Shown here piece by piece: positions 1 through 45,228 of a stretch of DNA of 45,228 nucleotides (its first letter is position 1; each line of letters begins with the position of its first letter). The notes beneath the pieces were generated by a model, which did not search any database, had not been told where the DNA came from, and saw only the letters and a program-made list of their open reading frames with translations. The translations under genes and the position numbers were made by a program. The stretch is from a virus: positions 1 to 45,228 of the IMG/VR virus record IMGVR_UViG_3300038379_000089, one strand, 5' to 3'.

Positions 1-127
1 GAATAGGATGAAAATATCCGACAGCGCGAAAATCCTGAAAGCTGTTTGTGTCGCCTGTATAGGGTATGCGTTAGGGGATGCAAGGAATGTTGTAGCTCTT
101 TTTGATAAAAAAGGCGTCTACTCTGGA
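1..127. repeat. Terminal overlap, left copy (identical to 45102-45228)
   Basis: Bases 1-127 equal 45102-45228 (offset 45101, compared by eye along the whole length). Unique sequence is 45101 bp. Confidence 0.95.
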
Positions 128-271
128 AGCGAAGTTTTCTTTTTTGGTCTTTTTTGTGCGGCCTTATCTATGGCAATAATATCTGGATTATACTGCTTGT
201 GCGCTAAAAATGACGTAAGTAAACTGTTATCCAGCATTAGAGAACGAGAGCCAAAACAGTTCAAGCAATGA
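8..271 (+). CDS. Small membrane protein (87 aa), function unknown
   Basis: ORF track. Two hydrophobic segments (AVCVACIGYALG; VFFFGLFCAALSMAIISGLYCLCA). The copy of its ATG at 45109 lies 1 nt after the TAG of the preceding small ORF, so the gene string continues across the contig junction. Confidence 0.6.
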   Translation: MKISDSAKILKAVCVACIGYALGDARNVVALFDKKGVYSGSEVFFFGLFCAALSMAIISGLYCLCAKNDVSKLLSSIREREPKQFKQ

Positions 272-424
272 CCACACTTTTAAGGACGCACAGAAAAAGG
301 CAAGATAGGACAGTTCATAAAAGAACGGGAGAAAGAATCTTCGCCAGCACAGGGACGAGATGTATGAAGCTGAGGGTGCTGCGGGAGAGTTGCAGTTGAT
401 TATCTGGAAGCTGGAGGGGAAGAT

Positions 425-751
425 ATGACAGACGAATACATTCCCGATAGCTGGGTAATTGTTAAACTCCCTAACATAGATTCAGACGGGCATTTCTATA
501 AGGTCGTTGCTGGATGGTCTGGTGGGTATCTGTGGGGTAATAGTTGGCGCGTTAATTCCGGTGTCACAAGCCTTGAGAAGGACGGAGAACACTATTTAGC
601 CCACGGAAATTCAGGCAGTGTCTATCGTTTATGGCAGGAAAGGGAAGGGGAAAGAATGTCTATGATCTTTCCGCTTATCAAGTTGAAAGAGTCCGGCGCG
701 GTGGTTGTTCCCGTCGAAGAAGTGTATGAGGTGCTGCGTAATGGAAAATGA
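425..751 (+). CDS. Hypothetical protein (108 aa)
   Basis: ORF track. GGAGGGGAAG ribosome-binding site just upstream. Non-repetitive, globular-looking sequence (YKVVAGWSGGYLWGNSWRVNSG). Confidence 0.75.
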   Translation: MTDEYIPDSWVIVKLPNIDSDGHFYKVVAGWSGGYLWGNSWRVNSGVTSLEKDGEHYLAHGNSGSVYRLWQEREGERMSMIFPLIKLKESGAVVVPVEEVYEVLRNGK

Positions 752-950
752 TCTTGTGTACCGCCTTCGTAAGCGCGCAGAGATTCGCCGTAGCATCCCC
801 CATAGACGAAGCGTTATTAACAACGAGCCGGACAGGATAGCGGCTTTACTGGATGAGGCGGCAGCGGCCATAGAGGAGTTGACAAAAGATGTTAGAAGCA
901 GAACGGCTGGCGGCGGCGATCAATGCGGGGTTTATCCAGATTTCAATTGA
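741..950 (+). CDS. Hypothetical protein (69 aa)
   Basis: In-frame ATG 741 inside track ORF 705-950; it overlaps the stop of the upstream gene (ATGGAAAATGA). Its last ~20 codons overlap the next ORF. Confidence 0.5.
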   Translation: MENDLVYRLRKRAEIRRSIPHRRSVINNEPDRIAALLDEAAAAIEELTKDVRSRTAGGGDQCGVYPDFN

Positions 951-1071
951 CCCAGATGGGGTGATGCGTTATTCTTTAACAGAGAAAGGGTATATACAGT
1001 GGAAGCAGGAAACAGGCCAGAGAAACCCGATGTTGGAAATGTTCTTTCGGGCACAGAGAAGCGAAGGGTAG
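889..1071 (+). CDS. Hypothetical protein (60 aa)
   Basis: ORF track. GGAG 10 nt upstream of the ATG. Protein-like sequence (LAAAINAGFIQISIDPDGVMRYSLTEKGYIQW). Overlaps the previous ORF by 62 nt. Confidence 0.5.
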   Translation: MLEAERLAAAINAGFIQISIDPDGVMRYSLTEKGYIQWKQETGQRNPMLEMFFRAQRSEG

Positions 1072-1085
1072 ATCACAAGCTGAAG

Positions 1086-1226
1086 ATGGCCAGACGCAGG
1101 CTGAAGCAGCACCAGTGGGGAGAGTGGATGAACATGGGACGTCCTATCTCCAAGGAGCGCCTACTCCGCACGGGCAAGTACATACCTGCCGGGGAGTTCC
1201 GCAACGTTCCGCTGGAGAACAGGTAA
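1086..1226 (+). CDS. Small basic protein (46 aa); start uncertain
   Basis: Internal ATG 1086 of track ORF 999-1226, chosen because ATG 999 would overlap the upstream ORF by 73 nt. No strong RBS. Confidence 0.35.
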   Translation: MARRRLKQHQWGEWMNMGRPISKERLLRTGKYIPAGEFRNVPLENR

Positions 1227-1228
1227 AT

Positions 1229-1405
1229 ATGGCGCGGGAGCAGATGAGGCTAGACGAGGCTATCCTGTACGTAAAAGGGATGATTGACAACTTCGACAAA
1301 GACCCCAATGGGTACCCCTTTCATACACAGGCGTGTTCGATGTACGTGGTGTTAAAAGCGTTGGAAAACTTTATGAAAGGAGAGAAGCATGACGACAAAG
1401 ACTGA
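1229..1405 (+). CDS. Hypothetical protein (58 aa)
   Basis: Internal ATG 1229 of track ORF 1115-1405, 3 nt after the upstream stop, with GGAG about 11 nt upstream. Confidence 0.55.
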   Translation: MAREQMRLDEAILYVKGMIDNFDKDPNGYPFHTQACSMYVVLKALENFMKGEKHDDKD

Positions 1406-1547
1406 GGACTGCATGAAGGCTCTGGAATGGTTTGAGAAGCTGAATGACGCCCAGACACACGCAGAAGTAGGCAGGCTGTTTGACGAAGGGGAGACGGAAA
1501 AGAGGCTCGTTCATAGGATTCTTTGGATGGCTGCCTGCCCTTTCTAA
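1389..1547 (+). CDS. Hypothetical protein (52 aa, below the track cutoff)
   Basis: Read by eye: ATG 1389 preceded by AAAGGAGAGAAG, 52 codons, TAA at 1545-1547. It fills the gap before the polymerase gene. Confidence 0.55.
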   Translation: MTTKTEDCMKALEWFEKLNDAQTHAEVGRLFDEGETEKRLVHRILWMAACPF

Positions 1548-1583
1548 ATTCCTCTTTAACCCCTGCACGAAAGGAGCTGCGGT

Positions 1584-3353
1584 ATGCGGTGTGTGGTGGA
1601 TATAGAAACGGATGGGCTCAACCCTTCCCGTATCTGGTGTACCTCTGTTATCAACGTAGACACAGAGGAGAGCTGGTTCTTCGGGCCGGACGAGCTGGAT
1701 AAATTCGCAGAGTTAGCTAAGGGTATTACACAGTGGATAGGGCACAACTTCCTTACCTTTGACTGGCCGGTGATAGAGAAGTTTACCCCGGTGCGTATCC
1801 CTTTCCCCTCTATTCTTGATACTCTTATTCTTTCCCGTCTTCTCTTTACAGGAACAGTGAATAAACATTCCATGGAGGCGTGGGGTGAACGTCTGGCTAC
1901 TCCTAAGCAGGAGCACGAGGACTGGTCGCAGTTTAGCGAAGAGATGAAGCAGCGGTGTGTATCCGATACGTGGTTAAACCTGAAGATGTACCGGATGTTT
2001 CAGAAGTGTCTAGTCAATTATTCCCCTAAGTGCGTAGAGCTGGAGCATCAGGTACAACACATTCTTAACCGGCAGAAGGCGAACGGGTTCCCGCTCAACG
2101 TAGATAGCGCCTACGCCATTCTCAGGGAGTGCAAGGAAAAAGCGGAGGCCATTGAGAGCGAGATACATCTGTCCTTTCCGCCAGTGCCGGTGTTGGTGGA
2201 TACGTATTTTCCCCGCTATAACAAGGATGGTACGATGTCCAAGGCGTCTGAGGGTAAGCTGTCCCGGTTTCCAGTGCAGAAGAAACTGAAGAACGGGAAG
2301 TACCAGCTCTTCAAGATGCAGGAGTTTAACCTCGGTTCTCCCAAGCAGATAGTGGAGCGCCTGAATGAAACGGGGTGGAAGCCCACAGTGAAGACGGAGA
2401 AGGGCACTCCTAAAATTTGTGAAGAAAACCTCAAGACCATACCTGATACCGCCCCCGCCTCTATTCGCAAGCTGGTTGATTGGTGGTTGCTGCGGAATAG
2501 GTGTACGATAATCGAAGGATGGCTGGATGCTTACAACCCCAAGACAGGGTGCATCCACGGTACCTGCATAGGCATCGGAGCTATCACTCATCGCATGGCG
2601 CACTACGATCCTCAGATGGCAAATATCCCGGCCATTCGTAGCGAATACGGGGAAGCCCTGAGAGCGTGCCTGTACGCGGGGGACGATCCTTCCTATGTAC
2701 AGCTTGGGTGCGATATCGACGGTATACAGCTTTGCATCCTTGCCCACTACCTGAACGACCCCAAGTACACGGAGGCAATCGCCAGCGGGGTAAAGGAAAA
2801 GGGCACCGACATTCACTCCGTCAACCGGGATATCCTGAAAGAGATAGTGCCCCACGTAGACAGGGATGCAGCAAAGAAGTTTATTTATTCTATGCTTCTT
2901 GGTGCCGGTGGATACAAACTGGGTTTGGATATGGGCGTGGGCGCAAAGGAAGGACAGGCGTGCAAGGACAGGATGTTTACCCGCATTCCCGCATTTAAAC
3001 GAGTACAAAGAATGTGCGAAACTGCGGCCAAGCGCGGGTACATGCTAGGAATTGATGGCCGGAGGACTCCTGTTAAATCCGAACACTTTGCGCTATCAGT
3101 GTACCTCCAATGCGGAGAGGCGGTAGTGATGAAGCAGGCGTTAGTGTACATCCACGAGCGGGCAAAGCATCTTGATTGGAAGCAGATGGCGGTGGTGCAC
3201 GATGAAATACAGGCCCGCGTAAAGGCAGAACAGGCGGAGGAGTTAGGGCAGATTATGGTGAGCGCTATTGTGGATGCCGGTAAACTATTCCAGCTTAGAT
3301 GCCCTCTTTCAGGATCGTATAAAGTTGGGAGAAATTGGGCAGATACCCATTGA
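1584..3353 (+). CDS. Family A (Pol I / T7 gp5-like) DNA polymerase with 3'-5' exonuclease motifs
   Basis: 589 aa. Exo I DIETDGL; Exo II HNFLTFDWPV. Pol motif A DIDGIQLCILAH, motif B RDAAKKFIYSMLLGAG, motif C VVHDEIQ. Confidence 0.9.
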   Translation: MRCVVDIETDGLNPSRIWCTSVINVDTEESWFFGPDELDKFAELAKGITQWIGHNFLTFDWPVIEKFTPVRIPFPSILDTLILSRLLFTGTVNKHSMEAWGERLATPKQEHEDWSQFSEEMKQRCVSDTWLNLKMYRMFQKCLVNYSPKCVELEHQVQHILNRQKANGFPLNVDSAYAILRECKEKAEAIESEIHLSFPPVPVLVDTYFPRYNKDGTMSKASEGKLSRFPVQKKLKNGKYQLFKMQEFNLGSPKQIVERLNETGWKPTVKTEKGTPKICEENLKTIPDTAPASIRKLVDWWLLRNRCTIIEGWLDAYNPKTGCIHGTCIGIGAITHRMAHYDPQMANIPAIRSEYGEALRACLYAGDDPSYVQLGCDIDGIQLCILAHYLNDPKYTEAIASGVKEKGTDIHSVNRDILKEIVPHVDRDAAKKFIYSMLLGAGGYKLGLDMGVGAKEGQACKDRMFTRIPAFKRVQRMCETAAKRGYMLGIDGRRTPVKSEHFALSVYLQCGEAVVMKQALVYIHERAKHLDWKQMAVVHDEIQARVKAEQAEELGQIMVSAIVDAGKLFQLRCPLSGSYKVGRNWADTH

Positions 3354-3399
3354 CACCCCCTATGGATTGTGCTAGTCTTCACAGTATAGGAGAAAACAA

Positions 3400-3462
3400 A
3401 TGCAACAAAAGAAGAAGAAACCTAAAAAGAAACCGATGAAGAAACTACCTAAGAACTACTAA
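3400..3462 (+). CDS. 20-codon lysine-rich micro-ORF (MQQKKKKPKKKPMKKLPKNY)
   Basis: Read by eye: ATG 3400 with AGGAGAAAACAA directly upstream; TAA at 3460-3462. May be a leader peptide or may not be translated. Confidence 0.25.
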   Translation: MQQKKKKPKKKPMKKLPKNY

Positions 3463-3489
3463 ACCTCAACCAAAGAAAGGAACTATGAC

Positions 3490-4017
3490 ATGGCTAACAA
3501 ACCTCCTTATAAAAAACCTTCTGCAACCAAGGCTCCCGCAGTGGGCGCGCCCCCTAAACAGAGATACGTCAAGAAGCACACTGTTTACTGGTGCAAGTAC
3601 CAACAGCCGGACAACAACAATAAGTTCACCGTTGATGCGGTTAACCTCACGGCGGATGAAGTGAAGTTTTATTCCGACCTTGGTATAGAGATCCGGAACA
3701 AGGACGATGAGCGGGGTTCATTCGTTCAGTTCATGGCTTTTGGGCAAACCCCCAAAGGAGACCCTGTGGATTTTACGAACAATGTTGTTGATGCGTCTCT
3801 TAAGAAATTCACAGGGGGCAACATCGGCAACGGGTCTGTTGTGAATATTGATTTTGTCGCTGAGCCGTGGGAGTACATGGGTAAGTCCGGAGTGCGCCTG
3901 CGTATGTTTGGCATACAGGTTCTTCAGCACGTACCGTACGGCGGGTCAAACTTCAAGGTGGAAGAGGAGTACATCGAAGCGTCCGATGAATCTTCCCCCT
4001 TCGCAGTAGCGTCGTAA
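3490..4017 (+). CDS. Putative ssDNA-binding protein (T7 gp2.5-like); function tentative
   Basis: 175 aa right after the polymerase. Acidic C-terminal tail EEEYIEASDESSPF, as in gp2.5-type SSBs. Assigned from position and tail only. Confidence 0.5.
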   Translation: MANKPPYKKPSATKAPAVGAPPKQRYVKKHTVYWCKYQQPDNNNKFTVDAVNLTADEVKFYSDLGIEIRNKDDERGSFVQFMAFGQTPKGDPVDFTNNVVDASLKKFTGGNIGNGSVVNIDFVAEPWEYMGKSGVRLRMFGIQVLQHVPYGGSNFKVEEEYIEASDESSPFAVAS

Positions 4018-4129
4018 TTACTATGTCTTGGGGCAGCTATCGAGTAGCTGGGTGTGTGGTGAGGGAAGTAGGCGCAGACGCGTTGAAAGGGCAGCACACC
4101 GTCTTAACTAAAGAAGAAGGCACGTTCAC

Positions 4130-4969
4130 ATGAAATCCATTAAAACACTCATAGAGGATATTGATACCGTCCTCCTTTCCGGGGTTGATTCCTCTGACCA
4201 GAATAAGAAGGTGTTGAGGGAATTCGGTGAACGTGTCTCTTCTATTGTTGAAAAACGGTTATGCTCTAAACGGCAGCCTCCATCCCTGCGTATATCCGGT
4301 CTGGGCAAGAATCCCGCCACTCTCTGGCACGAGATACACGGTTCTCCCAAGGACGAGGAGATGGGGCCGGAAGCGCTGCTTAAGTTTCTTTACGGGGATA
4401 TCATCGAAGAGCTTCTTCTCACCCTTGCAGAGTTGTCCGGCCACGCCGTTACTTGCCGCCAGAAAGAGGTGGAAGTAGCTGGGGTGGTAGGGCATATCGA
4501 CTGCCTTATTGACGGAGAGCTTGTGGATGTCAAGTCCGCTTCTTCCCAGTCCTTTAACAAGTTCCAGTTTGATACCCTCAAGGACAGCGATTCCTTTGGG
4601 TACTACACGCAGCTATCGGGATACGCGAAGGCGCTGAACAAACCCAATGGGTACTTTCTGAGCATGGATAAAACGTTGGGGTACACCTGCCTGCTGGAGA
4701 TGAAAGGTGATACGGTAAGAGATGTGGAGACACTGATCCCCGAATTAAAGGCTATGTTGGCGGCCCCGACACCCCCTGTGTGCAATTGTGAGAAAGGGGT
4801 AGAGAAGAACGGTAACGAGTATCTGAAAGCCCCGTGCTCCTACTCTCCTTATAAATCCCTCGTTCATCCGGAAGTACGAACATTCATCTATTCCACCGGC
4901 CTGAAGCACTACACCAAGGTAGTAAAGGAACCGCTGGTGCAAGAGGTTACTAAAAAGAATGCAGGGTAG
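4130..4969 (+). CDS. PD-(D/E)XK nuclease, RecB/Cas4-like
   Basis: 279 aa. GHIDCLIDGELVDVKS (D...D-x-K) followed by TQLSGY (QxxxY). One N-terminal Cys (RLCSKR) and a C-terminal CNC...C cluster resemble Cas4/AddB Fe-S ligands. Confidence 0.7.
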   Translation: MKSIKTLIEDIDTVLLSGVDSSDQNKKVLREFGERVSSIVEKRLCSKRQPPSLRISGLGKNPATLWHEIHGSPKDEEMGPEALLKFLYGDIIEELLLTLAELSGHAVTCRQKEVEVAGVVGHIDCLIDGELVDVKSASSQSFNKFQFDTLKDSDSFGYYTQLSGYAKALNKPNGYFLSMDKTLGYTCLLEMKGDTVRDVETLIPELKAMLAAPTPPVCNCEKGVEKNGNEYLKAPCSYSPYKSLVHPEVRTFIYSTGLKHYTKVVKEPLVQEVTKKNAG

Positions 4970-5162
4970 GATCAAATCGTATGAGTATGAAGAGAAGCAT
5001 GGGCGTCGCAGAAAACATAAAGAACACTTTCTCTCCAATCCCAACATCATTGATTTCGAGTTGTACATTCTTCCTTTCATCTATTCCAAATACGGGGAGC
5101 TTGAAATGAAAAAGGTTTACTCTCTTTATCTTTCACGGGGGTACGATTTCTTTGGTAGATAA
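4959..5162 (+). CDS. Hypothetical protein (67 aa)
   Basis: ORF track. Fills the 4970-5151 gap and overlaps both neighbours by 11 nt. No clear RBS. Confidence 0.3.
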   Translation: MQGRIKSYEYEEKHGRRRKHKEHFLSNPNIIDFELYILPFIYSKYGELEMKKVYSLYLSRGYDFFGR

Positions 5163-5592
5163 ACCATACAAACCTGTGTACCGAGCGCGCCGCAGAGAAC
5201 GCTTCAAGGACAGTGAGTGGCAGGCGGATGGGTACGATTCAAGATTTGAGTGGACAATAGGACAACGGCTTCGGGCACTGGGTGTTGAGTTTGAACATCA
5301 GCCAGAGGCGTTAGAATACGTCAAGGTTTGCAAGTACACCCCCGACTTTAAGATAAAGACCCGCTCCGGTAAGGAGATGCTGATCGAGACCAAGGGGTAC
5401 TGGCTGCCTGCTGAACGTTCTAAGCACCAGAAGGTTGCCGCACAGCACCCGGACAAAGATATCCGCCTAGTATTTATGAACGCAAATAACCGCCTCAACA
5501 AAGGAAGCAATACCACCTACGCCGATTGGTGCAACAAACATAAGGTTAAGTGGGGGCATCAAACAATCCCGGATAGCTGGTTAAATGAGTAA
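5152..5592 (+). CDS. Phage T7 endonuclease I (gene 3)-type Holliday junction resolvase
   Basis: 146 aa. YTPDFKIKT..MLIETKGYW...KHQKV..QHPDKDIRLVF...NKGSNTTYADWCNKHKVKW follows the T7 endonuclease I block pattern closely. Only non-ATG starts are available (TTG 5152 or GTG 5176). Confidence 0.85.
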   Translation: MVDKPYKPVYRARRRERFKDSEWQADGYDSRFEWTIGQRLRALGVEFEHQPEALEYVKVCKYTPDFKIKTRSGKEMLIETKGYWLPAERSKHQKVAAQHPDKDIRLVFMNANNRLNKGSNTTYADWCNKHKVKWGHQTIPDSWLNE

Positions 5593-5602
5593 TGTAACGA
5601 AT

Positions 5603-5698
5603 ATGAAACCTCCTCCGCAAATGGTCTGGTGTAAGGTACACGGGACGGTTGTGGCGGATAAAAACGGAAGGTGCCCGAATTGTACAAGAAGTGGTTAA
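5603..5698 (+). CDS. 31-codon Cys-rich micro-ORF (WCKVH...CPNC)
   Basis: Read by eye: ATG 5603, TAA 5696-5698. C-x2-H ... C-x2-C pattern. Overlaps the start region of the phosphoesterase gene. Confidence 0.3.
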   Translation: MKPPPQMVWCKVHGTVVADKNGRCPNCTRSG

Positions 5699-6492
5699 TC
5701 ATTCCCGATTCCCATGCCATGCCGAATGAAGACCTGCGAAGGTACGATTGGCTCGGCGAGATGATACTCTTGGAGATGCCGGATGTAATCGTGGATATAG
5801 GGGATTGGTACGATATGTCCGCGCTGTGTTCCTACGACAAAGGGTTAAAATCTTTCGAAGGCAGAAGGTACAAGGCGGATATAGAAGCAGGTAGAGAAGC
5901 AGAGAATCGTTCCTTCGGGCGTATAGTTGAATACAATAATACCATGACCCGCCATAAGAAGAAGCACTACCGCCCTCTCATCATCCGCACTACCGGCAAT
6001 CACGAACACCGCATCCATCGTGCCATAGAGAAACAGCCGGAGCTGGAGGGCGTCATATCCACAACGGATACCCACGGCAAACACCTTGACCTAGATATCC
6101 GCGTCTATCCTTTTCTTGAGCCCGCTGTTATAGATGGGATTGCCTGCTCCCACTACTTTGTTTCCGGTATCATGGGCAGGCCGGTGGGTACTGCGAATCT
6201 TATTCTTCAGAAGCATCACATGAGTTCAATTAGCGGGCACTCCCATCTTAAGGACGCAGCCGAAGGAGTACGGGTAGATGGAACTAGAATGCAAAGTCTT
6301 GTGTGTGGGTCGTTCCTTGATCCTGACCATTGCTCGGGTTTCGCGGCCCCGCAGTCAGAGGCGTTGTGGTGGAGCGGCTTACACGTACTCCGCGATGTGC
6401 ATCAGGGGCAGTACGACAGGGAGGAATTCACTATCGGACGCATCCAACGTATGATGGAGGGAAGCAATGGAAACGCCGGTAAAGCCCCCTGA
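5671..6492 (+). CDS. Calcineurin-like metallophosphoesterase
   Basis: Motifs IIPDSHA, DIGDWYD, TGNHEHR and GHSH in canonical order. Start is GTG 5671 (track) or TTG 5680. Confidence 0.85.
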   Translation: MPELYKKWLIIPDSHAMPNEDLRRYDWLGEMILLEMPDVIVDIGDWYDMSALCSYDKGLKSFEGRRYKADIEAGREAENRSFGRIVEYNNTMTRHKKKHYRPLIIRTTGNHEHRIHRAIEKQPELEGVISTTDTHGKHLDLDIRVYPFLEPAVIDGIACSHYFVSGIMGRPVGTANLILQKHHMSSISGHSHLKDAAEGVRVDGTRMQSLVCGSFLDPDHCSGFAAPQSEALWWSGLHVLRDVHQGQYDREEFTIGRIQRMMEGSNGNAGKAP

Positions 6493-6829
6493 TAAAATAA
6501 AGGTAGGGTATAAGACACTGCGGGTAGTGCCCACGAAGGACTTCCGCAATCCCGAGCTGCCGGATCAACTGGGGGAGTTCTCAAGAGAGGCCAACCTGAT
6601 CAAGTACCGCCCGGTGTTAAGTGCCGATGAGAACGCCAATACCCTTCTTCATGAAGTCCTTCACGCCTGCTTCTACGTGTACGGCCTGAGTGTTCCCTTT
6701 GCAGATGACAAGCAGGAAGAGCTGATAGTGAATACCCTGACAAACGCACTTGTTGCCGTATTTAAGGATAACCCTAAATTCGCAACCTATTTGATGGAGA
6801 GCCTTGATGATACGAAAAAGCGGCAGTAA
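6467..6829 (+). CDS. Small HExxH protein (putative zinc metallopeptidase-like), 120 aa
   Basis: GGAGGGAAG RBS. Single HEVLH motif at 6650-6664 (TLLHEVLHACFY). No other recognisable domain. Confidence 0.6.
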   Translation: METPVKPPDKIKVGYKTLRVVPTKDFRNPELPDQLGEFSREANLIKYRPVLSADENANTLLHEVLHACFYVYGLSVPFADDKQEELIVNTLTNALVAVFKDNPKFATYLMESLDDTKKRQ

Positions 6830-6943
6830 ATACGTTCTATACAATCACTCTGGAACTAAAAAGCTCGGCACATTCTCCTCACGGGCGGCGGCAGAGAAGC
6901 GGGAGCGGCAGATTCAATTCTTCAAACATAAAGGAAAGTAACC

Positions 6944-7159
6944 ATGAAAAAGAAACAAACACAGAAGAAGAAGAAGAAAGCAAAGCGCGAACTGAAGAAG
7001 TGGAATGTGTTCTATACAGTCCCCGCCACTACGTATGAGACAGTGGTGGAGGCGTACTCACTTGAGGATGCAGTAGACATGGTCAAGCACGTTCTCAATG
7101 AAAGCGTGGAATCCGTCTATGGCGGGTGGGAAATCTTCGATGGGGTTCTTGATGAATAA
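6944..7159 (+). CDS. Hypothetical protein (71 aa) with poly-Lys N-terminus
   Basis: ORF track. AAAGGAAAG RBS. N-terminus MKKKQTQKKKKKAKRELKK followed by an acidic globular part. Confidence 0.6.
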   Translation: MKKKQTQKKKKKAKRELKKWNVFYTVPATTYETVVEAYSLEDAVDMVKHVLNESVESVYGGWEIFDGVLDE

Positions 7160-7304
7160 CGCCGAGTGGTTGCTGGTGTACGAACGAATCCTTGACCGGT
7201 ACGAAGTGGACGAGCTTGTGGGGATCCTTGAAATCTCGGTGGAGGAAATCCTTGACGCCTTCCGGGATAAGGTGGTAGAAAAGATAGAGGAGCTGGATGT
7301 ATGA
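7152..7304 (+). CDS. Hypothetical acidic protein (50 aa)
   Basis: Internal ATG 7152 of track ORF 7098-7304, overlapping the upstream stop (GATGAATAA). Confidence 0.5.
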   Translation: MNNAEWLLVYERILDRYEVDELVGILEISVEEILDAFRDKVVEKIEELDV

Positions 7305-7852
7305 CGACGAAAGAAACCAACCCAAAAGACAGCGTAGGAATCCGCAAAGCCCCTGCGTCTACTGTGCCCGCTGCGGTTGTGCTTGAAGTGGGAGTCGCCT
7401 TGCTGGAAGGGGCGCGTAAATACGGCAGGCATAACTACCGGGATATGGGGGTGCGTGCATCTGTGTATTATGACGCTACGATGAGGCACCTTATGTCGTG
7501 GTGGGAGGGAGAGGACACCGATCCGGATAGCGGGCTAAGCCACATTACAAAGGCGCTAGCTTCTCTTGCCGTGCTTCGGGATACAATGATTAATGATAGG
7601 TGGGAGGATGACAGGCCCCCGAGGACAAAGAGCTGCTGGCTGAAAGACCTGAACCAAAGGGCGGCGGGGGTTGTAGACAAATACCCCAATCCGCTTAAAA
7701 CACACACTCAATCTGAAAAGGAGAAAGCACCATGTACTTCAACGACTATCAGGACCACGCAAGAAAGTTTGCCATCTACCCAAGAGAGCAGGGGGCAGCG
7801 TACACTGTACTTGGACTCTGTTCGGAAGCGGGTGAGGTCGCCGATAAAGTAA
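7301..7852 (+). CDS. DUF5664-like protein (N-terminal domain of dATP/dGTP diphosphohydrolases)
   Basis: NPKDSVGIRKAPASTVP....LEGARKYGRHNYRD matches, from memory, the NPKD..G..K.P...P....GA.KYG..NWR signature. The last ~40 codons (7732-7852) overlap the MazG gene out of frame and look like noise. Confidence 0.6.
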   Translation: MTTKETNPKDSVGIRKAPASTVPAAVVLEVGVALLEGARKYGRHNYRDMGVRASVYYDATMRHLMSWWEGEDTDPDSGLSHITKALASLAVLRDTMINDRWEDDRPPRTKSCWLKDLNQRAAGVVDKYPNPLKTHTQSEKEKAPCTSTTIRTTQESLPSTQESRGQRTLYLDSVRKRVRSPIK

Positions 7853-8052
7853 AGAAGGCGCTACGGGATGGGTGGTCTCCCCAGTATTTAAGGGAAGAAA
7901 TAAAAAAGGAGCTGGGCGACGTGCTTTGGTATGTCTCTCAGGTGGCGCATGAGTTCGACCTTAAGCTGGATGTGGTAGCTACGGATAATATAGAGAAGTT
8001 GATCTCCCGCCAGATGAGGAATAAGCTACAGGGCAGCGGGGACGTCCGGTAG
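7732..8052 (+). CDS. MazG-like nucleoside triphosphate pyrophosphohydrolase
   Basis: 106 aa. AAAGGAGAAA RBS 7 nt upstream. EAGEVADKVKKALRD ... ELGDVLWYVSQVA ... NIEKLISR ... GSGDVR is the all-alpha MazG pattern. Confidence 0.85.
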   Translation: MYFNDYQDHARKFAIYPREQGAAYTVLGLCSEAGEVADKVKKALRDGWSPQYLREEIKKELGDVLWYVSQVAHEFDLKLDVVATDNIEKLISRQMRNKLQGSGDVR

Positions 8053-8055
8053 TGA

Positions 8056-8235
8056 TTACAGTTCGTGAGTGGAGATAAATACACAGGTCATCTTTACCCC
8101 CCACTCCTTTTCTTCCATCGCTTTTCGGCTTTCGCATACCTGTGGGTTGTGGAATATCTGGTGGGGAAGCATGAGGACGTTGCCGTTATTTAGCAGGTAG
8201 ATCATCGTCAGTACCCACGTCCCCTGTGTCATCAT
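8056..8235 (-). CDS. Hypothetical protein (59 aa, below the track cutoff)
   Basis: Read by eye on the minus strand: ATGATG at 8235, GGAG about 9 nt upstream, TAA at 8058-8056. Would be the last gene of the minus-strand block, ending 3 nt from the MazG stop. Confidence 0.3.
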   Translation of the reverse strand: MMTQGTWVLTMIYLLNNGNVLMLPHQIFHNPQVCESRKAMEEKEWGVKMTCVFISTHEL

Positions 8236-8278
8236 GCCGCCAAGCTCCAGCGGGCTTTTGCCCTATACGGTTTTGAAT

Positions 8279-8908
8279 TCATCCTTCCAGCTCTAGCACG
8301 TTCCTGACGTAGTTACGGGTCTCCCGGATAGGGATCTTCTTTGCGAACTCTTCGTCCGTAAGGACCCCCCCTCTCGGGTCTCCGAATCTTTCAATCCATT
8401 TATCCACCCTTCCCGGCCCTGCGTTATAGGCGGCCACAGCTAGGATAGGGTTGTCCTCATATTTATCCAGCATCTGCCGAAGGTACTCGGTACCCAACTT
8501 GCGGTTATAGTCTGGGTTCTTTAGGCGTTCTTTGCTGAACTTCAGCCCCAGTCCTTTTGCCACCTCTTTAGCCGTAGCGGGCATAAGCTGCATAAGCCCT
8601 ACCGCCCCTTTATGGGATACTGCTTCAGGGTTCCCCCCACTCTCAAAGTGCGTTATACGGTCTGCCAGACCCCCTAGAAAGCTGGCTCTGGGAATGGCTT
8701 CTCTTTTGGGGGCTACCGGGGTAGCGGGAGGTGCCTCAGAACGCATATCCGGGGCTACTTTGGGGGGTATTTGAGGGGTATTGGAGGTGGGGGTAGGACT
8801 CCCGAGGTACTTTTGGAGGTTTGCGAAGGCCTGTTCGGGGGTAGCTCCATCCGGGGCAGCCACCTCGTACTCGACTCCCTCAGGGGATGTTATGGAGAAG
8901 ACAGGCAT
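8279..8908 (-). CDS. Lytic transglycosylase (SLT domain) virion/ejection protein
   Basis: FESGGNPEAVSHKGAVGLMQLMPATAKE ... AAYNAGPGRV gives the catalytic E-S, GLMQ and AYNxG motifs. Start taken at ATG 8908, 1 nt after the upstream stop. In-frame ATGs at 9004 and 9079 would add MNRLRKVSKAPPLLLLIVGVFLLGG. Confidence 0.85.
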   Translation of the reverse strand: MPVFSITSPEGVEYEVAAPDGATPEQAFANLQKYLGSPTPTSNTPQIPPKVAPDMRSEAPPATPVAPKREAIPRASFLGGLADRITHFESGGNPEAVSHKGAVGLMQLMPATAKEVAKGLGLKFSKERLKNPDYNRKLGTEYLRQMLDKYEDNPILAVAAYNAGPGRVDKWIERFGDPRGGVLTDEEFAKKIPIRETRNYVRNVLELEG

Positions 8909-8909
8909 A

Positions 8910-10802
8910 TTATTCTTTAACCTTAATTGACCACCCAGCAGGAATACCCCCACTATCAGGAGTAGCAGAGGTGGAGCCTTGGATACTTTCCTTAACCTGT
9001 TCATTGAGGCCCTCGGGGATGGTGCGCTTCTGGAGCATTGGGTATCCGAAGGAGCTAACAACTGCCTGTTTGATGTCAAATTCGTTTCCTTTAAGTTTGT
9101 CCCTTGTAGGATTAATTAAAGTCATATTTGTGAATACGTCAAGAGCATTGTTGAGCCTGTCCGCCGCCCCTTGAAGATCCCGCATATCAGCGCGGGCCTT
9201 TTGGAGAATCTGTTGCTTGAAGGGGTTATTAACTATACGTTGTTCCAGATTTGCTTCTTTAGACAGCGGTACGAACTTCCCGGCCACGGCATTGTAGGTA
9301 AGTTTTGCCGTATCGTTTTCCAAATGTGCAGGAGTCTGGTAAAGTTGGAGAGAAGAAAGAGCAAGGTTCCTGAAGGAGTCAATTGCCTGATTTGCCAGAG
9401 GGGCATTAGGGCTATTGGGGCGGCTCAATTTAAGGATGCGCGCGTATGCCTGCGGGTTATTCATCAGTTTAAGGGTCCGTTCTTTAGACGCCTCGCTCCC
9501 TTCCCGCAACACCATATCTGATAGAATGATGGAGGCGTTGGCGAATGTGCGAAGGTCTGCTTCCGACATATTCGGCTCTTTATAGCTTGAATTAATCTGC
9601 GCACCAAGAATAGCTCCCACCCCTTTCTTTTCATCCGGAGTGAGGTTGTCAACAGGTACTCTTCCGGTTACTACATCATTCACCGTGTTACCGATATAAT
9701 CGGGGGCGCTGGGATCGAGGCGATTCACCAAGCTCTGATACCCCATCAGTATATTCTTTGATGTTTGGATTGAAACCGGGGCATTGGCCATCCAGTTCTC
9801 CCCCATAAGTTTATTCGCTACAAGGATGCCCTGAAGATTAGGGTCCCTGCCTGCCGCCGCTGCTCCAAACTTGATCTGGTTCTCGAACATAGTCAGCGTT
9901 TTATTCGCAGTTGAGATATCCTGCGTACCAAACAAAGATTGCTGGAGTTCATCCATCATCTCGGTGCGGCGTTTAAGGATAGCGTCAATCGGTGTATGGG
10001 TCATACCGCTGCTGTTCAGAATTTGTTGCACACGGTGGCTGTCCAGCAGGCGGACCTCGTTAAAATATGTAGCGGCGTTCTGAAGGCGCGTAGCTTCAGG
10101 AACAGATGTATCGTTTAACCTGTCTTTGAGATTTTTAATAAAAGAAGGAAGGAATGTAGCATCCTGCTGAGCCAATCCTTGGTTGTATTTAATCTCATAT
10201 TGGGCGTCGAGATCGGCCTGCGATGGGGCGTCTCCTTGCTGGAGTTTAGCTATTTCAAGACGGGCCTTTAGGGATGAGAAATAATTATCTGTCTGCATCT
10301 TCTCCATCGTGTTTGCAATCGTCTTCGCCCTATCAACATTGCCCGCATTGTCGAAAATCGCGGTGCCTTCGGAGATCCCTTGGGAGAGCAGGGCGTCTTC
10401 GATACGCTGTTGACGATCCCTCTCCTTCATCAGCGCTTCGGGACCTGAGGTAGAAGGAAGCACCCCAAGATTCGCTTTAATGCCCGTGCGAATGTCCTCC
10501 GCCACCCCGGGGAAGTTTGCTGTCAGTTCCCGTTGGAGGGCGTTGAGGCGCGTGGTGTACTCATTGATACCGCCCGTGAGCTTCCCCTGCTGAAGAGACG
10601 TCCTTAATTTCTCTTCTTCCCTGTTCATCTTTTGAACCGCTTCTTCGACAATAGTATTCTTGCGGGTCTGAATGAAGCGCTCGGTTACCGGCCCCGCTAT
10701 TGCACCTGCAATGTCCGCCAGTCCGCCCAGCGTAGATTGCGTTGCTGTATTGCGGAATGCTTGGGGGGTAGGTTCGCTAAGGGTATCGCTGAATGCGGGC
10801 AT
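8910..10802 (-). CDS. Internal virion / ejection protein (630 aa), function unknown
   Basis: Large helical protein between the 1555-aa protein and the SLT protein. Position is analogous to T7 core proteins. No catalytic motif seen. Confidence 0.6.
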   Translation of the reverse strand: MPAFSDTLSEPTPQAFRNTATQSTLGGLADIAGAIAGPVTERFIQTRKNTIVEEAVQKMNREEEKLRTSLQQGKLTGGINEYTTRLNALQRELTANFPGVAEDIRTGIKANLGVLPSTSGPEALMKERDRQQRIEDALLSQGISEGTAIFDNAGNVDRAKTIANTMEKMQTDNYFSSLKARLEIAKLQQGDAPSQADLDAQYEIKYNQGLAQQDATFLPSFIKNLKDRLNDTSVPEATRLQNAATYFNEVRLLDSHRVQQILNSSGMTHTPIDAILKRRTEMMDELQQSLFGTQDISTANKTLTMFENQIKFGAAAAGRDPNLQGILVANKLMGENWMANAPVSIQTSKNILMGYQSLVNRLDPSAPDYIGNTVNDVVTGRVPVDNLTPDEKKGVGAILGAQINSSYKEPNMSEADLRTFANASIILSDMVLREGSEASKERTLKLMNNPQAYARILKLSRPNSPNAPLANQAIDSFRNLALSSLQLYQTPAHLENDTAKLTYNAVAGKFVPLSKEANLEQRIVNNPFKQQILQKARADMRDLQGAADRLNNALDVFTNMTLINPTRDKLKGNEFDIKQAVVSSFGYPMLQKRTIPEGLNEQVKESIQGSTSATPDSGGIPAGWSIKVKE

Positions 10803-10804
10803 GA

Positions 10805-13800
10805 TTACTGGCCTTTTTCGTTAAGTGTTTTCTTGTATTCTTCAAAGTCTTTTCGGGAGGCTTCGATATTGTAGCGGATAAGGGGAGACAGCCTATGGTC
10901 TTGTTTCCAGCGGGCCTTGGCCATCGAGTTGTACATGGTCTCCGTAAGACCATCCCGCGCTTTCTGGAACACCCTCCGCTGCACTTCCGGAGATTCCCCC
11001 TCCAATAACGCCGCATTCTTTATTGCCCAGAACTGCTGCCCTTCGACGGTTTCTTCCATCGCGGCCCTTGCATTGTTCTCATTCACCATCTTTGTGAGAG
11101 TCTCCACGTCAGTGTTAAAGGAACCGCTCTCGGCGAATAGAAGGGCAAGATCGTGCTGTTTGCCGGAGGGGAACCCAAGGATAGAGGCAAGAGCCTGAAG
11201 TTTGGGGGCGTACGCTACCGGCTCTCCTCGTCTAGAAATAAGAAGGCCTTTGCGGTAAATAGTTAACGCCTTCTCTACCTCTCGCACTGAACCGATGTTC
11301 CGCGCCATATCCATTACAGCTTCCCACAAAGCGTTTTCGGGCAGTACGTCCGGATGTTTTGAGATAGAGATGTACTGGTAGACGTTCAACAGGGACTTGC
11401 TGAAATCATTCATCATGTTGTACGTGGGCCCGAGGATAATCTGGGGAGGGGATTCTCTTGTCCATGCGTCCCCTAAAGCACGGGTAATGCCTGTACCAAA
11501 ACCGGCCCTAGCGCCCATCGCCGTATCCATTTCTCCATCGCTTGCCCAGTAGATTAGCGCGTCTACCATACCTGTCTGAAGCGCTTTGTACGTAAGTCTG
11601 GAAGTTTCTTTATCAGATGTTTCTTCGTACTTCTCAACAAAGTAATTCATGATGTCTTCGCCCCACGGAGCAGCGGCACTACCCCATAAAGCAAGCTGTC
11701 CTACTGCAAAGCGCCACCGTTCTTCCGGAGTCCAGCGGCTTAATCCGCCCGCGCCTAGAAGATTTTGCGCCGTATGCAGGGCGTACTGCTGGAACTGAAG
11801 GGCGCTGGCAAGAAGACTTCCACCCGTGCCTTTGACTGCCATCGAACGGGAGGCTTCTCCCATGTCCATAGAAAGAGCTCCGGCACGGTCCAGCACATCC
11901 CTGAATATTTCCCTGCTTCCCGGCTTAAAGCCCTTCTTCAACGCCTCCCTATACGCTACGTGCCACGCAGTCAACCTGTTCAGTATTTCCGCCTCGTATA
12001 CAGGGCGTCTTCCGGCTTGACGGGCGCGGGACATATAGCTACCTTCCATATACAAACCTGCATCAGCCACATTAGCGAACCCGGACTTACGCAGATCCTG
12101 CATCATGCCGGTAAATTCTTCTTCACTCAACCCATGCAGCGCTTTCCATTTTATAGCGAGTTGCTTTTCTATCTTGGGATTGGCCATTGCCGTACGTAGC
12201 GTCATTGCACCGGAGAGGGCGCGAATGTCCAGCTTCATAGCAGCGATACCTAATGCTGTGGAGAGCTGGAAGAGGAACTGCCCCGGATTACCGAAACCAA
12301 GGTATACATCGAAGGCCCAGCCGCGCATTGCCGAAAGATACTTATCAGCCGATACCCAATCGTACGCAGAAGAAGCGGAGATACCGGTTTTATCCTCGAC
12401 AAATTCGGCGAGCCTTCTTCGCATTCCCGTGTGCATCTCATCTTCGGCGGTTGTCTTTCCTATTTTATTCTTGAGAACCTGTCTAAGATTTTCCAGCTTT
12501 GCAATATCCGGATCAGTCGCGGCTCTGGTGTACCTTGCTTCGTTGAATATCTGGGCGACGTTACCTCCTGTACGAAGGCTATCAGGGTCAAGAGCATCGA
12601 GGGCCTTAGCCATAGCCACCCACTCTTCCATAGCACTTACGTAGAAGTCGCCCATCGCGTGCATCCGGATGGCGTTTCTGAGCGATCTGTCCTGCGCCTC
12701 AAAGGGATCGAGCACTCTTGCCTCTTTATCCTGTGAACCAAGCAGCCGTGTTCCTCTTTTCCCCGTATATGCTTTATTTGTATGTACCAGCCATGCAGCC
12801 GTGTCGTCTGTGAACGCCTCTTTATTAGAGATATCGAAAAAGTCTGACACACCTTCGGAGTATTCCACTGGAAGCTCTCTATCGTACACCGCCCTAAAGG
12901 GATGCGTTTCACTGAAGGCCCCTTCCAAAACCATCCTGTTCCATTCATCGAGACTATCAATCTCAATCGCCGCCAACGCCTCTTCCATTGCAACACGGTT
13001 TGCATCTGAGCCCTCTGCTTTGAAAGCCCTGACTGCCAGTCTTGCCTCCTCGTGTTCAGCCGCCCATTCACTTGCTTCTTTTACGCTCTCGAATACGGCG
13101 TGTACAAAAGCGGAACCTTTCCACTTCTTCCCGTCTTGGTAAGTCCCGAAGTTTGCCTGTTTGACGAAATACTTTCCTTCGTAGATGCGATGTCCGCCCT
13201 GACGGTAGCCGATAACAATCGGGTTTAATTGGCTAACGGAAACAGAACCGCCCTTGCCCAACACAAGAGTAACAGGATCGTCCCCTACTTTAATGGGGGT
13301 ACGCAGCAGGAAGAGCCGAGAACCTTCGTCCATTCTTTTCTTCAAGGCCTCTGCGGAGATATCCCCCGGCTGCAGATACCTGTTGTTTACCGCATCAAAG
13401 ATCCGGAGGTTATCGGCTTGTGGAATGGAGAGAATTTCTTTTGCGGGGGAAGAATAGTTCAAACCTTCAATAGTTAAATGGGAGTAACCCAAACGGGAAA
13501 GATGTTGGTACTCACGGGTATTGCGTATTGCCCAGTCAAGGTCATTAATATTCTTATAGGTATAATAACCCAGTTTCTCCTCTTTTGTAGGAAGGCGTCC
13601 TGCGATGATCTGGAATTGCGTATCCAACTCTTGGCTGTTAAACCACTTGCCTTCCTGCATTCGGCCATCCGGCCCTGTCCAGACATGCGCGTCTCCTTTC
13701 TGAAGAACTTTTATTACATTCCTGCGCCACTCCTTAATTTTTTTATTACGTATAGGGTCAAGAACAGGTTGCAGCAAATAGGGAGTAAATTGCTCTCGTA

Positions 13801-15472
13801 TTAACTTATTCATACGGGCTTTTTGGGCAACAGCTATTTGCAGGTCTACACCCATGCGCTTAGGCAGCCACCCAAGGATATTTGTAGCTTTGGCTGTCCA
13901 CGTATTTGTTGCCTTTATCTCGGCGGTAGCGGAGGGAATAATATAGCCTTCTTCAGGGAGAACGTGGGTTACATTGATGAACCATTGACCGGAAGGGTCT
14001 TGAATAGTTTTTGCGCCTCCGATACCCCGCTTCTTCGCGGCATTAAGCGCTTGTTTTTCGGTAGCGTACCCGCCCGTGCCTTTTGCGCGTCCGAGAGTTA
14101 CAGTGTAAGTGGGAACACCGGAGACTTTATCGGGAGGATTAAGCCGCACGTCTTCAATATGTGAGCCCTTGTATAGCTCTGTCTCTACTTTTTTACGGGT
14201 AGCTTCGAAAGCGGCAGCGCGTTCTTCGGGAGTATTAATAGTTGTCACCCTGTCCGAGATAACTTCCATCGCAGCTTCCCGCTGTTCTTTTAAAGCGGCT
14301 GCAACCTCTGCGTCTAGCTGGTGCGCGGCTTCAATACCTCTGGCAACACCCCCCGAAAGACCTACAGAGGGATCAGAAGTACGGGCTAAGGTGCTGGTAA
14401 GGGAAGCCTCCGTTGCCGCGTTAACATCGTGCACTACCCCGGATACGCCGGAAGGGGGCGTACCATTTGCGGCCAGCTCTATTGTTTCAGCAAGGCGCTG
14501 TTCTGTTCCTGCGCGGTCTAACCCCTTTGTAAATCTGAACCCGTTTCTAAGGGAAGACGCCCAGTGAGCGATTGCACCCGCATCCGTAGCATCCCAAACT
14601 GAAAGCATGGAGTGCGCCAACTGTTGATTCTCGCCCATTCCACGCAGCATATTCTCAATCGCTATTTTCTGAAGAACGGTGTTGGTTTCTCCAACAATAG
14701 ACCTCCCCGCCTGTTCCGCGAATGCGGGGGCCTTCTGCATAAACTCTTCAAGGGGCATATCCAGAAAGTGGCGACGTTGTGCCTCTAGCGTGGAACCGCT
14801 GAATAGAGAGGGGGATGTGTCTTCTGCAAACTCGGAAGTAAGAAGGTGGAAAGGAACCATGAGGCCCGCGTAATTCAAAGCCTTTGTCAGCACCCCTTGT
14901 GATTTATATTTCTCGTTTACTTTATCAAGAAGGTTTTGCCAGATAGCCTGTTTCTTATGCCATTCGGCCACCTTCGCGTCTAAATCGGGATTAGTATTTT
15001 CCGCCACCTGCACCTGTATGGGATGTTTAAGGGCTTCGTCCTGTATTCCTTCTACTCCTGCGCGTTCAAGGGCGAAGGGATTGTCTCTTTCATTAATTGT
15101 TTGAGCCGCTTCCCACACCCCGTTAGGTGCGAACAGCTCCTGCAATCCTGCTGAATCTCCGGAGAAGTACTGTGCGCGGGCAAGCTCCAACATCTTTTGC
15201 TCTACTTTAGCCTGTGCAGAATCGGAGATACGCTTCCGAACATCTCCTTCCCCTCCTTGAGAAATCTCCGCAGCCATTGCTTCCGCCGCCGCGTTAATCT
15301 GGGCGGTAGTCAGGTTGCCGAACTTTACTTGCGCCATCGCCCCCAACAAAGCCGTTTTCGCTACTGTTTCCGGCCCACCCGTATTGGCTTCGGGAGCGGT
15401 AGGAGGAAGAATGTCAAGAGAATCCGGAGGCAGGATATCTAGCAAAGCGTCCTGTTGAATAGGATCAGTCAT
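10805..15472 (-). CDS. Giant internal virion / ejection protein (1555 aa)
   Basis: Single uninterrupted ORF in the position of T7 gp15/gp16-type core proteins. The transglycosylase domain is a separate gene here. Confidence 0.65.
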   Translation of the reverse strand: MTDPIQQDALLDILPPDSLDILPPTAPEANTGGPETVAKTALLGAMAQVKFGNLTTAQINAAAEAMAAEISQGGEGDVRKRISDSAQAKVEQKMLELARAQYFSGDSAGLQELFAPNGVWEAAQTINERDNPFALERAGVEGIQDEALKHPIQVQVAENTNPDLDAKVAEWHKKQAIWQNLLDKVNEKYKSQGVLTKALNYAGLMVPFHLLTSEFAEDTSPSLFSGSTLEAQRRHFLDMPLEEFMQKAPAFAEQAGRSIVGETNTVLQKIAIENMLRGMGENQQLAHSMLSVWDATDAGAIAHWASSLRNGFRFTKGLDRAGTEQRLAETIELAANGTPPSGVSGVVHDVNAATEASLTSTLARTSDPSVGLSGGVARGIEAAHQLDAEVAAALKEQREAAMEVISDRVTTINTPEERAAAFEATRKKVETELYKGSHIEDVRLNPPDKVSGVPTYTVTLGRAKGTGGYATEKQALNAAKKRGIGGAKTIQDPSGQWFINVTHVLPEEGYIIPSATAEIKATNTWTAKATNILGWLPKRMGVDLQIAVAQKARMNKLIREQFTPYLLQPVLDPIRNKKIKEWRRNVIKVLQKGDAHVWTGPDGRMQEGKWFNSQELDTQFQIIAGRLPTKEEKLGYYTYKNINDLDWAIRNTREYQHLSRLGYSHLTIEGLNYSSPAKEILSIPQADNLRIFDAVNNRYLQPGDISAEALKKRMDEGSRLFLLRTPIKVGDDPVTLVLGKGGSVSVSQLNPIVIGYRQGGHRIYEGKYFVKQANFGTYQDGKKWKGSAFVHAVFESVKEASEWAAEHEEARLAVRAFKAEGSDANRVAMEEALAAIEIDSLDEWNRMVLEGAFSETHPFRAVYDRELPVEYSEGVSDFFDISNKEAFTDDTAAWLVHTNKAYTGKRGTRLLGSQDKEARVLDPFEAQDRSLRNAIRMHAMGDFYVSAMEEWVAMAKALDALDPDSLRTGGNVAQIFNEARYTRAATDPDIAKLENLRQVLKNKIGKTTAEDEMHTGMRRRLAEFVEDKTGISASSAYDWVSADKYLSAMRGWAFDVYLGFGNPGQFLFQLSTALGIAAMKLDIRALSGAMTLRTAMANPKIEKQLAIKWKALHGLSEEEFTGMMQDLRKSGFANVADAGLYMEGSYMSRARQAGRRPVYEAEILNRLTAWHVAYREALKKGFKPGSREIFRDVLDRAGALSMDMGEASRSMAVKGTGGSLLASALQFQQYALHTAQNLLGAGGLSRWTPEERWRFAVGQLALWGSAAAPWGEDIMNYFVEKYEETSDKETSRLTYKALQTGMVDALIYWASDGEMDTAMGARAGFGTGITRALGDAWTRESPPQIILGPTYNMMNDFSKSLLNVYQYISISKHPDVLPENALWEAVMDMARNIGSVREVEKALTIYRKGLLISRRGEPVAYAPKLQALASILGFPSGKQHDLALLFAESGSFNTDVETLTKMVNENNARAAMEETVEGQQFWAIKNAALLEGESPEVQRRVFQKARDGLTETMYNSMAKARWKQDHRLSPLIRYNIEASRKDFEEYKKTLNEKGQ

Positions 15473-15483
15473 TCATTTACCTT

Positions 15484-16035
15484 TTACGCAAACCAGTTAA
15501 TCGTTCCGGAGGGCCTAGGAGTCTCAAAGATCGTCCGCTCGAACGCACTTAATTGCGGGGTTTTAGCGGAAGCTATTTTATCCAAGGCCATTCCAGCGCT
15601 AAAGATCGTTCCACCTAGTCCGGAGATGCTTTGGGCGGTGGAAGATTTTTGAATAGCTTTGTTCGTAGCTGTATTGATGCCCGCTATCTGGTCAAGGAAA
15701 GAAAGGCCGCTGGAAAGCTGGGAGGTAATCGAGCCTGCGCCGCCTGTAACTGCTGAAGAAGTAGAGGCCCCTTGATTTGCTCCGGCCTGAATAATGGCCG
15801 CCCGTTTAATGTTTGCTTCACGAATAAGTTGTCTGCGCTCTCTTGCGGCCTTGATTGTTTCTGCCCGCTGTTGCAACCGTAGGGCTTCCTGTTCTGCGCG
15901 GGAGGACGCGATACTGCCACCCACTGCTGTTGTAAGCCCCGCTGCCGAGAGCGCTGCTGGAAACCCAAAACCGCCTGTAGCGACTCCCGCTCCCACCGCT
16001 AGCGCAGCTAACCCTATTTGTGCCGGTTTACACAT
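15484..16035 (-). CDS. Gly/Ala/Ser-rich internal virion protein (183 aa)
   Basis: ORF track. Hydrophobic Gly/Ala-rich N-terminus (IGLAALAVGAGVATGGFGFPAAL) and a coiled central part. Position resembles T7 gp14. Confidence 0.5.
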   Translation of the reverse strand: MCKPAQIGLAALAVGAGVATGGFGFPAALSAAGLTTAVGGSIASSRAEQEALRLQQRAETIKAARERRQLIREANIKRAAIIQAGANQGASTSSAVTGGAGSITSQLSSGLSFLDQIAGINTATNKAIQKSSTAQSISGLGGTIFSAGMALDKIASAKTPQLSAFERTIFETPRPSGTINWFA

Positions 16036-16036
16036 A

Positions 16037-16447
16037 TTAAACTATCTCCCTTTTATAAATAATAAACGTATCGTCCGCGTTGTACAGGGACAGAAGAGGT
16101 TCAAACCCGAAGTGCGGGGCGAAACGTTCTACGACATTCTGAGAACTTGCCATCGTGTAGACCTCTCCAATTCCCCTACTCTTCAATCCGCCCAGTATCT
16201 CATCCAGCACCATATCTATCTCTCTTAACTTCTTCTTAGTCCACGGCAGTTGTTTAAGATGGAAGTAAAGAAAACACCGGCCTGTCTCGGTTACATTTGC
16301 GGTAAAGGTTACAAGATCGTCATCCCATACCGTGTAATCACAACTAAGAGTCCGTAGTTCCTGTAAGAACCGTTCCCCATCCAATAAGGTTGAAATCTTT
16401 TCCGGGGTCGCTTTCAAATCTGAGTTGTAATGCTCTTCCACTTCCAC
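16037..16447 (-). CDS. Hypothetical virion-module protein, weak GNAT-like motif
   Basis: 136 aa. LKSRGIGEVY...VVERFAPHFGFEP resembles the GNAT acetyl-CoA-binding segment (motif level only). Overlaps the upstream 746-aa gene by 104 nt (at least 41 nt with an alternative TTG start). Confidence 0.4.
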   Translation of the reverse strand: MEVEEHYNSDLKATPEKISTLLDGERFLQELRTLSCDYTVWDDDLVTFTANVTETGRCFLYFHLKQLPWTKKKLREIDMVLDEILGGLKSRGIGEVYTMASSQNVVERFAPHFGFEPLLSLYNADDTFIIYKREIV

Positions 16448-18584
16448 GTATCCTTAATTTAGTCGAGGTCAATCCTAAGCCATTCTCCCAAGTCCCGTCG
16501 TCTGCGGGAGGAAGATAGATATCTTTAAGACGGTATGCTTTCTGGCGCGTAGACCACTTACCGCTTTGGGAACCATTGGCCCAATCCCATTTAGCCCTAA
16601 CAAACAGGTTAGACGGATTTTCATACACAGGTTCGCCACTGATAAAGGTAACTCCTGTTTCGGTGCGTTTACAGTGAACGGTGATGTACGGCATCTGTTT
16701 AAAGCGGGATACGTCTCCCTGAATATCCCAGCCAGTCTCAAGGTAGCTATCAAACGAGACTCCTTCTCCATCCTCATCCAGAAGTCTAGCATATTTTTCC
16801 CAGTCTGTAAAGAGGTTATTCGTAAAATCAGAGAAGGTTAGCCGGTAATCCCCTCCATCCGGAACAAGCGTCATGTATTGAAAGAAGGTGGGCTGCCCTA
16901 TCCGCTCAGTTGTAATTACCTCTACGGCATCCCCTCCCGCTTCGACTATCTCATCCATCACTACGACATCTTGGGAATTATCGCCTTCATTAATCGCGGG
17001 GGTTACGGCTATACCGCAGATAAACGGGGAAAGGTTCTCTGCAGAAGAAATAGCCCAAGGATAGAACGCCTGTAGCCGGACATCATACACGAGGGCCCTG
17101 TTATAGAAGTAGGGGGAAGAAGAGGGAGTGGCCGTATCGGGGTCTTTGTAGAACCACATGATCCTGCTTTGCGCCTTGTCGAAAGCCCCCGTGGAATTAG
17201 CCAGCGTCACTAAATCAATGTTATTATAGAAGGTGTGTATCTTCTCTTCAGTAATGCTTACGGCCTGCAAGTCTCCCGTTTGCCCTGATTGGAGTACGTA
17301 GATACCTGTTTCACTCAACCAGACAGGAAGACCCTCTATCTCGACAAGCGCCCTGTTGCTAATTATACCGGAGGAGGTAATCTTTGAAACCTTAAAGTCA
17401 TCCGCCCTGAAGCCTCCGTCAGTCCCGCTGATAGACCATACACCATTCTTGGCAAAAACAAACAACGCCGAACCCACCTCGGACATAGCGAGAATATCAT
17501 GGGCGTTGGGAATGGTAATGACAAGACCGTCCGTTGCCACAAGCTCATTCAATACCTCGCTGGAAGGGTCGGCGTTCTGGTAGCACTTGCCCGCGTTATC
17601 CCTTGCGGTGTTCAGCACCTGTGAAATGTAGACATCCCCGTTAAGAGCGTACGCCACACGCCCTGCAAAGAAACCTACAGCTTGCGGACGGGCATCAATG
17701 CTTTCTACAGGCAGGCCGGGAACAAGAGGAGCGCCGCCATTAGGGGGGATAGTTGCGGCAGTGCGGTCTTTATAAAACGGATCAAGGATGAAATGCCCGC
17801 GGGGAGCTTCGCTGCTTCCTACTACAACACCGTTAAGAAGAGCGAAAGATATTTGCCCGCTTTGGCCTTTTGCACGGAACCACTGGAGGTTATTCGCGGG
17901 GTATACGCCCTCGTTATTTTTGTAGTTCTGGATAGGATCGTAGTTACCCGATGTTCTAAACCATCCTTGATTAAGAAGATTGTAATGATGTTCTTTAGAA
18001 AGATTCTGCGGACGAGCCTCAACATTCAACCCATCTTCTACCCCGTCAAAATCCCGGATACGGATATTTATCCTCTCAACATTAATATCGTCAGCGGCTT
18101 CATCATACTCTACTTTAATCGGGATGGTGGAGGCGGAAACAATGAACAAAGCCCCTCTTCCCGCAGCGAAGGACGCAGAGGTTAGTGCAGATGTAGTTGC
18201 CGCAGGAGCGAGATGCGCGTCTAAATCAATAGAGAAAGGTTTCTCTCCCGAGCTAAGGGGGGAGGTATTATGATCGTAGAAATATACCTTGTTGCCGAGC
18301 TGGACTACAAAGAAGTTAAGAGCTCCCTTTTCCCGCACCCCTCTCCACGTAAAGGAATTTACGGCGAAGGTTTCCTGCTGTCCTTGCGTAAGAAAGAAAG
18401 AGGAAAGTTCGTACTCATTCTGAAAGTCAACCCCCAACCGCCTACGCCTGTTGCCCGCAGAGAACAGCACACAGTTAAGTTCATCGGTAGAGGCATTGGG
18501 CGGAAACGTAAGCTCTGTAGCCTCGGTGATAAGCCCGCCTACAAAACCGTTTATCTGCTGTCCAAAGTTTTTAGCATTTGCCAA
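16344..18584 (-). CDS. Tail tubular protein B / nozzle-like protein (746 aa)
   Basis: Size and position (after a ~260-aa tail protein, before the internal virion proteins) match T7 gp12-type proteins. No motif proof. Confidence 0.5.
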   Translation of the reverse strand: MANAKNFGQQINGFVGGLITEATELTFPPNASTDELNCVLFSAGNRRRRLGVDFQNEYELSSFFLTQGQQETFAVNSFTWRGVREKGALNFFVVQLGNKVYFYDHNTSPLSSGEKPFSIDLDAHLAPAATTSALTSASFAAGRGALFIVSASTIPIKVEYDEAADDINVERINIRIRDFDGVEDGLNVEARPQNLSKEHHYNLLNQGWFRTSGNYDPIQNYKNNEGVYPANNLQWFRAKGQSGQISFALLNGVVVGSSEAPRGHFILDPFYKDRTAATIPPNGGAPLVPGLPVESIDARPQAVGFFAGRVAYALNGDVYISQVLNTARDNAGKCYQNADPSSEVLNELVATDGLVITIPNAHDILAMSEVGSALFVFAKNGVWSISGTDGGFRADDFKVSKITSSGIISNRALVEIEGLPVWLSETGIYVLQSGQTGDLQAVSITEEKIHTFYNNIDLVTLANSTGAFDKAQSRIMWFYKDPDTATPSSSPYFYNRALVYDVRLQAFYPWAISSAENLSPFICGIAVTPAINEGDNSQDVVVMDEIVEAGGDAVEVITTERIGQPTFFQYMTLVPDGGDYRLTFSDFTNNLFTDWEKYARLLDEDGEGVSFDSYLETGWDIQGDVSRFKQMPYITVHCKRTETGVTFISGEPVYENPSNLFVRAKWDWANGSQSGKWSTRQKAYRLKDIYLPPADDGTWENGLGLTSTKLRIRGSGRALQLRFESDPGKDFNLIGWGTVLTGTTDS

Positions 18585-18622
18585 AGCAAGCGCACTCCTT
18601 AATTAAATAAATGATCGTGCTA

Positions 18623-18979
18623 TTAGCCGTCTATCTTTGCCTCTTTCGCCAGAGCCCTTTGCATCTTTGTTATGTATGACGTGGGTCTCTTAAGGCGCTT
18701 CTTGGGGATAAATACAGGCCGGTTGGGGTATCTCTCTATATTTCGTGGTATCGCCGGAGGAGGGGGCACAAGGTACTTCTTAATCGCAGCAATAGCATCC
18801 GCCACAGTAACGAAGCTCCCCTCTAATACCGGAGAAATATACCCCGGCCCGCTCGCTATTGCTACTTTGAAGAGATGCCTATCGCGAACCACTTTCATGT
18901 AGCAGTGCTTTTTTTCGTTAAACTTAACGTCTTCCATATCCGGGGTAAGGATCGTTTTTCTGGATTCTTTCACGGTCAT
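18623..18979 (-). CDS. Hypothetical protein (118 aa)
   Basis: ORF track. Overlaps the upstream gene by 56 nt (14 nt if Met15 is used). Confidence 0.5.
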   Translation of the reverse strand: MTVKESRKTILTPDMEDVKFNEKKHCYMKVVRDRHLFKVAIASGPGYISPVLEGSFVTVADAIAAIKKYLVPPPPAIPRNIERYPNRPVFIPKKRLKRPTSYITKMQRALAKEAKIDG

Positions 18980-19703
18980 TCTGGTATGTCACTCTTTGTT
19001 TACGGGATGCCTGCTCCGCTTTTGCGTGTCCCTGCTGCTTCAGCTCCAGATGCGCCCATGACTTGGCCTCGTTAAGAAGAAGCGGGAATAGATTGGCGTC
19101 AATATCGGGAATAAAGGAATCATCCAGTGTGAATGTAGGGAGCTTTACCCCGAACGCCATAGACTTCGACGCCTGAAGAGTACTGTCTTCGTTACTATCA
19201 AAGGAATCAAACACCATGTACTCATCGTCGAAGGAAGTCCATATTTGCGGATAGTGGTCGTCCTTAATGAGCAGCTTGATCCCGGAGAAGTCCGTAACGG
19301 TGCGGATGTTCACGTCATCTTGGCTGCGGCCTACAATACGGTTGATAAACTCCTCCGGGCAGAGGTAGGTAACAGTTTTGTATTCCGATTTCTGGAAGGT
19401 ACCGGTAGGCGGGAAGGTTTCAACATAAGTCTCGGTAGCAATATTATACCGGAACGAAGTAATCTTGGAGGCGTCCGTGGGTAGGCGAAGATAGTTAGGT
19501 TTGGTACCATCTCCTAACGCATCTACCTGAAGAAGAGTATTGTGCTCCGGGATAGTGCCATTTGTAACGAGGTTGAAGTACACGTCCTCGATAATATTGG
19601 CTACCTGAAGGGATTCCACCGTGTCGTTAATGGAAGAAACTTCATCCCCGCTTGTGGAGTTAAGCACCTTTTGAACCAGCTCTAGAAGAGTCATCTTTGC
19701 CAT
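18924..19703 (-). CDS. Tail tubular protein A / adaptor-like protein (259 aa)
   Basis: Assigned from its position immediately before the nozzle-like gene in the podovirus-type order. Confidence 0.45.
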   Translation of the reverse strand: MAKMTLLELVQKVLNSTSGDEVSSINDTVESLQVANIIEDVYFNLVTNGTIPEHNTLLQVDALGDGTKPNYLRLPTDASKITSFRYNIATETYVETFPPTGTFQKSEYKTVTYLCPEEFINRIVGRSQDDVNIRTVTDFSGIKLLIKDDHYPQIWTSFDDEYMVFDSFDSNEDSTLQASKSMAFGVKLPTFTLDDSFIPDIDANLFPLLLNEAKSWAHLELKQQGHAKAEQASRKQRVTYQNDRERIQKNDPYPGYGRR

Positions 19704-19886
19704 TTATTTTTCCACCGACTTATTATATGTGACTATTTGTTCTGCCGTTCCACGAGTGAGGGCGTCCTTAACGGAAGGGCGCAAGGGTTTTGACGCATTC
19801 GAACAGCTTGGCATCGCGCATCCACTTACAAAGCTCACGGCGAAGAGCAGCATCAGAAAGTGTTTCAATCTTTGCCTTTGTTTCAT
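19704..19886 (-). CDS. Outer-membrane spanin (o-spanin lipoprotein)
   Basis: 60 aa. Basic/hydrophobic signal peptide ending in lipobox FVSG-C (Cys23). Starts inside the i-spanin gene in another frame and ends 64 nt beyond it (overlapped architecture). Confidence 0.75.
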   Translation of the reverse strand: MKQRQRLKHFLMLLFAVSFVSGCAMPSCSNASKPLRPSVKDALTRGTAEQIVTYNKSVEK

Positions 19887-20052
19887 TGTATTCTTTCTCC
19901 GTTTTTAACGCCGACTTGACCTGTTTAATTTCACACGAAGCATAACCTTGTTTGTATACCCAGATAAACACCGAAGCAGCGAGGGCCACAACCGAGAGAT
20001 AGCTGAAGATGCGGAGGTTTCCAAGGACGAGTGAGATCAATCTACCGAACAT
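19768..20052 (-). CDS. Inner-membrane spanin (i-spanin)
   Basis: 94 aa. N-terminal TM segment IFSYLSVVALAASVFIWVY followed by a charged helical periplasmic part. Contains the o-spanin start. Confidence 0.7.
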   Translation of the reverse strand: MFGRLISLVLGNLRIFSYLSVVALAASVFIWVYKQGYASCEIKQVKSALKTEKEYNETKAKIETLSDAALRRELCKWMRDAKLFECVKTLAPFR

Positions 20053-20287
20053 TTAATTTCCTCTCAAGCCAACACCGCCACCAGAACGGCCATCCGCCCA
20101 GACGTACCCCGAGCCAGATAACCCACGCAAGAACGGGTCTACCACACGCATCAACGCATTTCTTGAGGTCTTTATCTGCTTTGCGCCGGTTGTATAATGC
20201 CCCATAAGCAGCATCGTGCATATCGCAACAAGAAACATAGCTTCCGTCGGGGAAAAGGGTACACCCATCAGATTCATGAGATAGCAT
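20042..20287 (-). CDS. Phospholipase A2-like small protein (81 aa) with hydrophobic/aromatic C-terminus
   Basis: ESDGCTLFPDGSYVSCCDMHDAAYGALYN carries GC[ST]xxPD and CxxHDxxY blocks like prokaryotic/fungal (group XIV) secreted PLA2. C-terminus is PVLAWVIWLGVRLGGWPFWW. Overlaps both neighbours (14 nt and 11 nt). Confidence 0.55.
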   Translation of the reverse strand: MLSHESDGCTLFPDGSYVSCCDMHDAAYGALYNRRKADKDLKKCVDACGRPVLAWVIWLGVRLGGWPFWWRCWLERKLNVR

Positions 20288-20912
20288 CCAGTATAAACTC
20301 CCTTATTGTACAGCTATAAGGTGTCTGGTTTTCCAGCCAAGGATAGGTTTCAGCAGAAGCGTTTGTTACGGCAGTAGCGAATCCTGTGTTGGCTTCATCT
20401 ATATAGTTATAAATATCGTTCTTATACGCTGCCAAAAACGGCCTGCCTAAATCCGCTGCTTCCGGTTGGGTTATTTGTTCTGTGAGCATCAGAAGCCCGA
20501 TGACTTTGACTTTCACGTCCGCAATGATATTGCTACGGCGCAGCTCCGCCTCTGCTATCTTTTCCGGATAAGTGTAGTAGTCTTTTACCTCTTTATACTC
20601 TGTGGAAAGAACGCCGTCGGTGTCATACCATTTGAATTTCTGCGTACAGCTTATCGCTAAAGAGATGGCGTCTCTTTCAAAGGTGTACTCGATTTTTACA
20701 ATAGGATTGGAGTAAGTAACGACTCCATTTTCGTCAATTGTGGCATCCAGATAATAAGTCTTAGCTACTGGAGCACCTTCAGACATCACTACGTCTTTGT
20801 AGAGGTCTACGGACAGTCCCGTTTTGAAATCTATATCTACAGGAAGTCTACCCCAATCCCCCTTAGAGGGATGCCCATCTAGTAGTAAGTCGTATATTTT
20901 ATATTTGGGCAT
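20274..20912 (-). CDS. Hypothetical protein (212 aa), tail-fibre-associated by position
   Basis: ORF track. Its start overlaps the stop of the upstream fibre-like gene (shared base 20912). Confidence 0.6.
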   Translation of the reverse strand: MPKYKIYDLLLDGHPSKGDWGRLPVDIDFKTGLSVDLYKDVVMSEGAPVAKTYYLDATIDENGVVTYSNPIVKIEYTFERDAISLAISCTQKFKWYDTDGVLSTEYKEVKDYYTYPEKIAEAELRRSNIIADVKVKVIGLLMLTEQITQPEAADLGRPFLAAYKNDIYNYIDEANTGFATAVTNASAETYPWLENQTPYSCTIREFILDAIS

Positions 20913-21952
20913 TAAAGATTCTCCGTAGCATAGGCAATTAATCTCCAGCTAGCATTTGTAATATTCGACGACAATCCAGTTGTTTTATTGAGTACAGAGA
21001 ATGTAGATGCTGAGCTGCCATAGCGCAGGTATAGATTCGTGGCATCTGACGTTACAGATACCCCCTGATTGTTGCCCTGCGCAAATCCTAAAAGAGGTAT
21101 AATATCTCCTGCTGAGTAATTAAATTCAGGAGTGTTGCAATATAGGGCAAAATGCACATGTTTAGGAGCTGCGCCAAGACCGTGCGCTAAAGTGAGAGCT
21201 CCGCCCGAAGTGATTGTTTGATTTGGGGAAGTATATTTAATCGACGCCGATTCGTATAGCGAATCAAAGAATATCTGAAGTGTTGCCTTTAGATTCCCCC
21301 AAGTCAATTTCTTTAAACTAAAGGCTGAGGTGCTATCAGTTAACGGAACTTCATCGGCATCTGACGGTATTGCTTTTGATGTTGCTGCATTTGTGGCGGG
21401 GGCAATTACGGTGATATTTGATGTACCGTCAAAAGGAACTCCGTCAATGGTTCTTGCCGTCTGTAACGCCGTAGCTGTACCTGCATTTCCGGTAACGCTG
21501 CCTGTTGCAGAGCCGATATTAGGTGTAATCAGTACGGGAGAATTGGAAAATACCAGAGAGCCGGTTCCGGTTTCGTCTGTTAAAGCCGCTGCTAAATTGG
21601 AACTAGAGGGGATGGCGAGGAAAGCGGCTACGTTTACACCAAGGCCGGATACACCCGTGGAAATAGGCAGCCCCGTGCAATTTGTGAGTGTGCCGGAGAT
21701 GGGAGTGCCGAGAATAGGAGTAATAAAGGTAGCAGCCGTAATAGTGGGAGAAAAGCTCATCACAAACGTACTACCTGCTCCCGTTTGAGAAGCGATGAAA
21801 GTAATATTTCCTATACTTGTAATGGGACCGGTTAGATTGGCGTTAGTAACTGCGGTGGTTTGAATTACTCCGGGACTTATAGTCGTGCCTGTAACATCTC
21901 CTACAAGAGTGGTGGCAGTCTCCAGAGCGTATACTGTTGGTAAATACGGCAC
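20912..21952 (-). CDS. Tail fibre-like protein (346 aa)
   Basis: Thr/Gly/Ser-rich beta-type sequence. Repeated P.LGTP.SGTLTN.TGLP-type units (TPILGTPISGTLTNCTGLP; TPNIGSATGSVTGNAGT). Confidence 0.55.
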   Translation of the reverse strand: MPYLPTVYALETATTLVGDVTGTTISPGVIQTTAVTNANLTGPITSIGNITFIASQTGAGSTFVMSFSPTITAATFITPILGTPISGTLTNCTGLPISTGVSGLGVNVAAFLAIPSSSNLAAALTDETGTGSLVFSNSPVLITPNIGSATGSVTGNAGTATALQTARTIDGVPFDGTSNITVIAPATNAATSKAIPSDADEVPLTDSTSAFSLKKLTWGNLKATLQIFFDSLYESASIKYTSPNQTITSGGALTLAHGLGAAPKHVHFALYCNTPEFNYSAGDIIPLLGFAQGNNQGVSVTSDATNLYLRYGSSASTFSVLNKTTGLSSNITNASWRLIAYATENL

Positions 21953-21953
21953 T

Positions 21954-22412
21954 CTACTTAATCCCTTTTAAACACAGTTCCTGTTCAGCCTTACGGCGAT
22001 TAACCAATCCCTGTATCCGTTTTCCGCCCGCGTATACCCATTTGGGAAGCTCATTACACGCGCCTTTAATATCTCCGGCATTCAGCTTTTTAAGAAGGGT
22101 AGACTTTTTAAAACTACCGCTACCGGCGTTGTAGATAAAGGAGATCAAAGCCGCCCGCGTTTCTTCGGCTACACGTATCTTTACTTCTTTATCAAACGTA
22201 ACGGCGGCCTCTTTAAGATCTTCTGCCAATAACCCTTCACACTCTTCGGGAGTTGCAGTATCTCCGATAGACACACCGCCAGTATGCCCATAACAAATAG
22301 TAGGAATGCCGGGAGGATCAAGATAAGCAACAAGGCTGCGGCCCTCAAACATAGCCACAATAGATGCAGCCATTGCAAGGCCGCCCCATACCTTCTTGTC
22401 AAACTTTGCCAT
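21954..22412 (-). CDS. Endolysin, GH24 (T4-lysozyme-like) muramidase, possible SAR type
   Basis: Catalytic E-x8-D-x5-T (FEGRSLVAYLDPPGIPT) followed by CYGHTGG. ATG 22412 preferred over TTG 22451. N-terminus KKVWGGLAMAASIVAMF is Gly/Ala-rich and hydrophobic. Confidence 0.9.
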   Translation of the reverse strand: MAKFDKKVWGGLAMAASIVAMFEGRSLVAYLDPPGIPTICYGHTGGVSIGDTATPEECEGLLAEDLKEAAVTFDKEVKIRVAEETRAALISFIYNAGSGSFKKSTLLKKLNAGDIKGACNELPKWVYAGGKRIQGLVNRRKAEQELCLKGIK

Positions 22413-22587
22413 TTCTTTTCTTTTTCCACAGTTCAATATACTTCGGAACAAGAAGTCCTATTTGAAGAACGAAGTAAATGATTGTACAAATGGCAACCCA
22501 TTCGTTGAGCGTTATAGCTGTTGCCGAGGTCAGGAAAGCCCCGAAAGTCATCTTGACTCCAGCTACTTTTTGCTCGTGGTCGATCAT
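22399..22587 (-). CDS. Holin (62 aa, two TM segments; possibly pinholin-like)
   Basis: TM1 FGAFLTSATAITL (weak, Ala/Thr/Ser-rich) and TM2 WVAICTIIYFVLQIGLLV, with basic tail KYIELWKKKRNGKV. Overlaps the endolysin start by 14 nt. Confidence 0.6.
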   Translation of the reverse strand: MIDHEQKVAGVKMTFGAFLTSATAITLNEWVAICTIIYFVLQIGLLVPKYIELWKKKRNGKV

Positions 22588-22600
22588 TAATTCGGCTCCT

Positions 22601-23761
22601 TTATTCTACAATCTCCATTGTAAACCAAGAATAGACGACATGGATATCTATGGCACCGGCTGAAAGCTGAGTAGTTACAAGTTCAAACTCATCTCCAGCA
22701 GTGACGACAAGGGTAGGGCTTTCAACATCTACTCCCAGCAGGGCCGTACCATTAAATAGCATCGAACCATTCGGCAGGCCGGGAACAAGAAGCTGAGAAC
22801 CGTTCTTGTGGAACTTGATAAGCATTGCGTCGCCAAGAGTTCCACCAGCCGCGTATAGTACTTTACCAGCAAGACGGATTCGTGTTACACCTGTTGGAAC
22901 AATAAGCTTAGTGGCGCTGTTCCAAATGCTATCTGTGTCTATAGTTGCAGTACCACCCGTGAAATTAACAACAGTATCAGTAGATGCCGGAATTGACTGA
23001 GTGCCGGTTCCATATACGACAGCTCCGCGAAAAGCTGGCGCAGACGCCGGAAGATTGGTAAGAGCAGAGCCGTCACCGTGGAGAATAGCTGTTTCATCAC
23101 CAAAATAAACATCCGTAATATCATCATTGCCTATCTGGACAGTGTTTGATGCTGCAACCGTAGTGCCAAAACCGAGCGCCATTGCATTGGTCAAACCAGA
23201 AGCGCCTACATCTGCTCCAGCTCCAAGGCCTGTATTTCCAATGCCAGTGGTATTAGTAGCAAGAGAGTTATAGCCAATGGCTGTGTTGCTATCTCCAGTG
23301 GACGTATCAGTAAGCGCCCAACGTCCGATGGCAGTATTGTTAGAGCCGGTAGCTGCAAGAAGAGCGGAGGCCCCGACTGCTGTACAAGCATCGCCAGTTG
23401 TTATAGATGCCAAAGCCGCACTGCCGACCGCCGTATTTTGAAGTCCATCTGTCAGAGCTCCAAGAGCCTCTTGCCCAAGTGCCGTATCCTCAGTGGCAGT
23501 GGCAGTAAAGTTAGCCCCAGCCAAATCGCCGAGGAACATATTACCCGAAGGATAATCGGTAGCGGCGTCTGAAAGACCGTCAATATCGGTAGCACCCCCG
23601 CCGGGAAGATTTGTAAGCTGGGAGCCATCTACAGCAGGAAGTTTGGCGGTACCATCTAGTTGAACGATATCATCCGGACCCGTGCCGACATCGAAACTTA
23701 CAGAGGTCCCAAGCCCTGCGGTTACTCCGCTAATTGTTGGGTTATTAAGAACAACTGTCAT
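22601..23761 (-). CDS. Tail fibre-like protein (386 aa) with YadA-head-like NTA[IV]G repeats
   Basis: VQLDGTAKLPAVDGSQLTNLP module. Repeats NTAVGSAAL / NTAIGRWAL / NTAIGYNSL / NTGLGAGA, then NTVQIGNDD. A second GDGSALTNLP is present. Confidence 0.6.
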   Translation of the reverse strand: MTVVLNNPTISGVTAGLGTSVSFDVGTGPDDIVQLDGTAKLPAVDGSQLTNLPGGGATDIDGLSDAATDYPSGNMFLGDLAGANFTATATEDTALGQEALGALTDGLQNTAVGSAALASITTGDACTAVGASALLAATGSNNTAIGRWALTDTSTGDSNTAIGYNSLATNTTGIGNTGLGAGADVGASGLTNAMALGFGTTVAASNTVQIGNDDITDVYFGDETAILHGDGSALTNLPASAPAFRGAVVYGTGTQSIPASTDTVVNFTGGTATIDTDSIWNSATKLIVPTGVTRIRLAGKVLYAAGGTLGDAMLIKFHKNGSQLLVPGLPNGSMLFNGTALLGVDVESPTLVVTAGDEFELVTTQLSAGAIDIHVVYSWFTMEIVE

Positions 23762-23765
23762 TTAT

Positions 23766-24074
23766 TTACGCTCCTGCGAATACGTTAACGGTTGCGTTGG
23801 TACCGGAGATCGCTGTAAGAGTAGCGCGGGTATACAGCCAAGGCGCAGAGGTAGCATACCCATCCGTCACAGCATCATTGCCCGCCAGAGAAATTGTCGC
23901 CTGAAGAACCCAGTTCGAACCGTCTAAACTAACGTGGATAAGAACAGTGGCTGTAAGTGCGCCTGTGCCTGTGACGACTGCTTGAATCGTCTTATCTTTC
24001 ATTGTAATTCTATTGGCATCTCCCGTCGTAGTGGCGGCAGTAGCGTCTGTAAGCAATTTAAAAACAGAAGTCAT
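23766..24074 (-). CDS. Small beta-rich structural protein (102 aa)
   Basis: ORF track. Thr/Ala-rich. Directly precedes a fibre-like gene, as the 155-aa ORF does at 25926-26393. Confidence 0.55.
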   Translation of the reverse strand: MTSVFKLLTDATAATTTGDANRITMKDKTIQAVVTGTGALTATVLIHVSLDGSNWVLQATISLAGNDAVTDGYATSAPWLYTRATLTAISGTNATVNVFAGA

Positions 24075-24094
24075 AGTTGTATCCTTTCAAAAAA

Positions 24095-25924
24095 TTAAAG
24101 AGCTGTTGTTCCGATCCATGAAATGGTCACATCCGCAAGCGTCGTTGGGGCTGCTCCAAATACAAACTCGTGTTCAAAGTAAATCTGGGTTCCTGCGGCA
24201 AACCGTATGCCTGTATCTCCGTTCACTAAGGTTACTCCAGAAGGGAAACCCACAGAGTTAAAACCGCCCACATGAAAACCGCTTCCGGTAGTCGAACCCG
24301 CTAAGAATTTAAACGTATTCTGCCCAGTTCCGGCTGTACCAAAAAGAGAGAAGTGCTGGTCTATAGGGTCGCTAGCCGAAGCCGTCAGTGTAAGCGAAGA
24401 AAGCCCGCCAAACCCGTCAATCGGAAAAGTCACCGTAGTCGGGAACGTGTAGAACGCCCCACTACCGATATTAAAGGCAAGGCCGGGGAATGTCTGGTTG
24501 AGAGTAAAGGTATCTCCCATAATATCCACAAAACCGCCGCCTCCAGTGCCGGAACCTATTTCACGAATGGTAAGGGAGCTTGTCCGTGCACCGCCAAAAA
24601 GACGGGATGTTCCGGTGTAGGTTGCGTTCACTCCGGCACTACCGGCAGAGGAATGTTTACCTACTCTAACTTTGTATGTATGGGTATTCGTATCGGCGGG
24701 AGTAATAACTTTCGAAACAAAGATACTTCCAACATCCGATTCACTTCCGGCGCTATGCAGCATGTCCGCAGCAATAGCATCAGCGGCGCTGTCGACAAAG
24801 ATAGCTGCGCTTGCCCCTATCACACTTGCACTCATACCTACGGCAATATCCGCTACGATCTCAATAGAATTTCCTACAGACGCTACAGCGTATTCCAGCG
24901 TAAGAATTTCCTGACCCTCGGTCTGTTGGGGGATGGTATCGTCTCTGGGAATGGTGGAAGTAATACTAATGAACGTATCAACCTCTGTTGAAGCTCCGAG
25001 ACCCGCACCGCCAGCGCCGACGTTGGTAAGGTTTGAACCGTCAACTGCGGGAAGTTTACCGTTTGCATCGAGTTGGACAACATTGAAGGGGGCAGTGCCT
25101 ACATCGTGTATCGCGGCTGTGCCCAGCCCAAGATTATTTCTGGCAGTAGCAGCGTCGGCGAGATCCGAAAGGTTATTCGCTGTTTGCAGGAAATCTGTAA
25201 TAGCCTGAAGAGCGGCACTTCCCAGCCCCAGATTAGCCCGTGCAGTGGGAATATCGGCGAGATCAGAGAGATTGTTTGTGCTTAAAAGGTCGCCTGTACC
25301 CGGCCCGCCACCGCCTGTGGCCCCTGTTGCGCCTCTTGCGCCTGCCACACGAATAGTCCAGTCACTATGCGTGCCGCTTCCACCAAATGCTTCCACATTC
25401 ACATCCAGCTGTCCGCCCGCGTATAGGGTAGTAGTTCCAAACATAAAGTCTACGGAGGGATTTGCGTCAGAAGTAATCAATACCTTTGCGCCGGGATCAA
25501 AGTACTTGCCCGTTTGCGTGGTAAATGTCTTAGCGCCCGCTCCAATAGTGTTGGAAGTAACAGATGTTCCTATGAGCTTTAAGGCTTGATTGGCGGCGTC
25601 TATCGCAGATTGTGCGGCAGCGGCGGCAGAGAGGGCGGCAGCAGTAGCAGAGGCAGCAGCGGCAGCGGCAGCGGCGGCCCCATAATTAGCATCGCCGTAC
25701 TGAAGCGTGACAAGATGGGTGGGAAGAATGGGATCAGGAGAATTGAGGATGCGGAAGCCGTTCATATCGAAATCCGCAGTCATAAAGTTTGGTTCATCAC
25801 CATTGCGTGATACGGTGTTCGCAAACTTCCCCGTAATCTCGTCGTTGTTATTATTAATCGTATTGATTACCTGCGTCTCGTTTGTGAGCGAGGTAAGATC
25901 ATCCAAGGTAGGGAGTTTTGGCAC
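24095..25924 (-). CDS. Tail fibre / spike protein (609 aa)
   Basis: N-terminus of the common fibre type (SRNGDEPNFMTADFDMNGFRILNSPDP). Poly-Ala coiled tract encoded by a GCN-rich run at about 25606-25680. Two NNLSDLAD..TAR.NLGLG.AA repeats and a VQLDANGKLPAVDGSNLTNV module. Confidence 0.7.
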   Translation of the reverse strand: MPKLPTLDDLTSLTNETQVINTINNNNDEITGKFANTVSRNGDEPNFMTADFDMNGFRILNSPDPILPTHLVTLQYGDANYGAAAAAAAAASATAAALSAAAAAQSAIDAANQALKLIGTSVTSNTIGAGAKTFTTQTGKYFDPGAKVLITSDANPSVDFMFGTTTLYAGGQLDVNVEAFGGSGTHSDWTIRVAGARGATGATGGGGPGTGDLLSTNNLSDLADIPTARANLGLGSAALQAITDFLQTANNLSDLADAATARNNLGLGTAAIHDVGTAPFNVVQLDANGKLPAVDGSNLTNVGAGGAGLGASTEVDTFISITSTIPRDDTIPQQTEGQEILTLEYAVASVGNSIEIVADIAVGMSASVIGASAAIFVDSAADAIAADMLHSAGSESDVGSIFVSKVITPADTNTHTYKVRVGKHSSAGSAGVNATYTGTSRLFGGARTSSLTIREIGSGTGGGGFVDIMGDTFTLNQTFPGLAFNIGSGAFYTFPTTVTFPIDGFGGLSSLTLTASASDPIDQHFSLFGTAGTGQNTFKFLAGSTTGSGFHVGGFNSVGFPSGVTLVNGDTGIRFAAGTQIYFEHEFVFGAAPTTLADVTISWIGTTAL

Positions 25925-25925
25925 G

Positions 25926-26393
25926 TTACGATACCTTTACTTTGAGGGCGATTGAAAGTTGAATGTTTCCTGTTGAAGAGCCGCCATCAGAGGTGGCTGT
26001 AATCAAATCTCCCGCAGCAATTGTATTAAGAGCGGTGGGAGTGGAAAAGAAGCGGGAGCCCGCAGCAGAACCGGAAAAGGCGACAGTGACGGTGCTGTTG
26101 GTAATAGGAATACCATTAATGAAAAAGGTGATGAGAGAGTTCGCTGCCGTAATTGCGCCGTGAAGAACGGTAGAAATGCTTTCAATTGTTCCCGCGACAG
26201 GCGCTACAAAGTACGTGGAAGAGGGGGAAGATACGTCCGCCAAAGAGCTATGTAGAATTACATTATGCGGAGGAGGACTCCACGCTCCACTGCCTGCGCC
26301 ATCGGCCACGTAAACGGTACCTACCGCAGCAGACGCTACACCCAAGGGTTCGTGCAGATTGGCGTCGTCTATATTTTTATGCTCGATTGTCAA
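25926..26393 (-). CDS. Small beta-rich structural protein (155 aa)
   Basis: ORF track. TTG start at 26393 with AGGAG (26404-26400) 6 nt upstream. Confidence 0.55.
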   Translation of the reverse strand: MTIEHKNIDDANLHEPLGVASAAVGTVYVADGAGSGAWSPPPHNVILHSSLADVSSPSSTYFVAPVAGTIESISTVLHGAITAANSLITFFINGIPITNSTVTVAFSGSAAGSRFFSTPTALNTIAAGDLITATSDGGSSTGNIQLSIALKVKVS

Positions 26394-26404
26394 GTGGAGC
26401 TCCT

Positions 26405-26452
26405 ATGAAAAGAGAAGGAAGGGGGAGAAACCTTCTTTACGACTCCTCCCCC
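26405..26452 (-). terminator. Candidate intrinsic (leaky) terminator after the capsid gene cluster
   Basis: On the minus strand, GGGGGAG (26452-26446) pairs with CTCCCCC (26427-26421) around an 18-nt loop, then TTCCTTCTCTTTTC follows. Lies between the stop at 26460 and the next RBS. Confidence 0.45.
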
Positions 26453-26459
26453 GTTCCGG

Positions 26460-26975
26460 TTAGAGATCGCCTACAGGCAACAGCTCAATAAGCAGCTTTG
26501 CTTTACCGGCAGTGGCCGTGGCAACGTTTGCACGCAGCGTGAGGTACTGATCGCTTGCAAGAATGGTGCCAATCAGAGCGCCATCGCAAGTAACCGTCTC
26601 ACCAATGGCGTCGATACTTGCCTGAGCAACGGCAACATCAATACCGTCCGCGTCGACAACAGTACCGTCCTGATTCGCAGTGCCGATGTCCAGAGTGAGA
26701 GCATCGCCCGCGCTATCAAAGGGCTCGACAACCGTGAGCACTGCCGACTTCAGCAGCATTCCCGCAGGCATAACAGCCGTAGGAACTTTGTTCACGAACT
26801 GATTAAGACCGAAGGCGGCCATATCAGAATATACGATGTCGATTTCCATTTTCTTAGTGCTGCCGGACTGACAAGGCGAACCTTCCCGAGCAGCGTCGGC
26901 CTGATCCGTACCGAATCTGACCCGCAGACCATCATTGTTTTTCCAGATGGTCGTGGCTTCATCAACAAGAGCCAT
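26460..26975 (-). CDS. Capsid-associated protein (171 aa), possibly decoration
   Basis: Immediately downstream of the major-capsid-like gene and followed by the terminator-like hairpin. Assigned from position only. Confidence 0.5.
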   Translation of the reverse strand: MALVDEATTIWKNNDGLRVRFGTDQADAAREGSPCQSGSTKKMEIDIVYSDMAAFGLNQFVNKVPTAVMPAGMLLKSAVLTVVEPFDSAGDALTLDIGTANQDGTVVDADGIDVAVAQASIDAIGETVTCDGALIGTILASDQYLTLRANVATATAGKAKLLIELLPVGDL

Positions 26976-27000
26976 AGTAGTTTACTCCATTTCTTTAAGG

Positions 27001-27948
27001 TTACACGATGACATCGGTATCGGTCAGGACAACAACGAGGTTCTCCGGACGATACAGCTTGACACCGTAACGGGCAGTCGTGACATGCTCTTCGCGCTGG
27101 AAGTCCTTGTTATAGGAGCTATCCACCTTCGGCATTTGACGCCATGCACCGACAAACGGTGAAACGCCTTGTGCCGCCGAGAAGAACAGGTTTGCTTTGC
27201 CGGTAGTCGTCGTCAGAGCGCCAATGGTTTCATTTGCATCAGCGAGATAGTTGCTGGTGTAAACGTCGAAACCATACACGTTCTTCACGAACTTCATGCC
27301 ACTTGCAATACCATCAGCAATGATACCTTCCCAACGCGGGTTATTGGATACGTTAGTGAGGTTTGTTGAAGTATTCAGCGTGTACTCGACAGACGGATCG
27401 CAAATAGCGACAAGATCCATCTGCGGTACGTTCGCCTTTTTCAGCGAGTGCAGTGCATGTGCAAAGTCGGCAGGAGAGATCGCCTCGTTAGTGCCGGTGC
27501 CCACAAAACGGTGAGCAGCGCCATTGATGAGGTTCGTGTTGTTTGCCGTTTGCTGCGCAGTCAGGCCAAGGATATCCCTTTCGAGACGGGCCATAATTGC
27601 ACGATGCTGCGCCGGAATGAACGAAGCAGAAAGCTGGGCCATGTAGAAGGAGTCCTGCTTTTGCTTATTCGTGATGTACGTAGCAGAAGAGAGGTACTCC
27701 GTGATCTGGAACTGGAACTGGCCAGTGTCCATCGCATGGTATTGTACCGAAGTGTCTTCTTCGTAGTCATCAACCTGCATTTGGTTAGAGATTGAAGGAA
27801 TGTTAAACGTGTCGCCATCCGGGAAATCCGTCAGCCAGTTAACATACTTTTGTGCCATCAGTTCATCCTGAAGCACGTCTTTCAGTTGGGTAGACCAGAC
27901 CTCTGACCTCACAAGATAGTCAGGAGAGGTGCTCGTAAAACCAGTCAT
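27001..27948 (-). CDS. Major capsid protein (315 aa)
   Basis: Position after the portal and scaffold-like genes, and size typical for HK97-fold capsid proteins of T7-like podoviruses. No motif-level proof. Confidence 0.7.
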   Translation of the reverse strand: MTGFTSTSPDYLVRSEVWSTQLKDVLQDELMAQKYVNWLTDFPDGDTFNIPSISNQMQVDDYEEDTSVQYHAMDTGQFQFQITEYLSSATYITNKQKQDSFYMAQLSASFIPAQHRAIMARLERDILGLTAQQTANNTNLINGAAHRFVGTGTNEAISPADFAHALHSLKKANVPQMDLVAICDPSVEYTLNTSTNLTNVSNNPRWEGIIADGIASGMKFVKNVYGFDVYTSNYLADANETIGALTTTTGKANLFFSAAQGVSPFVGAWRQMPKVDSSYNKDFQREEHVTTARYGVKLYRPENLVVVLTDTDVIV

Positions 27949-27979
27949 AGTTTTGTTACTCCAATGTTTGTGTTAAGGT

Positions 27980-28720
27980 TTATTTGTACGTTCCTTTTTT
28001 AGAAGCCTCGAATATCTCGTTCTGAACTTTAGTTGACCAATAGGCTGAAGGATTCGACTTACGGATAGCCTCGTAATACGCCTTCGTCCCCTTAGTCTGT
28101 TCATCAGGAGCGTTATTCTTAGCAAGAGTGTTGATGTCTCCTTTTGTAGAGGTAGGAACTACAGCAGAAGGAGCATCCACTCCAAGCGTGTTATAAAGAG
28201 CCTTCGGGCTTCGTGCGGCCATATCCTTTAACCAGCCAATCGGAATACCCAACTCCACTGACTTTTTATTTAGAAAGGCTTCGGCTTCAGCTTTCCCACC
28301 CAACTTGTCGATCAGGTAGGCGTTAGCTGCGAGAATGTTTTGTTTGGCAGCTTTATCACGATCAAGTTCAGAAACAGTTTCTTTTACCATGTCGCGGAGG
28401 TGTTCCGGACTTACTTCGCTGGGGGGTTGATTACCTTTGGCGGCAGTAAGGGCTTTAATTGCTTCTTCAGAACTCATACGAGCTTCAAGTTCCTTGCGGA
28501 GTTCCTTGTTCTCGTCCTGAATCTTTTGAATAAAAGCGTCTGCTTCGACTTTAGATTTAGCCAAGTCCTCCGTGGTTTTGAACTTCTTGCCGTTACCGAC
28601 GAGAGCTGTAAACGTGGGAGCGTCTTGGTTTGCCTCGGGCGGGGTTACCGTCTTTGGCTCGGCGCTTGCGGAAAGGGTCGTTTCATCATCAAACACAGTA
28701 GTAGCTTCACTTGCGGTCAT
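27980..28720 (-). CDS. Scaffolding protein (246 aa)
   Basis: Highly charged Ala/Lys/Glu-rich helical sequence between the portal and capsid genes. Confidence 0.6.
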   Translation of the reverse strand: MTASEATTVFDDETTLSASAEPKTVTPPEANQDAPTFTALVGNGKKFKTTEDLAKSKVEADAFIQKIQDENKELRKELEARMSSEEAIKALTAAKGNQPPSEVSPEHLRDMVKETVSELDRDKAAKQNILAANAYLIDKLGGKAEAEAFLNKKSVELGIPIGWLKDMAARSPKALYNTLGVDAPSAVVPTSTKGDINTLAKNNAPDEQTKGTKAYYEAIRKSNPSAYWSTKVQNEIFEASKKGTYK

Positions 28721-28745
28721 AAGTGCGTATCTCCATTTGTCTTCA

Positions 28746-29009
28746 TCATTCTTCCCGGGATTTTACCTCAAGAAGATTCAGAAGATCGTTGAGGGCCCGG
28801 ACGTAGCCGTTACGATCGGCGGCAAGGTACGCCCAAGAGGGACTGGAATAGTCCGCTTCCTTAAATGTAGCCCGTTCGTTTAATCTCGCCCTTAATATTT
28901 CTTTCAGGCGGTCTACTACGGGACTGGCGGCAAGCAAATCGACAAAAGCTTGTTGGTCTTCTTTTGTCTTCAGGTGCTTTACCCACTCTACATTAATTCC
29001 TAATCTCAC
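28746..29009 (-). CDS. Hypothetical protein (87 aa)
   Basis: ORF track. 4-nt overlap with the portal stop. Confidence 0.55.
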   Translation of the reverse strand: MRLGINVEWVKHLKTKEDQQAFVDLLAASPVVDRLKEILRARLNERATFKEADYSSPSWAYLAADRNGYVRALNDLLNLLEVKSREE

Positions 29010-30814
29010 GCAGCAACATCCCCTTCAACCAGTCCGGGAGGAGTTATTGCTTCTGTCTGTAACTGTTCTCGGCCTTCATTAATCAGGCGCTGGGTTTCCA
29101 TTTGCTCGAATACCCGCACGTTTTCACGGACCAAATCAAATTTCTTAAGCTCCAGCGTATCCTGCATTATCTCGGCAAGACGGAGACCGGAGATGTGCAC
29201 GTTAATCGCGGGGTCGGTGCCTATCGCCGAATTGAGCATCGCATTCAGGTTCTGGACAAAGAGGGCTCGTTTGGCGAAATGAGAGGCTCCAACCGGGCGC
29301 AGTTTACCAGAAGCAGTAATATCCTCCTTTGTGATAGTCTGGAATACAGCGGCGTCAATATCGCTCGGCAGTACCTTGATTAATTCAGGGGTAGATATAT
29401 TTCTGCGGCCTACTTCCAACATGGCATTGAGCACGTCCGTAAGGAAGTTTTGCTCAAGGGTAAGGGTTTTGTTTTGGAAGATGCGAGAAGCAGCATTCTC
29501 AAGAGTAGATACCTCATACGCGGTCTTTTCTCCGGGAGTACGGATACCCATCGCCTGACGAGGCGCTCCCGCGAGATCCTCCATCTTTTGTTCGAGCATG
29601 GCAATCTGGTTATCGGCAGCCAACGCGGTTACATCAGGGTGCATAAAATCTACATCCCCTTCATCCCCTACGTATATCCTTTCGCCCGGCTGGTAGACAA
29701 ACGCTTCCACATCGCCGCGTATCTTGAGCATGGGGAACGCGATAACATCAAAGGCGTCGGCTTTCAGGTTTTCCAGATGGTCGATGCGGTATTGCATTCC
29801 AACGAGGTTATCCAGCGGGCCCATACCGTAAAGATTATCCGGGCGCTTGCGCCATGCTTCGTGGTAGAAATGATCCCGCCCGAGCCAATTCGGATTCGGT
29901 TCCTTGCGAATAATGAAGTTGCGGTCAATGACGGTAATGATGTGGTTTTCAAGCAGCTCGTCTTTTTCTACATCGTACATATCACCATAGAATTCCAGCA
30001 CTTCCACTAATCCGGAGGCAAAGTACTGCTGCCACGAACCGAAACCGTCAATCCCGAAAGCGAGGTCCTTGAACACATCCCCGCTATCGCTTCCCGCACC
30101 TCCGCTAGTGTTGGTTACTGCTGTGTCCTTCCGTACCCGGAGAGCGTAACCGAAGGCTTTCTTTGCGAGAACGGGATCTGTATATCCTTCTGCTTCCTTC
30201 TTCAGCATCCCAAGCGTTTTCAGGGAACGGATAATCTTTGGCGTACGATTGAATGAAACAGCAGTGGGATCAAACACGATATCGTACGGAGAGATACGCA
30301 CCAGCTTTGGGCCGATGTACCCTGTGATTTCCTCTCCCGTTTGTTTATTCTTTACAGTCTCATTTACGAACTCAACGGTAGCGAATATATTCCCACAATC
30401 AATCCAATCAAGAACCAACTGTGAAACCGTGTCCATGAAACCGGATGCCTTGGTTTTGTTGAGCATGAATGCTTTGATGACATCGGCCTTTTCCTTTATC
30501 TCTGCCTCTTCATTATCCCCTTCCCAGTCCAGCCACTCGCTATTGGGGAAGAGCGCGGCCATATAGTTTGCGTGGAGGTTGTCCCGTATCTGGCAGAGTT
30601 TGGGGATGGTGGTAGAATTCTTCCAAGGCAGCTTGGAGTTGGAGGTCTTGCGCGTATCGGTTGCGAAAAGATAATTACGCAACTCCGACTTCTCGTTCAA
30701 CCAAGAAGAGCGTAGAGAATTAAGGCGCACGTAATGATTCGAGATCTCCGTTGCCATTGTTTCGGAGCCGAAGATGCCTTCCAGATCAAGAGTTTTAGAT
30801 TTACCTATTTCCAA
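29006..30814 (-). CDS. Portal protein (602 aa)
   Basis: Large acidic protein immediately downstream of the large terminase. Canonical order and size. Confidence 0.75.
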   Translation of the reverse strand: MEIGKSKTLDLEGIFGSETMATEISNHYVRLNSLRSSWLNEKSELRNYLFATDTRKTSNSKLPWKNSTTIPKLCQIRDNLHANYMAALFPNSEWLDWEGDNEEAEIKEKADVIKAFMLNKTKASGFMDTVSQLVLDWIDCGNIFATVEFVNETVKNKQTGEEITGYIGPKLVRISPYDIVFDPTAVSFNRTPKIIRSLKTLGMLKKEAEGYTDPVLAKKAFGYALRVRKDTAVTNTSGGAGSDSGDVFKDLAFGIDGFGSWQQYFASGLVEVLEFYGDMYDVEKDELLENHIITVIDRNFIIRKEPNPNWLGRDHFYHEAWRKRPDNLYGMGPLDNLVGMQYRIDHLENLKADAFDVIAFPMLKIRGDVEAFVYQPGERIYVGDEGDVDFMHPDVTALAADNQIAMLEQKMEDLAGAPRQAMGIRTPGEKTAYEVSTLENAASRIFQNKTLTLEQNFLTDVLNAMLEVGRRNISTPELIKVLPSDIDAAVFQTITKEDITASGKLRPVGASHFAKRALFVQNLNAMLNSAIGTDPAINVHISGLRLAEIMQDTLELKKFDLVRENVRVFEQMETQRLINEGREQLQTEAITPPGLVEGDVAA

Positions 30815-30828
30815 ACTTTATACCTCGT

Positions 30829-32418
30829 TTAATGGCTTATACCGCCAAAGCGGGAGTTGAAGGAAAGAACATTTACTGTATCTCTGCTGCCACGATGGGC
30901 GCTATTGATAGGAGGAACCGCTATTTCGATGGCCGAAGAAAGGGCGTCCTTGATATCGTCATGGGGTGGATTCTGGAGGGTGAGCTCTTCTTCCAACAGC
31001 TCGCAATTGCCTCCCGCGTAGTGCCAGATAGAAAGATTGGAGTAGCGAGGCTCCAGAATTGTGCTCATCCGTTCTTCCTTTGTTCCCTGATTACGTGTGG
31101 GGCGGTGTTCAACAATAGAAAGGGAGATGCCGTTCGGCTTAAGATAGCTCTCTTTCAAGTCCTTGACAATCACTTCCTGTGCAACCGAGACTTCGGCCCT
31201 GAGTTTCCTGAAGTCCCACTTAGGCAGCAGCGCCATAATCGCTTCGTAGTACTCGGATATCTTGTTTGTCTTCAGGCGCTCAATATCCAGAACGTAGATA
31301 TTCCCCAATGAATCTATTCCAATTACCACTATCGCCGTATAGTCTGCTTTTGTTTTGGTGGAAAAGGCGAAGTCTATTGCGGCGTAAACATTCAACCGGC
31401 TGCTCTTGAAATACCAGTGCCCGTCCTTGCGGGAAAGGTACTTCTTATCGTAGTACTGGAACTTGTCCTTCGAGATTAGCGAAGTCGAAGCATCATTCGG
31501 GTCATTATAGTACTGAGCACGGAACTGGGTCTTGTCGATATACTGCGCCTTTTTCCGGGCAAGAATCTCCTGATTAAAACCAAACCACTTTCCGTCATTA
31601 CGCATAGTCCGGGGCCAGATAAACTCCCCTGTTCCATCACCCGCATCTTCCACCTGTCGTTCAAACACTTCATAAACAGGACGGGTCCCCGTAATTTCGC
31701 CGTATTTGTCGAAGGTGTCTTCAGACATATCGCTTAACGTCTGATAAAGATCCTTCGGGTGGTACCGCGTGCCTACTACCCACTCGCGGGCGTCAGATCC
31801 TTCAATAGACGCCAGAAGAGAATACTGCTCCCCAACCTTCTTGCGCCCTTCTTCAGTGTAGGCATTCTCCTGAACCACTACGTCATCAAGAACAGCAATG
31901 TCGCAATGTAGACCAGTAAGAGAAGTAGTGAGGCCGCCGGTAAAAATAGTGGGGTCTCGAATCCCTTCAATCTTTCGTTTAGGGTGATCGATAGAGATTT
32001 CAGAACTTGTCCACTTCTCCCGCTTACCCTCTTCCGCATTGACGTACTCCGGCCAGTAGAATTGAAATACCTTGGAAGTGAGAATATCCTTAATTGCTTT
32101 TAGCTGCTTCTCCGCCAGATTCGCGGTGGATGAAACGTATAATAGCCGCACGTCTGGTTGCCGGACTATCTCCCAAGCACACCGGTAAGCAATGTAGGCG
32201 CTCTTGCCGTGATCTCGGGGAAGGAGCACCATTTGGTGGGTAGAGGCCCCATCTCGTGTCCACCACCTGCAAAGCTCCTCGTGAAGATGCCCTATAACCC
32301 GATGGGGCGCGATCAACTTAATAAACGATATAAGGTCGTTTTCGGCCAGTTCCCGCACCCGGTCTTTGTCAGACTTGGCGGATGGATTAATTAACTGTTC
32401 GCGTTTCTTTCGGGGCAC
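30829..32418 (-). CDS. terL: Terminase large subunit
   Basis: Walker A-like LLPRDHGKSAY and Walker B DIAVLDDVV. C-terminal RNase H-like nuclease block AAIDFAFSTKTKADYTAIVVIG. Confidence 0.9.
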   Translation of the reverse strand: MPRKKREQLINPSAKSDKDRVRELAENDLISFIKLIAPHRVIGHLHEELCRWWTRDGASTHQMVLLPRDHGKSAYIAYRCAWEIVRQPDVRLLYVSSTANLAEKQLKAIKDILTSKVFQFYWPEYVNAEEGKREKWTSSEISIDHPKRKIEGIRDPTIFTGGLTTSLTGLHCDIAVLDDVVVQENAYTEEGRKKVGEQYSLLASIEGSDAREWVVGTRYHPKDLYQTLSDMSEDTFDKYGEITGTRPVYEVFERQVEDAGDGTGEFIWPRTMRNDGKWFGFNQEILARKKAQYIDKTQFRAQYYNDPNDASTSLISKDKFQYYDKKYLSRKDGHWYFKSSRLNVYAAIDFAFSTKTKADYTAIVVIGIDSLGNIYVLDIERLKTNKISEYYEAIMALLPKWDFRKLRAEVSVAQEVIVKDLKESYLKPNGISLSIVEHRPTRNQGTKEERMSTILEPRYSNLSIWHYAGGNCELLEEELTLQNPPHDDIKDALSSAIEIAVPPINSAHRGSRDTVNVLSFNSRFGGISH

Positions 32419-33037
32419 TCGTCATCCGTTCAAGGTCTGCTTTGATAGTACCTTCTTCAGTCAGGATCTCTTTTGTCCTGCGGGCTATCTCCTCCTTCGA
32501 GGGTCTTCCGCGCTTAGCGTTCTCTTTTACCACTTCCTTTTCAGTCTCCACTAAGTATCCCCCAGTGGCAAGGAACTTGTTTGCGGCTAACCGGGTCGCC
32601 TCGGAGAAAGCCCCTTCCGCATCTACGGTAATCTTTGTAATGGCCTGCGAGCGTATCTTTGCGTTTAACTCATCGCGGGCTTCCTGCAGGTAGGGCCTGA
32701 ACCACGGGCTATCCGTCAACCGCCTCCAGTGCTCCCAGCTTCCCAGCATCCGCATAGCCACAAGGTACTCGGAGGGATCCCCGATATCCACGTACAGCTT
32801 CTTGAAGGAAGGGAGACCGGGCTTATCGTATTCCTCCAAAGTGTACAAAGGGCGATCCGCCTCGTCTCCTTCTCCCCTGCCTTTTCCTTCAAACAGGGAC
32901 TGCACCCTATAGCGCCCCATCGAATCCTTCATCTCCTTCATCACCTCTGCCGAGGGCCGCTCCACTGCGGGGGAAGGGGGGGATTCGGAATGGGGGGTAG
33001 GGGGTGTAGCAGAGATATGGGATTCTTTCTTTTTCAT
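32387..33037 (-). CDS. Putative terminase small subunit (216 aa)
   Basis: First gene of the minus-strand block; overlaps terL by 32 nt. Assigned from position only. No Shine-Dalgarno before ATG 33037. Confidence 0.45.
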   Translation of the reverse strand: MKKKESHISATPPTPHSESPPSPAVERPSAEVMKEMKDSMGRYRVQSLFEGKGRGEGDEADRPLYTLEEYDKPGLPSFKKLYVDIGDPSEYLVAMRMLGSWEHWRRLTDSPWFRPYLQEARDELNAKIRSQAITKITVDAEGAFSEATRLAANKFLATGGYLVETEKEVVKENAKRGRPSKEEIARRTKEILTEEGTIKADLERMTSAPKETRTVN

Positions 33038-33043
33038 TTATTA

Positions 33044-33049
33044 ATTATA
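33044..33049 (-). promoter_or_regulatory. TATAAT hexamer 6 nt upstream of ATG 33037 (possible leaderless start)
   Basis: The minus strand reads TATAAT-TAATAA-ATG. No SD sequence, and only weak -35 candidates (TTTACG with a 15-nt spacer). Confidence 0.25.
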
Positions 33050-33145
33050 CTCTGTTACTCTCTGCGTAAAGAAAGGAAGACGGGAAGAAAAGAAGGTAGA
33101 AGGCACACTACGCCTTAGTATCTACGCCTTCCAGATATCCTCGCT

Positions 33146-33288
33146 GGGCACCGGTTGTTTCCATCAGTAGATCCATCAGAAGAAAGAAAAGAAAGAATGG
33201 ATTAAAGAAGGAAGAAAGAAAAGAACCCAGCAGAGGGCACCATCGGTTTGCAGATAGTTCTGGCGTAAGGGGCACTATCTGTTTGTTT
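33146..33288 (-). promoter_or_regulatory. Repeated control element, copy upstream of the late (structural) operon
   Basis: Minus strand reads AAACAAACAGATAGTGCCCC...CCGATGGTGCCC, then a ~50-nt polypyrimidine tract (plus-strand purine run 33178-33228), then CCGGTGCCC. About 75% identical by eye to 36683-36761. Confidence 0.55.
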
Positions 33289-33727
33289 ATTTCGTCGTAT
33301 ACCAGAAGATGTATACAATAGGTATATTTTAGCATATTTTGAGGGAAAAGTCAATACCCTTTGGAGAATTATTTTTATATACCTTTATCCCATTCTATTC
33401 ATTAATTAATATCCCCCTCGGTAGAAGCACCAGATGTCGTATTTTTGCAGGGGCACTACCGGGAGTCCGCGAATATGGGTATCGTTGCAGATCATATGGT
33501 TAGGGGTATGTTATCTTTGAAGGTAGAGATATTCATGAACATCTTCAGATAGATAGGGCACTTACTTTAGGGTAGAATTTCTGTGAGAAAATTTGGGGGT
33601 GTAATAGCACATGCACCAACAAAGCCGACCCCCCCTCCCCACCCCTCGGAATTTCCACAATTCTATAAAATCCCTTTGACTATATAAATACGTTTTCACC
33701 AGTCAGATATGGAATTATTTTATGTAT

Positions 33728-33736
33728 TGTGGATAA
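33728..33736. promoter_or_regulatory. Perfect DnaA-box 9-mer (TGTGGATAA = TTATCCACA)
   Basis: Exact match to the consensus DnaA box inside the 1.6-kb non-coding region, about 35 bp upstream of tandem 10-11-bp repeats. Confidence 0.4.
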
Positions 33737-33770
33737 CTTTCTTTCAAGGCCGGGCGTTAGACGCTATGGA

Positions 33771-33802
33771 AAGTTAACGAAGGTTAAAGAAAGGTTAATG
33801 AT
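33771..33802. repeat. Three tandem 10-11-bp units A(A/G)GTTAA(C/A/T)GA (iteron-like)
   Basis: AAGTTAACGA / AGGTTAAAGAA / AGGTTAATGAT, spaced at one helical turn. Confidence 0.6.
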
Positions 33803-33877
33803 TATGGCAATAACCATGCATGCGATAAGCCGTTCGGCATAGATATGCTCAGAGTGAGGGTATATTTATGGTAATGA

Positions 33878-33901
33878 ATGTTTCACAGGATGTTTCACAG
33901 A
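33878..33901. repeat. Tandem 12-bp repeat ATGTTTCACAG(G/A) x2
   Basis: Read directly; the two units are contiguous. Confidence 0.7.
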
Positions 33902-34016
33902 GTGAATGTGGTATTGTAATACCCCTAGGTATACCTACAACCTCCAGTAGTAAATCACAACCTTAGATTGTTTCATTGATATCGTGCAGCATTCCAGCGG
34001 ATTAAAGGCCGGGACT

Positions 34017-34057
34017 CTGTTCCCTATCTGTTCCAATAGGTATTCTCTTTATGTTCC
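34017..34057. repeat. Three phased (C/A)TGTTCC boxes
   Basis: CTGTTCC at 34017 and 34028, ATGTTCC at 34051 (spacings 11 and 23 bp), followed by an AT-rich tract at about 34080-34170. Confidence 0.5.
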
Positions 34058-34532
34058 GTGTTTCTTTTCATTTGTTACTCATTCACACTAAACATAGTTA
34101 TTTAATTTCAAAGAAAATGTGTTTTAATCGTTTTTAGATACTAGAGTACGTTCTTTTCTTTAGTCTCTTATAGCGGGCCGCCTGCACATCGCTCAACTTG
34201 TACTCAATAGGGACGCGCAGCAGGTTTACAACGGCCAGTAAGTCTATAAGAACGGTTTTTAGAAAAGGGCGGATAGACGCAGCGGGCAATTGGCGCTAAT
34301 TGATTGTCGTACCTTAAATGGAAGTTGTCTCGGGCAAACTGAAACTTGGCGGATGTGCTGGGGGTATGCCCGGGGGAAAAATCGTTAAAACTGCTCCTAA
34401 AATCAGGCGGGAAGTAAACCTAGCGTTAACGTGACAATAACAACGGGAATGCGTAACAATGCTTATAACCTATCGGCAAAGTTCGTATGGTGCCATATAA
34501 CATGTGTATATGGTATGGAGTAGCGTTTAACG

Positions 34533-34573
34533 GTATCTCTATGGGCATACTGGCGGTGTGCCTATGGAGATAC
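34533..34573. promoter_or_regulatory. Imperfect 15-bp inverted repeat (operator- or hairpin-like) upstream of the early operon
   Basis: GTATCTCTATGGGCA (34533-34547), an 11-nt spacer, then TGCCTATGGAGATAC (34559-34573); 13 of 15 positions are complementary. A second 7-bp hairpin is ACCCATG (34603-34609) / CATGGGT (34624-34630). Confidence 0.45.
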
Positions 34574-34659
34574 TGTTAACAAACGTATCAAAAAATCGGT
34601 AAACCCATGGCCGATAAAACAAGCATGGGTAAATCAAATAAAGTAAAGGAAAACTAAAA

Positions 34660-35115
34660 ATGGAAAAAGCACAAATTCTCAAAAACATCGCAACCTTGAA
34701 AACATCCGGCGCAACTTGGGATAAACTAGCGCATGCAACAATGCTTGCTATTATCGAACACGTCGAAAAACATGGTGAGGTATCCCTTGTTAACAAATTT
34801 ATTAAGGATGCACCGACAAAAGGGACGCGCGTTAATTCCGTGAAAACTTGGTTTATGACCTTTGGCAAAATCGGCTATGACAGTGAAAAGGAATTATTTA
34901 CCTTTGCCAAAAAGAAAACAACCAACCTTGCGGAAGCGCGTAAAACCCCGTTTTGGGCACTAACAAAGGAAGAAAAATTCACGCCGTTTATACTGGATTT
35001 TTCAACCATCGAAAAACTTGTCAATCGTGCCGTTGAAAAACAGGCGGATTCGCGCAACAATGTCAATGCCGCCGCTCTTGCCGCATTACAGGGCGCGCTG
35101 AAGCTGGCCGCGTAA
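34660..35115 (+). CDS. Hypothetical protein (151 aa), first gene of the plus-strand block
   Basis: ORF track. AAGGA RBS. Helical Lys/Ala-rich sequence. Confidence 0.75.
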   Translation: MEKAQILKNIATLKTSGATWDKLAHATMLAIIEHVEKHGEVSLVNKFIKDAPTKGTRVNSVKTWFMTFGKIGYDSEKELFTFAKKKTTNLAEARKTPFWALTKEEKFTPFILDFSTIEKLVNRAVEKQADSRNNVNAAALAALQGALKLAA

Positions 35116-35137
35116 CACTAAAACCAGCACTATCTCG

Positions 35138-35199
35138 ACGGAATATCTGCTACTGGCCATTAGTCCGGCTTGTGGCGGGTATTCCGTTTTTCTCTTTTA
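35138..35199 (+). terminator. Candidate intrinsic terminator / attenuator
   Basis: ACGGAATA (35138-35145) pairs with TATTCCGT (35180-35187) around a long loop, followed by TTTTTCTCTTTT. Lies between two early ORFs. Confidence 0.35.
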
Positions 35200-35212
35200 A
35201 GGGAATAAAACC

Positions 35213-35392
35213 ATGAAAACCAGACAACGCAACAAAACCGCCAAGGCCTTCACCAAGATGGCCCGGATTTATAACACGCCGTTTGAGGACTATACCCTTG
35301 AGGCAAATACCTTAAGGGAAGTGGTAGAAGAAGCCGGAATAAAATTGACTGCGCTGGACGTAGAGCGCGGATTTTCTTGGGAAAACTTTTAA
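35213..35392 (+). CDS. Hypothetical protein (59 aa, below the track cutoff)
   Basis: Read by eye: ATG 35213, 59 codons, TAA 35390-35392. Translates as MKTRQRNKTAKAFTKMARIYNTPFEDYTLEANTLREVVEEAGIKL... Confidence 0.5.
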   Translation: MKTRQRNKTAKAFTKMARIYNTPFEDYTLEANTLREVVEEAGIKLTALDVERGFSWENF

Positions 35393-35415
35393 CAGAGTGA
35401 GAGAAGTGAAACGAC

Positions 35416-35658
35416 ATGTACAAATACCCCAAAGGGCTGTATAATGCAATCTGCCTTGCGCTGGACATGGGAGAGACAAGGGAAGAGATACTTCAGCGCA
35501 TTGCCATCACCTCTTCCATGCTGGACGTCTTGATATGGGAGCGGGACAGCCTGAGGCGTAAGGAAAAAAACAGGAGAGACTACCTAAGAAAGAAGGAAAG
35601 GAAGAAGAAAGATGGACAGACCTATAAAGACGTGGGAGGACTGGCAAGCCTTCCTTAA
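35416..35658 (+). CDS. Hypothetical protein (80 aa) with strongly basic C-terminus
   Basis: ORF track. C-terminal [20 protein letters not shown]. Confidence 0.6.
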   Translation: MYKYPKGLYNAICLALDMGETREEILQRIAITSSMLDVLIWERDSLRRKEKNRRDYLRKKERKKKDGQTYKDVGGLASLP

Positions 35659-35776
35659 CGCGAATCCCCTTTATCGCTTAAGCCGGGCAATTTACGATCA
35701 AATCCAAGACAATGATAGCCCGGATAGGGCGGTGGAGCGTAGTGACAAAGGAGATGAAAACGATGAACACGATTAA
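35612..35776 (+). CDS. Small acidic protein (54 aa), uncertain
   Basis: Read by eye: ATG 35612 after AGGAAAGGAAGAAG; TAA 35774-35776. Acidic tail [11 protein letters not shown]. Overlaps both neighbours. Confidence 0.3.
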
Positions 35777-36485
35777 AAACAAAGACACTGGAGAAATTAT
35801 GTGCGGGGGAGACTCTCTTGCTACCGTTCTGGAGAAGCATCAGAAGTGGGCTGCGGGAGAAATCTGCGGAGTACGTGCCGACCTGAGTGGTGCCAACCTG
35901 AGTGGTGCCAACCTGAGTGGTGCCGACCTGAGTGGTGCCAACCTGAGTGGTGCCAACCTGAGTGGTGCCGACCTGAGTGGTGCCAACCTGAGTGGTGCCA
36001 ACCTGAGGAGTGCCAACCTGAGTGGTGCCAACCTGAGGAGTGCCAACCTGAGTGGTGCCGACCTGAGTGGTGCCAACCTGAGTGGTGCCAACCTGAGTGG
36101 TGCCAACCTGAGGAGTGCCTACCTGAGTGGTGCCAACCTGAGTGGTGCCGACCTACCTGCCTTTTCCCTAGCCCCCGAAGAAGGGAGTTTTACGGCCTTC
36201 AAAAAACTATGTGACGGGGTAGTGGCAAAACTTGAGATACCCGCAGGCGCTCGCAGGACATCCTCCCTCGTGGGCAGGAAATGCAGGGCGGAGTTCGCTT
36301 ATGTGTTGGAGTTAACTACGCCGGAAGGAAAACAGGTACTTTCCGGACGATCACGGCATGACGGAAGTACTGTTTACCAAGTAGGGGAGACAATCAGGCC
36401 GGACAAGTACGACGAGGACATCCGGGTTGAGTGCACAAGCGGCATCCATTTCTTCATTACCCGCAAGGAAGCAGAGGATTATTGA
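35763..36485 (+). CDS. Pentapeptide-repeat protein with a C-terminal globular domain
   Basis: 19 consecutive A(D/N)LSG-type pentapeptides, then about 105 aa ending [19 protein letters not shown] 35763 sits 9 nt after AAAGGAG; the track ORF starts at 35712. Confidence 0.9.
35877..36161 (+). repeat. 19 tandem 15-bp units (GCC-RAC-CTG-AGT-GGT) encoding the pentapeptide repeats
   Basis: Units differ at only 1-3 positions (GAC/AAC/TAC; AGTGGT/AGGAGT). In frame with the CDS. Confidence 0.95.
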
Positions 36486-36487
36486 TA

Positions 36488-36518
36488 ATTGAATGAATGG
36501 ATAAACAAATGATGGCGC
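36488..36518 (+). repeat. Direct repeat ATTGAATGAATGGAT..AAAC..GATGG(C/T)GC, copy 1
   Basis: ATTGAATGAATGGATAAACAAATGATGGCGC recurs with small changes at 36619-36652. Confidence 0.7.
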
Positions 36519-36618
36519 TAAGAACACCTTGTGCTGACCCCGCCGGTTGGAGTCCCCTTTTTACCGCTAAACCATTGTTTTATACGGAGTATTGGCCGCC
36601 GGTAAGTATATAAGCCCC

Positions 36619-36652
36619 ATTGAATGAATGGATGGATAAACCGATGGTGCCC
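36619..36652 (+). repeat. Direct repeat, copy 2 (ends in GATGGTGCCC)
   Basis: ATTGAATGAATGGATGGATAAACCGATGGTGCCC, 131 bp downstream of copy 1. Confidence 0.7.
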
Positions 36653-36682
36653 ATAAGGGTGTAAGGGATTAACCAATTAACC

Positions 36683-36761
36683 AAACAAATAGTGCCCGAT
36701 GGTGCCCTTATGAGTCCTTCCTTCTCTTCCTTCTCTTATACATTCTTTCCTCTTTCCTCCC
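36683..36761 (+). promoter_or_regulatory. Repeated control element, copy upstream of the DUF932/replication operon
   Basis: AAACAAATAGTGCCCGATGGTGCCC followed by the polypyrimidine tract GTCCTTCCTTCTCTTCCTTCTCTTATACATTCTTTCCTCTTTCCTCCC. Matches the minus-strand element at 33146-33288. Confidence 0.55.
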
Positions 36762-36934
36762 TTACGGGTGTATCTGAGGAATCTCTGTATACCTCTGCGA
36801 ATCACCCTATTCCTATTTTTGTATGTATAGTTTACCCCTGCATAGGCAAAGATAGGGTAGCACATTTTTACAATTCTGTCAACAACTATCTGTAACTATC
36901 GTGGAACTACTTAACAACAAAGGAGAAAACTACC

Positions 36935-37705
36935 ATGCTCGACACTCATGCACTAAAACAACTCTGCCCATCCGTCTTTTCGTATGACGCTAGCCATAAA
37001 ACCTCCCCAAAATACCGCCAAGTTCCCACTATAGACATAATCAACACCCTCAGGGATGCATCATTAGAGCCCGTATACGCGTCCCAGACGAAGAGCAGGG
37101 GTAGTAGCGGGGTACACTCTAAACACGTTATACGCATGAGACCTACCCTTGAAACGGGGCTGCTGCGTGAGGAGGTGCCGGAGGTAGTCATCGTTAACTC
37201 CCATGACGGGTCCTCGAGTTACCAGATATCCCTTGGGATTTTCCGGATTGTGTGCTCCAATGGCCTGATTGTCGCCAGCTCTATGTTTGAAAGCTACAGA
37301 GTCCGGCATACAGGCAATAACCTGTTAACGGAAGTCCGGGATGCTTCGCTCCGCATCATTGACAGGGCACCGGAGGTATTCGCAGGGATTGATCGTTTCA
37401 AGAATACCCCGTTGACCATAAAACAGCAGCTTGAGTACGCGGAGAAGGCGCTGGCGCTCAGGGATTCATCCATTAAAGTCCTTCCCATCGAGGCCCTGCA
37501 ACGCCGGAGAGAGGCGGATAACGATAATAACCTCTGGAATACCTTTAACATAGTACAGGAAAATTTGTTGCGTGGAGGGTTCCACGGGGAGACATCCACA
37601 GGACGGTTCCGGAGGGTGCGGGGAATCACAGGGGTATCCCGCAACGTCGAGCTGAATAAAGACTTGTGGAAACTGACCGAGGAAACATTCCGGGAGGTAG
37701 CATGA
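36935..37705 (+). CDS. DUF932-like protein (256 aa)
   Basis: AAAGGAGAAAA RBS. VIVNSHDGSSSYQISLGIFRIVCSNGLIV matches, from memory, the NSHDGS...R.VC.NG core of the DUF932 family found in phages and conjugative elements. Confidence 0.65.
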   Translation: MLDTHALKQLCPSVFSYDASHKTSPKYRQVPTIDIINTLRDASLEPVYASQTKSRGSSGVHSKHVIRMRPTLETGLLREEVPEVVIVNSHDGSSSYQISLGIFRIVCSNGLIVASSMFESYRVRHTGNNLLTEVRDASLRIIDRAPEVFAGIDRFKNTPLTIKQQLEYAEKALALRDSSIKVLPIEALQRRREADNDNNLWNTFNIVQENLLRGGFHGETSTGRFRRVRGITGVSRNVELNKDLWKLTEETFREVA

Positions 37706-38382
37706 GTTACCAAGTGGCACTAACCCAGAAGTCAGGTAACGCCAAGACCGGGCCGATTCCCGTATCCACCACTACGTTTAATACCTGCCCGGATAGCTGC
37801 CCCTTCCGTAAGCACGGCTGTTACGCGGATAGCGGGCCTCTTAACCTGCACTGGAAAGCCGTTACTGAGGAGAGACGGGGGGTTGCGTGGGAAATATTCA
37901 CCAAGCAAATATCCCTGCTTCCCGAGGGCACTTTCTGGAGGCATAACCAAGCGGGGGATCTTCCGGGCAACCGTATAACCATCGACCAAAAAGCCCTTCA
38001 GCAGCTAGTGGACGCAAACAAGGGAAAGATGGGATTCACCTACACCCATTACGATGTTATAGCTAACGGGGCTAACAGGGAAGCGGTGAAGGGCGCGTGT
38101 GAGGAGGGGTTCGTTGTTAATCTATCCGGCAACAACCTTTCCCACGCGGATAAACTCAAGGCGCTCGGGATTGCTCCTGTTACTGTAGTCCTTCCGTCAA
38201 CAGTGGAAGGAAAGGCGGAGATAACTACACCGGCGGGTAACAAAGTAGTGGTGTGTCCTGCTACCTACAAAGACGATGTGAGTTGTGATACGTGCAGATT
38301 GTGTGCTAGGAAGAGGGATGTTATAGTCGGCTTTCCCGCGCACGGTACTACCAAGAAGAAGGCAGATGTAGTGGCTGCTTAG
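37702..38382 (+). CDS. Cys-rich conserved phage protein (226 aa), GP88-like from memory
   Basis: ATG 37702 overlaps the upstream stop (ATGA) after GGGAGG. N-terminus KTGPIPVSTTTFNTCPDSCPFRKHGCYA; C-terminal CDTCRLC. Confidence 0.6.
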   Translation: MSYQVALTQKSGNAKTGPIPVSTTTFNTCPDSCPFRKHGCYADSGPLNLHWKAVTEERRGVAWEIFTKQISLLPEGTFWRHNQAGDLPGNRITIDQKALQQLVDANKGKMGFTYTHYDVIANGANREAVKGACEEGFVVNLSGNNLSHADKLKALGIAPVTVVLPSTVEGKAEITTPAGNKVVVCPATYKDDVSCDTCRLCARKRDVIVGFPAHGTTKKKADVVAA

Positions 38383-38438
38383 TTTCATTGTTCAACATAG
38401 CCCGCACTACAGGGGCACCAGTAAATAGGAGAAGTAAT

Positions 38439-38867
38439 GTGGGGCTCGACATGTTTCTGACAGGCCGTAAATACCTTTCAAAGTACGACAAGGGGTACGT
38501 TCCTCTTGAACATTGCGGAAGAAAGGCAAAAGCCGTGGAGTTCGATTTGGGGTATTGGCGCAAGCACCCTAACCTTCACGGGTATATTGTCAACACTTTC
38601 GCGGAGGGAAAAGATGAATGCCAAGAAATCCCTTTAGGTAAGGAGGACATCCAGAAAATCATTAACGCGGTAAACAACGACGATCTCCCGCACACGAAGG
38701 GATTCTTTTTCGGCGTGTCCGGTGACGTCAATAGCTCAGATAAGGAAGAGAGGGAATGGGCGTTAAAGGAGAAACAGCGGACGCTTGAGGTTTTCAGCGA
38801 GGCCATCGACTTCCTTAATGAGCAAGAAGGCGGGTATCCCTCTGTATACTACTCAGCTAGCTGGTAA
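38439..38867 (+). CDS. Hypothetical protein (about 140 aa)
   Basis: GTG 38439 (4 nt after AGGAGAAG) or ATG 38451, both inside track ORF 38388-38867. The block GYWRKHPNLHGYIV resembles a recurrent phage family of unknown function. Confidence 0.6.
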   Translation: MGLDMFLTGRKYLSKYDKGYVPLEHCGRKAKAVEFDLGYWRKHPNLHGYIVNTFAEGKDECQEIPLGKEDIQKIINAVNNDDLPHTKGFFFGVSGDVNSSDKEEREWALKEKQRTLEVFSEAIDFLNEQEGGYPSVYYSASW

Positions 38868-38871
38868 TTCC

Positions 38872-39141
38872 ATGTCATTGAAAATGGACATACTCAGCTA
38901 TTGTAATATAGCTCATGCGGAAAGCGGGCTGTACGACAAGACGATGATGGGGCTGGCGCGTAAGTTAAAAGCCGCGGGCTACCCCGACACAGAGGTGCAC
39001 GGAATCCGTAACGGACGGGTGGATGTAATCTATAAATCCCTTTACTGGATGGCGGATCATACCATTCGAGAGGAGCCCGTTCTGCGTGTGCACAAGTACG
39101 CTAAATTTAAACCGTTAACAGAAGAGGAGGAAGCAGCATGA
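38872..39141 (+). CDS. Hypothetical protein (89 aa)
   Basis: Internal ATG 38872 of track ORF 38785-39141, 5 nt after the upstream stop. Confidence 0.6.
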   Translation: MSLKMDILSYCNIAHAESGLYDKTMMGLARKLKAAGYPDTEVHGIRNGRVDVIYKSLYWMADHTIREEPVLRVHKYAKFKPLTEEEEAA

Positions 39142-39473
39142 AGGATGAAGAGTTTAAGGTCAATTCCGTGATAAATGAACTGGTGGAGTTTCTCGCCCAT
39201 GACGACAATCTTAAGTGGGAAAGCACCGTTGAAGGAAAGGAGTACTGGCAGGAGGTGTACGAAAAGCTCTGTACGCTTGGGGAGGTTGACAAGGATAATG
39301 TAATCCCCCGGAAGTACGAAGGGCGGAATACCCCTGAGAGGGAAATGGCTGTTCTGCTGGCTATGTCCTTTCCGTTCTCCGGTACAGACGAAGGGTTCGA
39401 TTACTGGATGGGGGTCTATAACAAGCTGTACGATTATGGTACCGCCGACAGGCAGCTCTCGTTCGGGTTCTAA
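39138..39473 (+). CDS. Hypothetical protein (111 aa) with an internal duplication
   Basis: ATGA start/stop overlap. Two copies of EG..YW..VY.KL (STVEGKEYWQEVYEKL and GTDEGFDYWMGVYNKL). Confidence 0.7.
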   Translation: MKDEEFKVNSVINELVEFLAHDDNLKWESTVEGKEYWQEVYEKLCTLGEVDKDNVIPRKYEGRNTPEREMAVLLAMSFPFSGTDEGFDYWMGVYNKLYDYGTADRQLSFGF

Positions 39474-39626
39474 TTTTGAACTAGGACGGAACCCGTTGAA
39501 CTGCGCTAATGGAAAAGCAGGGGATTTTTCCGGGAAAATTTCAGGTACTCCTACCGGAGCATCGGTACTCGGAAGTCCCTTGCTTTTTCTTTTCGTCTGT
39601 GCTACACACTTAAAGGGAGAAGGGAT

Positions 39627-39773
39627 ATGGATGTGCGCTGCCGAATCTGTGACGTGATAACCAATAACCTAGACATCTGCGATAAATGTTTTGATGAAGC
39701 CCCAAGCGAGGAAGAGCTGGAGTGGGAGGAGGACGATATTGAAGAGGAGGGGGACGATCTCGATGAGCGATGA
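39627..39773 (+). CDS. 48-aa zinc-ribbon-like protein with acidic tail (below the track cutoff)
   Basis: Read by eye: AAGGGAGAAGGG RBS, ATG 39627. MDVRCRICDVITNNLDICDKCFDEAPSEEELEWEEDDIEEEGDDLDER, TGA 39771-39773. Overlaps the primase start by 11 nt. Confidence 0.5.
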   Translation: MDVRCRICDVITNNLDICDKCFDEAPSEEELEWEEDDIEEEGDDLDER

Positions 39774-41439
39774 AATATTTTACGGACATGCCCCCTGTTT
39801 CGAGTGCCCTTCTTCGGACGCCATGGGTGTGTGGCAGGATCACTCTTTCTGCTTTTCGTGCGGTACGCGGTTCAGTTACACAGAAGCAAGGGAACGCCCT
39901 GATAAATTCGTAAGCACCAGTAAAAGAAAAAGGAAAGGAAGATACATGAGCGAAGATGGAATAAACGAGATCATAACAGGGGACGAGCCAACAACCCTCA
40001 CAGACAGGCGTCTCTCCAAGGCCACGCTGGAGCACTACGGGGTGACCCTCAGGTACGACGATAAGGGCAATCCAGTACAGCACTTCTATCCGTATTACGA
40101 TGCGGAAGGTAAGCTGGCAGCCACCAAGGTGCGGGAGACGGTGCCCGAAAAGGATTTCTTCATCACCGGAAACATCAAAGGGACGCAGCTATTCGGCCAG
40201 CACCTGCTCCAGAAAGGGGGGAAGTACATTACCCTGTGCGAAGGGGAGATAGATGCCATGTCCAATTACGAGATGCTTGGATACCCCGGAATAGGCGTCA
40301 AGTCCTCTTCTCAGGCCGTGTCCGACTGTAAGTTGCATTTTGATTTTATTAATTCATTCGAAAACATCATCATCGCTTTTGATAACGACAAGCCCGGGCA
40401 GCAGGCGGCGGATAAGGTGGCGCGGCTGTTCAAGGCGTCGAAGGTCAAGATCGTCAACATGAATCCGTACAAAGACATTAACGAGTTTTTGGTAGACGGA
40501 AAGAAAGCGCTGTGGGAGAAGACGTGGTGGAACGCCGCTGCTTTTCAGATAGACGGCATTGTCGCCGGTAGCGGGCTATGGGCCGTGTTGTCTAAAGAAG
40601 ATACGTTCACTTCTATCCCGTACCCGTATGAAGGCATGAATAAAAAGCTGTATGGCTTCCGCACAAGCGAGATGATAACACTTACGGCAGGCACGGGGGC
40701 CGGGAAGACAACCTTCCTTAAACACCTTGCGCTCTGGATAGCGAAACAAACCCCGCCGGAGGTAAAGATAGGGATGCTTATGCTGGAGGAGACGGTGAGG
40801 GAGACGGGATTGGGCCTTATGTCCGCGGCAGCCGGTATTCCTTTCCATCTTCCGGACGCAAAATATACCGAGGAGCAGCGTAAAAAAGCGTTCAGTGAGG
40901 CACTGGGCAGCGGGCGGTTCTTTTTTCACGATCATTTCGGCAGTACTTCTATAGATAACATCATAGATAAGGTGCACAAGCTGGCCACGCAGTACGACTG
41001 TAAATATATTATTCTCGACCATATATCTATTATTGTATCGGATCAACAAAGCGGGGATGAAAGGAGAGCGCTCGATGAAATTGCTACAAAACTTAAAACT
41101 TTTTGCACTAACCGGGATATCTGCTTATTTATTGTCTGTCACCTTAAACGAGTTGGTGGAAAACCGGCTGAAGAAGGGGGACAGATCTCTCTTTCGGACT
41201 TGCGGGGAACTGCCGGAATTGGGCAACTCTCTAACGTTGTTATTGGTCTGGAAAGAGACATCCAGAATGATGATGCGGAGCTGGCTAACAGGGTTAAAGT
41301 CCGGATTCTCAAGAACAGGTTCGCAGGCAAGGCCGGTATAGCGTGCGAGCTTGAGTTCGATTACGATAATTATTGTTTCCGGGAGGTAGAGCCAATGGAT
41401 GCGCCTGCCGAGCCGTTCAAAGTAGTGGAGTGCAAATAA
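39763..41439 (+). CDS. Bifunctional DNA primase-helicase (T7 gp4-like)
   Basis: Zn finger CFEC...CFSC. TOPRIM motifs LCEGEIDAMS and IIAFDNDKPGQQAA. Walker A LTAGTGAGKTTF, Walker B YIILDHIS, then LFIVCHLKR. ATG 39763 after GAGGAGGGGG; the track ORF starts at TTG 39691. Confidence 0.9.
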   Translation: MSDEIFYGHAPCFECPSSDAMGVWQDHSFCFSCGTRFSYTEARERPDKFVSTSKRKRKGRYMSEDGINEIITGDEPTTLTDRRLSKATLEHYGVTLRYDDKGNPVQHFYPYYDAEGKLAATKVRETVPEKDFFITGNIKGTQLFGQHLLQKGGKYITLCEGEIDAMSNYEMLGYPGIGVKSSSQAVSDCKLHFDFINSFENIIIAFDNDKPGQQAADKVARLFKASKVKIVNMNPYKDINEFLVDGKKALWEKTWWNAAAFQIDGIVAGSGLWAVLSKEDTFTSIPYPYEGMNKKLYGFRTSEMITLTAGTGAGKTTFLKHLALWIAKQTPPEVKIGMLMLEETVRETGLGLMSAAAGIPFHLPDAKYTEEQRKKAFSEALGSGRFFFHDHFGSTSIDNIIDKVHKLATQYDCKYIILDHISIIVSDQQSGDERRALDEIATKLKTFCTNRDICLFIVCHLKRVGGKPAEEGGQISLSDLRGTAGIGQLSNVVIGLERDIQNDDAELANRVKVRILKNRFAGKAGIACELEFDYDNYCFREVEPMDAPAEPFKVVECK

Positions 41440-41885
41440 TGAAACACGCATTGGGTACTATTGCTGAAGAGAAAGATATCGAAAATATCCGCACGCATTT
41501 CGGGTTCGACAAGTTTGTAGGAGAGTTCCAAAGCCCCATCAACGGGGAGATTTCCACATCCGGTATGTTGTTCTGGCAGAAGGAGATCCCCGAAGAGACC
41601 TACAAGCGTGTGAAAAACCCTAACGATGTATCTAATTATGCTTTCGTGTTCCGAGGTATTGACGGGCGTTTGTGGATACGCAACGGGCTGCCGTGGGCCG
41701 AGAAGAAATACACAGGAAAGATAACACCGAATGGAGACTTCATTTATTCCCGGTCACGCCATGATTGCGTAATCCACGATGATTGCATGATAGACGGCGG
41801 GGAGGACTACGTTCGTTCTTTTGGGAAGGGAGAACTGGTAGACTTCCACATCAAGGACGGGGAGATTGTGCTCGGTGAAGATTAA
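41439..41885 (+). CDS. Hypothetical protein (148 aa)
   Basis: ATG 41439 overlaps the primase stop (TAATG). The blocks YSRSRHDCV and MIDGGEDYVRS recall a recurrent phage family of unknown function. Confidence 0.7.
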   Translation: MKHALGTIAEEKDIENIRTHFGFDKFVGEFQSPINGEISTSGMLFWQKEIPEETYKRVKNPNDVSNYAFVFRGIDGRLWIRNGLPWAEKKYTGKITPNGDFIYSRSRHDCVIHDDCMIDGGEDYVRSFGKGELVDFHIKDGEIVLGED

Positions 41886-42069
41886 GCTGGCGCTATGTGG
41901 GTTGGTGTTAGCGTGCCTCTGGTTTATAACCATGCAGCAGGTGTACTACGGATACGCCCTGTACTGGGTGAAGGCGGAGAACGAAACATACCGACTTAAC
42001 CTTGACTTTCGGCGGGCGATGATGTTAAAATACAAATACAAATGTGAAGGAGACGAAGATGGAAGATGA
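41875..42069 (+). CDS. Small membrane protein (about 64 aa)
   Basis: Track ORF 41866-42069. GTG 41875 is better spaced from the GGAG at 41861-41864. TM segment LALCGLVLACLWFI. Confidence 0.45.
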   Translation: MKIKLALCGLVLACLWFITMQQVYYGYALYWVKAENETYRLNLDFRRAMMLKYKYKCEGDEDGR

Positions 42070-42256
42070 AAAGCACTATTATACTCTTACAAAATACCGG
42101 CCTCCTCCGAGATACGTTTATGTTGAAGATGGGCAGGAATTGAGCGGGGGAGAAAATCTTTTATCGAGCCAAACAAGTCGCGTCAGGGAGGTTTGTTTAT
42201 TTCGAAACATAACAAGAGCTGAGGGCCTTCTTAAAAGATACCAATTCTGGACTTGA
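42059..42256 (+). CDS. Hypothetical protein (65 aa)
   Basis: ATG 42059, 6 nt after AAGGAG, inside track ORF 42044-42256. Confidence 0.5.
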   Translation: MEDEKHYYTLTKYRPPPRYVYVEDGQELSGGENLLSSQTSRVREVCLFRNITRAEGLLKRYQFWT

Positions 42257-42322
42257 GGAGAGGTACCGTGCTTGGCAGAAGTGGGTTCAGGAAAGTGATA
42301 AAGATGACGCAGTGGGGCTCGC

Positions 42323-42463
42323 ATGAAGGACGAATTCAACAGTAAGACAGCTACCCAGACGCAGGTCATGTGCGGGAAGTGTAAACTCCCTGTGGTGAAT
42401 AAATCCTGTGGTTGCCCGGATGTGGTGTACGTCAAGATCAGGAGAAGCGGGATAGGGATTTAA
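42323..42463 (+). CDS. 46-aa Cys-rich micro-protein (CGKC...CGC), uncertain
   Basis: Read by eye: ATG 42323, TAA 42461-42463. MKDEFNSKTATQTQVMCGKCKLPVVNKSCGCPDVVYVKIRRSGIGI. Confidence 0.3.
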   Translation: MKDEFNSKTATQTQVMCGKCKLPVVNKSCGCPDVVYVKIRRSGIGI

Positions 42464-42550
42464 AGTTTATGGGGCAGTCTCTTGTCTGGTTTAGTCTCGC
42501 TTTCTAGAAGCCGTTGATAAAGCCCATAGGAGCCTGCCCCACCAGATTAA

Positions 42551-42760
42551 ATGAAGGAGAGGTCTAATGGAAACAATATTAAAGTGGTTCATTATAATGA
42601 CGTTCAGCAGCCTGAGTATTTTTACGGCCAGCAAGAATTACTGCGTTGCAAATTCGAGGACAATCGAAATTGCCAGAGAGTGCGTGAGATGACGCAAACA
42701 TCCTTGAAGGTATTTTCGACCGAAAGGAAACCGTATGAAGAAAGCATTGGAGGACTTTGA
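42551..42760 (+). CDS. Hypothetical protein (69 aa); competes with 42567-42692
   Basis: ORF track, but there is no RBS before ATG 42551. Confidence 0.35.
   Translation: MKERSNGNNIKVVHYNDVQQPEYFYGQQELLRCKFEDNRNCQRVREMTQTSLKVFSTERKPYEESIGGL
42567..42692 (+). CDS. Alternative 41-aa hydrophobic peptide (METILKWFIIMTFSSLSIFTASK...)
   Basis: Different frame from 42551-42760. ATG 42567 lies 4 nt after AAGGAGAGG. TGA 42690-42692. Confidence 0.35.
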   Translation: METILKWFIIMTFSSLSIFTASKNYCVANSRTIEIARECVR

Positions 42761-42944
42761 GCAGATGTTGCGTTTTATTGAATCAACAAACATGACCAAC
42801 AAACGGGATGAATTACGGATTTTTAAAAGCGGAAGTCTATCAAAAAAAACAGAGTTTAGAATTATCGTTGATGGCAGAATAGGTAAAAGAGAAATTGAGA
42901 GATTGATAAAAAACCTTGAGATGGAGAGGGAAGTATTGGCATGA
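42735..42944 (+). CDS. Hypothetical protein (69 aa)
   Basis: ORF track. AAAGGAAA RBS. Lies in a local AT-rich island. Confidence 0.6.
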   Translation: MKKALEDFEQMLRFIESTNMTNKRDELRIFKSGSLSKKTEFRIIVDGRIGKREIERLIKNLEMEREVLA

Positions 42945-43252
42945 CCGCAGCGCAGAATGAAATGACGGAAGATTGTAGAGCAGCTTTTGAGAAATGGCTG
43001 AACGGAACGGTAGATGTACGCTACGAGTATGACCCAGTGTGTGGGTATACTCCACAAGAGGTCTATCAACTTTATCAATCATGGAGAGCAGCATGGAACA
43101 CCCGCCCATCCGAGGACAAGGCCGTGAGCGCGGAGATATTAGCGGAATTGTTGGACATCTGTAACTCCGAGAATATGTCGGCTATCCATGCCTTGGATTG
43201 TGTCAGGGAGGTCTTGGAAAAATGCATCGTGCCAAGCAAGGAGGGGGAATGA
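42941..43252 (+). CDS. Hypothetical protein (103 aa)
   Basis: ORF track. ATGA start/stop overlap. Confidence 0.65.
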   Translation: MTAAQNEMTEDCRAAFEKWLNGTVDVRYEYDPVCGYTPQEVYQLYQSWRAAWNTRPSEDKAVSAEILAELLDICNSENMSAIHALDCVREVLEKCIVPSKEGE

Positions 43253-43253
43253 A

Positions 43254-43397
43254 ATGAAATTTTCCATGGAATTTGCCATTGACCTTTTTCTTGCTTTATG
43301 TGGAGGCTATTCTCTTTTAATGGGTGAATACACACAAACATTATTGATACTTTGTTTAATGGAACTGCGACAGATTAAATATAAGATGAACTCATGA
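43254..43397 (+). CDS. Small membrane protein (47 aa)
   Basis: ATG 43254, 6 nt after AAGGAGGGGG, inside track ORF 43188-43397. TM segment FAIDLFLALCGGYSLLM. Confidence 0.5.
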   Translation: MKFSMEFAIDLFLALCGGYSLLMGEYTQTLLILCLMELRQIKYKMNS

Positions 43398-43540
43398 CAA
43401 ATACAGAAGGAGCAAAGAAAGAAATGAAAAAGAAAGAACTTAAAGGCTTGATTTACGAACTGTCTGTTAAGAAAGAGCGCCTTGAAGAACAGCATCGCCA
43501 ACTCAGGACGCGGATAATGATGCGGCGCTTGCGGATATGA
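43394..43540 (+). CDS. 48-aa coiled, basic micro-protein, uncertain
   Basis: Read by eye: ATGA overlap at 43394 (alternative ATG 43424 after GAAGGAG); TGA 43538-43540. Confidence 0.35.
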   Translation: MTNTEGAKKEMKKKELKGLIYELSVKKERLEEQHRQLRTRIMMRRLRI

Positions 43541-43580
43541 AGCGGCTTGCTGAGTTGGAAGCAGCGGGTAACGAGAGGGG

Positions 43581-44417
43581 ATGATGACAGCATACTACAA
43601 CGAGTTTAAACCGGAAGCCGCAGCGATGCTCCGCCAGCTTATCAAGGACGGGCTTATCGCACCCGGGGAAGTAGATGAACGGTCAATAACGGAGGTTACA
43701 GCAGATGACATCAAAGGATTTACCCAATGCCATTTCTTCGCCGGTATCGGTGGATGGTCAGTTGCTCTCAGGCAAGCCGGATGGCCCGATGACCGACCTG
43801 TTTGGACAGGCTCTTGCCCGTGCCAGCCGTTTAGCAGCGCCGGAAAACAAAAAGGAAAAGAAGATGAAAGACACCTCTGGCCAATCTGGTTCAACCTCAT
43901 CAGCGAGTGCCGACCTTCAATCGTTTTTGGAGAGCAGGTTAGCAGTGCTATTCCCCACGGATGGCTCGACGGAGTGTACGCTGACATGGAAGCAGAAGGT
44001 TACGCCGTCGGGGCGGCGGTATTGCCAGCTTGCTCCGTCGATGCGCCGCATAAAAGAGACCGATTGTGGTTTATGGCCGACCAGCCGAGCGCGGGATTAC
44101 AAGGACAGCGGGGATTTATCGGGGACCATGGTGCGGAAGGATGGCAAGAGCCGCTTGGACACAATACCGCGGCTGGCTTTTGGCACGACCCCGAATGGAT
44201 CATCTGCGGAGACGGCAAAGCCCGACGTATCCCCACAATTAAACCCGATGTTCACCGGATGGCTGATGGGCTACAGCCACGCTCACCTTACGAGTATGCG
44301 GACAGCTATGCTATCGTATCAATCGAAAAGGTCAAAGGCCACGCGGCATTGCTCCACGGATTAGGTAATGCGATAGTGCCGGAAGTTGCGGCGCGGTTCA
44401 TCAAAGCGTCAATGTAA
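43581..44417 (+). CDS. DNA (cytosine-5)-methyltransferase (278 aa)
   Basis: Motif I FAGIGG (43737-43754). Motif IV SCPCQPFS (PCQ at 43818-43826). ENV-like FGEQV (43926-43940). Motif VIII HKRDRLWF (44049-44072). Motif X GNAIVP (44364-44381). Confidence 0.9.
   Translation: MMTAYYNEFKPEAAAMLRQLIKDGLIAPGEVDERSITEVTADDIKGFTQCHFFAGIGGWSVALRQAGWPDDRPVWTGSCPCQPFSSAGKQKGKEDERHLWPIWFNLISECRPSIVFGEQVSSAIPHGWLDGVYADMEAEGYAVGAAVLPACSVDAPHKRDRLWFMADQPSAGLQGQRGFIGDHGAEGWQEPLGHNTAAGFWHDPEWIICGDGKARRIPTIKPDVHRMADGLQPRSPYEYADSYAIVSIEKVKGHAALLHGLGNAIVPEVAARFIKASM
43705..44364 (+). CDS. +1-frame ORF embedded in the methyltransferase gene (219 aa; WPT / LNP..WLMG protein)
   Basis: Open for 219 codons. ATG 43705 lies 9 nt after GGAGG (43691-43695). 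Contains MTDLFG (Met at 43789), LTWKQKVTPSGR (43981-44016), LWPTSRARDYKDSG (WPT at 44074-44082) and LNPMFTGWLMGY (44239-44274). See the first finding. Confidence 0.5.
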   Translation: MTSKDLPNAISSPVSVDGQLLSGKPDGPMTDLFGQALARASRLAAPENKKEKKMKDTSGQSGSTSSASADLQSFLESRLAVLFPTDGSTECTLTWKQKVTPSGRRYCQLAPSMRRIKETDCGLWPTSRARDYKDSGDLSGTMVRKDGKSRLDTIPRLAFGTTPNGSSAETAKPDVSPQLNPMFTGWLMGYSHAHLTSMRTAMLSYQSKRSKATRHCSTD

Positions 44418-44429
44418 AGGACTAAAACC

Positions 44430-44735
44430 ATGACCCAAAACAAGAAGGCGTTGGAGGCGGATATACGAGAGCTACAAATGGCCGCGAATATAGCTGATAC
44501 CTTTCACGGTAGAAACTGTATTGCCGCGCTAGATAGGATAGAAGCCGCCCTGCAATCCGCATCCGTGGGGGAGGAAGTTTTAAGGTTACTAGGTCGCATG
44601 ACTGAATGGGCTGAGATAGCTAATTCATTCGTTGACCCAGAAACGACAGATGTCACTATTGAAGGCGGTGAAACGTTTAACATGGCCGATGATATAGCCA
44701 AAGCAAAAGACCTCATCAACGGAGCCGCCAAATGA
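44430..44735 (+). CDS. Hypothetical acidic protein (101 aa)
   Basis: ORF track. AAGGA RBS. Confidence 0.65.
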   Translation: MTQNKKALEADIRELQMAANIADTFHGRNCIAALDRIEAALQSASVGEEVLRLLGRMTEWAEIANSFVDPETTDVTIEGGETFNMADDIAKAKDLINGAAK

Positions 44736-44745
44736 GAAGGAGGGG

Positions 44746-44994
44746 GTGATGCCGAAGGTTTATAATAAATATAAAGGCTACCCAGAGGATGCTATTTATG
44801 TTGGCAGAGGTTCGCCTTGGGGCAATCCCTTTGTAATAGGTAAAGACGGAAACAGAGAAGATGTGTGTAATAAATTTGAGAGTATCACGCTTCCACTTTT
44901 GGATGTTTCCGCTTTGCGTGGAAAAGACCTTGTTTGCTTTTGTGCCCCGTTGCGCTGCCATGCCGATGCTCTTTTAAGAAAGGCTAACAAATGA
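44746..44994 (+). CDS. DUF4326-like protein (82 aa)
   Basis: AAGGAGGGGG RBS. YVGRGSPWGNPF ... LVCFCAPLRCHADAL matches, from memory, the DUF4326 signature. Confidence 0.7.
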   Translation: MMPKVYNKYKGYPEDAIYVGRGSPWGNPFVIGKDGNREDVCNKFESITLPLLDVSALRGKDLVCFCAPLRCHADALLRKANK

Positions 44995-45107
44995 CCCCCA
45001 CTCCCGCCATGCAAAAGATAAGGGAAGCTTTGGAGTGGGCTAGCTGTAAATATTGGATGCCCCTGCAATCCGCCGCAGTAGAAACCAAGTACGGGAAGGA
45101 TGAATAG
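44991..45107 (+). CDS. 38-codon ORF bridging to the contig junction, uncertain
   Basis: Read by eye: ATGA overlap at 44991; TAG 45105-45107. The next ATG (45109, equal to position 8) follows after 1 nt. Confidence 0.3.
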   Translation: MTPTPAMQKIREALEWASCKYWMPLQSAAVETKYGKDE

Positions 45108-45228
45108 GATGAAAATATCCGACAGCGCGAAAATCCTGAAAGCTGTTTGTGTCGCCTGTATAGGGTATGCGTTAGGGGATGCAAGGAATGTTGTAGCTCT
45201 TTTTGATAAAAAAGGCGTCTACTCTGGA
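45102..45228. repeat. Terminal overlap, right copy (identical to 1-127)
   Basis: Same 127 bases as the window start. It ends exactly at the window end, as expected for a circular contig reported with a fixed-length overlap. Confidence 0.95.

Follow-up and report, generated by a model that had tools for sequence, protein, structure and literature searches.

The window, i.e. the whole 45,228-nt stretch of viral DNA that was analysed, carries on its + strand a gene (ORF A) for a putative subunit of a C5-cytosine methyltransferase and a second open reading frame (ORF B), which lies wholly inside the first and covers 79% of it. ORF B terminates with a TAG codon (44362-44364) at the beginning of the frame-A motif X. 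An earlier sequence-only reading of this DNA had pointed out the two ORFs, a GGAGG sequence ahead of the second one, a series of methyltransferase motifs and several ORF B peptides, and all of these were found exactly where it had placed them. A search of the phage collection for DNA near-identical to the locus found none, and no close relative is deposited there. The features considered here are the following.

43581..44417, + strand: ORF A, 278 aa, predicted C5-cytosine methyltransferase alpha subunit; large catalytic domain (motifs I, IV, VI and VIII), then an unconserved linker and a motif X helix
43691..43695, + strand: GGAGG, candidate Shine-Dalgarno (SD) sequence for ORF B, 9 nt upstream of the ATG at 43705 and made of frame-A codons
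43705..44364, + strand: ORF B, +1 frame, 219 aa, putative beta subunit (target-recognition modules and motif IX)
43737..44072, + strand: frame-A-dominated segment from FAGIGG to RDRLWF (column conservation and substitution rates by codon position)
43981..44019, + strand: predicted B-frame beta-hairpin LTWKQKVTPSGRR, with B-specific conservation over the motif VII-VIII region of A
44074..44097, + strand: B-frame WPTSRARD, first WPTP..D module (column conservation; aligns to the LLPTP modules of beta subunits)
44082..44180, + strand: variable region, an unconserved disordered linker in A and a variable module region in B
44181..44225, + strand: frame-A patch W..EWIICGDGKAR (family consensus W..C.DGK.R), a predicted small hairpin
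44236..44289, + strand: B-frame QLNPMFTGWLMGYSHAHL, putative motif IX-like helix (conservation, substitution rates, AF2 and a short HMM)
44280..44337, + strand: 19-codon insertion in A, particular to the subfamily of the window, which encodes the C-terminal tail of B (…TSMRTAMLSYQSKRSK)
44340..44417, + strand: frame-A motif X region (HAALLHGLGNAIVPEVAARFIKASM), defined by conservation and a frame-A wobble pattern

Coding content of the two frames

ORF A displays, in order, the glycine loop of motif I (FAGIGG, 43737-43754), motif IV (PCQ, 43818-43826), an ENV-like motif VI (GEQV, 43929-43940), the R.R of motif VIII (RDRLWF, 44055-44072) and a motif X of the GN.V/I.P type (GNAIVP, 44364-44381), as expected for a C5-cytosine methyltransferase. 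The PHROG profile search gave an end-to-end match to phrog_363 (E = 9e-74); the Pfam match to PF00145 (66.3 bits for a cut-off of 22) was limited to residues 75-166, and residues 71-169 were aligned with M.HhaI by sequence comparison. In the AF2 model, pLDDT is above 90 at residues 1-167 and 257-278 and below 50 across most of residues 168-256. Foldseek searches with this model retrieved M.HhaI (E = 1.5e-9, with ~170-200 of its 327 residues aligned) and M.HaeIII (E = 2.8e-8), the alignments covering roughly half of the target, and the predicted fold is the Rossmann-like fold of the large domain. Neither motif IX nor a folded small (target-recognition) domain was found in the ORF A chain: Pfam and TIGR00675 matches stop at motif VIII, and frame A contains no motif IX-like sequence. 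The predicted structure and the motif content together show that ORF A consists of the large catalytic domain and the motif X helix (residues 267-277, pLDDT of 95) alone.

Over the variable region (44082..44180), pairwise identity of the A proteins is mostly at or below ~0.15 and pLDDT is below 50. This region is followed by the W..C.DGK.R patch, where conservation is high (C 0.82, D 0.96, G 0.94, K 0.91, R 0.96), the wobble pattern is that of frame A and AF2 places two strands (residues 204-208 and 214-218, pLDDT ~62-66); the modelled hairpin may contribute to DNA contact. The columns of the 19-codon insertion are occupied in only ~14% of the homologues. The idea that this insertion arose from motif X by duplication and later degeneration was considered and rejected, because the nucleotide alignment was no better than those of shuffled sequences.

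The peptide strings MTDLFG, GSTECTLTWKQKVTPSGRR, CGLWPTSRARDYKDSG, QLNPMFTGWLMGYSHAHL and SKRSK were all verified in the ORF B translation, as was the double reading of ATGGCCGAC (44073-44081), which is M-A-D in frame A and W-P-T in frame B. ORF B matched phrog_1008 (E = 2.8e-25, PHROG profile search), and its homologues amount to 441 predicted proteins, none of the 120 listed having a Pfam domain. ORF B itself is missing from a set of 5.8 billion predicted proteins, in which its best match is 71% identical. Searches of Pfam, NCBIfam and PDB sequences with ORF B, with a profile of its family and with a beta-subunit profile gave no match. The AF2 model of ORF B is weak overall (pLDDT 64, pTM 0.28), too weak for Foldseek, which returned no meaningful match; it contains, nevertheless, a hairpin at residues 92-112 (pLDDT ~84-88) and helices at residues 181-209 (pLDDT 87-92).

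Several ORF B blocks are mechanically set by motifs of A on the same bases: LESRL by FGEQV, PASxS by PCQPFS, DLFG by RPVWTG and ATATPSSRK by GYGNAIVPQ. These by-products sit in the N-terminal half and in the C-terminal tail, and the tail is, in the relatives, a mere +1 reading of the motif X of A. The conservation signal specific to B is confined to LTWK..TP, WPTP..D and LNP..WLMG.P..W.

At the hairpin (43981..44019), the W and P of frame B are conserved at 0.96 and 1.00, and the least conserved A codon position is position 1; such values require fixed synonymous choices in A. At the WPTP module, conservation is 0.96, 0.80, 0.89 and 0.89 for W, P, T and P in frame B versus 0.38 (D) and 0.29 (Q/A) in frame A. 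The number of W[PAL]T[PAS] matches varies from 0 to 5 per relative, and the stretches inserted in two of the relatives (L004 and L006) read as extra WxTP modules in B but are of low complexity in A. The block at 44236..44289 is the best conserved (L.97, N.90, P.96, W.97, L.97, M.94, G.95); the A residues encoded by the same bases range from 0.35 to 0.9, and the one opposite the Met of WLMG (94% conserved in B) is at 0.39. In this block the window has GYSHAHL in place of the family consensus GYP.EW, a variant common to its closest relatives.

Initiation signals were also analysed. An SD-like sequence of at least 4 nt precedes 61% of the first B-frame ATGs versus 22% of the other out-of-frame ATGs (79 loci), and the codon of the conserved Arg34 is AGG in 37% of the loci versus 10.5% for other Arg codons. 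ORF B usually has an SD and an ATG of its own. An internal promoter was sought as well, and the + strand showed no site resembling one.

Alternation of the selected frame along the gene

The comparative set comprised 166 homologous phage and prophage loci (86 from phages and 80 from bacterial genomes) spanning at least 8 bacterial phyla, with A proteins 43-72% identical. In 86/86 phage loci and in 80/80 bacterial-genome loci the +1 frame is free of stops over 205-449 codons, nearly the full length of the gene. The +2 frame of the same loci contains on average ~16 stops and is never open for more than ~60-75 codons. Synonymous-codon shuffling of A in the window left the +1 frame open as long as observed in 1% of the trials; whole-gene shuffling reached the observed length in ~1.4% of the trials per locus, with ~7 +1 stops expected per gene. 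Each frame was also considered separately where it is not the selected one: in 128/129 loci no stop interrupts B along motifs I-VIII (P ~0.26 each under the shuffle null), and in 129/129 loci none interrupts A along the modules and motif IX (P ~0.10 each). Since the 166 loci share ancestry, combining such probabilities would overstate their independence.

Substitutions per site were computed for A codon positions 1, 2 and 3 from pairwise counts (138 pairs). Over motifs I-VIII the rates are 0.146, 0.104 and 0.329 and over motif X 0.162, 0.160 and 0.307, i.e. frame-A wobble in both cases. In the module region they become 0.256, 0.193 and 0.205, the highest value being at position 1, the wobble position of B, and in the motif IX block 0.259, 0.092 and 0.108. 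Synonymous sites of frame A in the key blocks of B are as constrained as second positions (0.108 in the motif IX block versus 0.329 in the N-terminal half). [quoted passage not shown] They also show, at the level of the aligned sequences, that both ORFs are maintained by selection, each being kept stop-free even where the other frame is the selected one. ORF B is in that respect a second ORF embedded wholly inside a methyltransferase gene, in another frame, and evolutionarily maintained.

It could be argued that ORF B is non-functional, its openness resulting from the conservation of frame A and a G+C-rich composition, or from a frameshifted pseudogene or an assembly error. Many B blocks are indeed by-products of A motifs, the ~7 expected +1 stops are a modest number, and the source annotation of the contig calls only A (P0121). 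However, the frame is open in 166/166 divergent loci from genomes of 48-68% G+C, conservation at WPTP and LNP..WLMG.P..W is higher in B than in A, with the wobble switched to frame B, the insertions mentioned above form recognizable modules in B and low-complexity sequence in A, and stand-alone homologues of B exist. We regard this explanation as highly improbable; in its simplest form, the chance open frame envisaged in the sequence-only reading, it is excluded by the comparative data.

A second possibility is the synthesis of one polypeptide by programmed frameshifting, from A to B (+1) after motif VIII and from B back to A (-1) before motif X. Such a product would fit the A, B, A mosaic of selection and restore the canonical order I-VIII, TRD, IX, X; moreover, in relatives of the Samora type (see below) TRD, IX and X share one frame, which is +1 relative to that of motifs I-VIII. 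Yet both frames stay open far beyond the needs of a fusion, B through motifs I-VIII and A through the modules and motif IX, and B has its own conserved SD and ATG near the 5' end. A canonical -1 slippery heptamer (X_XXY_YYZ, in the B phase) between motif IX and the B stop is present in only 7/72 loci; neither a conserved slippery site nor a zero frame closing soon after it was found. The A-selected C.DGK.R patch (44181-44225) sits between two B-selected blocks, so that a product with all the selected blocks in it would require four shifts. Lastly, the two parts are separate genes in Arthrobacter phage RedFox, and M.EcoHK31I is described as two polypeptides by experiment (PMC2836561). Because both frames are open too far, no conserved slippery site exists and relatives have separate subunits, the single enzyme made through two frameshifts, also suggested in the sequence-only reading, is disfavoured and we hold it to be distinctly unlikely. 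What the data support is the first option of that reading, a genuine overprinted pair: the +1 frame is open throughout the divergent loci, frame-A synonymous sites are constrained, and B has ribosome-binding signals of its own as well as stand-alone homologues.

Relationship of ORF B to separately encoded beta subunits

The stand-alone homologues are the beta-subunit genes of split methyltransferases and are not alternative-frame translations. Alignment of the B family with the stand-alone Samora-type beta family by hhalign gave a probability of 97.4% (E = 1.2e-11). Both have xxPTP..D modules and an L.P....W(L/M)MG.P.GW motif, and the QLNPMFTGWLMGY of B aligns to the motif located directly before motif X in the stand-alone proteins. 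A short HMM of the B motif IX block was run against 123 beta-type and 120 A-type proteins, the latter serving as decoys; 112 sequences were matched at E <= 10, and below 1e-3 the matches comprised 35 beta-type and 0 A-type proteins. In the alignments inspected (Samora ORF2, RedFox gp43 and P0244) the match lies just before motif X. In Samora-type relatives a single frame holds the modules, the IX-like motif and GNGVVP (motif X), and in RedFox the alpha (gp42) and beta (gp43) genes are adjacent and non-overlapping.

The phrog_1008 match was dropped as proof of an independent family; part of this match, at profile positions 35-170, covers the region of A-motif by-products, and the homology claim is consequently based on the module and motif IX regions. 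On that basis, ORF B is homologous, as judged from profile comparison, to the separately encoded beta subunits of split C5-methyltransferases of actinophages. The widespread phage/prophage protein family invoked in the sequence-only reading corresponds to phrog_1008, made largely of this embedded or overlapping ORF and of its split-gene relatives. As ORF B has no Pfam, NCBIfam or PDB match, the identification of block 44236..44289 as motif IX-like rests on motif-level similarity and on the homology to beta subunits. The likeness of LNP.F..WLMG to the motif IX that A lacks, noticed at the outset, proved to be the key to function. Motif X (GN.VV) does not follow motif IX in ORF B, which stops at 44364, GNAIVP being read in frame A.

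None of the best 120 Samora-type beta homologues proved to be a single-chain relative, i.e. one in which PF00145 and beta-type modules are joined in one frame; all 120 are short stand-alone proteins. The phrog_116 profile, where alpha-like and then beta-like sequence is contiguous, suggests that single-chain versions exist and is the only indication of it.

ORF B might instead be translated but act independently of the methyltransferase, e.g. as a regulator or an anti-defence factor, A being self-sufficient with a minimal recognition loop. Such a role would agree with purifying selection on a protein that has no structure or domain match to catalysis, and with the presence in A of the conserved C.DGK.R hairpin, which could touch DNA. 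Against it, the best-conserved B block falls where motif IX is located in beta subunits provided with motif X as well, A is devoid of motif IX, B was never seen apart from an alpha-type gene in the loci examined, and the beta subunit of M.EcoHK31I is described as required for methylation. This independent role seems unlikely to us.

A putative heterodimeric enzyme and its known counterparts

We consider it likely, on the basis of sequence and of analogy, that the product of the locus is a heterodimeric C5-methyltransferase, with the beta gene embedded in the alpha gene and read in another frame; B would most likely supply the DNA-recognition piece that the enzyme is missing. Two overlapping frames of one mRNA would thus specify a two-subunit DNA cytosine-5 methyltransferase. 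Frame A would provide the alpha subunit, with the SAM-binding catalytic large domain (motifs I-VIII), then ~90 codons of little sequence importance in that frame and finally the helix of motif X, completing the large domain. Translation of B would start from its own SD and ATG ~120 nt into A and give the beta subunit. The N-terminal part of B, largely dictated by the motifs of A, would probably serve for docking; the WPTP-type modules and the motif IX-like helix would form the small target-recognition domain needed by every C5 methyltransferase. Alpha and beta would assemble in trans into the active enzyme, as was established by experiment for M.EcoHK31I, and methylation of the phage genome would allow it to evade host restriction.

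A wider proposal, to which we give slightly less than an even chance, is that the whole large family of these phage and prophage enzymes (at least 8000 protein clusters at 90% identity, with hosts in at least 8 bacterial phyla) consists of obligate alpha/beta heterodimers, with beta hidden in the +1 frame of alpha. The alpha linker would then serve for nothing but beta coding and the reach to motif X, and these enzymes would change target specificity by gaining or losing WPTP modules in beta, which are silent 'junk' for alpha. A graded series runs from adjacent genes (RedFox) through partial overlap (Blue7, Samora, GordTnk2) to full embedding (window, K1G, Royals2015), and would show the overlap evolving from a split enzyme.

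In bacteria and their viruses, long same-strand overlapping genes are rarely found with a clear function, and standard gene callers do not allow them. If the two-subunit reading is true, thousands of phage proteins annotated as 'DNA cytosine methyltransferases' represent only half an enzyme, attempts to express the annotated ORF by itself in another host or to predict specificity from it would fail, and many 'hypothetical' or 'DNA methylase' proteins of phrog_1008 would be explained. It would also be a clean natural case of two proteins sharing a sequence, with the constrained frame taking turns, and a locus useful for methods of overlapping-gene detection and for synthetic overlap design. Cultivable relatives (K1G, K1H, BASEL Bas70-80) make the idea directly testable.

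Compared with M.HhaI and M.HaeIII, A has in common the large-domain catalytic fold and motifs IV, VI, VIII and X. The small domain (TRD and motif IX), part of the same chain in these enzymes, is missing from A. The N-terminus of A is unusual, with a YYNE..AA.WL strand-helix ahead of FFAGIGG and only ~21 residues from FAGIGG to PCQ.

In the split pairs (M.AquI, RedFox gp42/gp43, Samora gp34/gp35, GordTnk2 gp28/gp29 and Blue7 gp92/gp91), alpha contains motifs I-VIII and beta TRD-IX-X. The polypeptide break is after motif VIII, as here, and beta is likewise in the +1 frame relative to alpha in Samora and GordTnk2, the two pairs with an overlap that were checked. However, beta carries motif X and alpha ends right after motif VIII in the split systems, whereas here alpha continues to its own motif X; their genes are adjacent or overlap by 30-350 nt, whereas here beta is fully embedded.

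The embedded two-ORF layout of the window is found again in Escherichia phages K1G, K1H and K1ind1 (GU196277-9), where ORF29 ('C-specific methylase') and ORF28 ('Mte8-like protein') were both deposited as CDS; A is ~50% and B ~38% identical to those of the window. Most other records call A only. These two ORFs (phrog_363 and phrog_1008) are known from annotation only, the embedded one having no assigned function. The origin of the name 'Mte8' was sought in the literature and not traced.

The closest counterpart is M.EcoHK31I, which belongs to a restriction-modification system and in which silent removal of the beta start codons reportedly abolished activity. The architecture, already known from this enzyme, has remained obscure and appears widespread and under-annotated. 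According to the published accounts (PMC2836561; PMC3404938, citing Lee, Kam and Shaw 1995), the beta gene of E. coli HK31 lies completely inside the alpha gene and is read in another frame. [quoted passage not shown] The present gene differs in being that of an orphan methyltransferase in a phage replication module, and in having its variable WPTP-type modules in beta, whereas the TRD of M.EcoHK31I is described in alpha. The likeness is one of architecture and motif distribution as those accounts describe them: a C5-cytosine methyltransferase gene with an embedded second frame, in which A is without motif IX and B has, by sequence motif, a motif IX-like block.

The two frames and their setting

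The cytosine-5 (C5) methyltransferase gene of the window is a genuine dual-coding locus under selection. When the window was re-read, the coordinates of the catalytic ORF (A) and of the ORF inside it (B), the order of the motifs along A (FAGIGG, PCQ, GEQV, RDRLWF, GNAIVP) and the spacing of a GGAGG ahead of B were all found as a sequence-only reading had given them.

Features of the window
43581-44417, +, ORF A, C5 methyltransferase, 278 aa
43705-44364, +, ORF B, +1 frame relative to A, 219 aa
43691-43695, +, GGAGG, 9 nt upstream of the ATG of B (sequence reading)
1584-3353, T7-like DNA polymerase
39691-41439, primase/helicase
minus strand, terminase and portal

The contig is a tailed-phage genome of roughly 45 kb whose methyltransferase lies in the replication/early module, a placement that fits an orphan protective methylase. 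Directly downstream, an 82-aa ORF (44746-44994) matches phrog_464 (function unknown, E 4e-32), only over the C-terminal part of the 322-position profile; a 1555-aa ORF of the structural module (10805-15472, minus strand) had no PHROG match at E <= 0.001. An antisense ORF of 130 codons (43595-43987, minus strand) lies within the methyltransferase gene; two homologous genes (L004 and L006) contain antisense ORFs of 58-126 codons.

The source annotation calls A alone (P0121), and the exact B sequence is missing from the protein collection, where the closest entry is 71% identical. The two translations were searched separately: phrog_363, a phage methyltransferase family, covers A end to end (E 9e-74), with PF00145 matching motifs IV-VIII only, and B matches phrog_1008 ('DNA methyltransferase', E 3e-25), with no match in Pfam, NCBIfam and PDB sequence searches.

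In the AlphaFold2 model of A, pLDDT is above 90 for residues 1-167 and the C-terminal helix and mostly below 50 for residues 168-256, a small hairpin excepted. Foldseek matched this model to M.HhaI (E 1.5e-9) and M.HaeIII, in alignments taking in only about 170-200 of about 327 residues, i.e. the large catalytic domain. Therefore, A consists of motifs I-VIII and X, without motif IX or a folded small domain. Its N-terminus (43581-43830, residues 1-83), confidently modelled, is unusual: in the alpha family a conserved strand-helix, AYYNE.DP.AA.WL..LI, stands ahead of FFAGIGG, and the gap from FAGIGG to PCQ is only about 21 residues, where canonical enzymes hold motifs II-III. TIGR00675 aligns A residues 5-166 with profile positions 25-159, which suggests that the SAM-binding region is rearranged or permuted.

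Overall confidence in the B model is low (pLDDT 64, pTM 0.28), its first 60 residues are disordered and Foldseek gave no match; the confident local elements are a helix (66-82), a hairpin (92-112, LTWK..TPSGR) and helices over LNP..WLMG (181-209). Between a PLADG-like block and motif X, A carries a 19-codon insertion (44280-44337), lacking in about 86% of its homologues; a test for local duplication as its source was negative. The C-terminal tail of B is coded within this insertion and its stop (TAG, 44362-44364) falls at the start of GNAIVP, unlike in most relatives, where the tail overlaps motif X itself.

Openness of the +1 frame and the course of selection

Tblastn with A or with B lands on the same phage-genome sites. 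We collected 80 IMG/VR loci, several deposited phages and 80 bacterial-genome loci (Alpha-, Beta- and Gammaproteobacteria, Acidobacteriota, Nitrospira, Dehalococcoidia, Verrucomicrobiota, Planctomycetes, Bdellovibrionota, Desulfobacterota and Bacteroidota) and asked whether the +1 frame is always open. It is, in 86/86 phage and 80/80 bacterial-genome loci, a notable breadth, with an open run of 205-449 codons that takes in nearly all of the gene; the +2 frame has a mean of about 16 stops per locus. When the codons of A are shuffled synonymously, about 1.4% of trials per locus (1% for the window alone) yield a +1 open run as long as the real one; these probabilities cannot simply be multiplied across loci, which share descent. 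Inheritance alone would not preserve an open +1 frame among A proteins only 43-72% identical to that of the window. Two of the 166 loci, L005 and L059, have a broken frame A. The former (L005 3891-4680), on bacterial chromosome GCA_031501865.1 and adjoining an rve-family transposase, has lost the N-terminus of A and has an internal stop; its frame B is still open (208 codons) and is the gene called there.

By column conservation, frame A has three conserved stretches: a strong one that starts at the N-terminus and ends with R.RLWF near 44076, then W..C.DGK.R (44181-44225), and lastly R.GRL.GYGNAIVPQVA from position 44340 onwards. Frame B is better conserved than A over WPTP..D (44074-44097) and QLNP....WLMG.P..W (44236-44289), where the Met of WLMG is 94% conserved versus 0.39 for the A residue on the same bases. 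Among the conserved-looking blocks in B, LTWK..TP, WPTP..D and LNP..WLMG proved to be B-specific. Others are mechanical by-products of A motifs and thus not independent evidence: DLFG is dictated by RPVWTG, LESRL by FGEQV, PASxS by PCQPFS and ATATPSSRK by GYGNAIVPQ. Much of the N-terminal half of B and its C-terminal tail is of this kind, LTWK..TP being the exception in that region.

Substitutions per site at A codon positions 1/2/3 (138 gene pairs, 72-98.5% nucleotide identity)
Motifs I-VIII: 0.146/0.104/0.329
Module region (WPTP-type blocks of B): 0.256/0.193/0.205
Motif IX block (LNP..WLMG.P..W of B): 0.259/0.092/0.108
Motif X region: 0.162/0.160/0.307

Since the first position of A is the wobble position of B, purifying selection acts first on A, then on B and finally on A again along the gene. 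The synonymous sites of A, checked for excess conservation, show it in the key motif IX block, being constrained there as much as second positions (0.108 versus 0.329 in motifs I-VIII). At insertions in L004 and L006, B gains recognisable WxTP..D modules and A is of low complexity. With all 166 loci open in +1 and the selected frame alternating, a genuine overprinted pair, one of the explanations first offered, is upheld.

Two proteins or one frameshifted product

By itself, the A-B-A mosaic is as compatible with a single polypeptide made by frameshifting between A and B as with two proteins. Frameshifting is disfavoured, however, and five observations favour two proteins: (i) each frame stays open even where the other is the selected one, since 128/129 loci have no B stop across the segment of motifs I-VIII (a chance of about 0.26 per locus when codons are shuffled synonymously in A) and 129/129 have no A stop over modules and motif IX (about 0.10 per locus with B-synonymous shuffling); (ii) the first ATG of B is found 76-136 nt past the start of A in most loci, and a Shine-Dalgarno (SD)-like sequence precedes it in 61% of loci, versus 22% for other out-of-frame ATGs; (iii) a canonical -1 slippery heptamer occurs between motif IX and the B stop in only 7/72 loci; (iv) an A-selected patch separates two B-selected blocks, so that four shifts would be needed to take in all selected blocks; and (v) no promoter-like site was found on the + strand inside the gene. 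The SD of B is often made by AGG at a conserved Arg (37% there versus 10.5% elsewhere). Given the lack of an internal + strand promoter-like site, B is probably translated from the mRNA of A.

Beta proteins of other phages and known heterodimeric enzymes

The beta part also occurs outside an embedded frame. The catalytic ORF ends directly past motif VIII in two phages, Samora (of Streptomyces) and GordTnk2 (of Gordonia); the overlapping +1 ORF of Samora runs from LLPTP..D modules through KLSPEFAEWLMGLDPGWVT to RIGNGVVPHQA, and GordTnk2 has equivalent blocks. B-type modules and motif therefore share a frame with classical motif X. Arthrobacter phage RedFox carries the two parts side by side as genes that do not overlap, gp42 (motifs I-VIII) and gp43 (LLPTP modules, RLSARFTEWMMGQPAGW, CGNGVVTQQA); thus beta is a polypeptide of its own there. 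Such proteins are common among actinophages and in genomes of Streptomyces, under the NCBI name DNA (cytosine-5-)-methyltransferase. B thus has homologues other than alternative-frame translations: hhalign aligned its family with the stand-alone beta family across hairpin and modules (probability 97.4%, E 1e-11), and by this comparison the two are homologous. Samora ORF2 matches phrog_1008 full length (E 8e-43), which identifies that profile as the beta family; phrog_116 holds alpha-like then beta-like sequence, contiguous.

A short HMM of the C-terminal block of B, run on 123 beta-type and 120 A-type proteins, gave 112 matches at E <= 10; at E < 1e-3 these narrowed to 35 beta proteins, with no decoy of the A type among them. 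Where alignments were inspected, the matched stretch lies directly upstream of beta motif X, in keeping with the earlier suggestion of a likeness between LNP.F..WLMG and the motif IX lacking in A.

Mycobacterium phage Royals2015 has the arrangement of the window (full-length A, embedded B) with a methyltransferase of canonical N-terminus. In one homologous locus (L100 361-1586) the C-terminus of A reads the tail of B (…VPVEWDCCGDMAMRLCRKSRR), and in Mycobacterium phage OfUltron (L087 1363-2245) two genes annotated 'DNA methylase' together make up A, which breaks after motif VI, and the third frame holds a B-type ORF; such frame changes may reflect indel errors, decay or additional rearrangement of the architecture.

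The locus quite probably encodes a C5 methyltransferase of two subunits, alpha and beta, the beta gene lying inside that of alpha; B would be translated, would assemble with A and would be needed for activity. The A/B locus also occurs in E. coli phages that can be cultivated (PQ850596-PQ850632, BASEL Bas70-80; GU196277-9, K1G, K1H and K1ind1), A being about 45-50% and B about 37-45% identical to those of the window. K1G, K1H and K1ind1 deposit both ORFs as CDS ('C-specific methylase', 'Mte8-like protein'), but only some BASEL/K1 records annotate the embedded ORF, which is systematically overlooked.

Two heterodimeric C5 methyltransferases are known (PMC3404938). M.AquI has motifs I-VIII on alpha and IX-X on beta (PMC3404938). 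As described in PMC2836561, citing Lee, Kam & Shaw 1995, M.EcoHK31I codes its beta in another frame wholly within the alpha gene, has motifs I-VIII, X and the TRD on alpha and motif IX on beta, and needs both subunits; silent removal of the beta start codons abolished activity, and N-terminal residues of beta help association with alpha. In layout the window locus is like M.EcoHK31I, and its putative beta shares homology with the actinophage beta subunits split in the manner of M.AquI. The embedded-beta heterodimer is a known but obscure kind, to which the window locus would add a member.
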